A stretch of 61,508 bases of DNA, the filler included, from Globobulimina sp. (Eukaryota): NCBI GenBank assembly GCA_003354225.1. It is 12 parts of 12 records of this genome, joined end to end, with 100 filler letters (N's around TTAATTAATTAA, not from the genome) between each part and the next. Parts side by side here need not be neighbours in the genome. Positions count along the whole stretch, not along the records: positions 10,294 to 15,337 come from PIVH01000761.1; 11 more parts are not named here. The stretch is one strand, 5' to 3'. Positions within the stretch are counted from its first letter, which is position 1, and each line of letters begins with the position of its first letter. The notes under the pieces are model-generated. The model was not told where the DNA came from. It made no database searches and was given only the letters and a program-made list of their open reading frames with translations. A program made the translations under genes and the position numbers. Positions 1-61,508 of the stretch are shown here, piece after piece.

Positions 1-882
1 TATTTAACATATGGATCTATTGGCTGCTTGTTTGTAGCAACTCTACTGTACACAATCAATAATATAATACAAATTAAACAAAACACATCAACTTTCTATT
101 GGATATGGAGAGTTGCTTTGTCTGAGGGAGTGTTGCTATCATACACAATATCTCAAGTATCAATGTACTGGTTACTTATCTTTAGAATATATTATGCATT
201 TCATGGGACCAAATATGCAGTATCCAAGTACGCCTACGTAGTATTTTTAATTTTACTCATTTTGTTTTTTATGTGTGGAATTGTGGCAGGATTTGCCAAT
301 TTTTTTGTTCTGCAAAATGAATATGCTGAAAACTTCGTTAATATCCCCATGGATACTATGCATGATCTCGGATCAGTTTATTTTTTCGGCAGTGCGTTAA
401 TAGATTTTTGCATTACAATTTTTTTGGTTGTGTTATTCATTAAAAAGTTATTGATAGTAACCACAGATATGGATGAAAATAAGTCGCATTTGTTTGTTGA
501 TGACAGAATATCGACATTGAACTATCAACAGAAAATATTATTAAATGTTATCACTAAATTCTTTGTATTAACGTTACTCGCAACATTATCAACGCAAATC
601 GACATAGCTCTCGCTGCAGTTTATCACATAGTTATTTTGCGTTATTGGAATATAATTAATGTGCGTATTATTTTTTCATTTTATTGGTGGTTATTCCCAA
701 TTGATTGCGTTGTTAATATGATTTGTTTGTATTTGATTCTTGAAGGAAGTGAGCAACATTACAGAAAAATATGTAATGGTTGTGATGCTTATACACGATT
801 GTGCTGCAAAAGAATTGCCAAGAAAAGTATCAAAAAGAAATTCCAAATACATAATGATGAGATAACAGTGCATTTGCTGTAA
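1..882 (+). CDS. 7TM GPCR-like membrane protein, 5'-partial
   Basis: Frame is open from base 1 (YLTYGSIGCLFVATL...). About 6 hydrophobic helices; last helix 'PIDCVVNMICLYL' followed by a Cys-rich tail 'YRKICNGCD', same architecture as 8810-9976. Confidence 0.7.
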   Translation, partial: YLTYGSIGCLFVATLLYTINNIIQIKQNTSTFYWIWRVALSEGVLLSYTISQVSMYWLLIFRIYYAFHGTKYAVSKYAYVVFLILLILFFMCGIVAGFANFFVLQNEYAENFVNIPMDTMHDLGSVYFFGSALIDFCITIFLVVLFIKKLLIVTTDMDENKSHLFVDDRISTLNYQQKILLNVITKFFVLTLLATLSTQIDIALAAVYHIVILRYWNIINVRIIFSFYWWLFPIDCVVNMICLYLILEGSEQHYRKICNGCDAYTRLCCKRIAKKSIKKKFQIHNDEITVHLL

Positions 883-1160
883 CAAAGTGTGTTGTTTTAT
901 CCTTGCACAGCAATATTAAATCCAACGTTATCTTCCCGTTTAGTAAACAAAAAACGTGTTGACGCACCGGTGATCATTTGACGCCGTACTGACGAAGACA
1001 ACAATTACAACATGGAATCAAATGTCTTGAATTGCAATGTTTATAGCTATTTTGAACATATTTAAGACACTTTGAAAAAAGAAAAAGAAACGAAAATATA
1101 TTAACACATAAAAAGCAAAATAATAATACGATATCTGACAACAAACAATAAGTCATAAAG

Positions 1161-2662
1161 TCACTCAGTTACAAATTCAGACACAACAAGTGTATGATCG
1201 GATAATTTATATCTCCCTAAAGCTAATAAATTATTTTTAATCTGTTTGCATTGGAAATTCGCAAAAATATGATCGATATTATACTGCGCTCTTTTAAATG
1301 TCGGTTCATATCTATTTAATTTATGATATTTTGGTCCTAAATGATGCGGTATATTAATATATGCTTTTTTTGTGAGTTTTACTTTTCGAATTCTTTTCTT
1401 TAATTTGCCACTTTCATTCGCTAACTTTAACTTTCTTAAATTGTCCGCATATGACTCTTTCCCTTGGCATGCTATGCAAGTTAAGGGGTCATCCCCTAAT
1501 TCCTCGTCAATGTCGCGATTTATCTTCCATTGCACGCTGATAATATCATCCTTTTCGTCATATTTCTTTTCCCTCTCTTCGTCCCCGCCGTGCCCCAAAC
1601 CATTGTTATATATCTCGACCCGCTGTGGATGTGACTCCATATCCACATTAAAATCGCCTTAAACAGGTTTTTTATGCGTGTTGACGCCAAAACTGCCAAC
1701 ATCAATCACCGTCATTTTGGGTGTCTGGCTTTTTTCCCGTCAACGCGAACAAAAAAAAAGGTATTAAAGTGAGCATACCCAAAATAATGCATTTATTAAT
1801 TAATTCCTTGCTTTCCCAATTTGTATATAACCACAACTTCAACTCTTTGATTTGTAGCAATCTCTCATGCCCAGCTCCGGCTGCCTGCATATGCGTATTT
1901 ATTAACATAAATTTCTGTTTCTCAAAATAGCACCACAACCACCCTTTATTTGACAAGGAGTCGTTGCATGCATCGTTTATATACGGCTGGAAGCCCCATT
2001 GCGTCGCTTTTTTGTTACATAATGTGGTCAAACCATTGCACATAAATTTGGTGATGGGGATGTTGTTATTATTCATTGCAAACGGCAAATAATTCCGCAT
2101 TTTATGACTGAATCTTGCTTTGGGATTATATCGAACCGGTAAACACTTTAAAATGGGCAAAACACCAAATAAGATGGATAAAATCGTAAAAAATGCTGCA
2201 AAAAAACGACCTGCAAATATTTTTTTTTTGTGTACATGTCCACATATTTTTTGCTTCTGAAACAGAATAAATGTATAAAGTCAAACCGATATATGGTATA
2301 TACTCAAAATATGCTATGATTCTAATTAGAAATGGAGGGAATATGCCAGTTTTCCAACACCATAATTCTTGGATGGCGACCACAATCAATCCATCATAAT
2401 TCTGCCATTCTTGTTTTTTTGCGAGGTCGTGTAAATAAGTGGAGCAACGATCTGGGTTTGAGAGACAGCGCGGCGATGATACTGGCATACACCACAGGTT
2501 CCATGTCATTAATTTATATGTGTTCCATGTGTTGTTGTTGTTGGTGTTATTATGATTGGAGACTAGTGATATTGTTGGCTCTTTTGCGTCTACTACGGCT
2601 GTGTCGGGTGAATTTGTGGTATTATCACCCAATTCGAGTTGCTCGCTTAGATTTGATTGCAT
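1161..2662 (-). CDS. Endonuclease/exonuclease/phosphatase (EEP, sphingomyelinase-like) protein, 3 exons
   Basis: Motifs TWNLW, IQE, NKG, NTHMQ, GDFN, IDHIF, SDH. GT-AG introns 2211-2286 and 1658-1778 join three ORFs in frame and create the GDFN motif. Confidence 0.85.
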
Positions 2663-2732
2663 TTTGTTTTATGTTTGTAATTGCGACATGAAAGGTATCA
2701 GCAATATAATAAAGCATAAAAAAAAAACTTTG

Positions 2733-2954
2733 TCATTTTTCAAAATATCTCATTTGAAAACTGACTCTATTTTCTTCCAACACTGGAAATCTCAATCTTA
2801 ATTCTTTTGGACACGTTGCACTACCTTCAATACCAATGATTCCATGCCATATTTCTTCTCTTTTATGACCATCAAAAACTAATAAATCACCACTTTCAAA
2901 TTTAAATATTGTATTACGGATTTCGAATTGATGTACCCTTTTTTTTTGTATCAA
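2733..2954 (-). pseudogene. C-terminal fragment of an AlkB-like 2OG-Fe(II) dioxygenase
   Basis: 'ESGDLLVFDG...WHGI...RVSFQMR' fits the distal His and RxSxxxR of the AlkB fold. No N-terminal HxD exon is visible; a foldback element lies just upstream. Confidence 0.55.
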
Positions 2955-3001
2955 AAGTTGTAAAAGTAAAAAAATGATGAAATGTTAAAATGTATGCAAA
3001 T

Positions 3002-3252
3002 CATGAAAAACTGTCAAAAATAAATATTTATGAGATATCAATATTGATAAAAGTATGAAATCATCGAAAATTGTAAAATTCCGATGAAAGTTTCTCAGAA
3101 TCACGACAAAATATTGCAGTGTCGCCACAAAATCATCATCGGAATTTTGATATTTTGATATTTTCATCGACATTTTACAATTTTCGATGATTTCCTACTT
3201 TTATCAATATTGCTGATATCCCATAAATATTTATTTTTGACAGTTTTTCATG
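3002..3252. mobile_element. Foldback/MITE-like element with about 88-bp inverted arms
   Basis: 3002-3089 (CATGAAAAACTGTCAAAAATAAATATTTATG...) is the near-perfect reverse complement of 3162-3252. Spacer about 72 nt; no clear TSD. Confidence 0.8.
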
Positions 3253-3361
3253 TAATAATAAGTATAGATTACGAGCCAATTGCAATAGTTGTGAGTCCTG
3301 TGACTACAGTGGCTCTATTTAACTTGTGTAGGCTCGATTACATTGTGTGTATATTGTTACA

Positions 3362-4506
3362 TTAAAGTGAATCAATGGCAAAGTATACCATAAATGGAAC
3401 CAATATTGTTCCAAACACTGCAATAACAAACGATAAATAATATTTATATTTTGCATATTTCCTATTCCTCAATGTATCACTTTTTAGGTTTTTGTAGGCA
3501 AAAAAATATATTAACCCCGGAAAAATGATCTGATTGAATGCAGCCGCAGTGGCACCATTTAGTTGCAACAAAAATCCTAAATCATTGGTAGACAATAATA
3601 TCATGAGTGTAATTGCAATAATAATAAATACTAAAATATAAAACTTATAGGTTTGTATAGTAGTAATGTTTTGATTCTGTCGTTTAATTGTTAATGTATA
3701 CAATCTAAATATACCAATTTATACAAACTATACTTATCGTTTTTGATACGCGATACCAAATAAGATTGACGCTAAACTATTTTTAATTGTATTCGCTAAA
3801 TAGAATATGAAAATGACAAAGCAATGCATAATGCGACTCGTAACATATTAATTGAAAGCAAAGAAGCCGGATAATTCAACAATACATTTGCCAATATATT
3901 GTCACCAAAAGTGAAATATCCACCAAATCCAACACACATAAATATTAAAGTCTATGTGCAGGAAAATAACCAAACAATTGTATTAATTCTATTTGTTGTT
4001 GGTTCCTTTAATTCAGATACTTGCGCAAATACAGTCACATGAACTCCGTAAGCCATTGTAAACAAAGAGAGTGTCCTGAAAAATAATAACGGTGAAGAAT
4101 TTGTTGGCCATTCGTTATAAACAATATTATCGTTTTCGATGTTTTCATTGTCAATATATACAAATACGACCACTACAAAATATAAAAAACACAACAATCC
4201 TATAAATGATGCATATTTCAATGAATTAATTGTGCGCATAATTATAGTTGGAATAATTAAAAGTAAGACAGATATGGATATCCAAAATCTTCTGTTATAA
4301 TAAATATGTGTAGAATCGGCGGGAAATAATTGCAATGTGATTAAGCTCATAAAATCGCCAATAATAATTTGATACGAAGTGCATGACAGTAATAATTCAA
4401 TAACTAAAGAATATTCAGATAACATATATAGCCAACTTATATCATATTTACTGCACACAATCGCATAGGACGAGACTGGCAGTGTGGCACCAATTTCCAT
4501 CATCAT
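3362..4506 (-). pseudogene. Amino-acid transporter (Aa_trans, SLC38/AVT-like) pseudogene
   Basis: Motifs SYQIIIGD, INSLKYASFIG, AYGVH, GFGGYFTFG, GATAA...IFPG. In-frame TAG at 3952-3954, a second TAG at 3796-3798 (SYSI*), and a frameshift near 3780. 5' exons not found. Confidence 0.75.
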
Positions 4507-5048
4507 ATAAACTGTTTTTAGTTAATGATTTGACGGGACGAGTCCCAACGATTGGCTGAAAAACTAAACTCTGAATGATTGGTTTATTATAAAATAATAA
4601 TAACCAAATCGGACTTATATTCAAGAAATGAAGATAAGCAGAGTATAAAAATCATATACCGAAAGACATACAATTTTGCTCTCCAAAAAGGAGGTCTAAC
4701 AAAGTTAGATAGTTAATTGTAAACGACTAGTCTTATAAGTAATATTTAAAACTAATTCACTGCAAAGCAGGTTACTTTAAATAGTTCGATCTAAGTAATA
4801 TAAAAAGATTACTCGCACAGGCTATCTGAACCTATAATAAAAAGAAAAATTCATTAAAATATTACTAAAATAAATCTTCCTAAAAAAATAAGATTGCGCA
4901 CAATCTTAAAAAAGCCCCAAAAATCAATCAAAACTAAAAAATGCGAGAAACTTCGAGTTTTATTAAGAAAACCTCTTTTCGTTTCCGCATTTCGTAAATA
5001 TAATTATAAAAACATTTGTTTGTCTAAAGAGAAACAGTGTTGTTTTTA

Positions 5049-5148
5049 NNNNNNNNNNNNNNNNNNNNNNNNNNNNNNNNNNNNNNNNNNNNTTAATTAA
5101 TTAANNNNNNNNNNNNNNNNNNNNNNNNNNNNNNNNNNNNNNNNNNNN
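5049..5148. other. Artificial contig linker (N44-TTAATTAATTAA-N44), first of 11
   Basis: Identical 100-nt spacer with stops in all six frames, also at 10194-10293, 15338-15437, 20478-20577, 25614-25713, 30750-30849, 35882-35981, 41013-41112, 46142-46241, 51267-51366, 56390-56489. Intervening segment lengths never increase. Confidence 0.99.
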
Positions 5149-5434
5149 CTTCCTCCGCTACGATTACATGTTTTGGTTTTTGTGGCAATGATGATAGGCT
5201 TTGAATGGCACAGACTACGAATGGAGTGGATAAAGGTTGGGATGCTGATAAATCTGATATTAATTTAATAAATGATGGGGAACTCATTGATATCGTATCT
5301 CTGTTCGTCATGCCATGCTTTATCAGGAATGGCTTGGCCTGTTCGAGATGGTTTTGTTCGATCCATTTATCAAAGTCAAAGCCATCATCTTCACCTTGAT
5401 TTTGGCCATCAACGGTTTCTCGCAGACTTGCCAT
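5149..5434 (-). CDS. SAM-like domain protein, 3'-partial
   Basis: 'FDFDKWIEQNHLEQAKPFLIKHGM' resembles a SAM domain start; the ORF runs off the contig. Confidence 0.5.
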
Positions 5435-5842
5435 TATCACTCAAGAAAACTACGATGTTTTACTAAAACTTAAACGTAATTATGTTGGTCAAAAGGTGCG
5501 CCTGTTTGAAAATAGAATGTTGACAAAAACACTCACTCACGTTACAGTTGAAAGGGCAATATTACACTAATACATCAATACGAGTCTGAAGAGAAAATAA
5601 ACAAACCCAGAAACTACGTTAGTATGTACTGTTGAAATATACGTATTAGTAGTACTGATAAAAACGTTTCTTTTTTTCAATATTTTTGTGATCTGAATAT
5701 GATTGTCAACCAATATTTGCTATCGAAAGATGTATATTCAATTATCTGTCAGACATCATATATTACTTAAAAGTCTAAATCCGATCACCACAATGAAAAT
5801 TAGCTCATAATTTAAAGTGTTAAAAGTTTTACCTCTAAAATA

Positions 5843-7264
5843 ATGACAACAAATAATAACACCTTACCATTGAATACTAAAGATACAGATGGAAAAAAGC
5901 ACATTGTACAGAATCAAGGTGGTTACATCGTATTAGCGAACGAAGAAGACATTACCACAAATCCACCACAGCATTTATCAACACGTAACACCGCTGATAC
6001 GTACACCAAATACGATAACTGTGCTACTTTCATACTAATTGCCGCCATAATATTCCTCATGAGCTGGATTGCCTGGATTACTCTCAACATATTTCATTAC
6101 GGCATACAAACTGCATATTGCAAACACCCACAACAGTCATGCGACAATAACATTGACCACAATACCAATCCAATATGTTGCCAGGATGATGGAGTTGAGC
6201 ATACCTGCTTTAATCCATCAGTAACATCATCGGAAAATGTATGTAGCACTCCGTCAGAAACAATATCAACATTTATAGTCCAACTGTTACTGTTACTGCT
6301 TATCATTTGTTACCTTCTCTTATTGTGCCAAGCATCCATAACCGGAATAAAAATCGGCACAAATGATTCACCAAAACATCCATGTCAACACATATTGGAT
6401 AAACGTATTAATCTCCGCAAATATGCCTATTCAAAGCGTGAGACACCACAAAAAACAGCAGTTGATTTCCTGTGGAATGCATTGACGATATTATCAGTGT
6501 TAAAGCTATTGCGCGATACACCAATCATAATCGTGAATATTTGTGCAGACAATCATGCTTTGTATGCTGTTGGAATAGCTCTGTTATTCACTGATATTGG
6601 TAATATAACACAAACATTATGGGCAAATTACAGTTGTTGCTGTAATCCGTGCCGCGGTAAATGTTGTGGCGATGCCTGTTTTTGTGACTATTGCTGTGTG
6701 TACATTGCATGCAAGTGTTTCTGTAATCATTTCCCTGACCATCACAAAGCATATGTTGACTCCATTGGAAACGTTGTGAATTTGTCCAATTATTTGCGTT
6801 TGGCAGCTGCGACGAGTCAGATTACTGCGGTGGGCTTTGTTGAGTCGACCACAGAGTATCATGTATGGCTGTTATGCTTGAATTTTGTATTTGGAGTTAT
6901 GAGCATTGTTGGAACGTTGAAAATATACTGGAAATATTACTATTTGTTGTGCTTTTATTGGAGTAGGACGGCAGTGAATAAATGTGAGAGCTATAAAATA
7001 ATTGAATTGCTAAATAAATTGTTGGTGGAAGCGTATATATTTAGAATTAAAGTAGAAAATAGTGATGAATTTGTCCGCATTGACGAGGAGCAGGGAATTG
7101 TGAATAAAGTGAATGTTGTATGTGACAGTTGGACATTGATTTGGACCTTGCATGTGTTGAGTATGTGTGTTGGAATAATGTTTTTGTTTTGGAGTTGGAC
7201 GGAGAAATTAAATCAAGATTTTAATATCAATGGGGGTCTGAGTTTTGTTCTGAGTTGGATATAG
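5843..7264 (+). CDS. Multi-pass membrane protein with Cys-rich loops, unknown function
   Basis: 473-aa intronless ORF, about 7 hydrophobic segments, Cys string 'SCCCNPCRGKCCGDACFCDYCC'. Confidence 0.75.
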   Translation: MTTNNNTLPLNTKDTDGKKHIVQNQGGYIVLANEEDITTNPPQHLSTRNTADTYTKYDNCATFILIAAIIFLMSWIAWITLNIFHYGIQTAYCKHPQQSCDNNIDHNTNPICCQDDGVEHTCFNPSVTSSENVCSTPSETISTFIVQLLLLLLIICYLLLLCQASITGIKIGTNDSPKHPCQHILDKRINLRKYAYSKRETPQKTAVDFLWNALTILSVLKLLRDTPIIIVNICADNHALYAVGIALLFTDIGNITQTLWANYSCCCNPCRGKCCGDACFCDYCCVYIACKCFCNHFPDHHKAYVDSIGNVVNLSNYLRLAAATSQITAVGFVESTTEYHVWLLCLNFVFGVMSIVGTLKIYWKYYYLLCFYWSRTAVNKCESYKIIELLNKLLVEAYIFRIKVENSDEFVRIDEEQGIVNKVNVVCDSWTLIWTLHVLSMCVGIMFLFWSWTEKLNQDFNINGGLSFVLSWI

Positions 7265-7387
7265 ACAAATTGCTCATGTATTAGATGCATGTTTAACTTA
7301 CTTGAAAGGCAAAGTTTTTTAGACTTCGCGTATTTTCATCAACTTTTCACAGTTTCTGAATGTTAAACTATTAATAATATACTCGTT

Positions 7388-8080
7388 ATGAAGGTTAATA
7401 TTACAGAATATGGAACGCAATCAATAACCACCGATATAGAACCTCCACCAAAACAAAACACTACAAAATTTGTATATTGCTCTGTGGCAACATTTACCTG
7501 TTTATGTTTAACCATTTATTTTGTTTCTGCTCATTTTTCACAAAATCCTGCAACCGGACGGACAGAAATGAAAACCGAGGAATCAAGAAATATCGCTGCT
7601 ATTAAAATTGAAAATTGTGCTGATGATGGAGATGTATCATGTGATGCTAAGTATGGATGTTGTTCGTATCAAGAAGATATACAAATTGTTATGACCAATA
7701 TAGCGCAGCGATGGACGGATTATAGTGAATATATACAAGATAAAACGGAGGAAATATTAGAATTTGATGGTTGTGTTGCAAATAAATTCGCCAGTAATCG
7801 TCTAATTTGTGATGGAAATTGTAATGTCGTAGGCTTTAATATTGATTCTTTTGAGGCAAATATTTGTAAGAATACATTTTTGGATAACATGAAATCGACA
7901 TTAAAACCATATCGTAGGTCGTGTATTGCCTCATTGCTATCCCGTCAATTTGCAACATTGTGTGGAAGGAGAAAAGAGATATCCGCCGCTGTGGAGAGAG
8001 CCACATTTCTGTGGTGGAAAGAGGTTTATGCAGTTAGCTCAACATGGACTCATGAAAATTGTCCATATTATATTTTATAG
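7388..8080 (+). CDS. Single-pass (type II) membrane protein with Cys-rich ectodomain
   Basis: 230-aa ORF, one N-proximal TM helix, many Cys. Confidence 0.7.
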   Translation: MKVNITEYGTQSITTDIEPPPKQNTTKFVYCSVATFTCLCLTIYFVSAHFSQNPATGRTEMKTEESRNIAAIKIENCADDGDVSCDAKYGCCSYQEDIQIVMTNIAQRWTDYSEYIQDKTEEILEFDGCVANKFASNRLICDGNCNVVGFNIDSFEANICKNTFLDNMKSTLKPYRRSCIASLLSRQFATLCGRRKEISAAVERATFLWWKEVYAVSSTWTHENCPYYIL

Positions 8081-8640
8081 TAATTGTAATTGAATTCAAT
8101 TGTATTTCTATAATTCTATTATAAAATATCACCAAAGTCAACAATTGCTAATTTTATTGAATGTTATTAGGAATCTGTTTTTTTTTGTGTTTGTACTTTC
8201 GACTTTCGTGATTATTGATAAAATAAAATAAATTCAAAGAGGGGAATTTTCCTTTAATTTCAACACCAAAATTCGTAAATTTGAAACTCAGTTTCAAATT
8301 CAACCAAACCCAACAAACAGATGTATACAATAAGGGGCATATACAACCCATAATAAACTGTATACTAAGAGTTGGATCTATACGGTATAGACTATACCCA
8401 CAACGCGTACGGTAAAAAAATAACAACCCATATTGAAATAAATTTAACCATCAGGTGTTAGAGCACTTTTTGCGTACATCGCGTATCAGTTTGGTCTGAA
8501 AAACAACAAAGAATCCAAATGGTGTTGTTCCTGACCCACTAATTACGACAATTATTAAGGAAAACAAGTTTAAATGAACGTGTTGTTTGGTTTTGTTATT
8601 TAATTTTTTATGTACGTGTCGATTAAAAACAGCTTATAAG

Positions 8641-8704
8641 CAGGATTAATCGGATCATGGCAAAAACGGCAATGACTGTGATTTTGGTGATCGGATTAAT
8701 CCTG
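8641..8704. repeat. Short inverted-repeat (hairpin) element
   Basis: CAGGATTAATCGGATCA ... TGATCGGATTAATCCTG, 16 of 17 bp complementary, 30-nt spacer. Confidence 0.7.
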
Positions 8705-8809
8705 TGGCAAGAGAACAGAAAGTTCCATTTAAGGCATGTTCATGTTCGTCTTCCCAAAATCTTTTTGAAGTGATCTAGTCATCCAGTTTTCTACTTGGAT
8801 TCGGCAAAC

Positions 8810-9976
8810 ATGGCAATGTTGTCTACGATCTTTAATATTTCCCACCTGTGCATCAGCAGCATCATATCTTTATCAATCCTGTTTGTATTATATCAATTCA
8901 TTCTCAATTTCACCAAATTAACAGCAAAGAGAGCATCCGAATTTTGCATTGGTTTATTTTTCATCGTCACCACTTTTATTTTTCTTTGCCTGTGGAGTTT
9001 TTTTATATTATCAAATTATTTACCACCTAAACCTTACGAATTCCATCATATAAATATACTTTTGGGCATATTATATATATTACAATATTATTCATTGTTA
9101 TTCTCCTTATTTGCTCGCTTACGTAACACATTCAGTAATTCGGGCTATTTAAAATTATCGGTAATGACAGTCAGAGTGTTTTACTGTGCATTTGCCTGCA
9201 CTCTAATTGCGATTATATCATTTTGCATAACTATAGAGACACGAATGCGAGGTACTGTTTTCTGGATATTTGCTATCGGATTTATAGCCTGTTTTGTCAT
9301 AACATTAATATTGACAATAAATTTATCGTTTATTTGCAAATTAATTAAAATATATAAATTCAATGCATCAAATGTCCAAATAATGAGAATCATTACAAAA
9401 ACAATCACATTGACCTTCATATCAACATTGGTAACAATATTATCACTCATATTTATCATTTATAGATTTGCTATAAACGCTGCATTTATATCGGTGTATA
9501 TTGCCTTATGCAGTGACTTACTGATTACATTTGATATTTATACCAATTTCCTGTGCATTGTTCTACCATTTAACTATTTCAATAAATTGTACAATATCTT
9601 ATGTGGTTGCACACATTCTAAATGTGAGCATATATGGAAAAGTGTAGTGATACCTACAGAAAGGGACGAAAATGAATTGCAATATCCGAACGACAGAGAA
9701 TTACAAATGGTGAAGCAAAATAGAGCTAAATCATCAGAGAATAAGTCATTGGCCAAAATATATTCGCGATCGGAAAGTTTAATCAAACAGCAACCGGTGC
9801 AAAAAGTAACAGCCATTAAACGTTCACATTCGATGTCTGCTCCAACAACACACAATTTCCTCAAAAAAAATAGCAAAATAACTGCTATCGACATATCAAT
9901 ATTACCTCCAATCGCGCCATCGAGAACGCCCACTATTTGTACACAACATAATGGCCAAAATGGTATGATATATTAA
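8810..9976 (+). CDS. 7TM GPCR-like receptor
   Basis: Seven hydrophobic helices; 'DIYTNFLCIVL...YNILCGCTH' at the last helix and tail; polar C-terminus. Confidence 0.75.
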   Translation: MAMLSTIFNISHLCISSIISLSILFVLYQFILNFTKLTAKRASEFCIGLFFIVTTFIFLCLWSFFILSNYLPPKPYEFHHINILLGILYILQYYSLLFSLFARLRNTFSNSGYLKLSVMTVRVFYCAFACTLIAIISFCITIETRMRGTVFWIFAIGFIACFVITLILTINLSFICKLIKIYKFNASNVQIMRIITKTITLTFISTLVTILSLIFIIYRFAINAAFISVYIALCSDLLITFDIYTNFLCIVLPFNYFNKLYNILCGCTHSKCEHIWKSVVIPTERDENELQYPNDRELQMVKQNRAKSSENKSLAKIYSRSESLIKQQPVQKVTAIKRSHSMSAPTTHNFLKKNSKITAIDISILPPIAPSRTPTICTQHNGQNGMIY

Positions 9977-10319
9977 ACAACATTTTATTATCAAACATAT
10001 GACATTTATGCTGTGGAAATAAATAGATCACCATTTAAATATGCATATACGAATAAGTTAATCTATTATCTATATTTGTTTATGTTAATAGTTTGTGAAT
10101 TATATGTGTTTGCTATTGGACAGATGCACCAAATACAATGAACCTAAGTGCTGCCGCAGCTACTCCAGTGTCAAATAAATATCACAGTCCCAANNNNNNN
10201 NNNNNNNNNNNNNNNNNNNNNNNNNNNNNNNNNNNNNTTAATTAATTAANNNNNNNNNNNNNNNNNNNNNNNNNNNNNNNNNNNNNNNNNNNNGAAATAG
10301 ACAAAATCGACAAAAAAGT

Positions 10320-10456
10320 GAGCGCACTGCTACATCCACAACATAGGCAACGTGTGGCTGGGCCGTAAATAATGCTGGACCTATTTTAGGAGTTGACCAA
10401 TGGACGTATTGGATCCGACGGAAGGATCAACAACGTTGCTTCCTCTATAGCTGCTC
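10320..10456 (-). ncRNA. Candidate novel structured RNA, copy 1
   Basis: Inverted paralog of 13861-13994. Stems preserved by one compensatory and three G-U-compatible changes; followed by AC-T6 on the minus strand. Confidence 0.5.
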
Positions 10457-10740
10457 TCTTTTTGTCTCTTTTGGTTTCTTTCTTTCTTTCTTTCTTGCGA
10501 CGTCTACTTACTTTTTACCCCAACAATCCACAATGTAGATTTTCTATTTTCTATAGGCAAACTTTTTGATGACTGCCCATTTGAGATAGCAAAATGGCAT
10601 GCAACGAGAAAAAAAAACAGTAAAGTCACCACAATAATTCAACAAAAATAATTATCCCTCACATCAACTCAACCGTACAAGAAATAGAAGTCGTAACCAC
10701 CATCACCATGATGGCAGTTCCCAATCGAGATAAACGACAC

Positions 10741-11147
10741 AAATCCGATAAAAATAAAAATAGAAACATCAAAAACTCAAACCGATGATAATAAATGCGC
10801 AGTGATTGAATCTCGCAATGAATTTGCAAACAAATATCGAGCGAGCCACAATGAATAAATATTACAATGATGTGATCGTAGTCAAATTGAACAATTATTA
10901 CAACAACAAATTAAATCCAATCCGCGTTTTATGATTGAAAACGACGAAAGTTTCCGGAATCGCATTGCCAAATTAAAAGGTCTAAACACTTACGAATTAA
11001 AAGGATGAGTTTAATTCGATGACCACATTTACGGCAAAAACAACCTGCACAACAACCGAGAAAGAAAAGGGCCTGAAAAACAAGCGCGAATTGAAGCACA
11101 TTGACCGCCTGAAAGAATACCCCAAACTGCGGAAGTTGATGCAGTCT
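10741..11147 (+). pseudogene. Decayed fragment of an unknown multicopy ORF (repeat Y, copy 1)
   Basis: 10741-11080 is highly similar to 14412-14680. Translates as 'NKCAVIESRNEFANKY...DESFRNRIAKLKGLNTYEL...' with stops and frameshifts. Confidence 0.7.
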
Positions 11148-11148
11148 A

Positions 11149-12151
11149 AAATCAGTTGCGTTAAATCTGAAAAAAAGAGGCGATCAAATCTTATGTGATA
11201 AATTAATATCGACAGCCGATGTTGTAGTCGAATCATTTCGTCCCGGCGTTATGAAAAAGTTCGGTTTTGCTCCTAAACAATTACTAGCAAAATATCCAGC
11301 ATTAATCATCTGTTCAATATCCGGATATGGGCAGACTGGGCCAAATCATATGAGAGCTGGCCATGATATTAATTATATATCAAAAGCGGGTTTAACCGGA
11401 TTGATGAAAAAACCCACATTGCCACCGGCACAAATCGCAGATCTGTGCGGTGGTTCCTTCCCTGCGGCGTTACAAATAATTGCTGCTTTGTACTACCGGC
11501 AAAACAACGGCAATAAAGGCAATATCATTGACGTTTCAATGACTGATTGTTCATATGCTTTAGGTACGGAATAGGACACTTTTATATGTATAGGTAATAT
11601 GTGTTGCACTTCAATGATATTCAGGCTGTTTCCCGCAAACTATGGTTCAAAATACAAGCGCCAAAACGAGCGGAGGCCAGTTTCATTTATGTGGCGCTGT
11701 GCCATGTTACAATGTTTATGAATGTCAGGACGGATATATTTCAGTTGGTGCTCTGGAACCAAAATTTTGGAAACGTTGCTGTTTGGAAATCTTGAATGCG
11801 AAACATTTGGTGCACAAAGGATTGGTTTTGAATAAGCAGTGCGAGAGAGTCAAGGAAGAAGTTGCACAGATATTTAAGCGAAGGACTTGCAAAGAATGGC
11901 AGCCAATCATTGCCAAATCTGATTGTTGTGTAGAGATTGTTCCATTGGTAGAAGAGGTTCGAAACGATCCTCAATTAATTGCGCGAGATTTGAATATTAA
12001 AGTTAATGTCAGGAATAAAAGAAAAAATAAATCGCAAATAATCACGGTACCCAAATCACCGTTGAATATGTTGCATGGAGTTGACTTTCAAAGTAAACCC
12101 GCTCCAGCAAGGATTGGGCAAAATAATGATGAAATATTGAGTAAGTTGTGA
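11149..12151 (+). CDS. CaiB/BaiF family III CoA-transferase (AMACR-like), 5'-truncated
   Basis: KSVALNLK, DVVVESFRPGVM, SISGYGQTGP, GHDINY, YNVYECQDG, VGALEPKFW; intron 11564-11624. In-frame TGA at 11137, so the usual N-terminal region (about 70 aa) is absent. Confidence 0.85.
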
Positions 12152-12197
12152 TTTGAAGTTGCTGTTTTCTCAGAAAAAAAACTTTTTTTTTAACAGA

Positions 12198-13112
12198 ATG
12201 TCTTTGATTCAAGCTACACAATGCGCAAATATCGCAAGCCTGCTAAACCAGGATGGATTGCACGATACGACGTTTATTATTGGTCCACAACAGAAAGAGT
12301 TTAATGTAAATCGTTTGTTTTTAGCAGCAATCAGTCCCGTATTGAAAGCAATGTTATTTGGTCAAATGAAGGAAAGTAAATCAGCGTCAAACATAACAAT
12401 CGAGGATATTGATGAAGATGCATTTGAATCAGTGGTTAATTTCGCATATTGTGCTGATCCATCAATAACAATGAATAATGTATTAGCAATAATTCGCGTC
12501 AGTGACAAGTATCAGATCTCATCATTGTCGATTATTTGCGATGAATATTTATTATCGACAGTGAATGGCAATAATTTATGTAAATTAATACATGATTCCA
12601 TGCAATTAAAGGTTCATAATCTAACTAAAATATGTCAACAATGCATTAAAAAATGCTCCTCGCAAACTGATAAAATATTGTCGTCGAATGATTTCTTAAA
12701 AATGAATGTTGAATCAATGAAAGTATTGTTGCGGTCTGATTATTTGAGAGCAACTGAAGAGGAGATATTTGAGTATGTATTGAAATGGGTAGGTTTCCAA
12801 AGTAAATATCGATTGGATAAAAATATTAGGGTTAAAATACAAAATAACTGTCATGATGATGAAAAAGGCGATGATATTACCTGTGGACAGTATAAAATGT
12901 ATTTATTTGAGGCAATAAAACCATTGATAAGATTTGGATTGATGGATGGAGCATATTTTGTTAATAATGTAAAACCGCAAAAAATATTAAATGACGCGGA
13001 ATTGGTACAGGTTTTATGTTACTTTCAATATATTTCGAAAAGAACTGTCAAACTTTTCCTATTTTCAACTAAACAGAGCGAAGCGAGGTGTGGTCCGAGC
13101 GAAGCGAGGTGA
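12198..13112 (+). CDS. BTB/POZ-BACK domain protein, C-terminus probably cut by a repeat
   Basis: 'DTTFIIG...FNVNRLFLAAISPVLKAMLFGQMKES', 'EEEIFEYVLKW', 'IRFGLM'. The last codons come from a GAGCGAAGCGAGG repeat. Confidence 0.85.
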   Translation: MSLIQATQCANIASLLNQDGLHDTTFIIGPQQKEFNVNRLFLAAISPVLKAMLFGQMKESKSASNITIEDIDEDAFESVVNFAYCADPSITMNNVLAIIRVSDKYQISSLSIICDEYLLSTVNGNNLCKLIHDSMQLKVHNLTKICQQCIKKCSSQTDKILSSNDFLKMNVESMKVLLRSDYLRATEEEIFEYVLKWVGFQSKYRLDKNIRVKIQNNCHDDEKGDDITCGQYKMYLFEAIKPLIRFGLMDGAYFVNNVKPQKILNDAELVQVLCYFQYISKRTVKLFLFSTKQSEARCGPSEAR

Positions 13113-13154
13113 GTCTAACTAGAACTAGTTTAATTTTCCGAGCAGAGCGAGGTG
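13076..13154 (+). mobile_element. GAGCGAAGCGAGGTG repeat cluster, possible non-autonomous Helitron-like end
   Basis: Three copies (13076, 13097, degenerate at about 13138-13154) with CTAG/CTAGT at about 13119-13129. Helitron assignment is inference. Confidence 0.4.
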
Positions 13155-13438
13155 AAAACCGATATATTGATATCGATCGATTTTGTTGCTTTCAAAGGTT
13201 TTCACAGAAAAGGAAAAAGTTGTTGATGTTTTGCATAAAAACTGTATAGACATCAAAAAACTTTATGAGAAACACAATATTCGCAAAACATGATAGTTTT
13301 TCACTTTGTAATTTGCAGCAATGAATATTTCACAATTAGTTTTATTCAATTTCAATTCATGATTATTCGATTTTTATTAAATATTATTAACAGTTCTTTA
13401 GATCATTGTTGTCTGCAATGTATCAAGTTTGTATTCCA

Positions 13439-13744
13439 TTATGGGCCTCCACCTCCTATCCATTCTCGATCTCCATACTTATGATCTTCGCGATGCTCTC
13501 CACCCGCTCTCGAGTCTGCTTTTCGAGCTTTTTTCTTTTCCTTCGCAATGGTCCGATTAATAGTTTTCTGAATCAACTGCGACGACGTCTTCTCGTCCAT
13601 AATCTCGACATTGCACACATTCACATCGTTGCCATTTGCCTCCATTTAGTTGTCCATATTGTTCAGATTCCACTCATTTAGCTCCTCCCCTTTGCCGTAC
13701 ACATATTTCTGTCGCTCAATAATCGAGTCAATACAGTATCGCAT
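13439..13744 (-). pseudogene. Decayed unknown ORF
   Basis: Same-frame coding-like segments (MRYCIDSIIERQKY... / MEANGND...EWIGGGGP) separated by TAA at 13646-13648. Confidence 0.35.
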
Positions 13745-13860
13745 TTTTTCACATTGTCGAATTTGAAACTTACAAAACAAAACAAAAACTTTACTCTTTT
13801 TTTTTCTTCTCTCAAATGTTTGCCATGGATATTTGGATTTGGAGATAATAAACACAAAAA

Positions 13861-13994
13861 GTGCCGCTATAGAGGAAGCAACGTTGTTGACCCACCTGTC
13901 GCGATCCAATACGTCCATTGGTCAACTCCTAAAATAGGTTCAGCATTATTTACGGCCAAGCGCTGCCTATGTTGTGGATGTAGTTAAAGGGCAC
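13861..13994 (+). ncRNA. Candidate novel structured RNA, copy 2
   Basis: Closing stem GTGCC/GGCAC; stems GCTATA/TGTAGT, AGGA+GTTGACC/GGTCAAC+TCCT and ATAGG+CAGC/GCTG+CCTAT; T5 directly downstream. Confidence 0.5.
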
Positions 13995-14411
13995 TTTTTG
14001 TGGGACATTTGATGCTATTTGGTCTATTTCAGCGTGTGTTTCAAAACAAAAGCAAATTTATATTAACTGTTTGCATTATAACAAAATATACAGTGGATTC
14101 AATTCGCACAATCAGCTATTTTTAAATAAAGAATTCATGCATGCATGTGCCGCTCGTTATTATTTATTTGCTTATCGATCGAATTTAATTTAATGGTTTG
14201 TTTAATTCATTTGCTTATAATCCAAATCCTTTAAATGTTTTTGAAATAGTCAGTTTTTTTTCCAGTCTGTTCAATTCATCTTGTTCTAAAGTCTTAATGT
14301 CTGCAGGCAGTGATATATATTTATAAATAGCGCCGAATGTATCGAAATGTCTTCGGAATTTGCCTGGAATCGCTGACATCGTGGAATTATTTCTAAAAAA
14401 TGTTTAAATCC

Positions 14412-14680
14412 AAATCCGATGGCGAGCGATTAAAATAAAAACAAAAACAAACCGACAATGACAATAAATGCGCAGTGATTGAGTCTCGCAATGAATTTGC
14501 CAACAAATACCGTTGTCAAATTGAATAATTATTACAACAACAAATTAAATCCGCGACGAAAGTTTCCGGAATCGCATTGCCAAATTAAAAGGTCTAAACA
14601 CTTACGAATTGGATGAGTTCGATGACCACATTTACGGCAAAAACAACCTGCAAAGCAACCGGGAAAAGGGCCTGAAAAAG
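14412..14680 (+). pseudogene. Repeat Y, copy 2 (decayed unknown ORF)
   Basis: Direct paralog of 10741-11080 with different indels. Confidence 0.7.
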
Positions 14681-14681
14681 C

Positions 14682-15337
14682 GATGAGTATGGTGATGGTG
14701 GTGGTGATGGTTACGGCGATGGATACGGTGCTGAGCAGTTCCAAGAGGAAGAGAAAACATATCAGGAATTATGGCAGGAAGAGCTACTTCGATACGAAGA
14801 CCAATTGGCAAAAGAAGAGGAGATCCGGGAGAAAGCAGCCAAGCACGAAACCACATTCACGAGCTTAGCCTGGGAAAGAGGCGTATTTATCTCTCGCGAT
14901 TTGAAGAAGGGAAAAGTAAACATATTGGATAAAAACAACCAAAAACGGCAGTTGGCCATGAACGAAGTGATAATGCCCACCTCCGAGTTGAAGACCTTTA
15001 TCCCGGCCGAGGACGCCTTGAAGATTGAAAATATCGGCGGTACTATCAATTTGCGCGACTTCCACGACAATGAGTACACGATCGTGAGTGATGTGGCTGG
15101 CTTTGTCAAGTATTTGATCACTCCGTCGTGTTTGAACCGGTTGACGCGATTGGAGCGTTTCCCCAAATATGAGTTTGAAAATATGATAAACAACGAAGAA
15201 GTGCGCAATTTCTATGTATTGAACCGATTATTGTACGCCGCGCACGAATTGTTGATCAATGTGAATGACGGCACGGTGTTACGGAAAGGCAAGACAAAAA
15301 AGCAAGATTTCACCCGCGGTAAACAGCTCTGGGAGTA
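14682..15337 (+). CDS. Unknown ORF continuing from repeat Y (probably element-encoded), 3'-partial
   Basis: Open frame 'DEYGDGGGDGYGDGYG...EEEIREKAAKHE...KQLWE' running to the contig end; visibly more GC-rich than neighbouring genes; out of frame with the Y peptide. Confidence 0.5.
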
Positions 15338-15437
15338 NNNNNNNNNNNNNNNNNNNNNNNNNNNNNNNNNNNNNNNNNNNNTTAATTAATTAANNNNNNN
15401 NNNNNNNNNNNNNNNNNNNNNNNNNNNNNNNNNNNNN

Positions 15438-16042
15438 TCACATTTGAAACAGACGAAAAGTTCACACTCAGACAAGTTGAAAACGTTTGTTTTAATTCAA
15501 ATTTTAAGAGCGAGAGTGGAATAATTTTGACAGAGAATAATAAATGTTGTCAATCAGACACTAAATCTGGTTCTGATGTGTGGATAATTGCGGACATAAT
15601 ACCGGTTAATCTTGGCAGACATTGTTGGAGAGTACATACAATAAATCCAAATAGAAGGTATATATTATGGGGAATGAGTGAAATGAAAATGTATGACAAA
15701 GACAGGAGTAATGACACAATATACGGCATTTCAAATAATAATAGATATTGGCCATTCAATGCAAACATTTGCAAAAGAGAGCGGGTGAAATTAAGTAAAT
15801 TTATGGGTAAAGAATTTGCAATGGATATATTGATTGATTGTGAAAATAAAATGATAACATTTCGTGTTGTTGGTTATGATAATGATGATAATAATGCATG
15901 GATTATGATTGATGACAAATTAGGGGATACAGCATGGGTTCCACATTTTGAATTGGATGGTTGTCCAAATGGACCAAAATTGAGAATTTGTAAAATCCCA
16001 ATTGATTGGTTTGGAAAAGATAAAAAGAGTATTCTTTTATAG
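15438..16042 (+). CDS. SPRY/B30.2-like domain protein, 5'-partial
   Basis: 'GRHCWRV...ILWGM...MDILIDCENKMITF...WVPHF' beta-sandwich pattern; frame open from the contig start. Confidence 0.6.
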
Positions 16043-16374
16043 GGTCATTGTATTTGCTGTTTCAAATATGGAGGCTCCACAATAAAATGCAAATACAAAT
16101 ATAGAGTGTTGCAGAGTTAATGGAGCCTCATTTCATTAAATTGTATTTTAAATATCGCACATGTTCTACCTAGAGTACAACGGACAAATCCGCAAATCCG
16201 CACCTACAAATACAAACAGTTGCTTTCCAAAATTACTTTCTGTTATCGTAATAATACGAAGTGGGAAATTTAATCTGATGAGATGCTGAGACTTTTAATT
16301 ATAATATTGTTTTAATTTAATAATATTTGGAAACAATCAAACCAAAGAAAAATAGAGTCATTTATTATTGAACT

Positions 16375-17429
16375 TTATGAACCATGACCATAATGTAACG
16401 TAACCAATAAATATTTGTCGTTTTTTCCTTCTGTGGCATTTAAACATTTCATTTCAATGTCACAACCACCATAGAATTCATACCAAAAATCCCATTTATG
16501 CGATTTAGACTGTTATTAATATTGTAATATTGTATCGATATCAACAAAGAGAGAATAAACCAAACTTTATGATAAATGTCAACCAAATCCCGAAATGATA
16601 CACTTTGTTCCGCTTTAATAGTTTGATGTTCATAGCAATGTAAATAAATTTTACAATGATCTGCTCCGCGATGATCAATATTAATACCCATTGGATTTAT
16701 AAATTTAATGTCATATTCACGATTACATTCTAGATCTTCTCCAAGAAATATATTTTTTATTTTAAATTCTGATACAATTTCACATAAAGTATTAAAAATA
16801 TAAACTTCTTCTTCATTTCTTAACACTTCTCCATAACCACAAACACGGACATTTAAAACAGGCTTTCTATCATTTATATCACCATATTCATAGGTAACAT
16901 CATCGGGATTATCCGGTTTTATTTCCCATAACACATTCTCTCCCTCATTACAATGACACATTATATCTTCATCATACTCAGGTCTGTGCATTAAAACTTC
17001 CTCAAAGTTAAAGTATGAATAGGTCTCAGTGCTGGTATTGGATCTTTCACGATATTGTTTATTATTATACGTAATACTTTTTATCCCACACTTATTTCTG
17101 CCTATATTCTGCCAAAATGTATCAATTATTAATTTGACCATAATATTTGCATTATATTCAGTGGTAATATTATCCATAAATAATATTATTTTAGGTTCTG
17201 ATGTTAAATATAATGATATGAAATGTGATAAATCGGTCGGTAATTCTTTCCAAGTGGCGGACCTCAAACAAATCCATCCAAAATGTAATTTATCATTTTT
17301 ATTTATTTGATACAAGGAATTAACAATTTTATCTAATTTATTAGTATTTATTTCATTGTTGTCAGTTTTCAATCTCTTTGCTGGCGGCAAATCATCACTA
17401 GGATTCTTTCGCTTCTTTTTGTTTGACAT
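16375..17429 (-). CDS. Uncharacterised protein with N-terminal NLS and KSHKWDxWYE...HGS C-terminus, 2 exons
   Basis: NLS 'KKKRK...PAKRLK'. Phase-0 intron 16510-16565 gives the last exon SKSHKWDFWYEFY...LHYGHGS*. Confidence 0.7.
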
Positions 17430-17644
17430 TTTTGTATGTAGTGTGAGTGGTAAGCTGAGGTGTTTTTTTAATTTTCCACATTAATTTGGATTTACGCATG
17501 TTTAAATATTTTATCTACAAAGAAAGAAATGTTGAGAACAAAAATTACAATCAACTGTCTCTTTGAGATTTACCATAAGTATATATTAAAAAAAAAGAAA
17601 AAACAACAACAGCTTTCCACCACAGATAATACAATAAACTTTGA

Positions 17645-18409
17645 TTACAATGGAGGGAAATAACACATCTCAGCATATTGATCGTAAAATTTATATTCTT
17701 CTGTTTGTTGAAAGAGCATTGCTTCGGTTTGTTGATAATCATAATGATTATAAAGCGGATTTGGTAGAGTGAGTTGTGTGCTTCTCGCCGGAATAAAGTC
17801 TCTGTGGATCATAATTAAAAATGTGTTGTCTCTGTTTCCGTGAGTAATCGGACCGGAATTTTGTATCTCATTCAATATGTCTTCCTTTGTTGGTGCACTG
17901 ACACCGTAGTTGTATATAGTTGGTTTGATGTGGATTTCTATGTTATTTGCTACATTGTAATGTTTCGCTTTTTGCCAATGTTTTGTGTTTTGTCGATCAA
18001 TGACTTTCAATTTCTGTTTTTTATTTCTTTTGTGACACTTAAATTTTTCAATTCCAGCACAAGACGCTAAATGAACTTTGAGATTAAATCTTGTTCGCGA
18101 TTCATATTTGCACTCTTTTTTCAAACATTTATATGGTTTCATGTTTTTATGAATATAAGAATGAGATAAGATGTTCGGTAATGCATTTAAATTTTTATGA
18201 CAAATATGGCAAATGGCGGGATCTTTATATTGTTGTCTCATATGAGTAAATAAGTTGGTTCTGATCTTAAATGATTTATTGCATCGCGGACATTCAAATG
18301 CCTCTAATTCCAAATCGTGTTCGCAGATTGTTTTTTTAATATCTTCTAAGTTCGCTTCTTTTGCAGTTCTTTTTCTTGGATTTGTTTTTTTGTGGTTGCA
18401 AAGAGACAT
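17645..18409 (-). CDS. C2H2 zinc-finger protein
   Basis: 'FECPRCNKSF...LFTHMR', 'CHICHK...SHSYIH', 'KPYKC...C...LKVH' (three fingers, some degenerate). Confidence 0.85.
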   Translation of the reverse strand: MSLCNHKKTNPRKRTAKEANLEDIKKTICEHDLELEAFECPRCNKSFKIRTNLFTHMRQQYKDPAICHICHKNLNALPNILSHSYIHKNMKPYKCLKKECKYESRTRFNLKVHLASCAGIEKFKCHKRNKKQKLKVIDRQNTKHWQKAKHYNVANNIEIHIKPTIYNYGVSAPTKEDILNEIQNSGPITHGNRDNTFLIMIHRDFIPARSTQLTLPNPLYNHYDYQQTEAMLFQQTEEYKFYDQYAEMCYFPPL

Positions 18410-18546
18410 TGTTAGATGTGCTAAATAGTTGACTCAATTTTAGTAAATTGTTCACGTGTTACTTACGTAAAAACTAAAACGTCAATCGTTCGAATTCGAA
18501 AAAGTGAAATTGCAATGAAAACAAGGTGAAGCAAAGTCAGTTACAT

Positions 18547-19491
18547 TCATTGCACTGATTTACATTTTACACTATTAAACGCCTCATTGATTGCAACAAT
18601 GAAGCTGACCAAATCAAGCTGTTCTGGATCTACAGCGGTGGATATTCTTGCTTTCATAAATACTTTGTACATTGCGGACACTCTTTGATAATTCGCACGT
18701 AACGTTTCTACTAAATCTTGATGCTCATTCAAGATACACTCTGATTTATCCATCAAATCCCAAGATAACGTGACAGCCGTTGCGAGTCTCACCAATATGC
18801 CTTGTTGCTCTGCTGTGCCATTTTTGGCTTGTTCCAAAATCACTTCTTTTGCGGAATTAATTTGCGAAATCATTTGTTTTGCAACATCACTGGTGCTTGA
18901 TATCAAACTAGTGATGCAGCAAAATGTTGCGTTGATGATATTGAGTCTAATGACATTCTCTTTGATGAACAAAATTGCTAATATTTCAACCATTTCTTTG
19001 TCAGCATGCGCAGGGTAATGGGTCGTAAATATTACTAATTGACAGAATATATTCAAAAACACCGAATTCAAAACTGCAGCACATCTTTTTATAACAGCAT
19101 CCAATTTCCGTATACTGGACATTGGCTTTTTCATTAAAATCTGATATAAGATATCCAATGTATTATCATCTGCAATTTTGATGTGCGGCAAAAGTAATGC
19201 TATTTGAGATAATAAACGATCAAATTCATTGTCTAAGACAACTCTGTACGCAGACGTTGTTTGTACAATGGTGTGGAATCGCACATTGACCGCATTCATT
19301 TGCTTAATGTCCTTGCCTAAAAAGGTGAGAATATGATTAATGGTATCGGTTGATAGTGCACTAAATGCACCTAATGAATCGAAATTTGATTCAGTTAAAA
19401 ATATTGAAATTCTAACGTTCTCAGATGGGTTATTCACAATGTCGTCATTTATAATCATCGATTCTAATTCTGAAGAACAAGTCAATTCCAT
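18547..19491 (-). CDS. F-box-like plus helical (ARM-like) protein
   Basis: 'FSALSTDTINHILTFL...MNAVNVRFHTIV' F-box pattern, followed by an all-helical region. Confidence 0.5.
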   Translation of the reverse strand: MELTCSSELESMIINDDIVNNPSENVRISIFLTESNFDSLGAFSALSTDTINHILTFLGKDIKQMNAVNVRFHTIVQTTSAYRVVLDNEFDRLLSQIALLLPHIKIADDNTLDILYQILMKKPMSSIRKLDAVIKRCAAVLNSVFLNIFCQLVIFTTHYPAHADKEMVEILAILFIKENVIRLNIINATFCCITSLISSTSDVAKQMISQINSAKEVILEQAKNGTAEQQGILVRLATAVTLSWDLMDKSECILNEHQDLVETLRANYQRVSAMYKVFMKARISTAVDPEQLDLVSFIVAINEAFNSVKCKSVQ

Positions 19492-19689
19492 TTTAGTAGC
19501 AAGGCAGATACGTTTGATATTGTTTTTGAATTTTAGATTTTGTTTGAAAATTTAAATCCCGAATGTCCGACAGCGATTTTGCGATTTTATGTGCATGCTT
19601 CTGAATCTGCAGCTGCAGAATGGAATTTGGCCTGTAATTAATGTATAAATTAATCCTGGAGTCCACAATGTTGAGCAATGTCGATCGTA

Positions 19690-19798
19690 TAAAGATTTTG
19701 ATGCTCGACTATTTCTGTGATTATGTTCTACGTTTGCAAAAACATACATGATTGTGAATATGATTCAACAAAAAAAAAGTTGAGCGTCAAAATCTTTA
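19690..19798. mobile_element. MITE (109 bp, 21-bp TIRs)
   Basis: TAAAGATTTTGATGCTCGACT ... AGTTGAGCGTCAAAATCTTTA (19 of 21). A second, partial copy lies on another contig at 61289-61347. Confidence 0.8.
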
Positions 19799-20577
19799 AT
19801 GTCGTATCCTACGTTGGAAGAATACAAATGGCACAATATTCCTATGCTGATTCATGCAAGAAACCCTTGAAAGGATATTCGGAATTCAGAAGCTAGCGGC
19901 AAAACATACCAATCCACTCGCCAAGTATGCAATTAATAAACGGTTAACACTGGATAAAACCGGAAGATTTCGTTTCCAAACCAGGGCTCAATTATATTAC
20001 ATTAAACTGATTAAAGCCTGCTGAATGGTGACAATATGGTTTATAATTACTACCAGCGTTAATTATATGATTTATCAACATACATCGGCATCAATTGTTG
20101 GCTTTTATTGTTGGGAATTGCATGGAGTTTACTTATGCATCATTGGTTGACTGTGGCTCCTGCTGTGGGCATCTTATTAGGTGTGTTACACATATTTGAT
20201 CCATAAAAAAACTGTCTAATATAGATATTTTCTCACAATTGAAGTCCAAAAAGAACTATATTGATTATATGCTGCATTGTACATTCTTAACAAATCGTTT
20301 ATCGATTATATTTGGTATAATTATTTTATTATAATCCGTACTTTGATTATGGTTTATTAAAAACAATACAACGCATAATTATGAGGATGCGGACGCATTC
20401 TATCCACAAAAGTCTGTTTGCAATGAGTGTGCTTCATTATTTAGATAAAGTTTCGTCCGTTGCAGAAAGCCTAAAGCNNNNNNNNNNNNNNNNNNNNNNN
20501 NNNNNNNNNNNNNNNNNNNNNTTAATTAATTAANNNNNNNNNNNNNNNNNNNNNNNNNNNNNNNNNNNNNNNNNNNN

Positions 20578-23500
20578 TTCATTGATTGTTTTTCAGCAGA
20601 CGAGGTTTGCGTATTTATGCATGTGACATGTCCAGATTTGATACCGTTTCATACCATTTATGATTATTTATATAATCCAAAAAAATGCCATATTGCATTG
20701 AATGACTCGTACAATAATTACATATCAATATTCTCCAAACATGGCATGAATACAATCGATTTAAAATGCAATGACTTGGATGACTTAATTTGCGATGGCA
20801 TTATTTTGTATTGTACGCATACCGCACAATATTCAGATTATGCGTATTATTGCGATATGCAATATAATTACACTGACAATCAATGGTTTTGTGATAATTA
20901 TGACAATTTCTATATTTTCCATGCAGTGGACTCAGACCTTGTATATGGTGAATATGGCTGTGATGAATATATTTGGTTGGCTGATATTGCCATAATATAT
21001 ACATCAAAAATTACACAAATCAGACAAGCTTATCATGTAAAACATATAATCCCTCACAATCCCTGACAGAATGTTATATGTATTGTGATAAACCATATTC
21101 GTGTCAAGCATCTCATGTATATTGTGATGATGTGTTAGAAAAATGTCATTTTGAATGGTAAACCTGCAACAAATTTTTTTTTTATTTTTTTGCGACAAAT
21201 AACATGGCATACAATAGCATACAACAAATAAAATAAAAAAATAATTTGTTGTACATGTATGAGCAGTTCTGGATTACAAACATGTCATATCCCCTCATCA
21301 GGAGGGCAAGTATTATATATTGACTGCTCAATAAGTCCAGAGAGTGTATGCTCTGTGTTGATTAATCCTGGTCTATTACCACAAAATTATGGTAACTTTT
21401 ACAGCAATTATTTTGTATATGCAAAACAAGGCAATTCTGTTGATTTTCAAATATCACACAATTTACTCGGATATATATATGATGGCGGAATGCGACATGC
21501 TGATTTTAAGGTATTTTTACAAACAACAAACAACAAACAACCGACAGCTATATAATTTTACAAACAACCTTAAAAATTTCCGTACGTTTTTCGGAGGAAT
21601 CCCACAATTTAACGTATACTGCCAAACAACAACAAATGTATACCGGTAAACAGCGAATTAATTTGTGGAACGACTCCGGAAGTTTGGAATTAAACGTTAT
21701 AACTTATAAACATTTTAATTATCTGATAAGATATTGTCGAGTGATGATTTGGTCGGTTGGTCGAGTGAATATGATGTAGATTCTTGGTGGCGAGTGGCAA
21801 ATATTCAAACTATTGATGCGGATTCAAATAAAACAATGACTCCGGTTACAATTAATATTTTATGCGACCGATGTTATGCCGATTGGTTTGCGATCAGCGG
21901 CTATGATTACAACACAAATGTCTCGGTAAAATTGGAGTGTCTGCAATGTTCTGGAACAGATTTTAACTTTTGGGGTCTCACTTCATTTGAATTTGATTGT
22001 TATGGAGTTTGCAGCGATTCTACGCTAACACTGACGGACTCCAATGCGAATCTCAATTGCTATGAAGCTGATTCCTGTAATAATTTACAAGTTTATTTGA
22101 ACCCATCCAATTTTTCTGCATATAATGACGACAAATACTTATATAATCTGAATTTATTACAACAATCAGTCGGAATCCAAGTGCACAGTTTATATGGATT
22201 TAATCAATTAGACATTAATTATAATTCATCGCTATCTCATGACGACATTGCATTTAATTGTGGCTGGCCAGATTATTTCAATCAATATCGAGATTTTGAG
22301 TCCATTATCGAGTCTGAGTGCTTGTCATCGAATCCTGCATACGATTCAGCGGTGGTTGCCTTATTTGAAAAGCAATATGAATGGAAAAACTTTACCTCAC
22401 AAGTCACGTATTGTACACCATACCGATCGTGCAGAAGTTCATACATTCATTGCAGCGGTGATGAGTGTGTTTTACATTGCCACGGCCAATATAGCTGCAT
22501 CTATACCAGAATTTACACGAATTATTATATTGGGGATGTACAATATAGGCAGAACAGTTTGAAAGTATATTGTGGAGACTATGGCTCCTGTTATCATTTA
22601 AGAATCTTTGCCAACGATATCGATTATGTCGAAGTAAACTGCTTTGCTGGTAATTCGTGTCCGGGAGTACGCGTTTATTATTCCGATGCGTTGAGTCCAG
22701 CAAAAGGACTAAATTTCACATGTTATGACATTAACAAAACGCAAGCTGTGGTTGCTGCGGATGACAAATTCCAGTGGCCGTCCTGCAGACAATTACAGAT
22801 TTATTGCCCATTTGTTGGCTGCAATATTAATATTGAAAAGTCTTTTTTAATATTGAAATATTGAAAAATTGGACCCGTATGATATAAATATATATTACGC
22901 CAAAGGCTTTGCCGAATTGGATCTAAACTGTCAGTTCAATGCATTGACCAATCGGAGTATGTGCTATGACGTAAAGTATAGCTGCAGCAATTTGAACAAT
23001 AGCTACACGGAAACCCATGCATCCACACCACACGAACCAGCGGAACCACATTATGTAAATAATAAATATTTGTATCACAGTACATTTGACAGATATACTG
23101 GAGAGTGCATTGGTGGATGTTGTGATTATATATTTAGTTATTCCCCAACAACTTCGCCAACTGTGGCACCGTCATTTTCTCCCTCTGCATCGCCCATAAT
23201 TCCACCTACCTTCTCACCCACTGCTGCTCCAACCAGATCACCCACTAAATTTGCATTTGATCAACATTTCAATGCAACTTTTTATATCATGATTGAAGAC
23301 GATGTTATTAATGTTAATCATACAAAATTGAAATCCAACTACGATATTAATGACACAATGGTGGTGGTTCAAGAAGCCATAGAATATGGATATTTAGGCG
23401 CCTCTTCGACTGGTAAATCGTATGATGAATATAGCGTAATGATCAAAAATCTAAGTTTTGAGCTGGATCGCATTGATGTTGCAACGCAGATATATGTAAG

Positions 23501-24998
23501 TTCGGGGTTTATTAACGCATTCATAGCATTCACTGTTAACAATTATGATTTTGATGAGAATGTAGCTCGTCGATTAGAGCAAGAATGGAATGTATCCGAT
23601 GTGAAATTTGATGTATATAATTTCTCCATTGTTGAATATGAAGAAAGCAATGTTGCCAAAGAATTGACTGATTATGATTATAATCTTGGAACCATTGCAT
23701 TTGTTTCATTCACGTCATGCATATGGATTATTGGAATATTATCTTTGTTGCATACAAAGGGCAAATTAAAATGTTTGGATAAATTGCCAGGAATTCGGCC
23801 GTGTGACGATGAACAATATGCCAGTATTATTAGGTACGGTGCACAGGCATTAGATTTGTATTCTGACATTGCATTTTGTTGGGAATTATATGTATTTGCA
23901 GACATTTTGACCGGTAATGATCTGACTGTTATTAGGATTTTGTATAGTTTATCCTTTGTATTTTTCCTTCTTCCATTCGCCATAAATTTAATGGTCGCAG
24001 TCGTATTTCAAAAATTTATGGCTTATAAAGATAGTGGGCAGCGATTATCCGCTTTTACACAAAATTGGTTCAATAAATATTCCAAATTATTCTCTACCAT
24101 TGTCATTATATCCGGATCAGTTTCCAGTTCGTTGCAATTAATCAATTCGAGTATGTTTGGTCATGAATTTTTTCATTCTGGATTTTCAAAATATGAATTA
24201 TCGGAAATGAGCAAATTTCGAATTATGTTTAGTGTTTTACTGGAAAATATGCCCCAATTTATGATCCAATTATTTTATGTGACTTATTTCAAAGGAGATG
24301 TTATATCGTTTACATTTGTTGTATCGACGAGTAGTTCAATAATCAGCATATTATCATCGATTATGGAATATTTCTTAAAAAGACAGCATACACCGACATT
24401 TCAGACGAAATTTAATGTTGAAATTATTTTGTTGACTGAAGAGCAATCCGAGTTATCTGACTTGCAAATTGGACAAAGATTTTTGAATAAAGAACATTCG
24501 AACAGTAAAAGCAAGATAGAAGTTCGCGATATAAATGTTAAAAAATTGCATAAACGCGGCAATTTGAGGAAAGCTATAAAAAACAATGTAGCAAAATGCG
24601 TTTGTAAACTTGCTGACAATTTCGAATTATTATATTGTTATCAACAAATTGATGGATTAACTCTTCATGGATTGTGTTCCAGCGATGATTATAATACATT
24701 GCATCAATTATTTTTGAAACATCAGCAAGATTTGGTAAAGATTGTTAAAAAAGTGTATAAAATTGATGGTAAAATTAAATTGAGAAAGAAAACAGATGGA
24801 TTATCAAAGAAATATTGGAAAGTTGATTTTATTGTATTCGATGAAGCCGGGCATAATATGCATAATCCAGCAGTTGAATTAACACAAACGAACCCGGATA
24901 ATAAAAGTTTTCGAATCAAAGATGTGAATAAACTATCAAAGGTGGTGCAAGTTATTGAAATTAAACAACAAAAGCACAGAACAGGATATTTGGATTAA
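20578..24998 (+). CDS. Large Cys-rich cell-surface protein with PT stalk and C-terminal multi-TM region; 5'-partial, frameshifted
   Basis: CxGxxSC-type repeats, 'PTTSPTVAPSFSPS', TM block with 'DLYSDI' and 'LENMPQ'. Intron 21511-21730; 28-nt frameshifting insertion 22840-22867; the junction between about 20975 and 21260 is unresolved. Confidence 0.7.
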
Positions 24999-25473
24999 TT
25001 CTTCTCTTTATACTATGACTATGTATATATATACTAAATTATTATTAAATATTACATTATAAATTGTCTCGGTAATACATTTTCTCTTTTTTAGGTACAT
25101 TATAAAGCATTAATTATTATTGAATACATGTTTAAGATATATTTGATATTATTTTACAATTTAAATATAATATTAACTGTGCTTATTCATTATTTGGTAT
25201 TTTGCTAATTATTGTTTTAATAATTTTATGCTTTTATGTTACATATATTTTTTATTATTTATATTTTTAATCATTTTTTCAAGAACTGCATGCAGTGACA
25301 TTATTGTTTTTATTATTGTTTATATTGTTTTTATTAAAAGTTTATCCTTAAATTAATATTGTATACTCGTTCTTTTTCATGCCGCCCAGATAACTCAATT
25401 AAGATTGCAAACTAGTATATAAATCTATAACCGCTGTGAAAATGAGCAAATTAATGTGTTAACCGATTAGTAT

Positions 25474-25563
25474 CACTGCAGTCACAACTATTGAGCTAAT
25501 TTATTGTGGTGAGTTGAAGTCCGATCACCACAATGAAAATTAGCTCAACAGTTGACTGCAGTG
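25474..25563. mobile_element. Hairpin/foldback mini-element (about 39-bp arms, 12-nt loop)
   Basis: CACTGCAGTCACAACTATTGAGCTAATTTATTGTGGTGA / TCACCACAATGAAAATTAGCTCAACAGTTGACTGCAGTG. An identical 28-mer occurs at 5780-5807 and a related arm at 3283-3311. Confidence 0.75.
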
Positions 25564-25713
25564 GATGCAGTTGTGTTCTTTACCTATTGGAAATTGTGAA
25601 TTTTTACTGTTTANNNNNNNNNNNNNNNNNNNNNNNNNNNNNNNNNNNNNNNNNNNNTTAATTAATTAANNNNNNNNNNNNNNNNNNNNNNNNNNNNNNN
25701 NNNNNNNNNNNNN

Positions 25714-27223
25714 ATAATTAATATCTATGATAATAAAGGTTTGCATATCAGTTTATACGGACATAATGAGCGTGGGTCGACCGGCGGGGCCTCGTGTTTC
25801 TCTTCAATGGATTCGAAATTTTCAAATGCTAAATCTTCGGTAAGTTATTATAAAAAAGAAACTATGATTTTGAAAAGATTTGGTGTGTTTGTTGGATGCT
25901 ATTTGTTGTGTTGGATAATACCAATATTGCGCAGATATTATGCTTTATTTGTCGAGGATGAAAGACATGTCCCAGATTGGCTGATATTGTGCAGTGAAAT
26001 GGCTATGGCAATATTCCCAATGGCCAATGCAATCGTATGGTATACTAATCCCTCATTCAGGAAATTAATCAGTAAAAATTTGAAGTTTAGGGTAAATTGT
26101 GATTGTTGTTGTTCTCGGCAACCTAAATTATCCAAGGAATATGATCCAAATCGCGATCGTAAGAACAGCAATACACAGCTAACAAACCGTGATAATACTA
26201 AATTGAGGTATGTGTTTTACATATTTTGTGTCAAACAACTTAGAAATAGTATCTTTTGTGATTTATAGTGCGCGCAGATTGACTACATTGGACTCAAAAC
26301 GGTCGAGCAACAAAGAGATCCCATCCACGACCGGTCGGATAAGCGGTTACACCACACCTAATTCGTACGGCTCGTTTTGTAATATAATAGACACCGCTGC
26401 CTATTCGCATTACTCTTATCCCAACAAGACACATATGCATAATAAGAAAAGTGACAATGATTTGTTCTCAGCCAGTTCGTTCCCTCGATGTAAAGGCACA
26501 GCTCATATGATTGGAGGTGGTGGCTTTGGTGATACAGGCATCGATTTTGATGGATATTATAAGAATGATATTAATCTCATTGAGAATGATGAAACAACAG
26601 ACGATGACGATATAAGTAGCGGTGGAACTATTGATGACATAGAAACTTTTAAAAAATATTCAATGGAACAATTAGCCGCAAAATTTGAGAAAAAAAAAAT
26701 TAAGAAATACAGTAGCGGCGATATATCATTCCCTCCAATGATTTTATCACCGGGCAGTGTTGTTGCATTTTCGCAATCGGAAGAAATGAAACTTGAAAAT
26801 AATAAACTTACTTCGCCCGGGGATAGCAATGTTGTGCCTATACATATTCGAAAACAACCGCAACATTTTAATAATGAATATATAAAGGAATTGGCGAAGC
26901 ATTGTTATTATGGAAGTGATGGGAGTCCGCATAACATTCCATTTACAATTACAGAAGCAAAGAATAACAATAATAATAATAATGCAATATATAATAATAA
27001 TACTATCACTGCAAACAAATCATTGTCAATGATATCAAATTCAAATTTTGTGACTGGATTGTTTAGCGATGATGAGGAATATGAAGATAAATTGAAACGG
27101 TTTAAAAATTCAATTGTTGATTTTGATGAGGATTATGGGATTATAGAGGATGAGAGCGATGATAACCTGGGTAATCAGATAAATGTCAATGAGAATCACT
27201 TTGGTTTGCCAAATGACAAATGA
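25714..27223 (+). CDS. GPCR (cAMP-receptor-like TM6-TM7) with long C-terminal tail, 5'-partial
   Basis: 'LKRFGVFVGCYLLCWIIPILRR...PMANAIVWYTNP'; intron 26208-26268 joins the two ORFs in frame. Confidence 0.75.
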
Positions 27224-27297
27224 TTTTCTTAGAATATATGTATAGTTTGGTTGCATTGTAGTGTAAGATTCAGTTTTTAATTTCCAGCAAAAGATAA

Positions 27298-27481
27298 CCC
27301 CCCCCCTTGTATACCGTTGGTTCAATTATAAATTGTTCTGACTGTGTTCTGGATTTGCAAACCCAAGCAAATAACAAACACAGAACAAACCCAAGACAAA
27401 CCTATAGAAAACCGTTTCTGGATTTGCAAAGCGTTTATCAGATAATTGAATCAAATGTATACAACTTATCGACCAGGGGGG
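27298..27481. mobile_element. MITE-like element between convergent genes
   Basis: 27307-27329 vs 27442-27464 inverted (20 of 23), outer C-run and G-run, internal direct repeat TTCTGGATTTGCAAA twice. Confidence 0.55.
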
Positions 27482-27578
27482 TGCTAAAGTCGAAATCCGA
27501 TCTTGGTATTTTGGCACATTCCTAAACTATTAATTATTGAGCACAAACTGAAAAACAAATTTATATACATGCAAGTAT

Positions 27579-30500
27579 TTATGTTGCATTATTTGGCAAA
27601 CTATCGCAACATGTATGACAATACCAATTTCCATTGTCATCTAATGATTTTTGATCAACATTTCCATTGTCATCTAATGGTGTTTGATTACATTGAAAAC
27701 AGAAAGTTTGTTTTGTTTCATTATTTGCAAAGTCCGGTATATTAGAGATATCTTCTTGTACTGCTGAATGAGCGACCATTTCAATATTATTATTATCCGA
27801 TGTTTCCGATTTACTATCAATGGGTTGTTCCTTTGTATCTCTATTAATATTTGTTGCGGTATCAACACTATGCACAGTTGTTTGTGATTGCGGTGTAAAT
27901 ATTTCTGCGCTTCTATTCAAAATAAAACATTTATTACAACAGCAATAATAATTATATCTCTTCTTTGCGTCATATTTAATTAACCGCCTCATTGGTTTTC
28001 TATACATCCAACATAATAATATTATAAATAATAAATTTAATGATAAATCAATAATTCTATATACGATATTAAATTCATCCCAATATAATGTAAAATATAT
28101 TGACGATACAAATTGAATCAAGAAAAATAATGTGATACAAAAATTAATAAATAATAATTTCCGCGCCGTCGACAAATCTTCACCGCCAAAGCTCTGTGCT
28201 TTTGACGTTTTCACCATATTTTTAAATAAAACCTTAGCGAGACATGCTGCATATATTATAAATACGAAACAAATAATGAGACAAATGCAGGACCACAACA
28301 TCTCAATGATCAATATATACTCATTAATATGCAACCAGTTTGACACAATTAATATAAAAACAATAATTGTGAACATTGCCATTAATATATTGACAACAAA
28401 CAGTATGATTTTAATCCGATCATTCATATTTTCGAACGTTGAACTGCTCATTGAATGCGTTAAAACAAACCATGTGAAAAATATTATTGAATAACTTATA
28501 AAATATACATTCAACGCTGCTAACAACAATAACGTCAATATATTAATAGTAACCGTATTATTTCTTGGATCCGGAGAAGATTTTAAAAAATAAAATGTCA
28601 CACAAATCATAAAGTAAATGATCGAAACAGCAAATAAAGTCAACATTACATAAACCGATAATTGCTTATATTTTAAATACTTATCAACAAAAAATGGATA
28701 GATCTCTAAGAAAATATATATTGCAATTAATAAGAAACACAAACCAAAGAACGCATTAATATAATCCCAATATTCCCACTCAAATAACTGATGCATAAAT
28801 GTGTTATGGTTGCAATCGTCTGCAGCATAAATATTGTGTATGGTGGCGAACGTTGTTAAGTGGGCGCATTCGCAGTGGATTTTATTTATGGTTTGGTTAA
28901 TTATTGTGATACATCCATTGTTTTGCCAAATATCAGCAGTAACATTTAAATACATACATTCATAGCCATCATTAATGTTGCATCCATCCAACGGATTACA
29001 ATTAAATTCAAATACAATATTGCTTGATAAGTTATTTGTATTTGTATTATTTCCTAATATTGTAATTGATATCGATTCGGATGATAAGGTTCCTTCTTCT
29101 TCGCATTCATTCGACGATTGTGATATATTTACCACACTCTCATTGGTATCAATTCCAACCATCAGCACATTTAATGAATTAGTCAAATCCAATGGATTCA
29201 ATTTATTTCCTTTATTGTTTATTTGTGGAATAAATACTGATATATTTTGAACAGTTACGGATATATTATTGTTATTTGATATTTTGGTTGAAAATAAACT
29301 GAATTTATCCCATTTAATAAGTATCTCTTCTCCAGGTATCGAGGTTGAAATTGTGGACAAAGAGGCAATGTATAAGGCGCTGGATAATAAGTTGTAAATT
29401 CCAATGTTATTTGAATATGATATTAATTCAATTAAAGGCTCAGCCAATAAATATAATAAATGTTTATAATTATCATCAATTTCTAGCTTTGATAAATAGT
29501 GCGTAATATCTTCATTTTTATAATATATTTTTACCACATTTGTGATGATTGACTCTGTCGAAATGCTTAATTCCTCGATATTATCATATCCAATTTCATC
29601 CACAATATATAAGCAAGGATCTAAAGTCGTCGATATTAGGTTTTCTATCATCGCTTTATTGTATTTATTTTTATAAAAATTAGACATCAAATTATTGCTA
29701 AAATGAACGGAATCCATCCATAATTTTAAAACTTGCGATAACAACACTACAAAATTCATATTATTCCCACATATTTCATTAATATTTGTGTTTAATGTCA
29801 TTAAAATTATACCCAAAATTTGCTGCAAACAGTGATTTGTGTTTTGTATTCCATCTCTAAAATCGTATAAATATTGCAAAGATACATAGGAAGTTTGCAA
29901 AACGTACCAATATCTTTCATAATCTGTCAGAAACGAATCAATATTAATAAATAATAGACTGTCATCAATGCATTGTGTGTAAGAATTTAATTGTACATCA
30001 CACACAATTGAATCAGAAGCAAATGCAGATCGTGAATCATATACAGTGGCTACCAACGCATTATTGCCAATCTGTAAATATATATCATTTACATATGACG
30101 TGGCTAATAAATGTGGATGCAAATATTGTCCATTGTTACTAAATTGGTATAACAAAGGCACGTTATCGCCATCGGCAAGCACGGATAAAGAAAATGTGTC
30201 CGTCTCTACATAGTCATTAATAGAATCGTAGAAAATAATTCCATTTTCGCAATTTGGTGCAATTGTGAATGAATTATAAATGATTTTAGGTCCGCTTAAA
30301 ACATAAATGCTAATAATTGAGGAATTGCCGCGTGCAATTAATTGCGAGTCAGCATCGTATTGCAATACTGTTAATTGTAATGAATAGGTCAGACCTGCAG
30401 TCAATATGTTTGCGGCTAATACTAAATTTAATGAATTGTCGGAAGAGTGACTGTATGTTATCATATCCTCATCGCTCAATAAACCATTTACTTCATACCA

Positions 30501-30749
30501 TTTATGCGTGGTTATCCAAACTAAATCATTGTAATCATGATTAAAATTCACAATATCTGCAATTATTCTCAGTTTATCATCGACATTTATTCTGTTCGAC
30601 AGTGCCGTGCTGGATATGACTAAAAATACAAACCCAAAATCAGTTTCATTTGCAAGTAGCACATTTGCGTTCAATTTGACAACATCAAAACATGCATCTC
30701 GAAACTCATTGTTTTTATCATATACTTGCAATGTAAACGAAAATTCATA
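27579..30749 (-). CDS. REJ-like + GAIN/GPS + 7TM adhesion-type receptor, 5'-partial
   Basis: GPS motif 'CMYLN...WQNNGC...CECAHLTTFA' with an intact HL|T cleavage site; REJ-like 'LVLAANILTAGLTYSLQL', 'DGDNVPLLYQF'; seven TM helices. Confidence 0.85.
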   Translation of the reverse strand, partial: YEFSFTLQVYDKNNEFRDACFDVVKLNANVLLANETDFGFVFLVISSTALSNRINVDDKLRIIADIVNFNHDYNDLVWITTHKWYEVNGLLSDEDMITYSHSSDNSLNLVLAANILTAGLTYSLQLTVLQYDADSQLIARGNSSIISIYVLSGPKIIYNSFTIAPNCENGIIFYDSINDYVETDTFSLSVLADGDNVPLLYQFSNNGQYLHPHLLATSYVNDIYLQIGNNALVATVYDSRSAFASDSIVCDVQLNSYTQCIDDSLLFINIDSFLTDYERYWYVLQTSYVSLQYLYDFRDGIQNTNHCLQQILGIILMTLNTNINEICGNNMNFVVLLSQVLKLWMDSVHFSNNLMSNFYKNKYNKAMIENLISTTLDPCLYIVDEIGYDNIEELSISTESIITNVVKIYYKNEDITHYLSKLEIDDNYKHLLYLLAEPLIELISYSNNIGIYNLLSSALYIASLSTISTSIPGEEILIKWDKFSLFSTKISNNNNISVTVQNISVFIPQINNKGNKLNPLDLTNSLNVLMVGIDTNESVVNISQSSNECEEEGTLSSESISITILGNNTNTNNLSSNIVFEFNCNPLDGCNINDGYECMYLNVTADIWQNNGCITIINQTINKIHCECAHLTTFATIHNIYAADDCNHNTFMHQLFEWEYWDYINAFFGLCFLLIAIYIFLEIYPFFVDKYLKYKQLSVYVMLTLFAVSIIYFMICVTFYFLKSSPDPRNNTVTINILTLLLLAALNVYFISYSIIFFTWFVLTHSMSSSTFENMNDRIKIILFVVNILMAMFTIIVFILIVSNWLHINEYILIIEMLWSCICLIICFVFIIYAACLAKVLFKNMVKTSKAQSFGGEDLSTARKLLFINFCITLFFLIQFVSSIYFTLYWDEFNIVYRIIDLSLNLLFIILLCWMYRKPMRRLIKYDAKKRYNYYCCCNKCFILNRSAEIFTPQSQTTVHSVDTATNINRDTKEQPIDSKSETSDNNNIEMVAHSAVQEDISNIPDFANNETKQTFCFQCNQTPLDDNGNVDQKSLDDNGNWYCHTCCDSLPNNAT

Positions 30750-30849
30750 NNNNNNNNNNNNNNNNNNNNNNNNNNNNNNNNNNNNNNNNNNNNTTAATTA
30801 ATTAANNNNNNNNNNNNNNNNNNNNNNNNNNNNNNNNNNNNNNNNNNNN

Positions 30850-32753
30850 TCATCCTCCGAGTCTTTTTCTGTTTTATTCACATTAGAATATATTGTCATT
30901 CCTCGTGCATTTGCAGCTGCAGCCATGGCTTTTTTATTTCTTTTACGTATAATCAAAATAATAATTAATGTGATAACCAAACAAAAGCCACCAATTCCAA
31001 TTACAATCCATACCCGTACAGCAATCTTATTATCTTCTTCTTCAATAGGCTCAGTTGCAGGTTCTGTAAATGTAGTTGTCTTCGATAATTCTGTTGGTTG
31101 AAATGGTGTAATACCGCCATTTGTTGGCAGTAATATAGGATTGGTGGTAGGTTCAAATGTTGGTATAAATGCTGGATTGATGGTAGGCTCGATTGTAGGC
31201 TCGAATATGGGTTCAAATGTTGGATTGATGGTAGGTTCAAATGTTGGTATAAATGTTGGATTGTTTGTTGGAATGAATGTTGGTTTATTTGTTGGAATAA
31301 ATGTTGGATTGTTTGTTGGATCTGTGGTTGGATCGTTTGTGGGATGATTGGTTGGATCATTTGTTGGAATGAATGTTGGGTTATTTGTTGGAATAAATGT
31401 TGGATAGTTTGTGGGATCTGTGGTAGGATCTTTTGTTGGATCGTTGGCTGGATCGTTGGTTGGATCGTTTGTGGGATGATTGGTTGGATTTGTGGTTGGA
31501 TCGAATGAGGGATCATTTGTCGGATCTGTGGTGGGATCATTTGTAGGAGCTGTGGTTGGATCAGATGTTGGATCGTTTGTGGGATCATTTGTCGGATCTG
31601 TGGTTGGATCATTTGTTGGAATACATGTTGGGTTATTGGTTGGAATAAATGTTGGATCGTTTGTGGGGTCTGTGGTAGGATCTTTTGTTGGATCGTTTGT
31701 GGGATGATTGGTTGGATCTGTGGTGGGATCATTTGTCGGAGCTGTGGTTGGATCGTTTGTGGGATCATTTGTTGGATCTGTGGTTGGATCGAATGAGAGA
31801 TCATGTTTATGATAATAATGATTTAAATAAATTCATACAGCACACAAAAATAAAACATATGTTCTGCGCCTTAACTTGTAGTACGGACAGTTGGTGTATT
31901 CGTGGGATAGTTGGTAGGGATAAAATACGTTGAACAGATACTGTTAGGGTCCGCACAGTCCCATTCACTATCCGATACCAAACAATATCCACTAAAATCC
32001 TCTCTACAATGAATCCTTGGTTGATAGCCGCTCTCTGGAATACAATTATCTGTACACTCAATATTAATATCATTCATCCCTTCGACAGCATATATGTTTG
32101 AGTTTGGTCCCCAGATTGCCAGACCAGTTACATCTCCTTCAATAAACAAGTTGCAATTATTAGTATTGCCATATAATCCATCATCTGGGCAAAAAATGTA
32201 TGAAGACCTCATAACCCATAAAGCATTTGCTAATACGCGTATATACAGAGTTGACAATGTACCATAGATTACAGCATAAATACAGCCATATTCCAGAGAG
32301 CAGGTTACATCGCAAATTGCATTATTTGGACAAGTAATAGTAACTCCAGCCAAATTCCATGTATCTCCGCCTCCAACAACCGTTAAACCTCCAGTGTTTT
32401 CTCCATCTTTTATGATAAGATTTTTTTTTTCACCAATTAAACAAATAAATGTACATGTCATTGCTTAACTTATTGTTGCATCAGAACACGCCGAACTGCC
32501 TTGGCACATAACACTCAAAGCTAATGCCTTTGCTCCGTCTGTTTTCAGGATATAACTAAAAAACGTTTCTTAAATTAACATATAATGCAAATTATTAACT
32601 GATTGTTGCGTCCTTACAGGCATAGTGCTCACTGCACAAAACATTACATTCTTCATCATCTGGACAATAGAGAGTATAGCCTTTGCAAGACGAGTCTCCT
32701 ACGCATTCTATATCTTTGCCATACGCACCTTTCAACAATACTAATAATAAAAC
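30850..32753 (-). CDS. Type I membrane surface protein: signal peptide, Cys-rich repeats, PT stalk, TM; multi-exon, 3'-partial
   Basis: 'MVLLLVLLKGAYG', 'CVGDSSC...CSEHYAC', PTxDPT repeats, TM segment followed by 'RKRNKK'. Exact intron ends are uncertain. Confidence 0.75.
31141..31795 (-). repeat. Coding minisatellite with a 12-nt unit (PTxD/PTxx mucin-like stalk)
   Basis: Tandem GATCCAAC/GATCCCAC-type 12-mers on the minus strand; explains the spurious ORFs in other frames. Confidence 0.9.
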
Positions 32754-33086
32754 CATTACAGGATTGGATGTAAATAAATGATGTTGGAATGTATTTAATG
32801 ATTTTAATCCATTGTAATTCGCAGAGTTGATGTGGTACTGGTATGACAAGACATGATATGACAACTTTAGAAACAAGAAACAGAGTCAAAGTTATTGTAT
32901 ACAATTATAATAAATATATATTATTTATGTCTGGAACAAATAAAAGCAATCGCCACACATATAAGAAATAAGAATATTTGTCCGATCCAATAAAATAAAT
33001 CAGAGATATTTTTCGATTAACAAATATTGCTAAATATTAATTGAAAAAATACTGTGATCGCAGTAAACGTTTAAATTTATTATTAA

Positions 33087-35881
33087 TCACATCCATGCTG
33101 CCCATCCTTGATACATTCGACATAATCGATTATTATCGGTTGCTTCGTCAATCATTGTATCCAATTGTTGTAAGACATCCTTTTGCGTCCAATTATTATT
33201 GCAATTTGAGGATGCATTGTTTTTCAGATTTATTTGTGACTGCAACTTAAATAATGGATAACATCCGGTTAAAATCGATGTTTTCATCTCTAAATCGGAC
33301 TGTTTATCGCAATGATTTGAACCAACACATTTTACTTTTTTAATCTGATCAAATTCTTCAATCGTATTATAATGCGATGACTTATGAATATTATGTTGTG
33401 TCCCATTCAATTTATACGCCATATACTGCACAATTTCATAGCCATGTTTTGACCTTTCCTCATTTATTACACTCACAATGTTGCCAACATCCATAGTCAC
33501 AAAATACGACAACAGTCCATTGTGATATTTATCATTATAATGCTCGTCCTCTTCATCATCATTGTCGACATCATTCGGTGTTATTTCAGCCATAGAATTT
33601 GTGTTTGCCTCTCGCTCCGATATTTTATTTAATTTTGTAAACGGAGATAACTGCGAAATTAAGTCATGTTTTAATACGGAGGATATTGCAATTTGTAAGT
33701 TATCCAATTCAATCTGCAGATTTATGCTGCGATATATCAGGGTATTAATATTATTGTTGTTATTGCGCAATTTCTCATAAATACTGCTATCACATTGTAA
33801 CATTTCACTGATCCGATGTTGTAATGATAGCAATGTCTGATTGGAATTGGCATTTTCATTCTTTTTTTCTTGCGACTTTGCCAAAATAAATGATTTAATC
33901 ACTTCCAAGTCTTGTTGCATAATTTTATAATTTTTCTGCAATCGTTGGCAGATTAGATACAATGCAGAATGCGGTGAGACATATTTCAAAACTAATTCCA
34001 ACATTGGATTGATATGACCATATTTCTCATTTAACGAAGATAACAATGCATTAAACTCAATGTTGTAACTATTATAATTTAGAATTTTATTCTTATTCTT
34101 ATTTTTATTGCAATTGCCGTCCAAAATCATTTGGCCATATTCTAAGTGAAAAGCAGTGAAAAATTCGCATGATCTCCGACTTAATTCCAACGCATAAATT
34201 CTATTCAATATTAAGCCAAATTTATTATAATTATTTATCATTAATAAATGTATATTTCTTCGACTTTGTATTTCCTGCATTGATTTGCTGATAATTTCTT
34301 CCATTTCTTTAATTTTGTTTTCTTTTTTTCGTTTTTTATTAAATGGAGATTTGCTTCTTTTTAAATTTCTGGCCGTCATGGCACTGGCACTCATTTCTGG
34401 CGTTGTTTCCATATTATTCTCATCATTAATATTATTCTCATTATCTTGCAATTGCGCACTTTCTTTATTTTCATCCTCATCCAAATATTCCTCGTGTTCA
34501 TCATCATCGTCCTCCTCTTCTTCCTCTTCATCCTCGTCCTCTTTATTTATATTATTTAGATTATTATCTTTATTTGGATACAAATCGCCGCTCCACTCTT
34601 CCATTGTTGTTACCAATTCGTCTTCAAATGTCATATAAGAATAATGCGTACTTTTTAAGGTACTCAAAATGTTCGAAAATTCATTATTTAAATAGGATAA
34701 ATACGGTAATAAACATTTTGCATTTATGTTTTTCATCGAATATAAGTCAGAAATACACCAATTTGGTTCATTTAACAATTTGAATAATTCTGGATCAATA
34801 TATTTCTCCTCATTATTCTCATTATTCTCATTTGGAAATAGCCATTTAACGCAAATTAAGCATTTCTTTAACAAATCAATGATCCATTTATGATGATATT
34901 GGCCATTTTTGCATTGCATAATCACCGATGATGGTCCTTGATCTTTATATAAATTATTAATCCACGTCGAAATTCTTTGATTTATATCGCTGATGGCTCG
35001 CTGATCATTATTTGGCAATGATTTTTTAATTACATTTAATTTGTCGCGAATCTCGTCATTCGAAAAGCATTTTATTTTGCAATGATTGTTAAACACCGCA
35101 AATAGCGACGATTCAATAATTATTCCTAACAACGCATCAAATAAATTGGCACATAAACCGGCATAAATTGGTAAGCAATTTGTAGTTTTATTGGTTTTAG
35201 TGGAGGATGAATAATATAGCCAATAATCCAAATTATGCAACACGTATTTTGCAACATATCTTATCATTATTGAGCTGGATAAAATATTGTAACAATCACT
35301 TTGGTCATCCATTAATTTATCAATTTTTAACAAAATAATTATACTGCAAATTATCTCCATTCCCTTCTCAATAAATACAAGCGATTCATTATTATTTGCT
35401 AAATTTTTATCAATTACTCGTTGCTGTTTTGTATGCTTTAAACAAGTTATGATTGAATTATGTGCCTTTGTCAACTGATTAAATTCCTCATATATTTGCA
35501 ATAACATTTTAAATACGGATAAAAACGGATATTTTCCATTTTTATTCTCATTCTCCGCATCATTCTCATTGATTTTTTCTTCTCTCTCTTCATTGTCACT
35601 GTCATCAAACGAACATAAAAATTTTAAAGAATCATAGATTTGCGTCCAATGTGAATATAATTCTTTTGTATTAAAACAAGAAAATGACATTGCTTTATTC
35701 GGTTGATTTTGAGTGAATGCAATATCAAAATTACACTTTCTTGAAATCTCCACAATTTCAGCAATAAAACTTTTAAATATATTCATATATTCTTTATTCC
35801 CATCACTTAAATCATAAATATTATCATCATAAACATGCTCATCCTCATCCTCCTCCTCCTCCTCCTCCTCCTCCTCATCAT
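33087..35881 (-). CDS. Large helical acidic/Asn-rich protein of unknown function, 5'-partial
   Basis: Open frame of more than 899 aa; the contig ends in a (GAG)n poly-Glu tract; C-terminus 'LCRMYQGWAAWM'. Confidence 0.75.
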
Positions 35882-36201
35882 NNNNNNNNNNNNNNNNNNN
35901 NNNNNNNNNNNNNNNNNNNNNNNNNTTAATTAATTAANNNNNNNNNNNNNNNNNNNNNNNNNNNNNNNNNNNNNNNNNNNNAAGAGGCAAATCAATCTGA
36001 ACAGACACAACACAGCGAATTTGGTGGTGAATTTGTGCTCTATCCTTCAGGGTTAGAAAATAAGCCTGTCATTGTGGCATAAAATTCACGAACAGCCATA
36101 ATTATGGACCAAGAAATTATTCATGGCGCCGCTACATATCATATCTCCGCACACAATTCCCTGTGCGCACAAACTTTTATCTGTGCTCAATCTCTGATCT
36201 C

Positions 36202-37134
36202 TCACATACACACACTCATATTCAAATCCAATCCATCCTTAAACACAGCCATGCAATACCGCAAAGGCACCTCATTTCTATACCCAATGGCTTCAATCAA
36301 ATATTCCGATTTGCATTCCATTTCAGCATAGATTAGTTTGACCCATTTCGGTATCACTTCCTTGTCGTTACTGTACAAATATATTATATTATCTTTGTTG
36401 GCATACATGGCATCGATCACTGTGCACTCTCGCCATAATTTGCGAGGAATTTCGTGACTAAATAAGTACACTCCATCCTCTATCTTTACGTGTTTGGATA
36501 CAAATATTATTTTGGAAATTCCGAACGTATTTAATATGTATTTCTGTACCTTAAATCCCGCTGTTTTCAGTGTCAAATCCAGCAATGTTTTGTCATATTC
36601 GTCGACAGAATATAACACCTATTCGTCGACTGAAATGTGTGCATTGTCGTTATATTTTTCGAAGAGCTCAATCTGCAAAACACCGCAGTCTGAGTGTGAC
36701 TGCCCCAAAGGCATAGCAATAAACTGTTCCATCTTTCCACTGTCGACATACGTAATCCCATTAATATTCGACATTTGCGACAAAATCTCACAATTTATAG
36801 GTTTTGACACAAACCGCTCCGGTTTCCATTCTTTGCCATTCATTGCATTGACTTTGTCCATTCCCACTTTCAAAGCATACCAGTATTGTTTGTGTTTCAC
36901 ACATTTGACACTCACTGTCAGTGCTTCTCTTTGCCACAGTGGAATGAGTAAACCATTGCGTTTCCTCCAATGCTTAGGTATGCTACGAATGTAATCATTG
37001 ATTTCAAACACAACCAATGCGCCCAATATCGGCATTCGAATCTGATTTGCATTTATGTTTCGCAATGTTTTATTGAATTCAATGCGGACACTGTCATCAA
37101 TGATTAATTGATTGGAGTGCACACAGGTCTGCAA
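36202..37134 (-). pseudogene. Member of the 'QREA...KVNA...QFIAMPLG...LQIE' conserved hypothetical family, interrupted by an in-frame TAG
   Basis: Family motifs recalled from fungal/protist hypothetical proteins that often carry a ubiquitin-like domain. Two same-frame ORFs are split by TAG 36619-36621, created by a 24-nt insertion. Confidence 0.55.
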
Positions 37135-38542
37135 ACTGCCCTTCTGCTACGCATGTGCCTTTATATTGTTTTTTGTTTTTATTTTTACCTTTGCAAAAGG
37201 GACAATTCGTATACACATCAAAACATTCATTCAATATACAGGCAATGATTGCGAGAGAGATTAATGGCCAAAGGAATGATCGATATCTCAGTCAATATCA
37301 AACTCGGAATAATATTTTAAATGACCAAAACAAACACAAAGGCACAAAATCAATTAAACAATGCGTTCCAACACAATCCAAATGGTTATTGTACAACACA
37401 TTCAATCGATATAATTTTGCAAAAGACACACATAAAAAACGGACAAAAAGTGATGATTTACAAATGAAATTTGAAAGCAATTGAACCAAAGTGAATCACC
37501 AACAATTAAATCCAATGAATTCCAGTGCATTCAATCATTCAATAAATATTTGTAGAACTCGCAATGAATATGTTTTCGAAGTTTGAAATTAAAATAATAA
37601 CTCCAAATGTTTTCGGAGAAGATAATATTATTTATTTATTTATTTTTAACAATCTTTCCGCTGTTTTAATTGTGTCATTTGTGTTTTAATTTATTTCTAT
37701 TTTTATCACTGCTGTTTTGTACTTTTGCATTGCAATGTTTGTGTGGTTTATTCAACGAATTAATTTGAGCGGTTCGATTCAACGATTTATGTTTGATGAT
37801 ACTATTGACTATTTTAAAAACACTGACAAAATCCGAAAAGTTTTTTTAAAATGACTTTCTGACATCAAGTTCTGCTGCTGACCGAATTATTAAGTATTAA
37901 ATATTATTTACTACAAAAAAGAAGAGAAGCGATAAGACTTTGTTTTGCGGATTTGTTTCTCGACCGCTTTTTTATAACATTAAATTAATATTTTCGAGCA
38001 TTTACCTTGCTCTTCCTTGGAAATAAGTGTTAATAAGGAATGATTTTGACGCAATTTTATATCAAATGTATTTCTCTTCTTTTTCCATACAGCCTTCGTT
38101 AGCTATGATTTGTACCCAAATTTTATTCTTGGAAAATATCTATGGGAAACGTAGATCAAAAATTCATTTACTGCACTATCTATTTGATGTGAAAGTGATT
38201 AGTGATAAGATCTGAAGCAATATTTCTTGTCTGTGTGGATTGCTGTCTCATTTTATTTTCGTATCTGTGCTCTCTGCCAGTGCTGTATATATAATATCTT
38301 TTCATGATGGCTTGTTTTGCATACAAAATAACACAAAGTGAATCTACATGCAAGATTTAGGCAATGATTGCGGCTCATCCTCAATTGACCATAATATTTA
38401 TGGTAGAATGAGTTTGATAAGAGATAGATACTCACAGTCACATGTCCAGTTTATCAATTCAATCAAGATAAAAGAAAAATACACTATAATGTACACACGG
38501 TGAAAACTATAATTTACACAACAACAATAAAAAATATTCAAT

Positions 38543-40159
38543 CTAAAATTTGTTCTTCAACCACACAAATCCTAAAATCGCAGCAAATATAACACGCTTT
38601 GGCAGTATCCACCAAAAAGCAAGCAGGAAATCTGTCAATTTCACTTCAACCTCATAAATGACAATGTCATTGTCTGTGTTGTTATGTGTGTGCAATATTT
38701 CATTCACACATCGCTTTGCTGACTGCATTGCTCCTTCAGCACAAACTAATTGTATTTTATGGTACATCCAATCACCAGAAATGAACATATTCTTTAATCT
38801 TTGTGATTTTCTTGGTCTGATTTTTGAACCATTCACGACTGCAACTGCCAATGGGTACTCATTAATACCATTCGCTAAATCAACTCCTGGATCGACAAAA
38901 TATTTGACTACGTCGTTTGGATCTATTTGTACTTTGCCAAACATGTGAACGGAATGCAGAATCTCTTCAGTTATTTCAATTTCAGTTGATTGTTTTGCTG
39001 TTTTATTGCGCGTTAAACCATATTCGTCCCAGTTGGATATAATAAATGATAATATTTCATCATATTCACCTTTTGATTCCTCTGTAATATTTAACGACCA
39101 CGCATGCTGCATTGGAACCATTGTGATTTTCCATGGTGAATCTGCGAAAGCATATGCTGGAGAAAATTCATATTTTGCACTTTTAATAAAAATAAAAACA
39201 CCATTCATCCAATTTGTTGTGATTTTTTCAATACTTTTTAATTTCTGGTCATGTTGATATAATAAACTTGTTTGTGCCAAGATATCCAATTGTTCCACAG
39301 GAATTGCAAACACATAGTCATCAAATACAAGTTTTTCACCACTGGATGTCAAAATGTCCATTACTGTTTCATCAGTGTTGTTTATAGTCATGTTTACGAT
39401 TTGAGTATTCAATAGAATATTGACATCTAATTCTGTTTCAAGATAATGGAGCCATGGATCAATCATCACTTCATGTGCTGGTCCATTTAACATTCTAAAG
39501 ACAGCCATTACTTTATACTTAATTGGAGCTAATGCCATCGCAGATAAGTAAGTGAAGGATGCATCGAATGAATGTTCACTCCCAGAACCCGCTGAACCCA
39601 CCATTGATGAATTACTTCCCTTCTCAACGAATCTCTCATTCCCATATCTATAAAATCCGTCACTCACTGATAATGAATCGTAATAATCACTGTCTGTAGG
39701 TGTGATGAGTCATTCTGACCACATTATTAATAAACGCAATATGTGCGACCATGACCATTGATTAAAAATATGATCGATATCGTAGAATAATCGATATATT
39801 CCGGAAGGAATATGCGTTGAATGATCGTAAATTGACACATTTGTGTCATACATTGGGATTTGTGAGAGTATCTCAAAGAAATTCTCATAAAATAAACCAA
39901 ATAAATGAAATCCATGTTCAATGTGATATTTATTCTCCATCTTCCAACTTTTAAATTTACCACCCATTCGATCTGTTTTTTCCAATATTGTGATATTATA
40001 ACACGGATCTTTGGTCTTTAGCAACATTGAAATGGTCATTCCAGAAATGCCTCCGCCAATTATCGCAATTTGTGTCATTTCTGTTTGGTTGCATGAGCGA
40101 GCTTTTGCTATTCCAATGTGTAAAACAAATATTCCAATTAAAATTAAACTGGAAATCAT
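38543..40159 (-). CDS. Secreted or membrane-anchored FAD-dependent oxidoreductase (amine oxidase/carotene desaturase-like) with one in-frame TGA
   Basis: Signal peptide, 'IAIIGGGISG', 'LEKTDRMGGK', 'IEHGFHLF', 'NMFISGDW', 'EGAMQSAK'. Two ORFs in the same frame split by TGA 39710-39712. Confidence 0.75.
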
Positions 40160-40329
40160 TCCTTAATCTTTGGTGTGAAATTAATTAAACCTTTTTCTGT
40201 TTCTGTTTGTGTACTGTTGAAACTTTAAGAAAGGAAGGAATGACACTTTTGTAGCAGATTTAGATAATTATTCTACTTTTGTAGCAGATTCCGAAATTCA
40301 TAATTCAACGTACATCTCAGCTGCATAAT

Positions 40330-40700
40330 TAAATGCAGCAAAATTAGATTCAGTGATAAAGCAAATTGAGAAATTAAATCAGACCGTAAAGGCAATACAA
40401 CGCGATTTCAATGATTTAAAATTGAGAATGGAATTTAGAAGAAGAAAAAAATGCATATATGATGATAGAATTGATAAATTGGAACAAACTGTGAATAAAT
40501 TATCATTAAATAGTAATATCAATCCAGAACAACAAAAATTAAAATTATGATTTATTCATTGAGAATGGCATTGAAGATTTATCGACAGTTTCTTTGTTAA
40601 CTATGGATTCAATCAAAAGTATGGGTGTCGATAAATTATTACATCAAATTGATGCGCTTAAAGGCATGAATGATAATAATAATAATAATAATATAAAGTT
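40330..40700 (+). pseudogene. Coiled-coil plus SAM-domain gene remnant
   Basis: 'IDKLEQTVNKL...NPEQQKLKL*' then 'LLTMDSIKSMGVDKL' in another frame, with stops and deletions. Confidence 0.4.
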
Positions 40701-41349
40701 GCCAATGAAGGAGGACGGGGACCAACTGCTTATATTTGAATGTTATTTGAAGTGTAAACCTAAAAAGTCAATGTTTGTATAATACACAAAAGGCCACGAA
40801 ATTAAGACTGATTATTTATGGAAACATCATATTGAAAAAGGACTGTCAAACAAAAAAGGTATCGATCTCATCTGATTGTTATGGTAAATCATCGTTTGCT
40901 TTGTTAGTATTTTGAAGATCATCATTTAATTCTTCTAATAACATTTCGAAATTCTGTTCAGTGTCAGAATCAACTTCGACATGTTCTAAATCCAATCCAT
41001 CTGCATACTGTTNNNNNNNNNNNNNNNNNNNNNNNNNNNNNNNNNNNNNNNNNNNNTTAATTAATTAANNNNNNNNNNNNNNNNNNNNNNNNNNNNNNNN
41101 NNNNNNNNNNNNTTCCATAGCATTTGTGTTGATCTCTTGTGCCATTGTTTCGTGGCAGAGTAGTTTGCAACTATTTCATTCGCAAAGCCAAACTACAATA
41201 ATCATTTGGTGAAATAGTGAGTCAAATAGTAATATTTGTCATTTATTAGTGTTCAACATATTGTTTAATTTTAATATTACAAACACATACAAAAGAAACA
41301 ATTAACAGACAAAACAAACACAACCAACCAAACAAAAAGGATAAAATAA

Positions 41350-44300
41350 TTAATTGATTTGTACGTTTGTTGAATTGATATCGACCAAGCCAACATATTC
41401 GATTTTATCATCAATTTTCTTTGGTTTACATGCAGTTAACAATTTCATCCACCTTGTTTTTATCAACCATATTAAAGAGAAAAATATTTGATATAAGGAT
41501 GGAAATGCTAAGAATAAGAAAAATGCGACGTGCCCTTTCCGAGTGCTATATTGTACCAGCAATGCAATGATAATATCCAACATTATGGTACCCACTAATA
41601 TTTTAATTGTAGTGTTTTTTGGATTATTTCTTTTATGATTATGTAGTGGTTCTGTATCTGGTCTCGTACCCCATGATAAATCGTGCGTATTCGCAATGGC
41701 ATTGATAAAGAAAAATGTAACATAAAATGAGGAATACATAAAATAATGAAAACCTGTGCTTAATAAAATCTTTAAGGTTTTTAAATCTTTGCTAACCAAC
41801 GGTGCCAACACGAATGACTGCATAAAGAATACCAAAGGAATAATAATAACGGTTAGATTGAGTATATTCACTATGTTGTTATCAGTGTCTATATTATCGC
41901 TTGCTTGCCGTGGTCCGAATATCTTTATAATTTGTACCATCACACCAACCAATGTTAATGCGCCAAATATGTAGGACATTTTCAGCGTCATTGCTACGAC
42001 CGCTTGTTTTAACTTTGGCCGTATGTCACTCTGTACGATATAAATAAATATCAGATATATGAGCCAGGCAAACACAGTGAATACGATTGACAGCGACTGG
42101 ATGGCTGCTTGCTTTGTGCCATCTTTCTGAACATCAATGAGTATTTCATCCAATACACACGACAAACCATACTCAAATGATATGAAAAATATCAACGGCG
42201 GGGATAATAATATGAGGAAGTACATTAATAACTGCATGTAACAGAGTGATAACACATAATATCTTCGAAATAAAGGCACATTCCATCTGGCAAAGGATAT
42301 CTTGCGTAGTAGAAATAAAACCGCAGCAATACTGCCATTCAGCCATCGTCTCCTTTGTTTCATTAATTGTGTTAAATTCGGCATTGGGTCAAAATAGAAT
42401 ATACATTCAATTATCAATGAATGTCGAACTGATTCATCGCAATTCAACACCGACGATAATGTCAATATTCTATCTTCTGCCAATTTCATATTCCCCAAAA
42501 CTAAATCGACATTGTCCGGATCATTCTTTTCATTTATTTTATCAAAATACCAGCCTCTCACTTGGTCTTTTAACAGATATCTGGATCGGTAGAAGCCGCA
42601 CGGCCCGGGTATGACCGGTAAGAAACCGCCCAATAAATAACAGCCAATGGTACCATATAACGCCTCAAATTCGAACATTTGACATGACCGCAAATGTGCA
42701 TTCAGAGTTAATCGCCGATCAAATTCAGTATCTTCTATCTTATATGACACATAATCGCCATTGCTGTCATCTGGCTTCGTTAAATCAATTGGTTCGTAAT
42801 CTTCATTTTTAAATACATTATTTTCCCACCACTTTTTATCATTATTTCCCCACTTTTTATCATCATTTTCTTTAATTTTTTGACTGATCTCTTGAGAGTC
42901 TGCAGCTGCTATATAACCAACAGAAGGATATTTTGAGCTGTCTTCATCATCGATATCCGAAACATAATATTTTGAACTTAAAATGTCGACGTCTTCATTA
43001 TCATCTTGTGCCAATTGGGAGTTTTGTGTGAAATCAGCAGACGGATATATTGAGCTTTCGTGATAAGAAATATATTTTGAACTTGAAAGGTCGACGTCTT
43101 CATTTTCATTGTTTGGATGATCATCATTTTCTGCTTTTTCTTCATCAGCATCTTCGGAAACACCCGTTTCGCGCAGAAAACTCTCAAAATCCAGTTCCTG
43201 CTCAACTGTATACACTCTGCCTCTGCCAGTACAACATACAACATCTTCATTCTTTTTTTCTTTCATATGCATCATCATTTGATATAAAGCTTCTTTATTC
43301 ATCGTCGAATATGCGTCCGTAAAAAACATGTAATCACATTTGCACCACTCAGCAAATCCATATTTCCCTAAAAACCATTCATGCGAATTCCCCTTTTTCC
43401 TGTTATCAATTTTAATGATGGTGGTTACTTTCAAAAATAATTTTTTGTTATCATTATTAAACGGATTGATACATAGTTTCTTGTTAAATTTCGTTTGTAA
43501 TATAACAGTTTCATGTTCATTTTTCTCTTTATCTTTCTCTGAATAATCAAAATCACATTCCCTGCAATTATATAATTTCGCTAAATATCTTTTTGTCGAT
43601 AGATCAGCTTTGAACCAACCATCACCGACTAACAATACATTAAAATGCGTAAATTTATATCTTGATTCTTTCTTTTTAATATAATCGAAATTATAATATA
43701 GCGATCGCAGCGTCGCATGTATTTCCGTGGCGCTCTCATTATAAAAGGGCACAATCGCTGCAATGCTATCTGTTACCCGATCTGTGTCATGCTCGTCGGT
43801 GCCAATAATGAATTCATTGAAATATTTTTTCCTGTTTTCTCTCCGTGGTTTAAAATCTGGAAATATTTTCATTACAGATTTAATTCTTTCGTTTGGATTT
43901 ATGCAATTCATAAATGCAAACTCTTTCATTTCACACTGTGACATATTTGCAGTTACACCTTGATTGGGTTCGGCCGATGGAGCGGATTTGAATAAGTTTA
44001 ATAAGCCAGTAATGCGTTGCGCATTTTTCGCCGCATTGTTCCGAATCGCTTCAATCATTTCAAATTTTTCTACATTGATATCAAAACTCGGTCGTCTTTT
44101 GATGTGATGTCCCACATGTTTCTGAATCACTTTTCTTGGCGGTTTGATAAATATTTCGCAGCAATATAACAAACTCAATGCTGTTAATAATAAGTAATAA
44201 TAAAGAATTCTGTACGTGTCATTATTAAATTCATCCAAATGAATTTCGTCTTTTATCATAGTGATGGTTCCATAGCTTAAGGCTGAGCATGTAATGCTTT

Positions 44301-44961
44301 TCAAAAATAAACCAGAATTGTAACGTTTTAATAAATAAAAAATATGCCTGGATATTAAAATGGATGTCGCCAAACAAATTGGTAAACACGAAAATAATAT
44401 GTTGGAGGGCGGTATTTTCGGAGATAATGTAATAACGTCCATTGCCAATATCAATCGCATGAATGGTGTGGTAAATAATAGGAACGAAAAGATCATCAAT
44501 TTTGTTGCCTGTGTTAATTTGTGAAAGAAATGAATTAAAATTGCCAAATATAATGGAAGCAACGCATAAATCAATTCAAATTCCCAGCAAAGGTATTTTT
44601 TATTGCCCTGATCTTCCAGCAATAATCCGAAGATTAAGGATGCTGCGTATCCGCAGGCACCAAAATAAAATGGAAACGCCGCTAAACTCCGATAGGGTGT
44701 GGACAGTATTTTAATTTTGAGGCCGCACAATGTAATAGTTATCATCAGCAGACATGAAATAAATAGCCAAATGCATGAGATTAGATACGTGATTTGCCAT
44801 ATTTGTAAGTGTTGCTGTCCATAGAGGATTGGTTGTAATTCTTGTACAGGTCGTCCATTGAGGATGGATTGTAAAAGGGAGACGAAGTTAACGCAATAGC
44901 CCATGCCCGCAACAATTGAGATTACACAGATTCTCATTATATCGCGTGTGGTGTCTCGCAT
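41350..44961 (-). CDS. CHS: Chitin synthase (GT2)
   Basis: 'PFYNE', 'KIDNRKKGNSH', 'QMFEF', 'PVIPGP', 'LAEDR', 'QRRRW', 'THDLSWGTR'; intronless, 1203 aa, with an N-terminal multi-TM region. Confidence 0.92.
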   Translation of the reverse strand: MRDTTRDIMRICVISIVAGMGYCVNFVSLLQSILNGRPVQELQPILYGQQHLQIWQITYLISCIWLFISCLLMITITLCGLKIKILSTPYRSLAAFPFYFGACGYAASLIFGLLLEDQGNKKYLCWEFELIYALLPLYLAILIHFFHKLTQATKLMIFSFLLFTTPFMRLILAMDVITLSPKIPPSNILFSCLPICLATSILISRHIFYLLKRYNSGLFLKSITCSALSYGTITMIKDEIHLDEFNNDTYRILYYYLLLTALSLLYCCEIFIKPPRKVIQKHVGHHIKRRPSFDINVEKFEMIEAIRNNAAKNAQRITGLLNLFKSAPSAEPNQGVTANMSQCEMKEFAFMNCINPNERIKSVMKIFPDFKPRRENRKKYFNEFIIGTDEHDTDRVTDSIAAIVPFYNESATEIHATLRSLYYNFDYIKKKESRYKFTHFNVLLVGDGWFKADLSTKRYLAKLYNCRECDFDYSEKDKEKNEHETVILQTKFNKKLCINPFNNDNKKLFLKVTTIIKIDNRKKGNSHEWFLGKYGFAEWCKCDYMFFTDAYSTMNKEALYQMMMHMKEKKNEDVVCCTGRGRVYTVEQELDFESFLRETGVSEDADEEKAENDDHPNNENEDVDLSSSKYISYHESSIYPSADFTQNSQLAQDDNEDVDILSSKYYVSDIDDEDSSKYPSVGYIAAADSQEISQKIKENDDKKWGNNDKKWWENNVFKNEDYEPIDLTKPDDSNGDYVSYKIEDTEFDRRLTLNAHLRSCQMFEFEALYGTIGCYLLGGFLPVIPGPCGFYRSRYLLKDQVRGWYFDKINEKNDPDNVDLVLGNMKLAEDRILTLSSVLNCDESVRHSLIIECIFYFDPMPNLTQLMKQRRRWLNGSIAAVLFLLRKISFARWNVPLFRRYYVLSLCYMQLLMYFLILLSPPLIFFISFEYGLSCVLDEILIDVQKDGTKQAAIQSLSIVFTVFAWLIYLIFIYIVQSDIRPKLKQAVVAMTLKMSYIFGALTLVGVMVQIIKIFGPRQASDNIDTDNNIVNILNLTVIIIPLVFFMQSFVLAPLVSKDLKTLKILLSTGFHYFMYSSFYVTFFFINAIANTHDLSWGTRPDTEPLHNHKRNNPKNTTIKILVGTIMLDIIIALLVQYSTRKGHVAFFLFLAFPSLYQIFFSLIWLIKTRWMKLLTACKPKKIDDKIEYVGLVDINSTNVQIN

Positions 44962-45214
44962 TTTGATGTAGGTTGTTGTAGATGTGCGAAGAAGAGAAGT
45001 TTAAAAATCTAAATTTGGAGTATATTAATAGAATAAATGTGTTAAAAATATCATAATCCTAATTATGGAATAATGGTATAAAGTTATCATAATCCCAATT
45101 GTTAGTAATTTAGCATCCGCCATTGGCCATTATCATAAATGTTATTTTCATCTGTTTCAAAAACATAAAAACTCCAAACTAGTCCTAGTCTTCGATATTT
45201 AGAAAGTTTGGCTC

Positions 45215-46024
45215 ATGGCGTTTAAACTGCAGCATCCACCAGTCATCAAATTGCTGACATTGGGAGATAGCGGAGGAGGCAAAAGTTCATTGCTCCTCAG
45301 GTACACAGACGACCAGTTTTCCGATGAATTTGTAACTACCATTGGTACGTAGCCATTCTATATTTGATTTTAATAATAATGAAATAAAATAAATGATAAA
45401 AAAAAGGAATGGATTTTCGATTTAAAAGAGTGTTAATCGGCGACAAAGCCGTCAAAGTACAGATATGGGACACCGCCGGACAGGAAAGATTCAGAACTAT
45501 CACACAAAATTATTACCGCGGAGCACATGGCATAATATTGGTTTGTTCCGTTGACGATCCTCAGTCAAAACTGAATGCCAAGCGATGGCTGCAAGATGTT
45601 CGCAAAATAATTCAGGCAGACAACTTTAATGCAATATTGGTTATGAATAAATGCGACCTCACCCACAGTAAAGTTAATTAATTATGTGTATCTATAACAG
45701 ATATAATTAATATATAAAACAAAACAGGAGGAAGCTCAAAACGAAGCAGAGGAAATAGCGAATGAGTTGGGCATTCCTTATGCATTGACGTCCGCAAAAG
45801 AGGACAGCGGAGTAAATGAAGCATTCACCAAATTGATTAAATTAGTTTATGACAGATTGTATGGGAATATTCCACAACAAATGATACAGCCAACAAATCA
45901 GAACAGTGGATGGTTCAAAGGCTGGTTTGGTCAAAACACTGACGCAAATACTAACGAAGTGAATGTTGTAAACCTTAATAACGCGGTCGGTTCAAACAAT
46001 GATAAGACCAATAAATGTTGTTAA
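45215..46024 (+). CDS. Rab GTPase (Rab8/Rab1-like), 3 exons
   Basis: [39 protein letters not shown], terminal CC; introns 45345-45406 and 45673-45727. Confidence 0.93.
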
Positions 46025-46241
46025 AACGCCATGAATTTAATTTAAATTAAAATGTATTAATTGTTGCTCGGTCTATTATTTAAATTTTTTAATTTGCTCT
46101 TCATTGCGCTTTTAAAGGAACTACAATTACTACATCTGTAANNNNNNNNNNNNNNNNNNNNNNNNNNNNNNNNNNNNNNNNNNNNTTAATTAATTAANNN
46201 NNNNNNNNNNNNNNNNNNNNNNNNNNNNNNNNNNNNNNNNN

Positions 46242-47083
46242 ATATCCATAAAAATGGATTTTGATTTTTCCTGCAAATGCATCAATATCGACAACCTCTG
46301 ATAAGTACCAACTGCCTCTATCTTTAACATCGATTTGATCCGTAATTTTTAATGTTTTTCTCCATTCATCAGCTGTACCTTCAGTACTCTCTGGCGATTT
46401 TCTTGTAATTTTGCCTTTTATTTGATAGTTTTGCTTCAGTTTATCCATAATTTGTTGGTCAATTACAATATCACTATTATGCATCATTGGAATATTAACA
46501 TCATAAATGCCGCTCATGTCAGCAATATTCAGTTTGAATGGAATGTGCTCAAAATTCTCTTTAATATTATATTTGCAAAAACTTCTTAATATTTGGATAT
46601 TCAACTCATTGAAATTAAATTTCTTTTGCAAATATTGTTGAATGGCAATGTTTAATATCACTTTACTTTTTGCATCAATGTTGCTTTTAATTCTGAAAAG
46701 ATTGGGAATGTCCTGTTTGATTTGAAAAAAAAGTTAAAACAAAATTATTCTAATTATACATATGAAATATTTTAATATTATGAATACTAGACTTTATTGG
46801 GTTGATCAATAAGAATGGCATTCTCATTCTTTTTTTTTGCCACATTATATTCTTTTGAGGCAGTTTCTTTTTCTTTGGTCTGTCCCACGAATAGCTCCCC
46901 ATCAATATCTGCTGTAAACTTTGAAATGAAGGCATTTGGGTGCACAGTCATTTCGAATTGCAACTCATCACTGCCATTATTATTATTATTATTATTCATA
47001 TTTTCAAAGTGAAAGCAATATACGATGTTGGCATATCTGTCTTTCACAGTTGCGCAGATTTCATGCTTTTGTAGGGTTATCAT
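46242..47083 (-). CDS. VIT-domain protein with a Tudor/chromo-barrel-like module, 3'-partial
   Basis: 'ELQFEMTVHPNAFISKF...GQTKEKETASKEY'; intron 46713-46792; 'WRKTLKITDQIDVKD..WY..EVV...IKIHFYGY'. Confidence 0.75.
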
Positions 47084-47150
47084 GACTTTATTGTGGAAAT
47101 GCAGGAAAAAGTAAGTAGTTAACTTAAAGTTTTAAACGATTGTCAGAATA

Positions 47151-48005
47151 ATGACACAGTTTTCAGCAATAAATAATTTAAGGAAGAAATTAAAACAAAG
47201 GAATAACTTGCCATTAACAGGCATTATGATAAAAATCGCAGATGTAATGTCTACAGATGCGTTATCAGATTCATGTGATTGGTTTTTTTATGATATGGAA
47301 CATGCTCCATTTAGTCCAGAGTCATTACGTTCCCATATAATGGTGGCACATGGTCGAAATAAACCTGCGATTGTACGCATTCCAGGACCAAATCTATCAT
47401 ATAATAATAATATATTAGCACCAATATATGGTACATATATTAAACACGCATTAGATTTAAATGCCGACGGTATCATAATCCCACAAATCCGAACATCCGT
47501 TGAAGTTAAAGAAATTATAAAAGAGTGTTTATATCCATATCCACCAAATAGATATTCAGCCAATCGGAGAGGATATGGACCTGAAATACCAAGCAATTAT
47601 GGACGTATTCCATTAAAAGATTATTTACAAAATGCAAATAAAAAATTATTTATTGGGGTTAATGTTGAAACAAAACAATGTGTTGATAATATTGAGGAAA
47701 TTGCAGCTGTGGATAGATTGGATTTTTTTATAATGGGCGTTAAAGATTTATGCGGTTCGTATGGTGTCCCATATGAGGTTGCTTATAATGCCAAGATTAT
47801 TGAACAAGCTGTGGATAAAGTAATTGTTGCAGCAAAACGGAATAACAAAATTGTAATTTATTCTCCTATTGGTCCAAATGATGTCGATTTAGCAAAAACA
47901 ATGATTGATAAAGGTGTTCAAATGATGCTCATTGGGGTTACTGATATTGGTGCAATGGTTAAATATCATACAAACGTCAGAGAGAAAATTAAAGGTAAAT
48001 TGTAA
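47151..48005 (+). CDS. HpcH/HpaI class II aldolase family protein
   Basis: 'DWFFYDMEHAP', 'IVRIP', 'ALDLNADGIIIPQI', 'RGYG', 'VETKQCVDNIEEIAAV', 'GVKDL'; intronless. Confidence 0.88.
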   Translation: MTQFSAINNLRKKLKQRNNLPLTGIMIKIADVMSTDALSDSCDWFFYDMEHAPFSPESLRSHIMVAHGRNKPAIVRIPGPNLSYNNNILAPIYGTYIKHALDLNADGIIIPQIRTSVEVKEIIKECLYPYPPNRYSANRRGYGPEIPSNYGRIPLKDYLQNANKKLFIGVNVETKQCVDNIEEIAAVDRLDFFIMGVKDLCGSYGVPYEVAYNAKIIEQAVDKVIVAAKRNNKIVIYSPIGPNDVDLAKTMIDKGVQMMLIGVTDIGAMVKYHTNVREKIKGKL

Positions 48006-48117
48006 AATGTTAATAACTTAAAAACGAATGTTTTTTGAAGTGTTTTTTGCAGTGTTTTTTACTCAATTATCAATATCTTTACTCACAGACAATAATCTTC
48101 CCAAGTCGTACAAGCCA

Positions 48118-50282
48118 ATGCAACCAAACGGCACAAACTCCAGCAAAAATACTAATAATAATTCCAATAATAGTAGTAATAAAAATAATTTTAACATTGG
48201 CAAAATAGCTCTGACACCGGCAGAGATTGATGGTTTGGTATACACTTATTTAAAATCGCGTGGTTATCAGTCTGCATTAAACGCATTGGCATCTGATTCA
48301 AGTGCAGATTTACATGTTAATAAAAAGCAATTCTCCCTTAATAACAATCCTTGCACTTAAACAAAACAAACAAACAAACAAACAAACAGTTAACAGACGA
48401 TCAAATATTAGCAAGTAAAGCATTGCATATAATAACGGATAAACACAAAACAATGTTACATTCAATCTACGGCTACACGCACAGTGATAACAACATCGAA
48501 TGGTTTGACGACAGCTACCAATATTTATATTTATGGGTCAATCAATGTTTGGACTGTTATCGCATTGAATTGCAACCCATCACTTATCCAATATTCATCC
48601 ATTTTATATTTGAGTTACTATTAAAATCACAAGTGGGCAAAGCTCAAAATTTCTATTACAAATACAACAAAGAACACAATACATTGCACGCTGAGGACCT
48701 CGGCCCCATTTATGAATTAATAGAAACCATTGATATCAATAAAAGCAACAAAAACAGCGCCAAAGACAAAGAGTCTGCATCCGGTGCCGCCACAGCATCC
48801 AAATCACGCATCCAATCCTATCCTATTTACCAACGATATCGAAAACACAAATATCAGATCACACTCAGTGTCGTATCACACAACTTATTCATGTCTTGGC
48901 TCAATTCCTCCAAATTAAATTTGCTAATTAAGACTGTCAACAACCACATTGATTTTAAAATAGTTTCATATTCCTCTCAAGCGCAGTCGCAGCCACATTC
49001 GCACGCTCTTAATCTCAATATAAATAAAGAGAAAATATCGTGGGGCATTGCACGGTATTTGGACCAAATTGAAACCAAAGCTTTGGGCGATAATAATCAT
49101 AAACGCAACCACAATAAAAGTCGTTTAATCCGGACAGAGTTTTGTGAGATTCATGCGTCGCAACCAAAATATTGCAAAGAGGATGAGAAATTAATCCATA
49201 ATGAAATAAAGAACCGTGTGTATGCCGGAGCGGATAGGTTGCCCTCCATTTGCTGCTATAAGTTTATCAATGGAGTTAATAACATTTCCTGTTCAAATGT
49301 GTCCAGCAATGGTCAATGGATAGTGGTCGGATGCAATGATTCCAAGATCAAACTATTTGACGTTGCTGCTGCTACTGGAAAGTCTGCAAATTCCTTTGAT
49401 AAGAATAATGTTGAAAGTAAGCAGGAAAATGAATATGTATCATCCACGCCGGTCGACACAAATAACAATTTGCATTGCAATAACTTAATTGGACACAAAT
49501 CGTCGATAACAGCGCTGTCCTTCTATCCGGATAATGAATTTTTTGTGTCCTCCAGCTGTGATAATACAGTGCGGCTATGGTCGTGCGAAAATGGAGGGGA
49601 ATGTTTGTCATTTTATCGAGGGCATTGCTTTCCAATTTGGGATGTTTCATTCAGTCCGTTAGGTTTGTATTTTGCCACTGGTTCACATGATAAGACAGCA
49701 CGGCTTTGGAGCACTGATCGTGGTGTACCACTGCGGATATTTGCAGGGCATATAGCGGATGTGGAATGTGTCGAATTTCATCCAAATTGCAATTATATTG
49801 TGAGTGGTTCCTCGGATCGAACCATCAGATGTTGGGATATTCAGTCTGGAAATTGTGTGCGACTGTTTTCAGGACATTTGGGCAGTATTAATCATTTGCA
49901 GTTTACTACTGATGGCAGATGCGTTGTTTCTGCGTCATCGGATAAGACGATCAGGATTTGGGATATTGCTACCTCGCAATGCATAAAAATACTAAATGGC
50001 CATACCAATCAGGTGCGGAAAATTGCGGTGGCGCACAGTGTGAATAGGAATGCGGTTATCATCGACCATGAGGATAATAAGAATAGCAACAGCCACAGTA
50101 GTAATAATACAAATATTTCGTCATTTCCATTGGTTATATCGGCCGGAATGGATAATAGTGTGAGGTTTTGGGATGTGAATAATATTCAAAAACCACTGAT
50201 TAAAACTATACAAACAAATATTTGTATTTCACATTTAACAATGACTAAAAGTAATTTGCTTATGTTGGCAGGAACTGTCTAA
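48118..50282 (+). CDS. TAF5: TFIID subunit 5 (LisH, NTD2, WD40)
   Basis: LisH 'VYTYLKSRGY', NTD2 'YRIEL..ITYPIFIH', 'LPSIC', WD repeats with 'YFATGSHDKTARLW', 'LRIFAGH', 'FHPNCNY'; intron 48316-48389. Confidence 0.93.
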
Positions 50283-50465
50283 CACAATTAATACATTCGT
50301 GATATAATTATTTAAAATTAAATAAAATTGTTAGAGATTATTTGTAAGCAGCATAACGCAGAAAGAGTTTACCTTTTACAATTTTTTAACAATTTATAAT
50401 ATTCAGGGTCAAAAAAGTTGACTTGACTTGACATTTTTACGTTGACTTGACAGTGAAAGAAACTA

Positions 50466-51266
50466 ATGGCTACACCAAAGCAAGCTTATCTAAATTTTGC
50501 TGCAGAACCTCCCACTATTCATCCAAATGCTTTTAAAGTTCGCGTTGCCATTGATTTTGGTACAGACGGTGTAGGTCTGCTATTAGTCTCTTGTAACTAA
50601 TGTAACATAAACAATATATTTGTTATATATAATTCAGCGCTGGCCTATGCATTTGGTGAAGCACATCACGTGGTGGCGCACGCGGAATGGTCTGCGAAGA
50701 AATATCTGCCCAAATGCAAACCTAAAACCATAATACTATTAGACGAACATGGTAATGCACTCGGATTTGGCAAAGATGCAAAACACACGTTACGTTTCAT
50801 TTTCTCACACAAGTGAAGTCATACAATATAATATATATGAAATAATTTCATAGATACATGGCGACTAAAATAATGAAAAATAAATGGATGCTATTTGAGA
50901 GATTTAAAATGTCATTGTACGATGGTATCCATTCATTGATATATATACATCATTCATATACATAGCGCACATAATATACCATAGAAGCAGCTGTTTCTGA
51001 TCATGACGAAAACAAAAACAACCAAAACAACCCGAACAAAATTGCGATTAACGACACCTTGACAGCAACCAATGGCAAAACAGTGAAATCGAGTGTTGTC
51101 TTTATCGCAGCCTTTAAACATCTACAAGAAGAGGCAAAGACTTATCTGAAAAGAAATAAACTCTCAAAGAGATTATTTAAAACGTTAAAAGACTCTGAAA
51201 TCCAATGGATTGTGACAGTCCCCGCTATATGGAATGACGAGGCAAAGCACAGAATGAGACAATGGA
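50466..51266 (+). CDS. HSPA12-like Hsp70 family protein, 3'-partial
   Basis: 'VAIDFGT', 'FERFKMSLY', 'IQWIVTVPAIWNDEAKHRMRQW'; introns 50575-50637, 50789-50853 and 50925-50984 all splice in frame. Confidence 0.88.
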
Positions 51267-52010
51267 NNNNNNNNNNNNNNNNNNNNNNNNNNNNNNNNNN
51301 NNNNNNNNNNTTAATTAATTAANNNNNNNNNNNNNNNNNNNNNNNNNNNNNNNNNNNNNNNNNNNNATACGAAATTCCCTCGTAAAAATCATATTTAGGA
51401 TCGCCAATCTAAAAGACAAGTGTAGACATTGGAGACATGAAATGTAACGGTCTCGAAAATCACTTAGTTGGCCAAAGTCAATTGTCATCCATGATGTCGT
51501 CAGACAGTCAGACATGCAGGTTCAAAACCTGGCGCGTGATGGCGCCAGTGATGTAACCATTAATCCAGGTTTGTTTATTTTTATTTTTATTTTTGTTTGT
51601 TTACCTATGAAGAGCCAACCAATATTCCCATTAGATTTATACCATATGGGAGAGAAAGTGAAAAGAAAGCAATTGAAAATGAAACGATATTTGCTGGGAT
51701 ATCTTCAAAACTTCTAAGAAATCAGATTGTTTCAATTTGACTTTTTTTATGTTTTTCGTGTGTTTCGTGGTAACACTTATATGTTGTGCTTGTGCGAGGA
51801 TGTGGTCAATCTTTAAAGACTTCATTCGATATAAATTTAAAAAAAAAAACAACAACAAAAAAAAGATTGAATCAATTGAAATTATACAGAGGATATTTAA
51901 TTTAATAAATCAATTGGAAATTTAACAATCTCCGCAGTATTCGTCAAAACGATCGAATAAAATTTGATTTATATTCTGTATTTTTTTAGATTTTAATAGG
52001 TTATAATTAC

Positions 52011-53104
52011 TTAATTGGCAAAATACGATACATTGAATACTGATCCTTCGCACAACGTATATCTCAATCCCCCGCACACTGGATTTGTTTTATAATAATC
52101 ACCGCAACAGGTTTTATCTACGGCGCACACAAATTTTTGACACAATGCGGCCGGATCTGTTCCATTTAGAATATAATCGTCAAAAAAATAACCATAATTG
52201 TCTAATTTTTGTGAATCGGATTCAGTAAACTCTAAACTTCCCTTTTTCTGAAATAATGCCTCACAAATAACACCGACAATGATTATGCCAACAACAAAAG
52301 CAAGTATTAACAGAACGGGACCGCACTGATTCCAACATTTACCACAAAGACCAGGCTCTTCTGTGGGGTCTTTTTTCTTATAAAACAATACCTTGGCCGC
52401 CTGATATAATTTATCATCCAAATCGTTCACAAATAAAACACCGATACAATTGGTTATTGCGGCATATTGATCACCTGTTTTTTTTTAATTAGTGTTTGTT
52501 TTTTGCATGTTTAGGTTTAAAAACGTTACACGGAAACATTCCGCAACAAATTGTTATTTTAGTAAAAGCACGACATACCAGCATAGGCCCCAACATAGGC
52601 CCAGACCAATGCCGCGTAAATAGTCATGAAACTCTCTAATAATACAAACAAAGACAATGCTTTGCAAAGAAAATTGCCGTGAAATACTAAAATTTTCAAA
52701 CTGCCAAAAAAATCGGCGGCTACGAAATAAGACACAAACACCAATGCGATGTAAAAAGCCTGCGAATCAATATCTTTCGCTTCACATTGTAATAATTCTG
52801 CTGGTGGGAAGGTTTTATAATATTGCGCAAAATCATTACAATTAAACCACTCAACACTGACGTTCACCTCATCTTTTTTTAAACTGTCATGGCCCTCTTT
52901 GATGATAATGCCTAATAATACATATTGACAGATTAGGGCAGCCACTCCGATCACAAATTTGGATAATACCCTATCTTTTGGTGCGTACACGAAAAACTCA
53001 TATGTGGAGTCTCCAAACTCTCTCTCTCTCTCTGCCTCCTTTGCGCCGGCTGAGGAGGAACTATCTGCCCTATTATCAGGATCTTCGGCTGCGGTGGTGT
53101 TCAT
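52011..53104 (-). CDS. Multi-pass membrane protein of unknown function, 2 exons
   Basis: Intron 52475-52578 joins the ORFs (GDQYAAITNCIGVLFVNDLDDKLY); about 5 TM helices; Cys-rich C-terminus. Confidence 0.75.
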
Positions 53105-53483
53105 AGCTATATCTAATGAGTAATTTGTAAACTGTAGTTGGTGGAAGGAGGATAAAGGAAGGGTTTTTTTTTTGTTATTTTTACTGACAGTGAAAACTTT
53201 TTACAGTCTTCATTTATTCAACAAGGTCGAGGAGAATTTCTCAGATCAGATTTGAAAATTATGGATAATCACTTAAGGGGAACAAATCACAGTTGTTCGT
53301 ATGGACCAAATGCAGTCACAAATACTGCAAAACATGTGCATCAAATGTGGTAAACGAATGTCGATCTATCATTGTTGAATTGCATTCCAGTTTGCCAATA
53401 TCCACAATGCGATCAGTTATTAAATCAATTGCAAATAAAATCATTATTATTCTAAGTTTTTCATTATTATTCTGAGTATAAAT

Positions 53484-54710
53484 TTAAGTATTTTTTGTGA
53501 ACCAGTTAGAAAGTGCTTGACACAGTTTATCCATTGCATCATTTGCCTCAGGAAAAACAGAGTGAAATATCACAAACGCATGGGGCATATAATCCACTTG
53601 ATAATAGATTAATTCCTTACTTTCTTTCGAATTCTCATTAAATATATTATTCTTTCTTAATTTCTGCACCAATTTCTGTGAATCATCATAGAGACATTCA
53701 TGCTTTGAAACAAATATCATGACATTACAATGCAACTTCTGCGCTGAACAATAAATAGCACTGAAAAAGGGTGAACGTAAATTATTTTCATCATTACCGA
53801 CAGCAATCAATGCAGAGCGTGAAGTATAGGTATTACATAAAATTAAGTCATGACATTGACATTGTACCCATGACTTATTTTGCATTGCTAAGTCAAGCCA
53901 GGGTGACAATAATACCATTCCTAACGGATGAATAGATGACAAATTAAGCAATGATAGTTTTTGCACAAATAATGTGCATAAACCACCGCCAGCACTGTCA
54001 CCAATCAGTACAATTCTTTTCGGATTAATGTTATAATAAAATAGTAAGTACAAATACATTGTCATTACTTGGTCCACTTGGTATGGTATATCCACCTTTG
54101 GTGGCTTCGCATAATCAATGAATAATATTTTTATATTTGTATATAACGACAATCGACTCGCATAGCCAATATGTGAGGGACCGCCTAAGCTGTAACCACC
54201 GCCATGCACAAAAACAATCAGCTTATCACTGATATCATGTTTTTCAATTTCATCTGTTGCTGCAATCCAAAAATAATCGACATCGCGCGGACTGAAATAT
54301 TTGTAGTTATAATGCTCATGTAACTTGCTCGGAATATCGTATTTTTCTTTTAATTTGTCCATACAAGTGATGATAAAATGCGTTTTATGTAAAGTGTGGT
54401 GGCTGATATTGGTGTAGTTCGGGATTGGGACAAGAATTCCCACTCCAAAATCAACCATTCGATTAAAAAAAGTTAAATAAATGTAATCAAAACTAAATAA
54501 ACAATTATTTAATATGGGCCATGTTTTTTTAATTGGGATTAATAACTTAATAATGAATAATAAAGAATGAACCGATCGTAATTCTGGAGATAAACACTTG
54601 TAATTATTGTTGATACATGGAATTAAATCGAGTATCACATGAAATGTCAACAAAAGTTTGAGAAATACCCCCAATAATATCTGCACTATTAACGAAACTA
54701 ACCTTTCCAT
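53484..54710 (-). CDS. Alpha/beta hydrolase, HSL/arylacetamide deacetylase-like lipase-esterase
   Basis: HGGG, GDSAGG, LSPWLD, E.LYDD, HAF. Confidence 0.9.
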   Translation of the reverse strand: MERLVSLIVQILLGVFLKLLLTFHVILDLIPCINNNYKCLSPELRSVHSLLFIIKLLIPIKKTWPILNNCLFSFDYIYLTFFNRMVDFGVGILVPIPNYTNISHHTLHKTHFIITCMDKLKEKYDIPSKLHEHYNYKYFSPRDVDYFWIAATDEIEKHDISDKLIVFVHGGGYSLGGPSHIGYASRLSLYTNIKILFIDYAKPPKVDIPYQVDQVMTMYLYLLFYYNINPKRIVLIGDSAGGGLCTLFVQKLSLLNLSSIHPLGMVLLSPWLDLAMQNKSWVQCQCHDLILCNTYTSRSALIAVGNDENNLRSPFFSAIYCSAQKLHCNVMIFVSKHECLYDDSQKLVQKLRKNNIFNENSKESKELIYYQVDYMPHAFVIFHSVFPEANDAMDKLCQALSNWFTKNT

Positions 54711-54926
54711 TGTATTTGTATGTTAGTAATGATCATATGAATACAAATCGGAATGTTACCTGGAATACCCATATACACCATAATTTTTCCATACTTTATG
54801 AATATTTCTAACCTTTGATTTAATGCTTGCAATTATTAGGGAAAACATTGGATTTGTATTAGGAGGATAAATAAAGTTTTTTGTTTTGTTATTTAAAGGA
54901 AAAGTTTTTTTACTTCTTACTGTATA

Positions 54927-56153
54927 ATGATAATGTATTTGAAAAAGAATATCTTATTTGTCATAATATTCAATGCTATCATAATGCATTGCAAAATCCA
55001 AATGCCATGGCAATATCATGGCTATAATGAATTCCCTGTTTTATTCTTTGGTGCGTCTCCCAAAGATTTAGAAACAATATCAACTATGACATTAGCAGCA
55101 AGACATGGAATCGTAGGATGGGGCTGGCAACAAAATAATACAGGCATTCACGGATCAGAGGAACTCAATGAATATAATGAGGCAAAAGCGTTTTTCGAAT
55201 TTTATAATAATAAATCAAATGATATTCAGCACCACACTGATTCAACATTTGTATATCGATCTGGATCCTCAGCCAATCCATTCTGGAAAAGTGTAGCAAA
55301 TATTGTATTTGATCCAAATTATGCGGACTTTTGGATTCAAAATGATGAGAATAAGGTTTGTTGGCAAAAGAACAGCGATTTATATGATAATTTAGAGGGT
55401 GGACCGATGTTTAACTTTAGTAATGTTTCAGCGCAGAGCTATTATTTGGAAAATGTAATCAAAGAAATTGTAAATGATTTGCCATATATAAATAGTGTAT
55501 TTTTTGATTTATGTGATTGGGCATATTGTAATTATCCATGGTCATCGCTTACAAATTGTACAACGTTGGCTGGTTTGAGTGATAATGATAAATATAGTTT
55601 GGGTATGTCTGCAGTGGAAGTGTTTAAAAGTGCAGCTCAATTATTGAATGATAATGGTATCATTCCAATATATTCGTTTATGACTTTATTAAATTCAAAT
55701 GGTTTAATGGACGATTTTACAAAATGTAAAGTTGATGAAGAAACATGGATAAATAAGTTAGAAAATATGACATGGATAAGATATCAGGAATATTGGCCTG
55801 ATGTTGGTGGCACTGCAATACAAAATAATTCAGCTTCATTTCTAAATATGATTCAAGAATTAAAATATAATTTAGCGATACAAGTGCATTCTTATGGTGT
55901 TAAACCAAATGTAACTGTCGATCCGTATTTTATTGGCTCATTTTTAATGGCACAGCAAGATTATTCTTATTTTGGTTGTTCTAATGGCTGGTTTGATGAT
56001 AATTGGTCATGGCATAATTCATATGATAATGTGTATGGTAAACCAGTGACAGAACCTATCCAATCGAACGAGGATCAATGGTTTAGATCGTTTGAAAAAT
56101 GTAACTTGACGGTTAATTTGAAAACAAGAACAGCCCAATTTGTATGGAAGTAA
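54927..56153 (+). CDS. Secreted putative glycoside hydrolase (GHL15-like)
   Basis: Signal peptide, 'SVFFD', 'FLMAQQDYSYFG...GW...W...YD..YGKP...WFRSF....TVN'. Confidence 0.65.
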   Translation: MIMYLKKNILFVIIFNAIIMHCKIQMPWQYHGYNEFPVLFFGASPKDLETISTMTLAARHGIVGWGWQQNNTGIHGSEELNEYNEAKAFFEFYNNKSNDIQHHTDSTFVYRSGSSANPFWKSVANIVFDPNYADFWIQNDENKVCWQKNSDLYDNLEGGPMFNFSNVSAQSYYLENVIKEIVNDLPYINSVFFDLCDWAYCNYPWSSLTNCTTLAGLSDNDKYSLGMSAVEVFKSAAQLLNDNGIIPIYSFMTLLNSNGLMDDFTKCKVDEETWINKLENMTWIRYQEYWPDVGGTAIQNNSASFLNMIQELKYNLAIQVHSYGVKPNVTVDPYFIGSFLMAQQDYSYFGCSNGWFDDNWSWHNSYDNVYGKPVTEPIQSNEDQWFRSFEKCNLTVNLKTRTAQFVWK

Positions 56154-56489
56154 GCACTGTGATGCGTGTAGGTGTTTGCTTGCTGCATTTAGGTATTTAG
56201 ATTTGACAATATTTATACTACACAAAAATCCTTGAAACTCACTTAAAAAGTTAGTAAAAAGTTAGATGTTTTTTAAAAAGAATCACAATTGCAATATGAA
56301 TATAGTTTATTATTGCTTCTATTAATGACGATTGGAATAATATCACATTACTATGCAATCCTCAGATTTATTTTGCTGTTTATTTATTANNNNNNNNNNN
56401 NNNNNNNNNNNNNNNNNNNNNNNNNNNNNNNNNTTAATTAATTAANNNNNNNNNNNNNNNNNNNNNNNNNNNNNNNNNNNNNNNNNNNN

Positions 56490-59400
56490 TATATTAAATT
56501 ATTCCATAACAAATTAAAACAATTAACTGCTGACAACGAATATGAGCTTCCTCTATATCGACATGTTAAATCGACACAAAATATGTATCTCGACAATAAA
56601 TCCTTAAAAGCGGAGAATAAATCCATTCGTATATTGTTTAAATTGTCCTCCACCAAAATATATTCCAATATCGACATACATAAATTTCTAACTTGGAAAA
56701 ACCATAACGTTGAATCTGTAGTGCAATCTGTAAAACGTGTGGCAAAACAACCATTTACACAGTTATTAACCATTTTGGATGAATTAATGGCTTGCATATT
56801 TTCAATAATGTTGGAGAGCAATGTTAAGTGCGCATATTCGCAATATATTATTAATAATAATATGTAATAAATAGGATAATGGTTTAATTGAGCAAACCTA
56901 TGCAACGTTGATTGGCTTATTAGGCGAAGCCAACAAGAATACAACCTCCAAATATAAGCCGCGCATTGAAGAATGGATTGAATTTCATTTTAAATATAGT
57001 CGAATATGGCGCACCTTATCTGTACAGCAATTGCGGTTATTGCGATGGATCGCGTCCTCTGAAGCCATATTGGCTCAATCCAAAGAGGCGAGCACTTTAT
57101 TGAAGCAAAGATCGGCTGAAATGATCCGCCAATTACAACATAGTATGCGTGGCGTCAAATACCTGTTCAATATCATGAAGAGGTCGTGTCAGATCGAGAT
57201 AAAAGAAGCCAAAACACAACAACGCAAACAAATGATCAGCCAGGAATATAACAAACAAATTGCATTATTATTCGAGTCGATGAATAAAATAATGGGCCAA
57301 AAACAACCAAAAACGGTTGCCGGCGTCCAATCCTTTGCCTTACGCAACTTTTTATCGCTTTTGGATTCCGTACCAACGCAAACCTCGAAAGAATTAACTT
57401 TGACCGTTGTAAAATTTATAAACTCCATCAATAATCAAGGCATAAATAACAGCGTCGAGAAATTACTATTAATTCGACGATGTTTGGAACATCCAAAATT
57501 AAAAAGACATGACATTGTCCATACTTTGTTGCCATCCATCTGCAAAATATTGCATTATCACATGGGCCCAAAACGAACAAAAGATGAGAGAGCGGCGTGT
57601 GCCACCATCATACAGAAATGTATACAGTTTTTAGATCCACGCCGGTGTCGCTCGGTCATTTACAATTATCACTCGGACAAATATCCGACCCTATTACCAC
57701 CCGATAAGAATCTCGTCATTCCGTCGTCGCAGTTATACGACGAATTTGCCATTTTAATGTTAAAACTATTTGCCATTTTAGATGAGATTCGAAGTAATGA
57801 TCTCTCCACAAACTTAGTCTCTGTGCAGAAGATATTTGGCAAACAAATTAAAAAAAATAAAATTATTAAAGAATCGCAACTAAATACTCGGACCATAATA
57901 TCCAATGACCAATTATTAGTACATCGCGATTTTTTTATCACAATTGCTGACTTATCGCATGTTATCACAGCTGTTGAGGATTACGATGATGATAAGCAAG
58001 ACCGCAATGATAATGATAATGATGAAGCGGATGATGGAGCAGATGGTGATGCGGATGATATAACAATATCGTCGTGGGGTGATAAATGCGATCGCATTGA
58101 TAAAGCAATTACAACCCTACGCAAAGAGGATGAAGATAATGCGGTTCGTGTCATTGAATCGGCCTTAAAATGTTGTAACAATTTACTGCAAAAATCAACC
58201 TTTAATCACCAATGGATAATAATGAAAATGGTCGAGGCCGAATTGGCAATGAGATGTTTGTCGTGGTTTGGTTCGACCCTCAAACGAAATTATTTAAGCA
58301 AATCATTTGGATCCGGCAAAGAATTATGGAAACAATGGTTGTCTTTGGGAATGATATATTTATGGAATGAGGACTTTACGCTCGAAGACATGAACAATGA
58401 GCGCCGAGATATAATATTGAATAATTATGGCGATATTCGTAATATCGCGATTCGTCAAATAACGACGGCGTGGGACGTATTGACGCCTCATCGCGGCGCC
58501 TTGGCGGATACCATGATCTGTGCGGCAGTGGAGGCGTCTTCGTCGGAGGTGCTCGAGATCCAACAGTTTGCGGTGGATGTGTATTATGAAATGATTCGCT
58601 CCGAATTTGAGTCTCACAATAATAACATCCAATCGGTGGAGACCCATACCATCGATCAAATCGATCAGTTAACCGCCAAATATTCAAACAAAGAGCATGT
58701 CATCAATCGTTATTTAGATTTCTTCCGAATTCACGTGCGCCGCAAATTGGATATTTCAAACACTTGTAATGAGAAATTAACATTGATTGGCAATACATTT
58801 TTAAACGATATCGAGAGATTATATGATTATTTAGTACAATTAAAGAAATTGCCGCATACCGCCGAGTATGAAGATGAACGGACCTCTGCAACCTTAAAGT
58901 TATTAGAATACCTATCGAGTACTGGCAAATCGGAACTATATAACCGGTACATTCATCATTTAGCATTAATGCATCAATCGTTAAGCAATCATATCGAAGC
59001 AGCAATTTGTTTCAGTCGACATGGCGATCGCTTAGGATGGCAAAATAATGCATCGATGTTGTTGCCGGAAGAGCCGATGGTGGGCTTGGCCTCGACCACG
59101 GAGTGTAAGCGGCATATAAATTTGTGCGAGTTGGCGCATAAACACTTTATGTTGGGCGAACATTGGGAAATGGGCGTGGCTGTTTGTCAGGAACTGTCCA
59201 AAGCGTATCAGCACAAAGTATTTGATTTACGCGCCTTGTCGTCGACCCTCGAAAAGGAGTCGCATTTATGGAAATTGATTGGAAATCAGGACCGCGTCTT
59301 TCATCGTTGCTATTTGGTGCGGTTTCGAGGCACTTTTGTCGACAAACACACATCGGATGACATTGAGAATAAATCCTTTGTGTATCGGAGCGGCATTGGT

Positions 59401-60222
59401 AAGAAGCCAGAGAATGTGCGCGATTTTACCCAACGTATAAAAGAAAAGTATGATGGCGCAAAAGTAATAAATTCGGCGGCGCCAATTGATGCATTGTACA
59501 GCGATGACGATATAAAAAACGAGCGTCCATTTATACAAATCACCACTTTGACCGCGTCGTCTGTGGAAGAATTGAATGGAGGCGAATTTAAATGGGATTG
59601 TTTACCATATTCGTCGGCGCCATTACGATTAAAAAAATATTATCGTCAAAACGAGACAAATACCTATTTTTATACAAATGCAACGCAGAAAAAGAAAAAC
59701 AAAAAAGATAATGAATTCCGTAGTTTGTGGATCACAAAAACATTTATTGTCTGTCAAGATATTATTCCATCGATGAGACGAAGGATCCCTGTGATCGATG
59801 AAAAAATTGTGGAATACACACCGTTTCAAACTGCGATTAATAATCTAAGCAACAAAAACGAAGACATTTTAAAAATTATCGAGACGCTCGAAAATGATCC
59901 GACAAAATCGACCAATGATATTTCTATGAATTTAAATGGCATTTTGGATGCCGCCGTCATGGGCGGCGTCGCAAAATATAGAGAAGCTTTTTTTGATGGT
60001 ACATATTTAAATCAATTCCCCGAAGAAACTGAAATTGTTCCAAAATTTGTCACTACATTAAAGCAACAAATGCAAATTGCTAAAAATGGTTTGGACGCCT
60101 ACGATAAGTATGCGATTGATGCGTTGCAACCACATATTGATCATTTAAAATCTTGTTATAAGAAACAAATCATTGCATTATCTGATTTTTATAAAGAAAC
60201 ACAAAAATATTCTACAATGTAA
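56490..60222 (+). CDS. DOCK-family guanine nucleotide exchange factor (DHR2), 5'-partial
   Basis: 'YNRYIHHL..MH...NHIEAA', 'GEHWEMG', 'FVYR', 'FIQIT', 'LNGILDAAVMGGVAKYREAF'; intron 56823-56874. Confidence 0.92.
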
Positions 60223-60374
60223 ATGTAAATATAAAAATATTTTAATTTTAAGCTTGTTCTTTCTTTTTTTGTAACTGTTTCAATTTTTTTGTTCATCACT
60301 TTGTCTCGAAAACGGAAAACATTTAACGAGTAAGTTCGATCCTAGTCATCCTACAGTTGGAGTTTCGTTTCATT

Positions 60375-60547
60375 GATGACTAGCTCACTTCAAGAAAATC
60401 TAATATCAGGGTTTTTAACTTTATTGCATAGATTTGTCTCTTCTTAGTTCTTGCATATGCCAGAATCCTGGAAAAATCTATCCTTGCACTGTCGTCTATG
60501 AGGTGAGAACCCTGATATTAAGATTTTCTTCAAGTGAGCTAGTCATC
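60375..60547. mobile_element. MITE with 39/40-bp TIRs and an exact 7-bp TSD (TTTCATT)
   Basis: GATGACTAGCTCACTTCAAGAAAATCTAATATCAGGGTT (60375-60413) is inverted at 60508-60547. TTTCATT at 60368-60374 and 60548-60554. A third, unpaired TIR lies at 60597-60633. Confidence 0.88.
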
Positions 60548-61288
60548 TTTCATTTCTTAAAGTTTTTGAAGAAGGTTTTCACATTTTCATAATATTGATG
60601 ACTAGCTCACTTCAAAAAAATCTTAATATCAGGCTCATACACGAGAAATGTTTAGAAATATTTGACTTTTTAGGTTCACACTTGTAAACACTTCTTTTGT
60701 GATTGACTAAGTTTTTTGATTGTTGATTGTAAAATTGTTGATTGTTGATTTTTGATTTTTGATTCTTCTGACTTTAATAACCTCTTTTTTTATATTCCAT
60801 TTTATACCGGTAATATTTCCTCTCTCTGTATGATAATATATATGAAATCCACTCAATTCATAATAAATTATGACAAGTTCATATTTCAAAAAATTTCGTA
60901 AATTATACATAATATGAAATTTACAGAAATTGATATTTGTTGAAGTTTTGCAGAAATTGTACTTTTGAAGGTTTTGAAGCTTTTTAACAAATCAAGATAT
61001 TTACATTTTTGTGAAATTCAACAAAAAAAAGGGATAGAAGGCATCGAAAATGGTAATATCATACTGATACCCAAATGTAAATGGTTGTATCAATTGCAAA
61101 ATTTAATTTTTTTCAATTTTTTTTTTTTACAAATCACAGCACATAAAAAACTACTGTACTGTAATGCCAACTAAGTTCGGAGCTTTAAAAGTTAGAAACC
61201 CTTCTTTGTTTAATACCGAAGGGCTTTAGCTGCAAGCGTTCCAAAAAGTGATGAGAAGTTGAGAAGTTGAGATGTTTAAAGGTTTATG

Positions 61289-61347
61289 TAAAGATTTTGA
61301 CGCTCAACTAATTTCTGTGATCATGCTCTACTTTTAAAAAAACATAC
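61289..61347 (+). mobile_element. Partial copy of the 19690-19798 MITE
   Basis: TAAAGATTTTGACGCTCAACT is the exact reverse complement of the right TIR of 19690-19798; internal sequence aligns up to AAACATAC. Confidence 0.8.
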
Positions 61348-61508
61348 TTTTTTTTTTTTTTTTCTAGGGACTACTAAAAATTGCAAGGAGTTTATAACAT
61401 ATGTACTTAACTGACTAACGTGTTTTTGTTTTTTTTTACAGGATGTGTTCGTCTTGTTACAATTGAGAACCTAACCCCATATAGTATGTACTACTAACAT
61501 CAATGAAA

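Follow-up and report, generated by a model that had tools for sequence, protein, structure and literature searches.

Genomic setting of the element

The DNA analysed here (61.5 kb, referred to below as the window) is not one chromosomal stretch; it strings together contigs of about 5.04 kb each in decreasing length. The linkers between contigs consist of 44 N, TTAATTAATTAA and a further 44 N. The DNA is eukaryotic, with a G+C content of about 33%, and its genes, which carry short GT..AG introns, include those for a CoA-transferase, a BTB/BACK protein, a chitin synthase, a DOCK protein and a TAF5-like protein. In EukProt, a protein from Nonionella stella, a foraminifer, showed 69% identity to the TAF5-like frame; identity to any other named protein was only about 30%, and the host was therefore taken as a foraminifer. 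Judging by its proteins, the window looks like DNA of a poorly sampled eukaryote of this group. The chitin synthase frame matched animal-type chitin synthase clusters and was not used for taxonomy, and a protein search with a FATC frame gave no match.

The element under study is present as two full copies, A and B, on a single contig (10294-15337), where they lie head to head, 3.4 kb apart, on either side of ordinary genes. The same contig carries a direct duplication (10754-11080 and 14429-14679, 86-95% alike) of the start of the CoA-transferase gene, and the duplicated gene starts are located 290 and 435 nt from the two element copies. The element is, however, oriented oppositely in the two cases relative to the gene start, and no relationship was seen between the two stretches of DNA that separate copy from gene start, indicating that the copies were not simply carried along by the gene-start duplication.

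Copies of the element and copy number

The core of copy A, about 150 nt in length, extends from 13853 to 14002 (+), bounded by the outermost bases of its terminal inverted repeat, and contains the segment 13861-13994 of the original prediction. The core of copy B lies at 10309-10466 (−), only 15 nt from the start of the contig at 10294. Both copies were confirmed: segments 13852-13983 (+) and 10465-10330 (−) aligned with 87.6% identity over 137 columns (E 1.8e-40), and nhmmer detected copy A with a score of 171.8 (E 2.4e-52) and copy B with E 2.1e-49. The most conserved block, 59 nt in length (13903-13961, +), is 97% identical between A and B and holds an exact 37-mer. Alignment showed the whole 37-mer, noted beforehand as a shared block, to be the same in both copies; a 27-nt part of it occurred exactly twice in the window and never in 100 shuffles. 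The copies also end, as had been observed, at a T-run, which follows directly as T5 for A and T6 for B.

The description of the element as a two-copy one was incorrect. An exact 21-mer scan of a metagenome collection yielded one locus, L001, at the end of a 2465-nt contig, where a third copy is cut after ...CCTATGT. This copy is 93.4% identical to copy A over 121 nt, and identity between the cores of the copies ranges from 87.6 to 93.8%. The same 21-mer gave no match in the genome-contig and viral-contig collections searched, and a second conserved block gave none in the genome-contig collection. With a profile of the three cores, nhmmer detected no additional copy in the window or in L001 (best other match, E = 2), and a decayed mini-copy considered upstream of B and of A was accordingly unsupported. 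The readable sequences thus comprise two full copies and one cut copy, and two of the three (B and L001) stand at contig ends. Repeats tend to end contigs in short-read assemblies.

Four sequencing runs of one study (X1-X4) were then compared with the contig; DNA and RNA were assigned from the behaviour of an intron only, the library type being unrecorded. X1 behaves as DNA, as one of its contigs, 1721 nt in length, shows no differences and keeps the 61-nt intron, while X2, X3 and X4 behave as RNA, their contigs skipping the GT..AG intron at 11562-11622. Twelve X1 contigs cross position 13895, all reading T where copy A has C, and the loose ends of X1 contigs show at least three other kinds of flank around the element. 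The summed word depth of X1 was 633 and 1310 in the two bins of the element against about 8-12 over the neighbouring genes, a measure that is not equal to copy number and is used here only for the claim of many copies, far more than two. These observations altogether indicate that the element is multicopy. The X1 depth was also raised (140-232) over about 500 nt downstream of copy A, as in repeat-rich DNA.

Contigs of the RNA runs also cover the element. The summed depth there was 55, 52 and 23 in X2, X3 and X4, respectively, with 4, 13 and 7 in the next bin downstream. This depth is no higher than that of neighbouring mRNAs while the DNA depth is about 60-130 times higher, so the RNA signal per copy is low. 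Small RNAs are easily lost from libraries. RNA-run contigs ending 32-40 nt from 13895 were considered as marking an RNA 5′ end and were set aside, since branching of the assembly graph at the variable helix described below fits them equally well.

The terminal helix

The two ends of each copy are complementary to each other. In copy A, the 5′ arm CACAAAAAGTGCC (13853-13865, +) and the 3′ arm GGCACTTTTTGTG (13990-14002, +), which includes the T5 run at 13995-13999, form a perfect inverted repeat of 13 nt. In copy B, the 5′ arm GACAAAAAGAGAGC (10453-10466, −) and the 3′ arm GCTCACTTTTTTGTC (10309-10323, −), with the T6 run at 10312-10317 inside, form 13 pairs with one A-A mismatch and one extra U. 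A terminal repeat as long as that of copy A was found once among 20000 random 150-mers of the window. The calculated duplex energy was −19.5 kcal/mol for copy A and −13.4 kcal/mol for copy B, values reached by none and by 9 of 2000 shuffles of the variable letters, respectively. When arms were exchanged between copies, the energy was only −8.2 kcal/mol for the 5′ arm of A with the 3′ arm of B, and −9.1 kcal/mol for the 5′ arm of B with the 3′ arm of A, indicating that the two arms have changed together. Copy A has C-G as outermost pair and UGCC/GGCA as its four inner pairs, and copy B has G-C and GAGC/GCUC, respectively. With two full copies and one cut copy, this covariation carries no statistical weight. 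Loose ends of X1 contigs suggested a further compensatory variant, CGC...GCG, which was not counted because it needs a bulged G and because the two ends possibly come from different copies.

The closing stem P1 of the original prediction is therefore real as terminal pairing but was drawn too short. The helix takes in both homopolymer runs, A5 and T5-6, and continues for three pairs past the latter, so that in copy A the perfect 13-nt repeat includes T5 and the 3 nt that follow. Ends that vary but stay complementary around an invariant interior are the pattern of the closing stem of an RNA, and not that of termini bound by a transposase.

Predicted fold of the interior

For the interior, a three-way junction had been proposed, with two further stems, P2 and P3, and a pseudoknot or switch. 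Its 31 pairs were 93.9% paired across the three sequences, but 22 of the pairs never vary, no double change was observed in the aligned columns, and 258 of 500 shuffles paired equally well. The free energy of the whole molecule was at the level of dinucleotide shuffles (z-scores of 0.18 and −0.42), and stems P2 and P3 barely vary. Of the proposed stems, RNAalifold retained only P3; it gave the 5′ half another fold, and its covariation term had the wrong sign. In addition, L001 turns AGGA into AUGA and thereby breaks one pair of P2. The junction as a whole was thus not sustained, while two details on which it had been built were seen again in the alignment. The three single changes in stems (pairs 17/140, 42/72 and 94/119) exchange G-C for G-U on the GCTATAGAGG strand, and the indels between A and B, of 1 nt and 5 nt, fall in the loops of P2 and P3; the substitutions in the core either fall in predicted loops or give G-U on this strand.

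As for the pseudoknot or switch, the predicted complementarity of UACGUCCAU to GUGGAUGUA, with two G-U pairs, does exist. An uninterrupted helix of at least 9 bp, however, was found in 158 of 300 dinucleotide shuffles, and the number of helices of at least 7 bp was typical of shuffled sequence. Both the three-way junction and the pseudoknot or switch are possible, but neither is supported beyond chance.

Extent of the unit and its flanks

The core differs from its surroundings in base composition. Its G+C content is 46%, against 29-35% in the flanks and 29-32% in those of copy A, and this value was reached by only 2.4% of 5861 windows of 150 nt taken over the whole window. That the flanks of the copies diverge, as had been claimed, holds in so far as they are far less conserved than the core and contain indels. 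Homology between copies nevertheless continues for about 65-100 nt upstream and for at least 30 nt beyond the T-run.

Upstream of copy A, a module at 13788-13852 (+) contains a T-rich stretch, CTCAAATG at 13811-13818, TTTGCC and a ATAATAAAC stretch adjoining the helix. It can be aligned with the other copies but is much less conserved than the core; homology with L001 begins at 13789, and a 20-nt T-rich part matches 10626-10607 on the side of copy B. Directly before the A-run, ATAAAC(A/G)C is common to copy A and the loose ends of X1 contigs, which have ATAAACGC at this position. A run of T9 is also present inside the module. The corresponding module of copy B (10467-10640, −) carries TTGCATG, CTCAAATG at 10585-10578 and GTTTGCC, with about 95 nt, including a (GAAA)n run, lying between these motifs and the core. 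Over about 85 nt, the upstream regions of B and L001 gave a local alignment score of 31, against a mean of 12.3 and a maximum of 21 in 300 shuffles. The modules thus align in islands only, separated by indels: a T-run, TTGCATG (in B and L001), CTCAAATG (in all three copies) and GTTTGCC. The distance of CTCAAATG before the helix varies, being about 22 nt in L001, 42 nt in A and 115 nt in B. This module is a possible external promoter.

Downstream of copy A, a shared stretch was identified at 14003-14030 (+). Here GACATTTGATG recurs in a loose end of an X1 contig, and ATTTGGTCTATTTC recurs as ATTTTGTCTATTTC after copy B (10308-10294); ATTT(G/T)GTCTATTTC is common to A and B before the contig of B ends. 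Outside copy A, the unit is bordered by A-rich simple sequence, of which 13768-13787 and 14039-14057 are 89% alike over 18 nt, and an A-rich stretch also precedes the unit in L001.

Comparison with known classes of RNA and repeat

The element could not be assigned to any RNA family of Rfam, in agreement with the original prediction. A search of the whole window against Rfam 15 at the gathering threshold gave no match. When matches with E up to 10 were admitted for 9800-14500 (4.7 kb), four unrelated ones were obtained, all with E above 1 and none of them on the element. A lax search of 13780-14090 (311 nt) gave two irrelevant matches, both with E above 1 and far below gathering: mir-BART2 outside the element (13798-13852) and, partly over it, an unstructured lncRNA model on the minus strand (13782-13924, E 2.3). 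The Rfam families that gave no match include snRNAs, snoRNAs, 5S RNA, tRNA, SRP RNA, RNase P/MRP RNA, Y RNA, vault RNA, ribozymes and Class I RNA, and ARAGORN detected no tRNA in the window. Short resemblances to U1, U2, U4, U5, U6, U6atac, U7, U11, telomerase RNA and snoRNA were noted and rejected, none having a match in Rfam. A ribozyme had also been suggested, but nothing in the analysis of the element points to one.

Motif inspection led to the same result. Neither C (RUGAUGA) nor D (CUGA) boxes occur in copies A and B, and AAAAUA is a possible H box with no ACA after the second hairpin. A canonical Sm site, RAU(3-6)GR in the consensus given in a passage of PMC6053224, is absent from the core; ACUUUUUG sits within the terminal helix, and AUGUUGUGG is a loose fit only. 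No convincing donor site of a spliced leader was recognised, the candidates being AAC|GUUGUU or, after 77 nt, AUAG|GUCCAG, and no element sequence was found on mRNA 5′ ends among the loose ends of RNA contigs listed.

With respect to transcription by RNA polymerase III, the GCTATAGAGG strand ends in T5 or T6 and contains no internal run of 4 or more T, whereas the opposite strand also ends in T5 but has an internal T4. By eye, against the box consensus, no convincing pair of A and B boxes was found in the element: GGTCAACTCC resembles a B box, but the region of the A box fits poorly and differs in L001. Of the proposal of an undescribed RNA of polymerase III type, the small RNA part is a fair reading of the conservation, the G+C contrast and the complementary ends, while polymerase III is suggested by the T-run alone. 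Termination within this T-run would fit poorly, because the run lies inside the terminal helix and the helix continues for 3 bp past it.

Among repeat classes, features of retroposons and of MITEs were examined. The T-run strand ends in T5 or T6 and not in an A tail. The likeness between 13768-13787 and 14039-14057 could represent the tail and target site of a unit of about 270 nt, as judged from copy A alone. No target-site duplication was found at the inverted repeat of A (...AATAAA / GGACAT...) or of B (...AAGA / GATTTT...), and homology between copies continues outside the inverted repeats on both sides, in disagreement with the structure of a MITE. The tested open frames of at least 120 aa near the element gave only the CoA-transferase and the BTB/BACK protein, with no reverse transcriptase or transposase. 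Copies A and B do not represent the opposite termini of a single transposon, since they stand head to head around ordinary genes, lack target-site duplications and share sequence outside the repeats. The situation that had been named as pointing to a terminal inverted repeat, copies paired as termini with such duplications, was thus not encountered.

Discussion

The observations are best accounted for, with about an even chance of being correct, by an undescribed family of dispersed, multicopy genes for a small non-coding RNA. An undescribed small RNA is a fair reading because Rfam and tRNA searches gave no match, the conservation and G+C content of the core contrast with those of the flanks, the ends are complementary and no T-run is present inside. 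The uneven conservation likewise argues for an RNA gene, as a single inserted unit decaying neutrally would lose similarity at the same rate throughout. Further arguments are the single changes that give G-U on one strand only, the indels placed in predicted loops, the T-run at the end, the upstream motif islands common to the copies, the cover by contigs of the RNA runs and the missing target-site duplications. The unit would then consist of a weakly conserved upstream module of about 70-100 bp acting as an external promoter, a strongly conserved core, rich in G+C and about 150 nt long, and a short downstream stretch, and the transcript would be read from the GCTATAGAGG strand. The helix of about 13 bp, different in sequence from copy to copy but with complementarity kept, may join the 5′ and 3′ ends of the transcript and tie them together so as to protect or define them. 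The invariant blocks GAAGCAACGUUGUUGA, the 37-mer, CAGCAUUAUUUACGGCC and UGCCUAUGUUGUGGAUGUAG could provide the binding surface of a ribonucleoprotein for a protein or RNA partner.

Several observations stand against the RNA-gene reading. The folding energy of the whole molecule equals that of shuffles, and RNAalifold prefers another fold of the 5′ half. A polymerase III transcript stopping in the T-run would lack the 3 bp beyond it. The RNA depth per copy is low, and the ends of RNA-run contigs may reflect graph branching. Copies B and L001 stand at contig ends, with raised DNA depth downstream of copy A; high copy number and dispersal are typical also of a mobile repeat, and A and L001 both have A-rich simple sequence beside the unit.

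The main rival, which we consider less likely, is a small non-autonomous mobile element or dispersed repeat, whether SINE-like, a MITE or of foldback type, or else a longer retroelement's abundant end. Its conserved core would be young or would function in mobilisation, and the RNA would represent read-through from a few copies. Many dispersed copies with differing flanks, the large excess of X1 word depth and the position of two of the three readable copies at contig ends are all expected of such a repeat. The 13-nt terminal inverted repeat of A and the lack of a thermodynamic fold signal agree with it, the raised depth over about 500 nt downstream of A allows a longer unit with truncated copies, and the A-rich borders allow a retroposon of about 270 nt. 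Over-sampled non-genic sequence is, moreover, present in foraminiferal genomes, according to a passage of PMC3079666. Against this explanation, target-site duplications are absent at the inverted repeats of A and B, and the copies share sequence just beyond the repeats on both sides, so that the arms do not mark where a mobile unit ends. Variation is greatest in the arms and smallest in the interior, the reverse of what is expected for termini bound by a transposase, and conservation is very uneven along the unit. Neither a head like tRNA, 5S or 7SL RNA nor, by eye, a convincing pair of A and B boxes was found, and a SINE headed by the upstream module would have its polymerase III transcription stopped by the T9 run. 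Neither reverse transcriptase nor transposase was found among the nearby frames of at least 120 aa. A mobile repeat thus accounts for the copy number and the contig breaks, but only poorly for the uneven conservation, the complementary arms and the missing target-site duplications.

Distinctly less probable is an element acting at the level of DNA, for instance a protein-binding or hairpin-forming site copied together with its surroundings, in which the inverted repeat functions as DNA. The repeat is symmetric, with an A-run and a T-run on both strands, and extends past the T-run; in addition, the two related gene starts noted above (10754-11080 and 14429-14679) each have a copy a few hundred bases upstream. 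Their orientations to these gene starts are opposite, however, with unrelated intervening DNA, G-U pairs arise from the single changes in predicted stems on only one of the strands, the element is covered by contigs of the RNA runs, and an invariant interior of 120 nt is long for a binding site.

A bolder special case of the RNA-gene reading, a family of spliced-leader RNA genes in a lineage where trans-splicing is unknown, has only a slim chance of being correct. It would be the first in a foraminifer, and its 5′ part would be donated to mRNAs by trans-splicing. The element is multicopy, is conserved over about 130-150 nt, and has stem-loops and a terminal T tract, all of them general traits of such genes, and trans-splicing exists in one rhizarian, Paulinella, as described in part of PMC6053224. 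For the element, no good donor follows a leader of usual length, a canonical Sm site is lacking, the 5′ end pairs with the 3′ end and not in a local hairpin, and no loose 5′ end among the RNA contigs listed resembles it. Finally, a functionless remnant of a local segmental duplication with chance complementarity, as the 3.4-kb spacing of the copies on a 5-kb contig with a duplicated gene start might suggest, is scarcely credible in view of the third copy (L001) in a different context, the 12 X1 contigs across the element, the opposite orientation to the duplicated gene start and a terminal complementarity far beyond that of shuffles in both copies.

If the element is an RNA gene, its nearest analogue in architecture would be the Class I RNAs of dictyostelids. 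In the parts of PMC7919456 that describe them, these are lineage-restricted small RNAs of 42-65 nt, with many genes and a variable interior; a short stem, kept in structure and not in sequence, joins the ends, and an 11-nt motif adjoins the 5′ stem. An upstream motif, DUSE, is located at a fixed distance of about 60 nt, and a T-run follows many of the genes (PMC7919456). The element is alike in the many genes, the stem joining the ends, the conserved motif, the upstream motif and the T-run. It differs in its length of about 150 nt, its nearly invariant interior and the varying distance of CTCAAATG; it shows neither likeness in sequence nor a match in Rfam, and its host belongs to a different eukaryotic supergroup. 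The likeness would thus be one of design and not of membership.

Y RNA and vault RNA are polymerase III transcripts of about 80-150 nt whose ends are paired and whose conserved loops are bound by proteins, and their genes are followed by a T-run. Their oligo-U tail is single-stranded, and their gene copies are few. The element resembles them in paired ends, T-run and size range, but its U-run lies inside the helix, its copies are many and it matches neither Rfam model. By eye, neither the bulged helix bound by Ro nor the A and B boxes of vault RNA were recognised in the element.

SINEs and MITEs are short, non-coding, high-copy and dispersed sequences, sometimes transcribed, and MITEs carry terminal inverted repeats. 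The element is unlike both in that no target-site duplication was found at the inverted repeats of A and B, and in lacking a tRNA, 5S or 7SL head and an A-rich tail on the T-run strand; it is unlike MITEs in that the shared unit extends beyond its inverted repeat, which varies between copies.

Spliced-leader RNA genes, in the portion of PMC6053224 that deals with them, occur in tens of copies with a conserved region of about 130 nt carrying stem-loops, and most of those in protists end in a T tract. Other rhizarians, including Reticulomyxa, were compared in the same account, with the conclusion that trans-splicing arose in Paulinella or was lost elsewhere (PMC6053224). Compared with the spliced-leader RNA of Paulinella, the element lacks a plausible leader with donor and an Sm site, and its sequence is carried by no mRNA end among the loose ends of RNA contigs listed.

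A 16-mer of the core was absent from the literature text searched, and the titles and few passages retrieved on foraminiferal snRNAs, other non-coding RNAs and repeats contained no account of foraminiferal small RNAs and no mention of an element of this type. As a sequence family the element is new, while its kind is familiar, either a lineage-specific multicopy small RNA or a small repeat. As a candidate RNA, we regard the element as a good lead in a neglected lineage. If it is a mobile repeat, it is ordinary and matters mainly as a cause of assembly breaks.

Genomic knowledge of foraminifera appears thin. We consider it conceivable, at somewhat less than an even chance, that a class of structured small RNA not described so far, about 150 nt in length, exists in foraminifera, encoded by some hundred dispersed genes (in order of magnitude) that each have an upstream module, with a co-varying terminal helix and an invariant interior, forming the core of an abundant ribonucleoprotein with no counterpart in Rfam. 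If this holds, the element would be an easy marker of foraminiferal DNA in mixed samples, and a conserved, stem-closed, multicopy RNA would offer a handle on the RNA biology of a major neglected lineage.

Genes and repeats around the small-RNA-like element

The repeated core referred to as copy A (13853-14002, plus strand) is flanked by sequence with its own features. Over the ~500 nt on its 3' side (14012-14518), word depth in X1, the run that behaves as DNA, was 14-23x that of single-copy neighbours, a measure of summed word depth and not of copy number, and short X1 contigs were found to match 14040-14189 and 14307-14442. This high-depth stretch is either a separate repeat or an extended version of the unit to which copy A belongs. 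Immediately 5' of copy A is a small gene encoded on the opposite strand (13439-13760, minus strand), with good cover in the RNA runs. Between 13612 and 13650, the corresponding RNA contig has 193 additional letters, indicating that the expressed form of this gene differs from the locus.

A CoA-transferase family III gene and, directly after it, a BTB/BACK gene occupy 11140-13112 on the plus strand. The former contains a 61-nt GT..AG intron (11562-11622), which is removed by splicing in runs X2-X4, classed as RNA on that basis. Among the RNA contigs listed, ends fall between 12153 and 12205 in this region, and the two genes are therefore probably expressed as two transcripts. A direct duplication (10754-11080 and 14429-14679; 86-95% identity in blocks) covers the initial part of the CoA-transferase gene together with the region upstream of it. 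The second duplicate leads into another reading frame (14676-15337), for which no Pfam match was detected.

Across 11180-15062, contigs of X2-X4 differ from the window at ~2% of coding positions and X1 is identical to it. All four runs are recorded as one sample. This mismatch suggests alleles, paralogues or mixed strains.

Composition of the window and its other proteins

The window (1-61508) consists of 12 contigs in series, each of ~5.04 kb and ordered from longest to shortest. The contigs are joined by artificial linkers of the form N44-TTAATTAATTAA-N44 (the first three span 5049-5148, 10194-10293 and 15338-15437), and sequences on either side of a linker are thus not genomic neighbours.

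A TAF5-like WD40 protein (48345-50282, plus strand) shares 69% identity with a protein of the foraminifer Nonionella stella, in contrast to only ~30% with any other named protein; named databases represent the host lineage very poorly. Two further proteins are unexpected-looking in a protist. One is a chitin synthase (41350-45000, minus strand) whose closest atlas clusters comprise animal-type chitin synthases; the other, a large protein (27579-30797, minus strand), carries a GPS (GPCR proteolysis site) motif.
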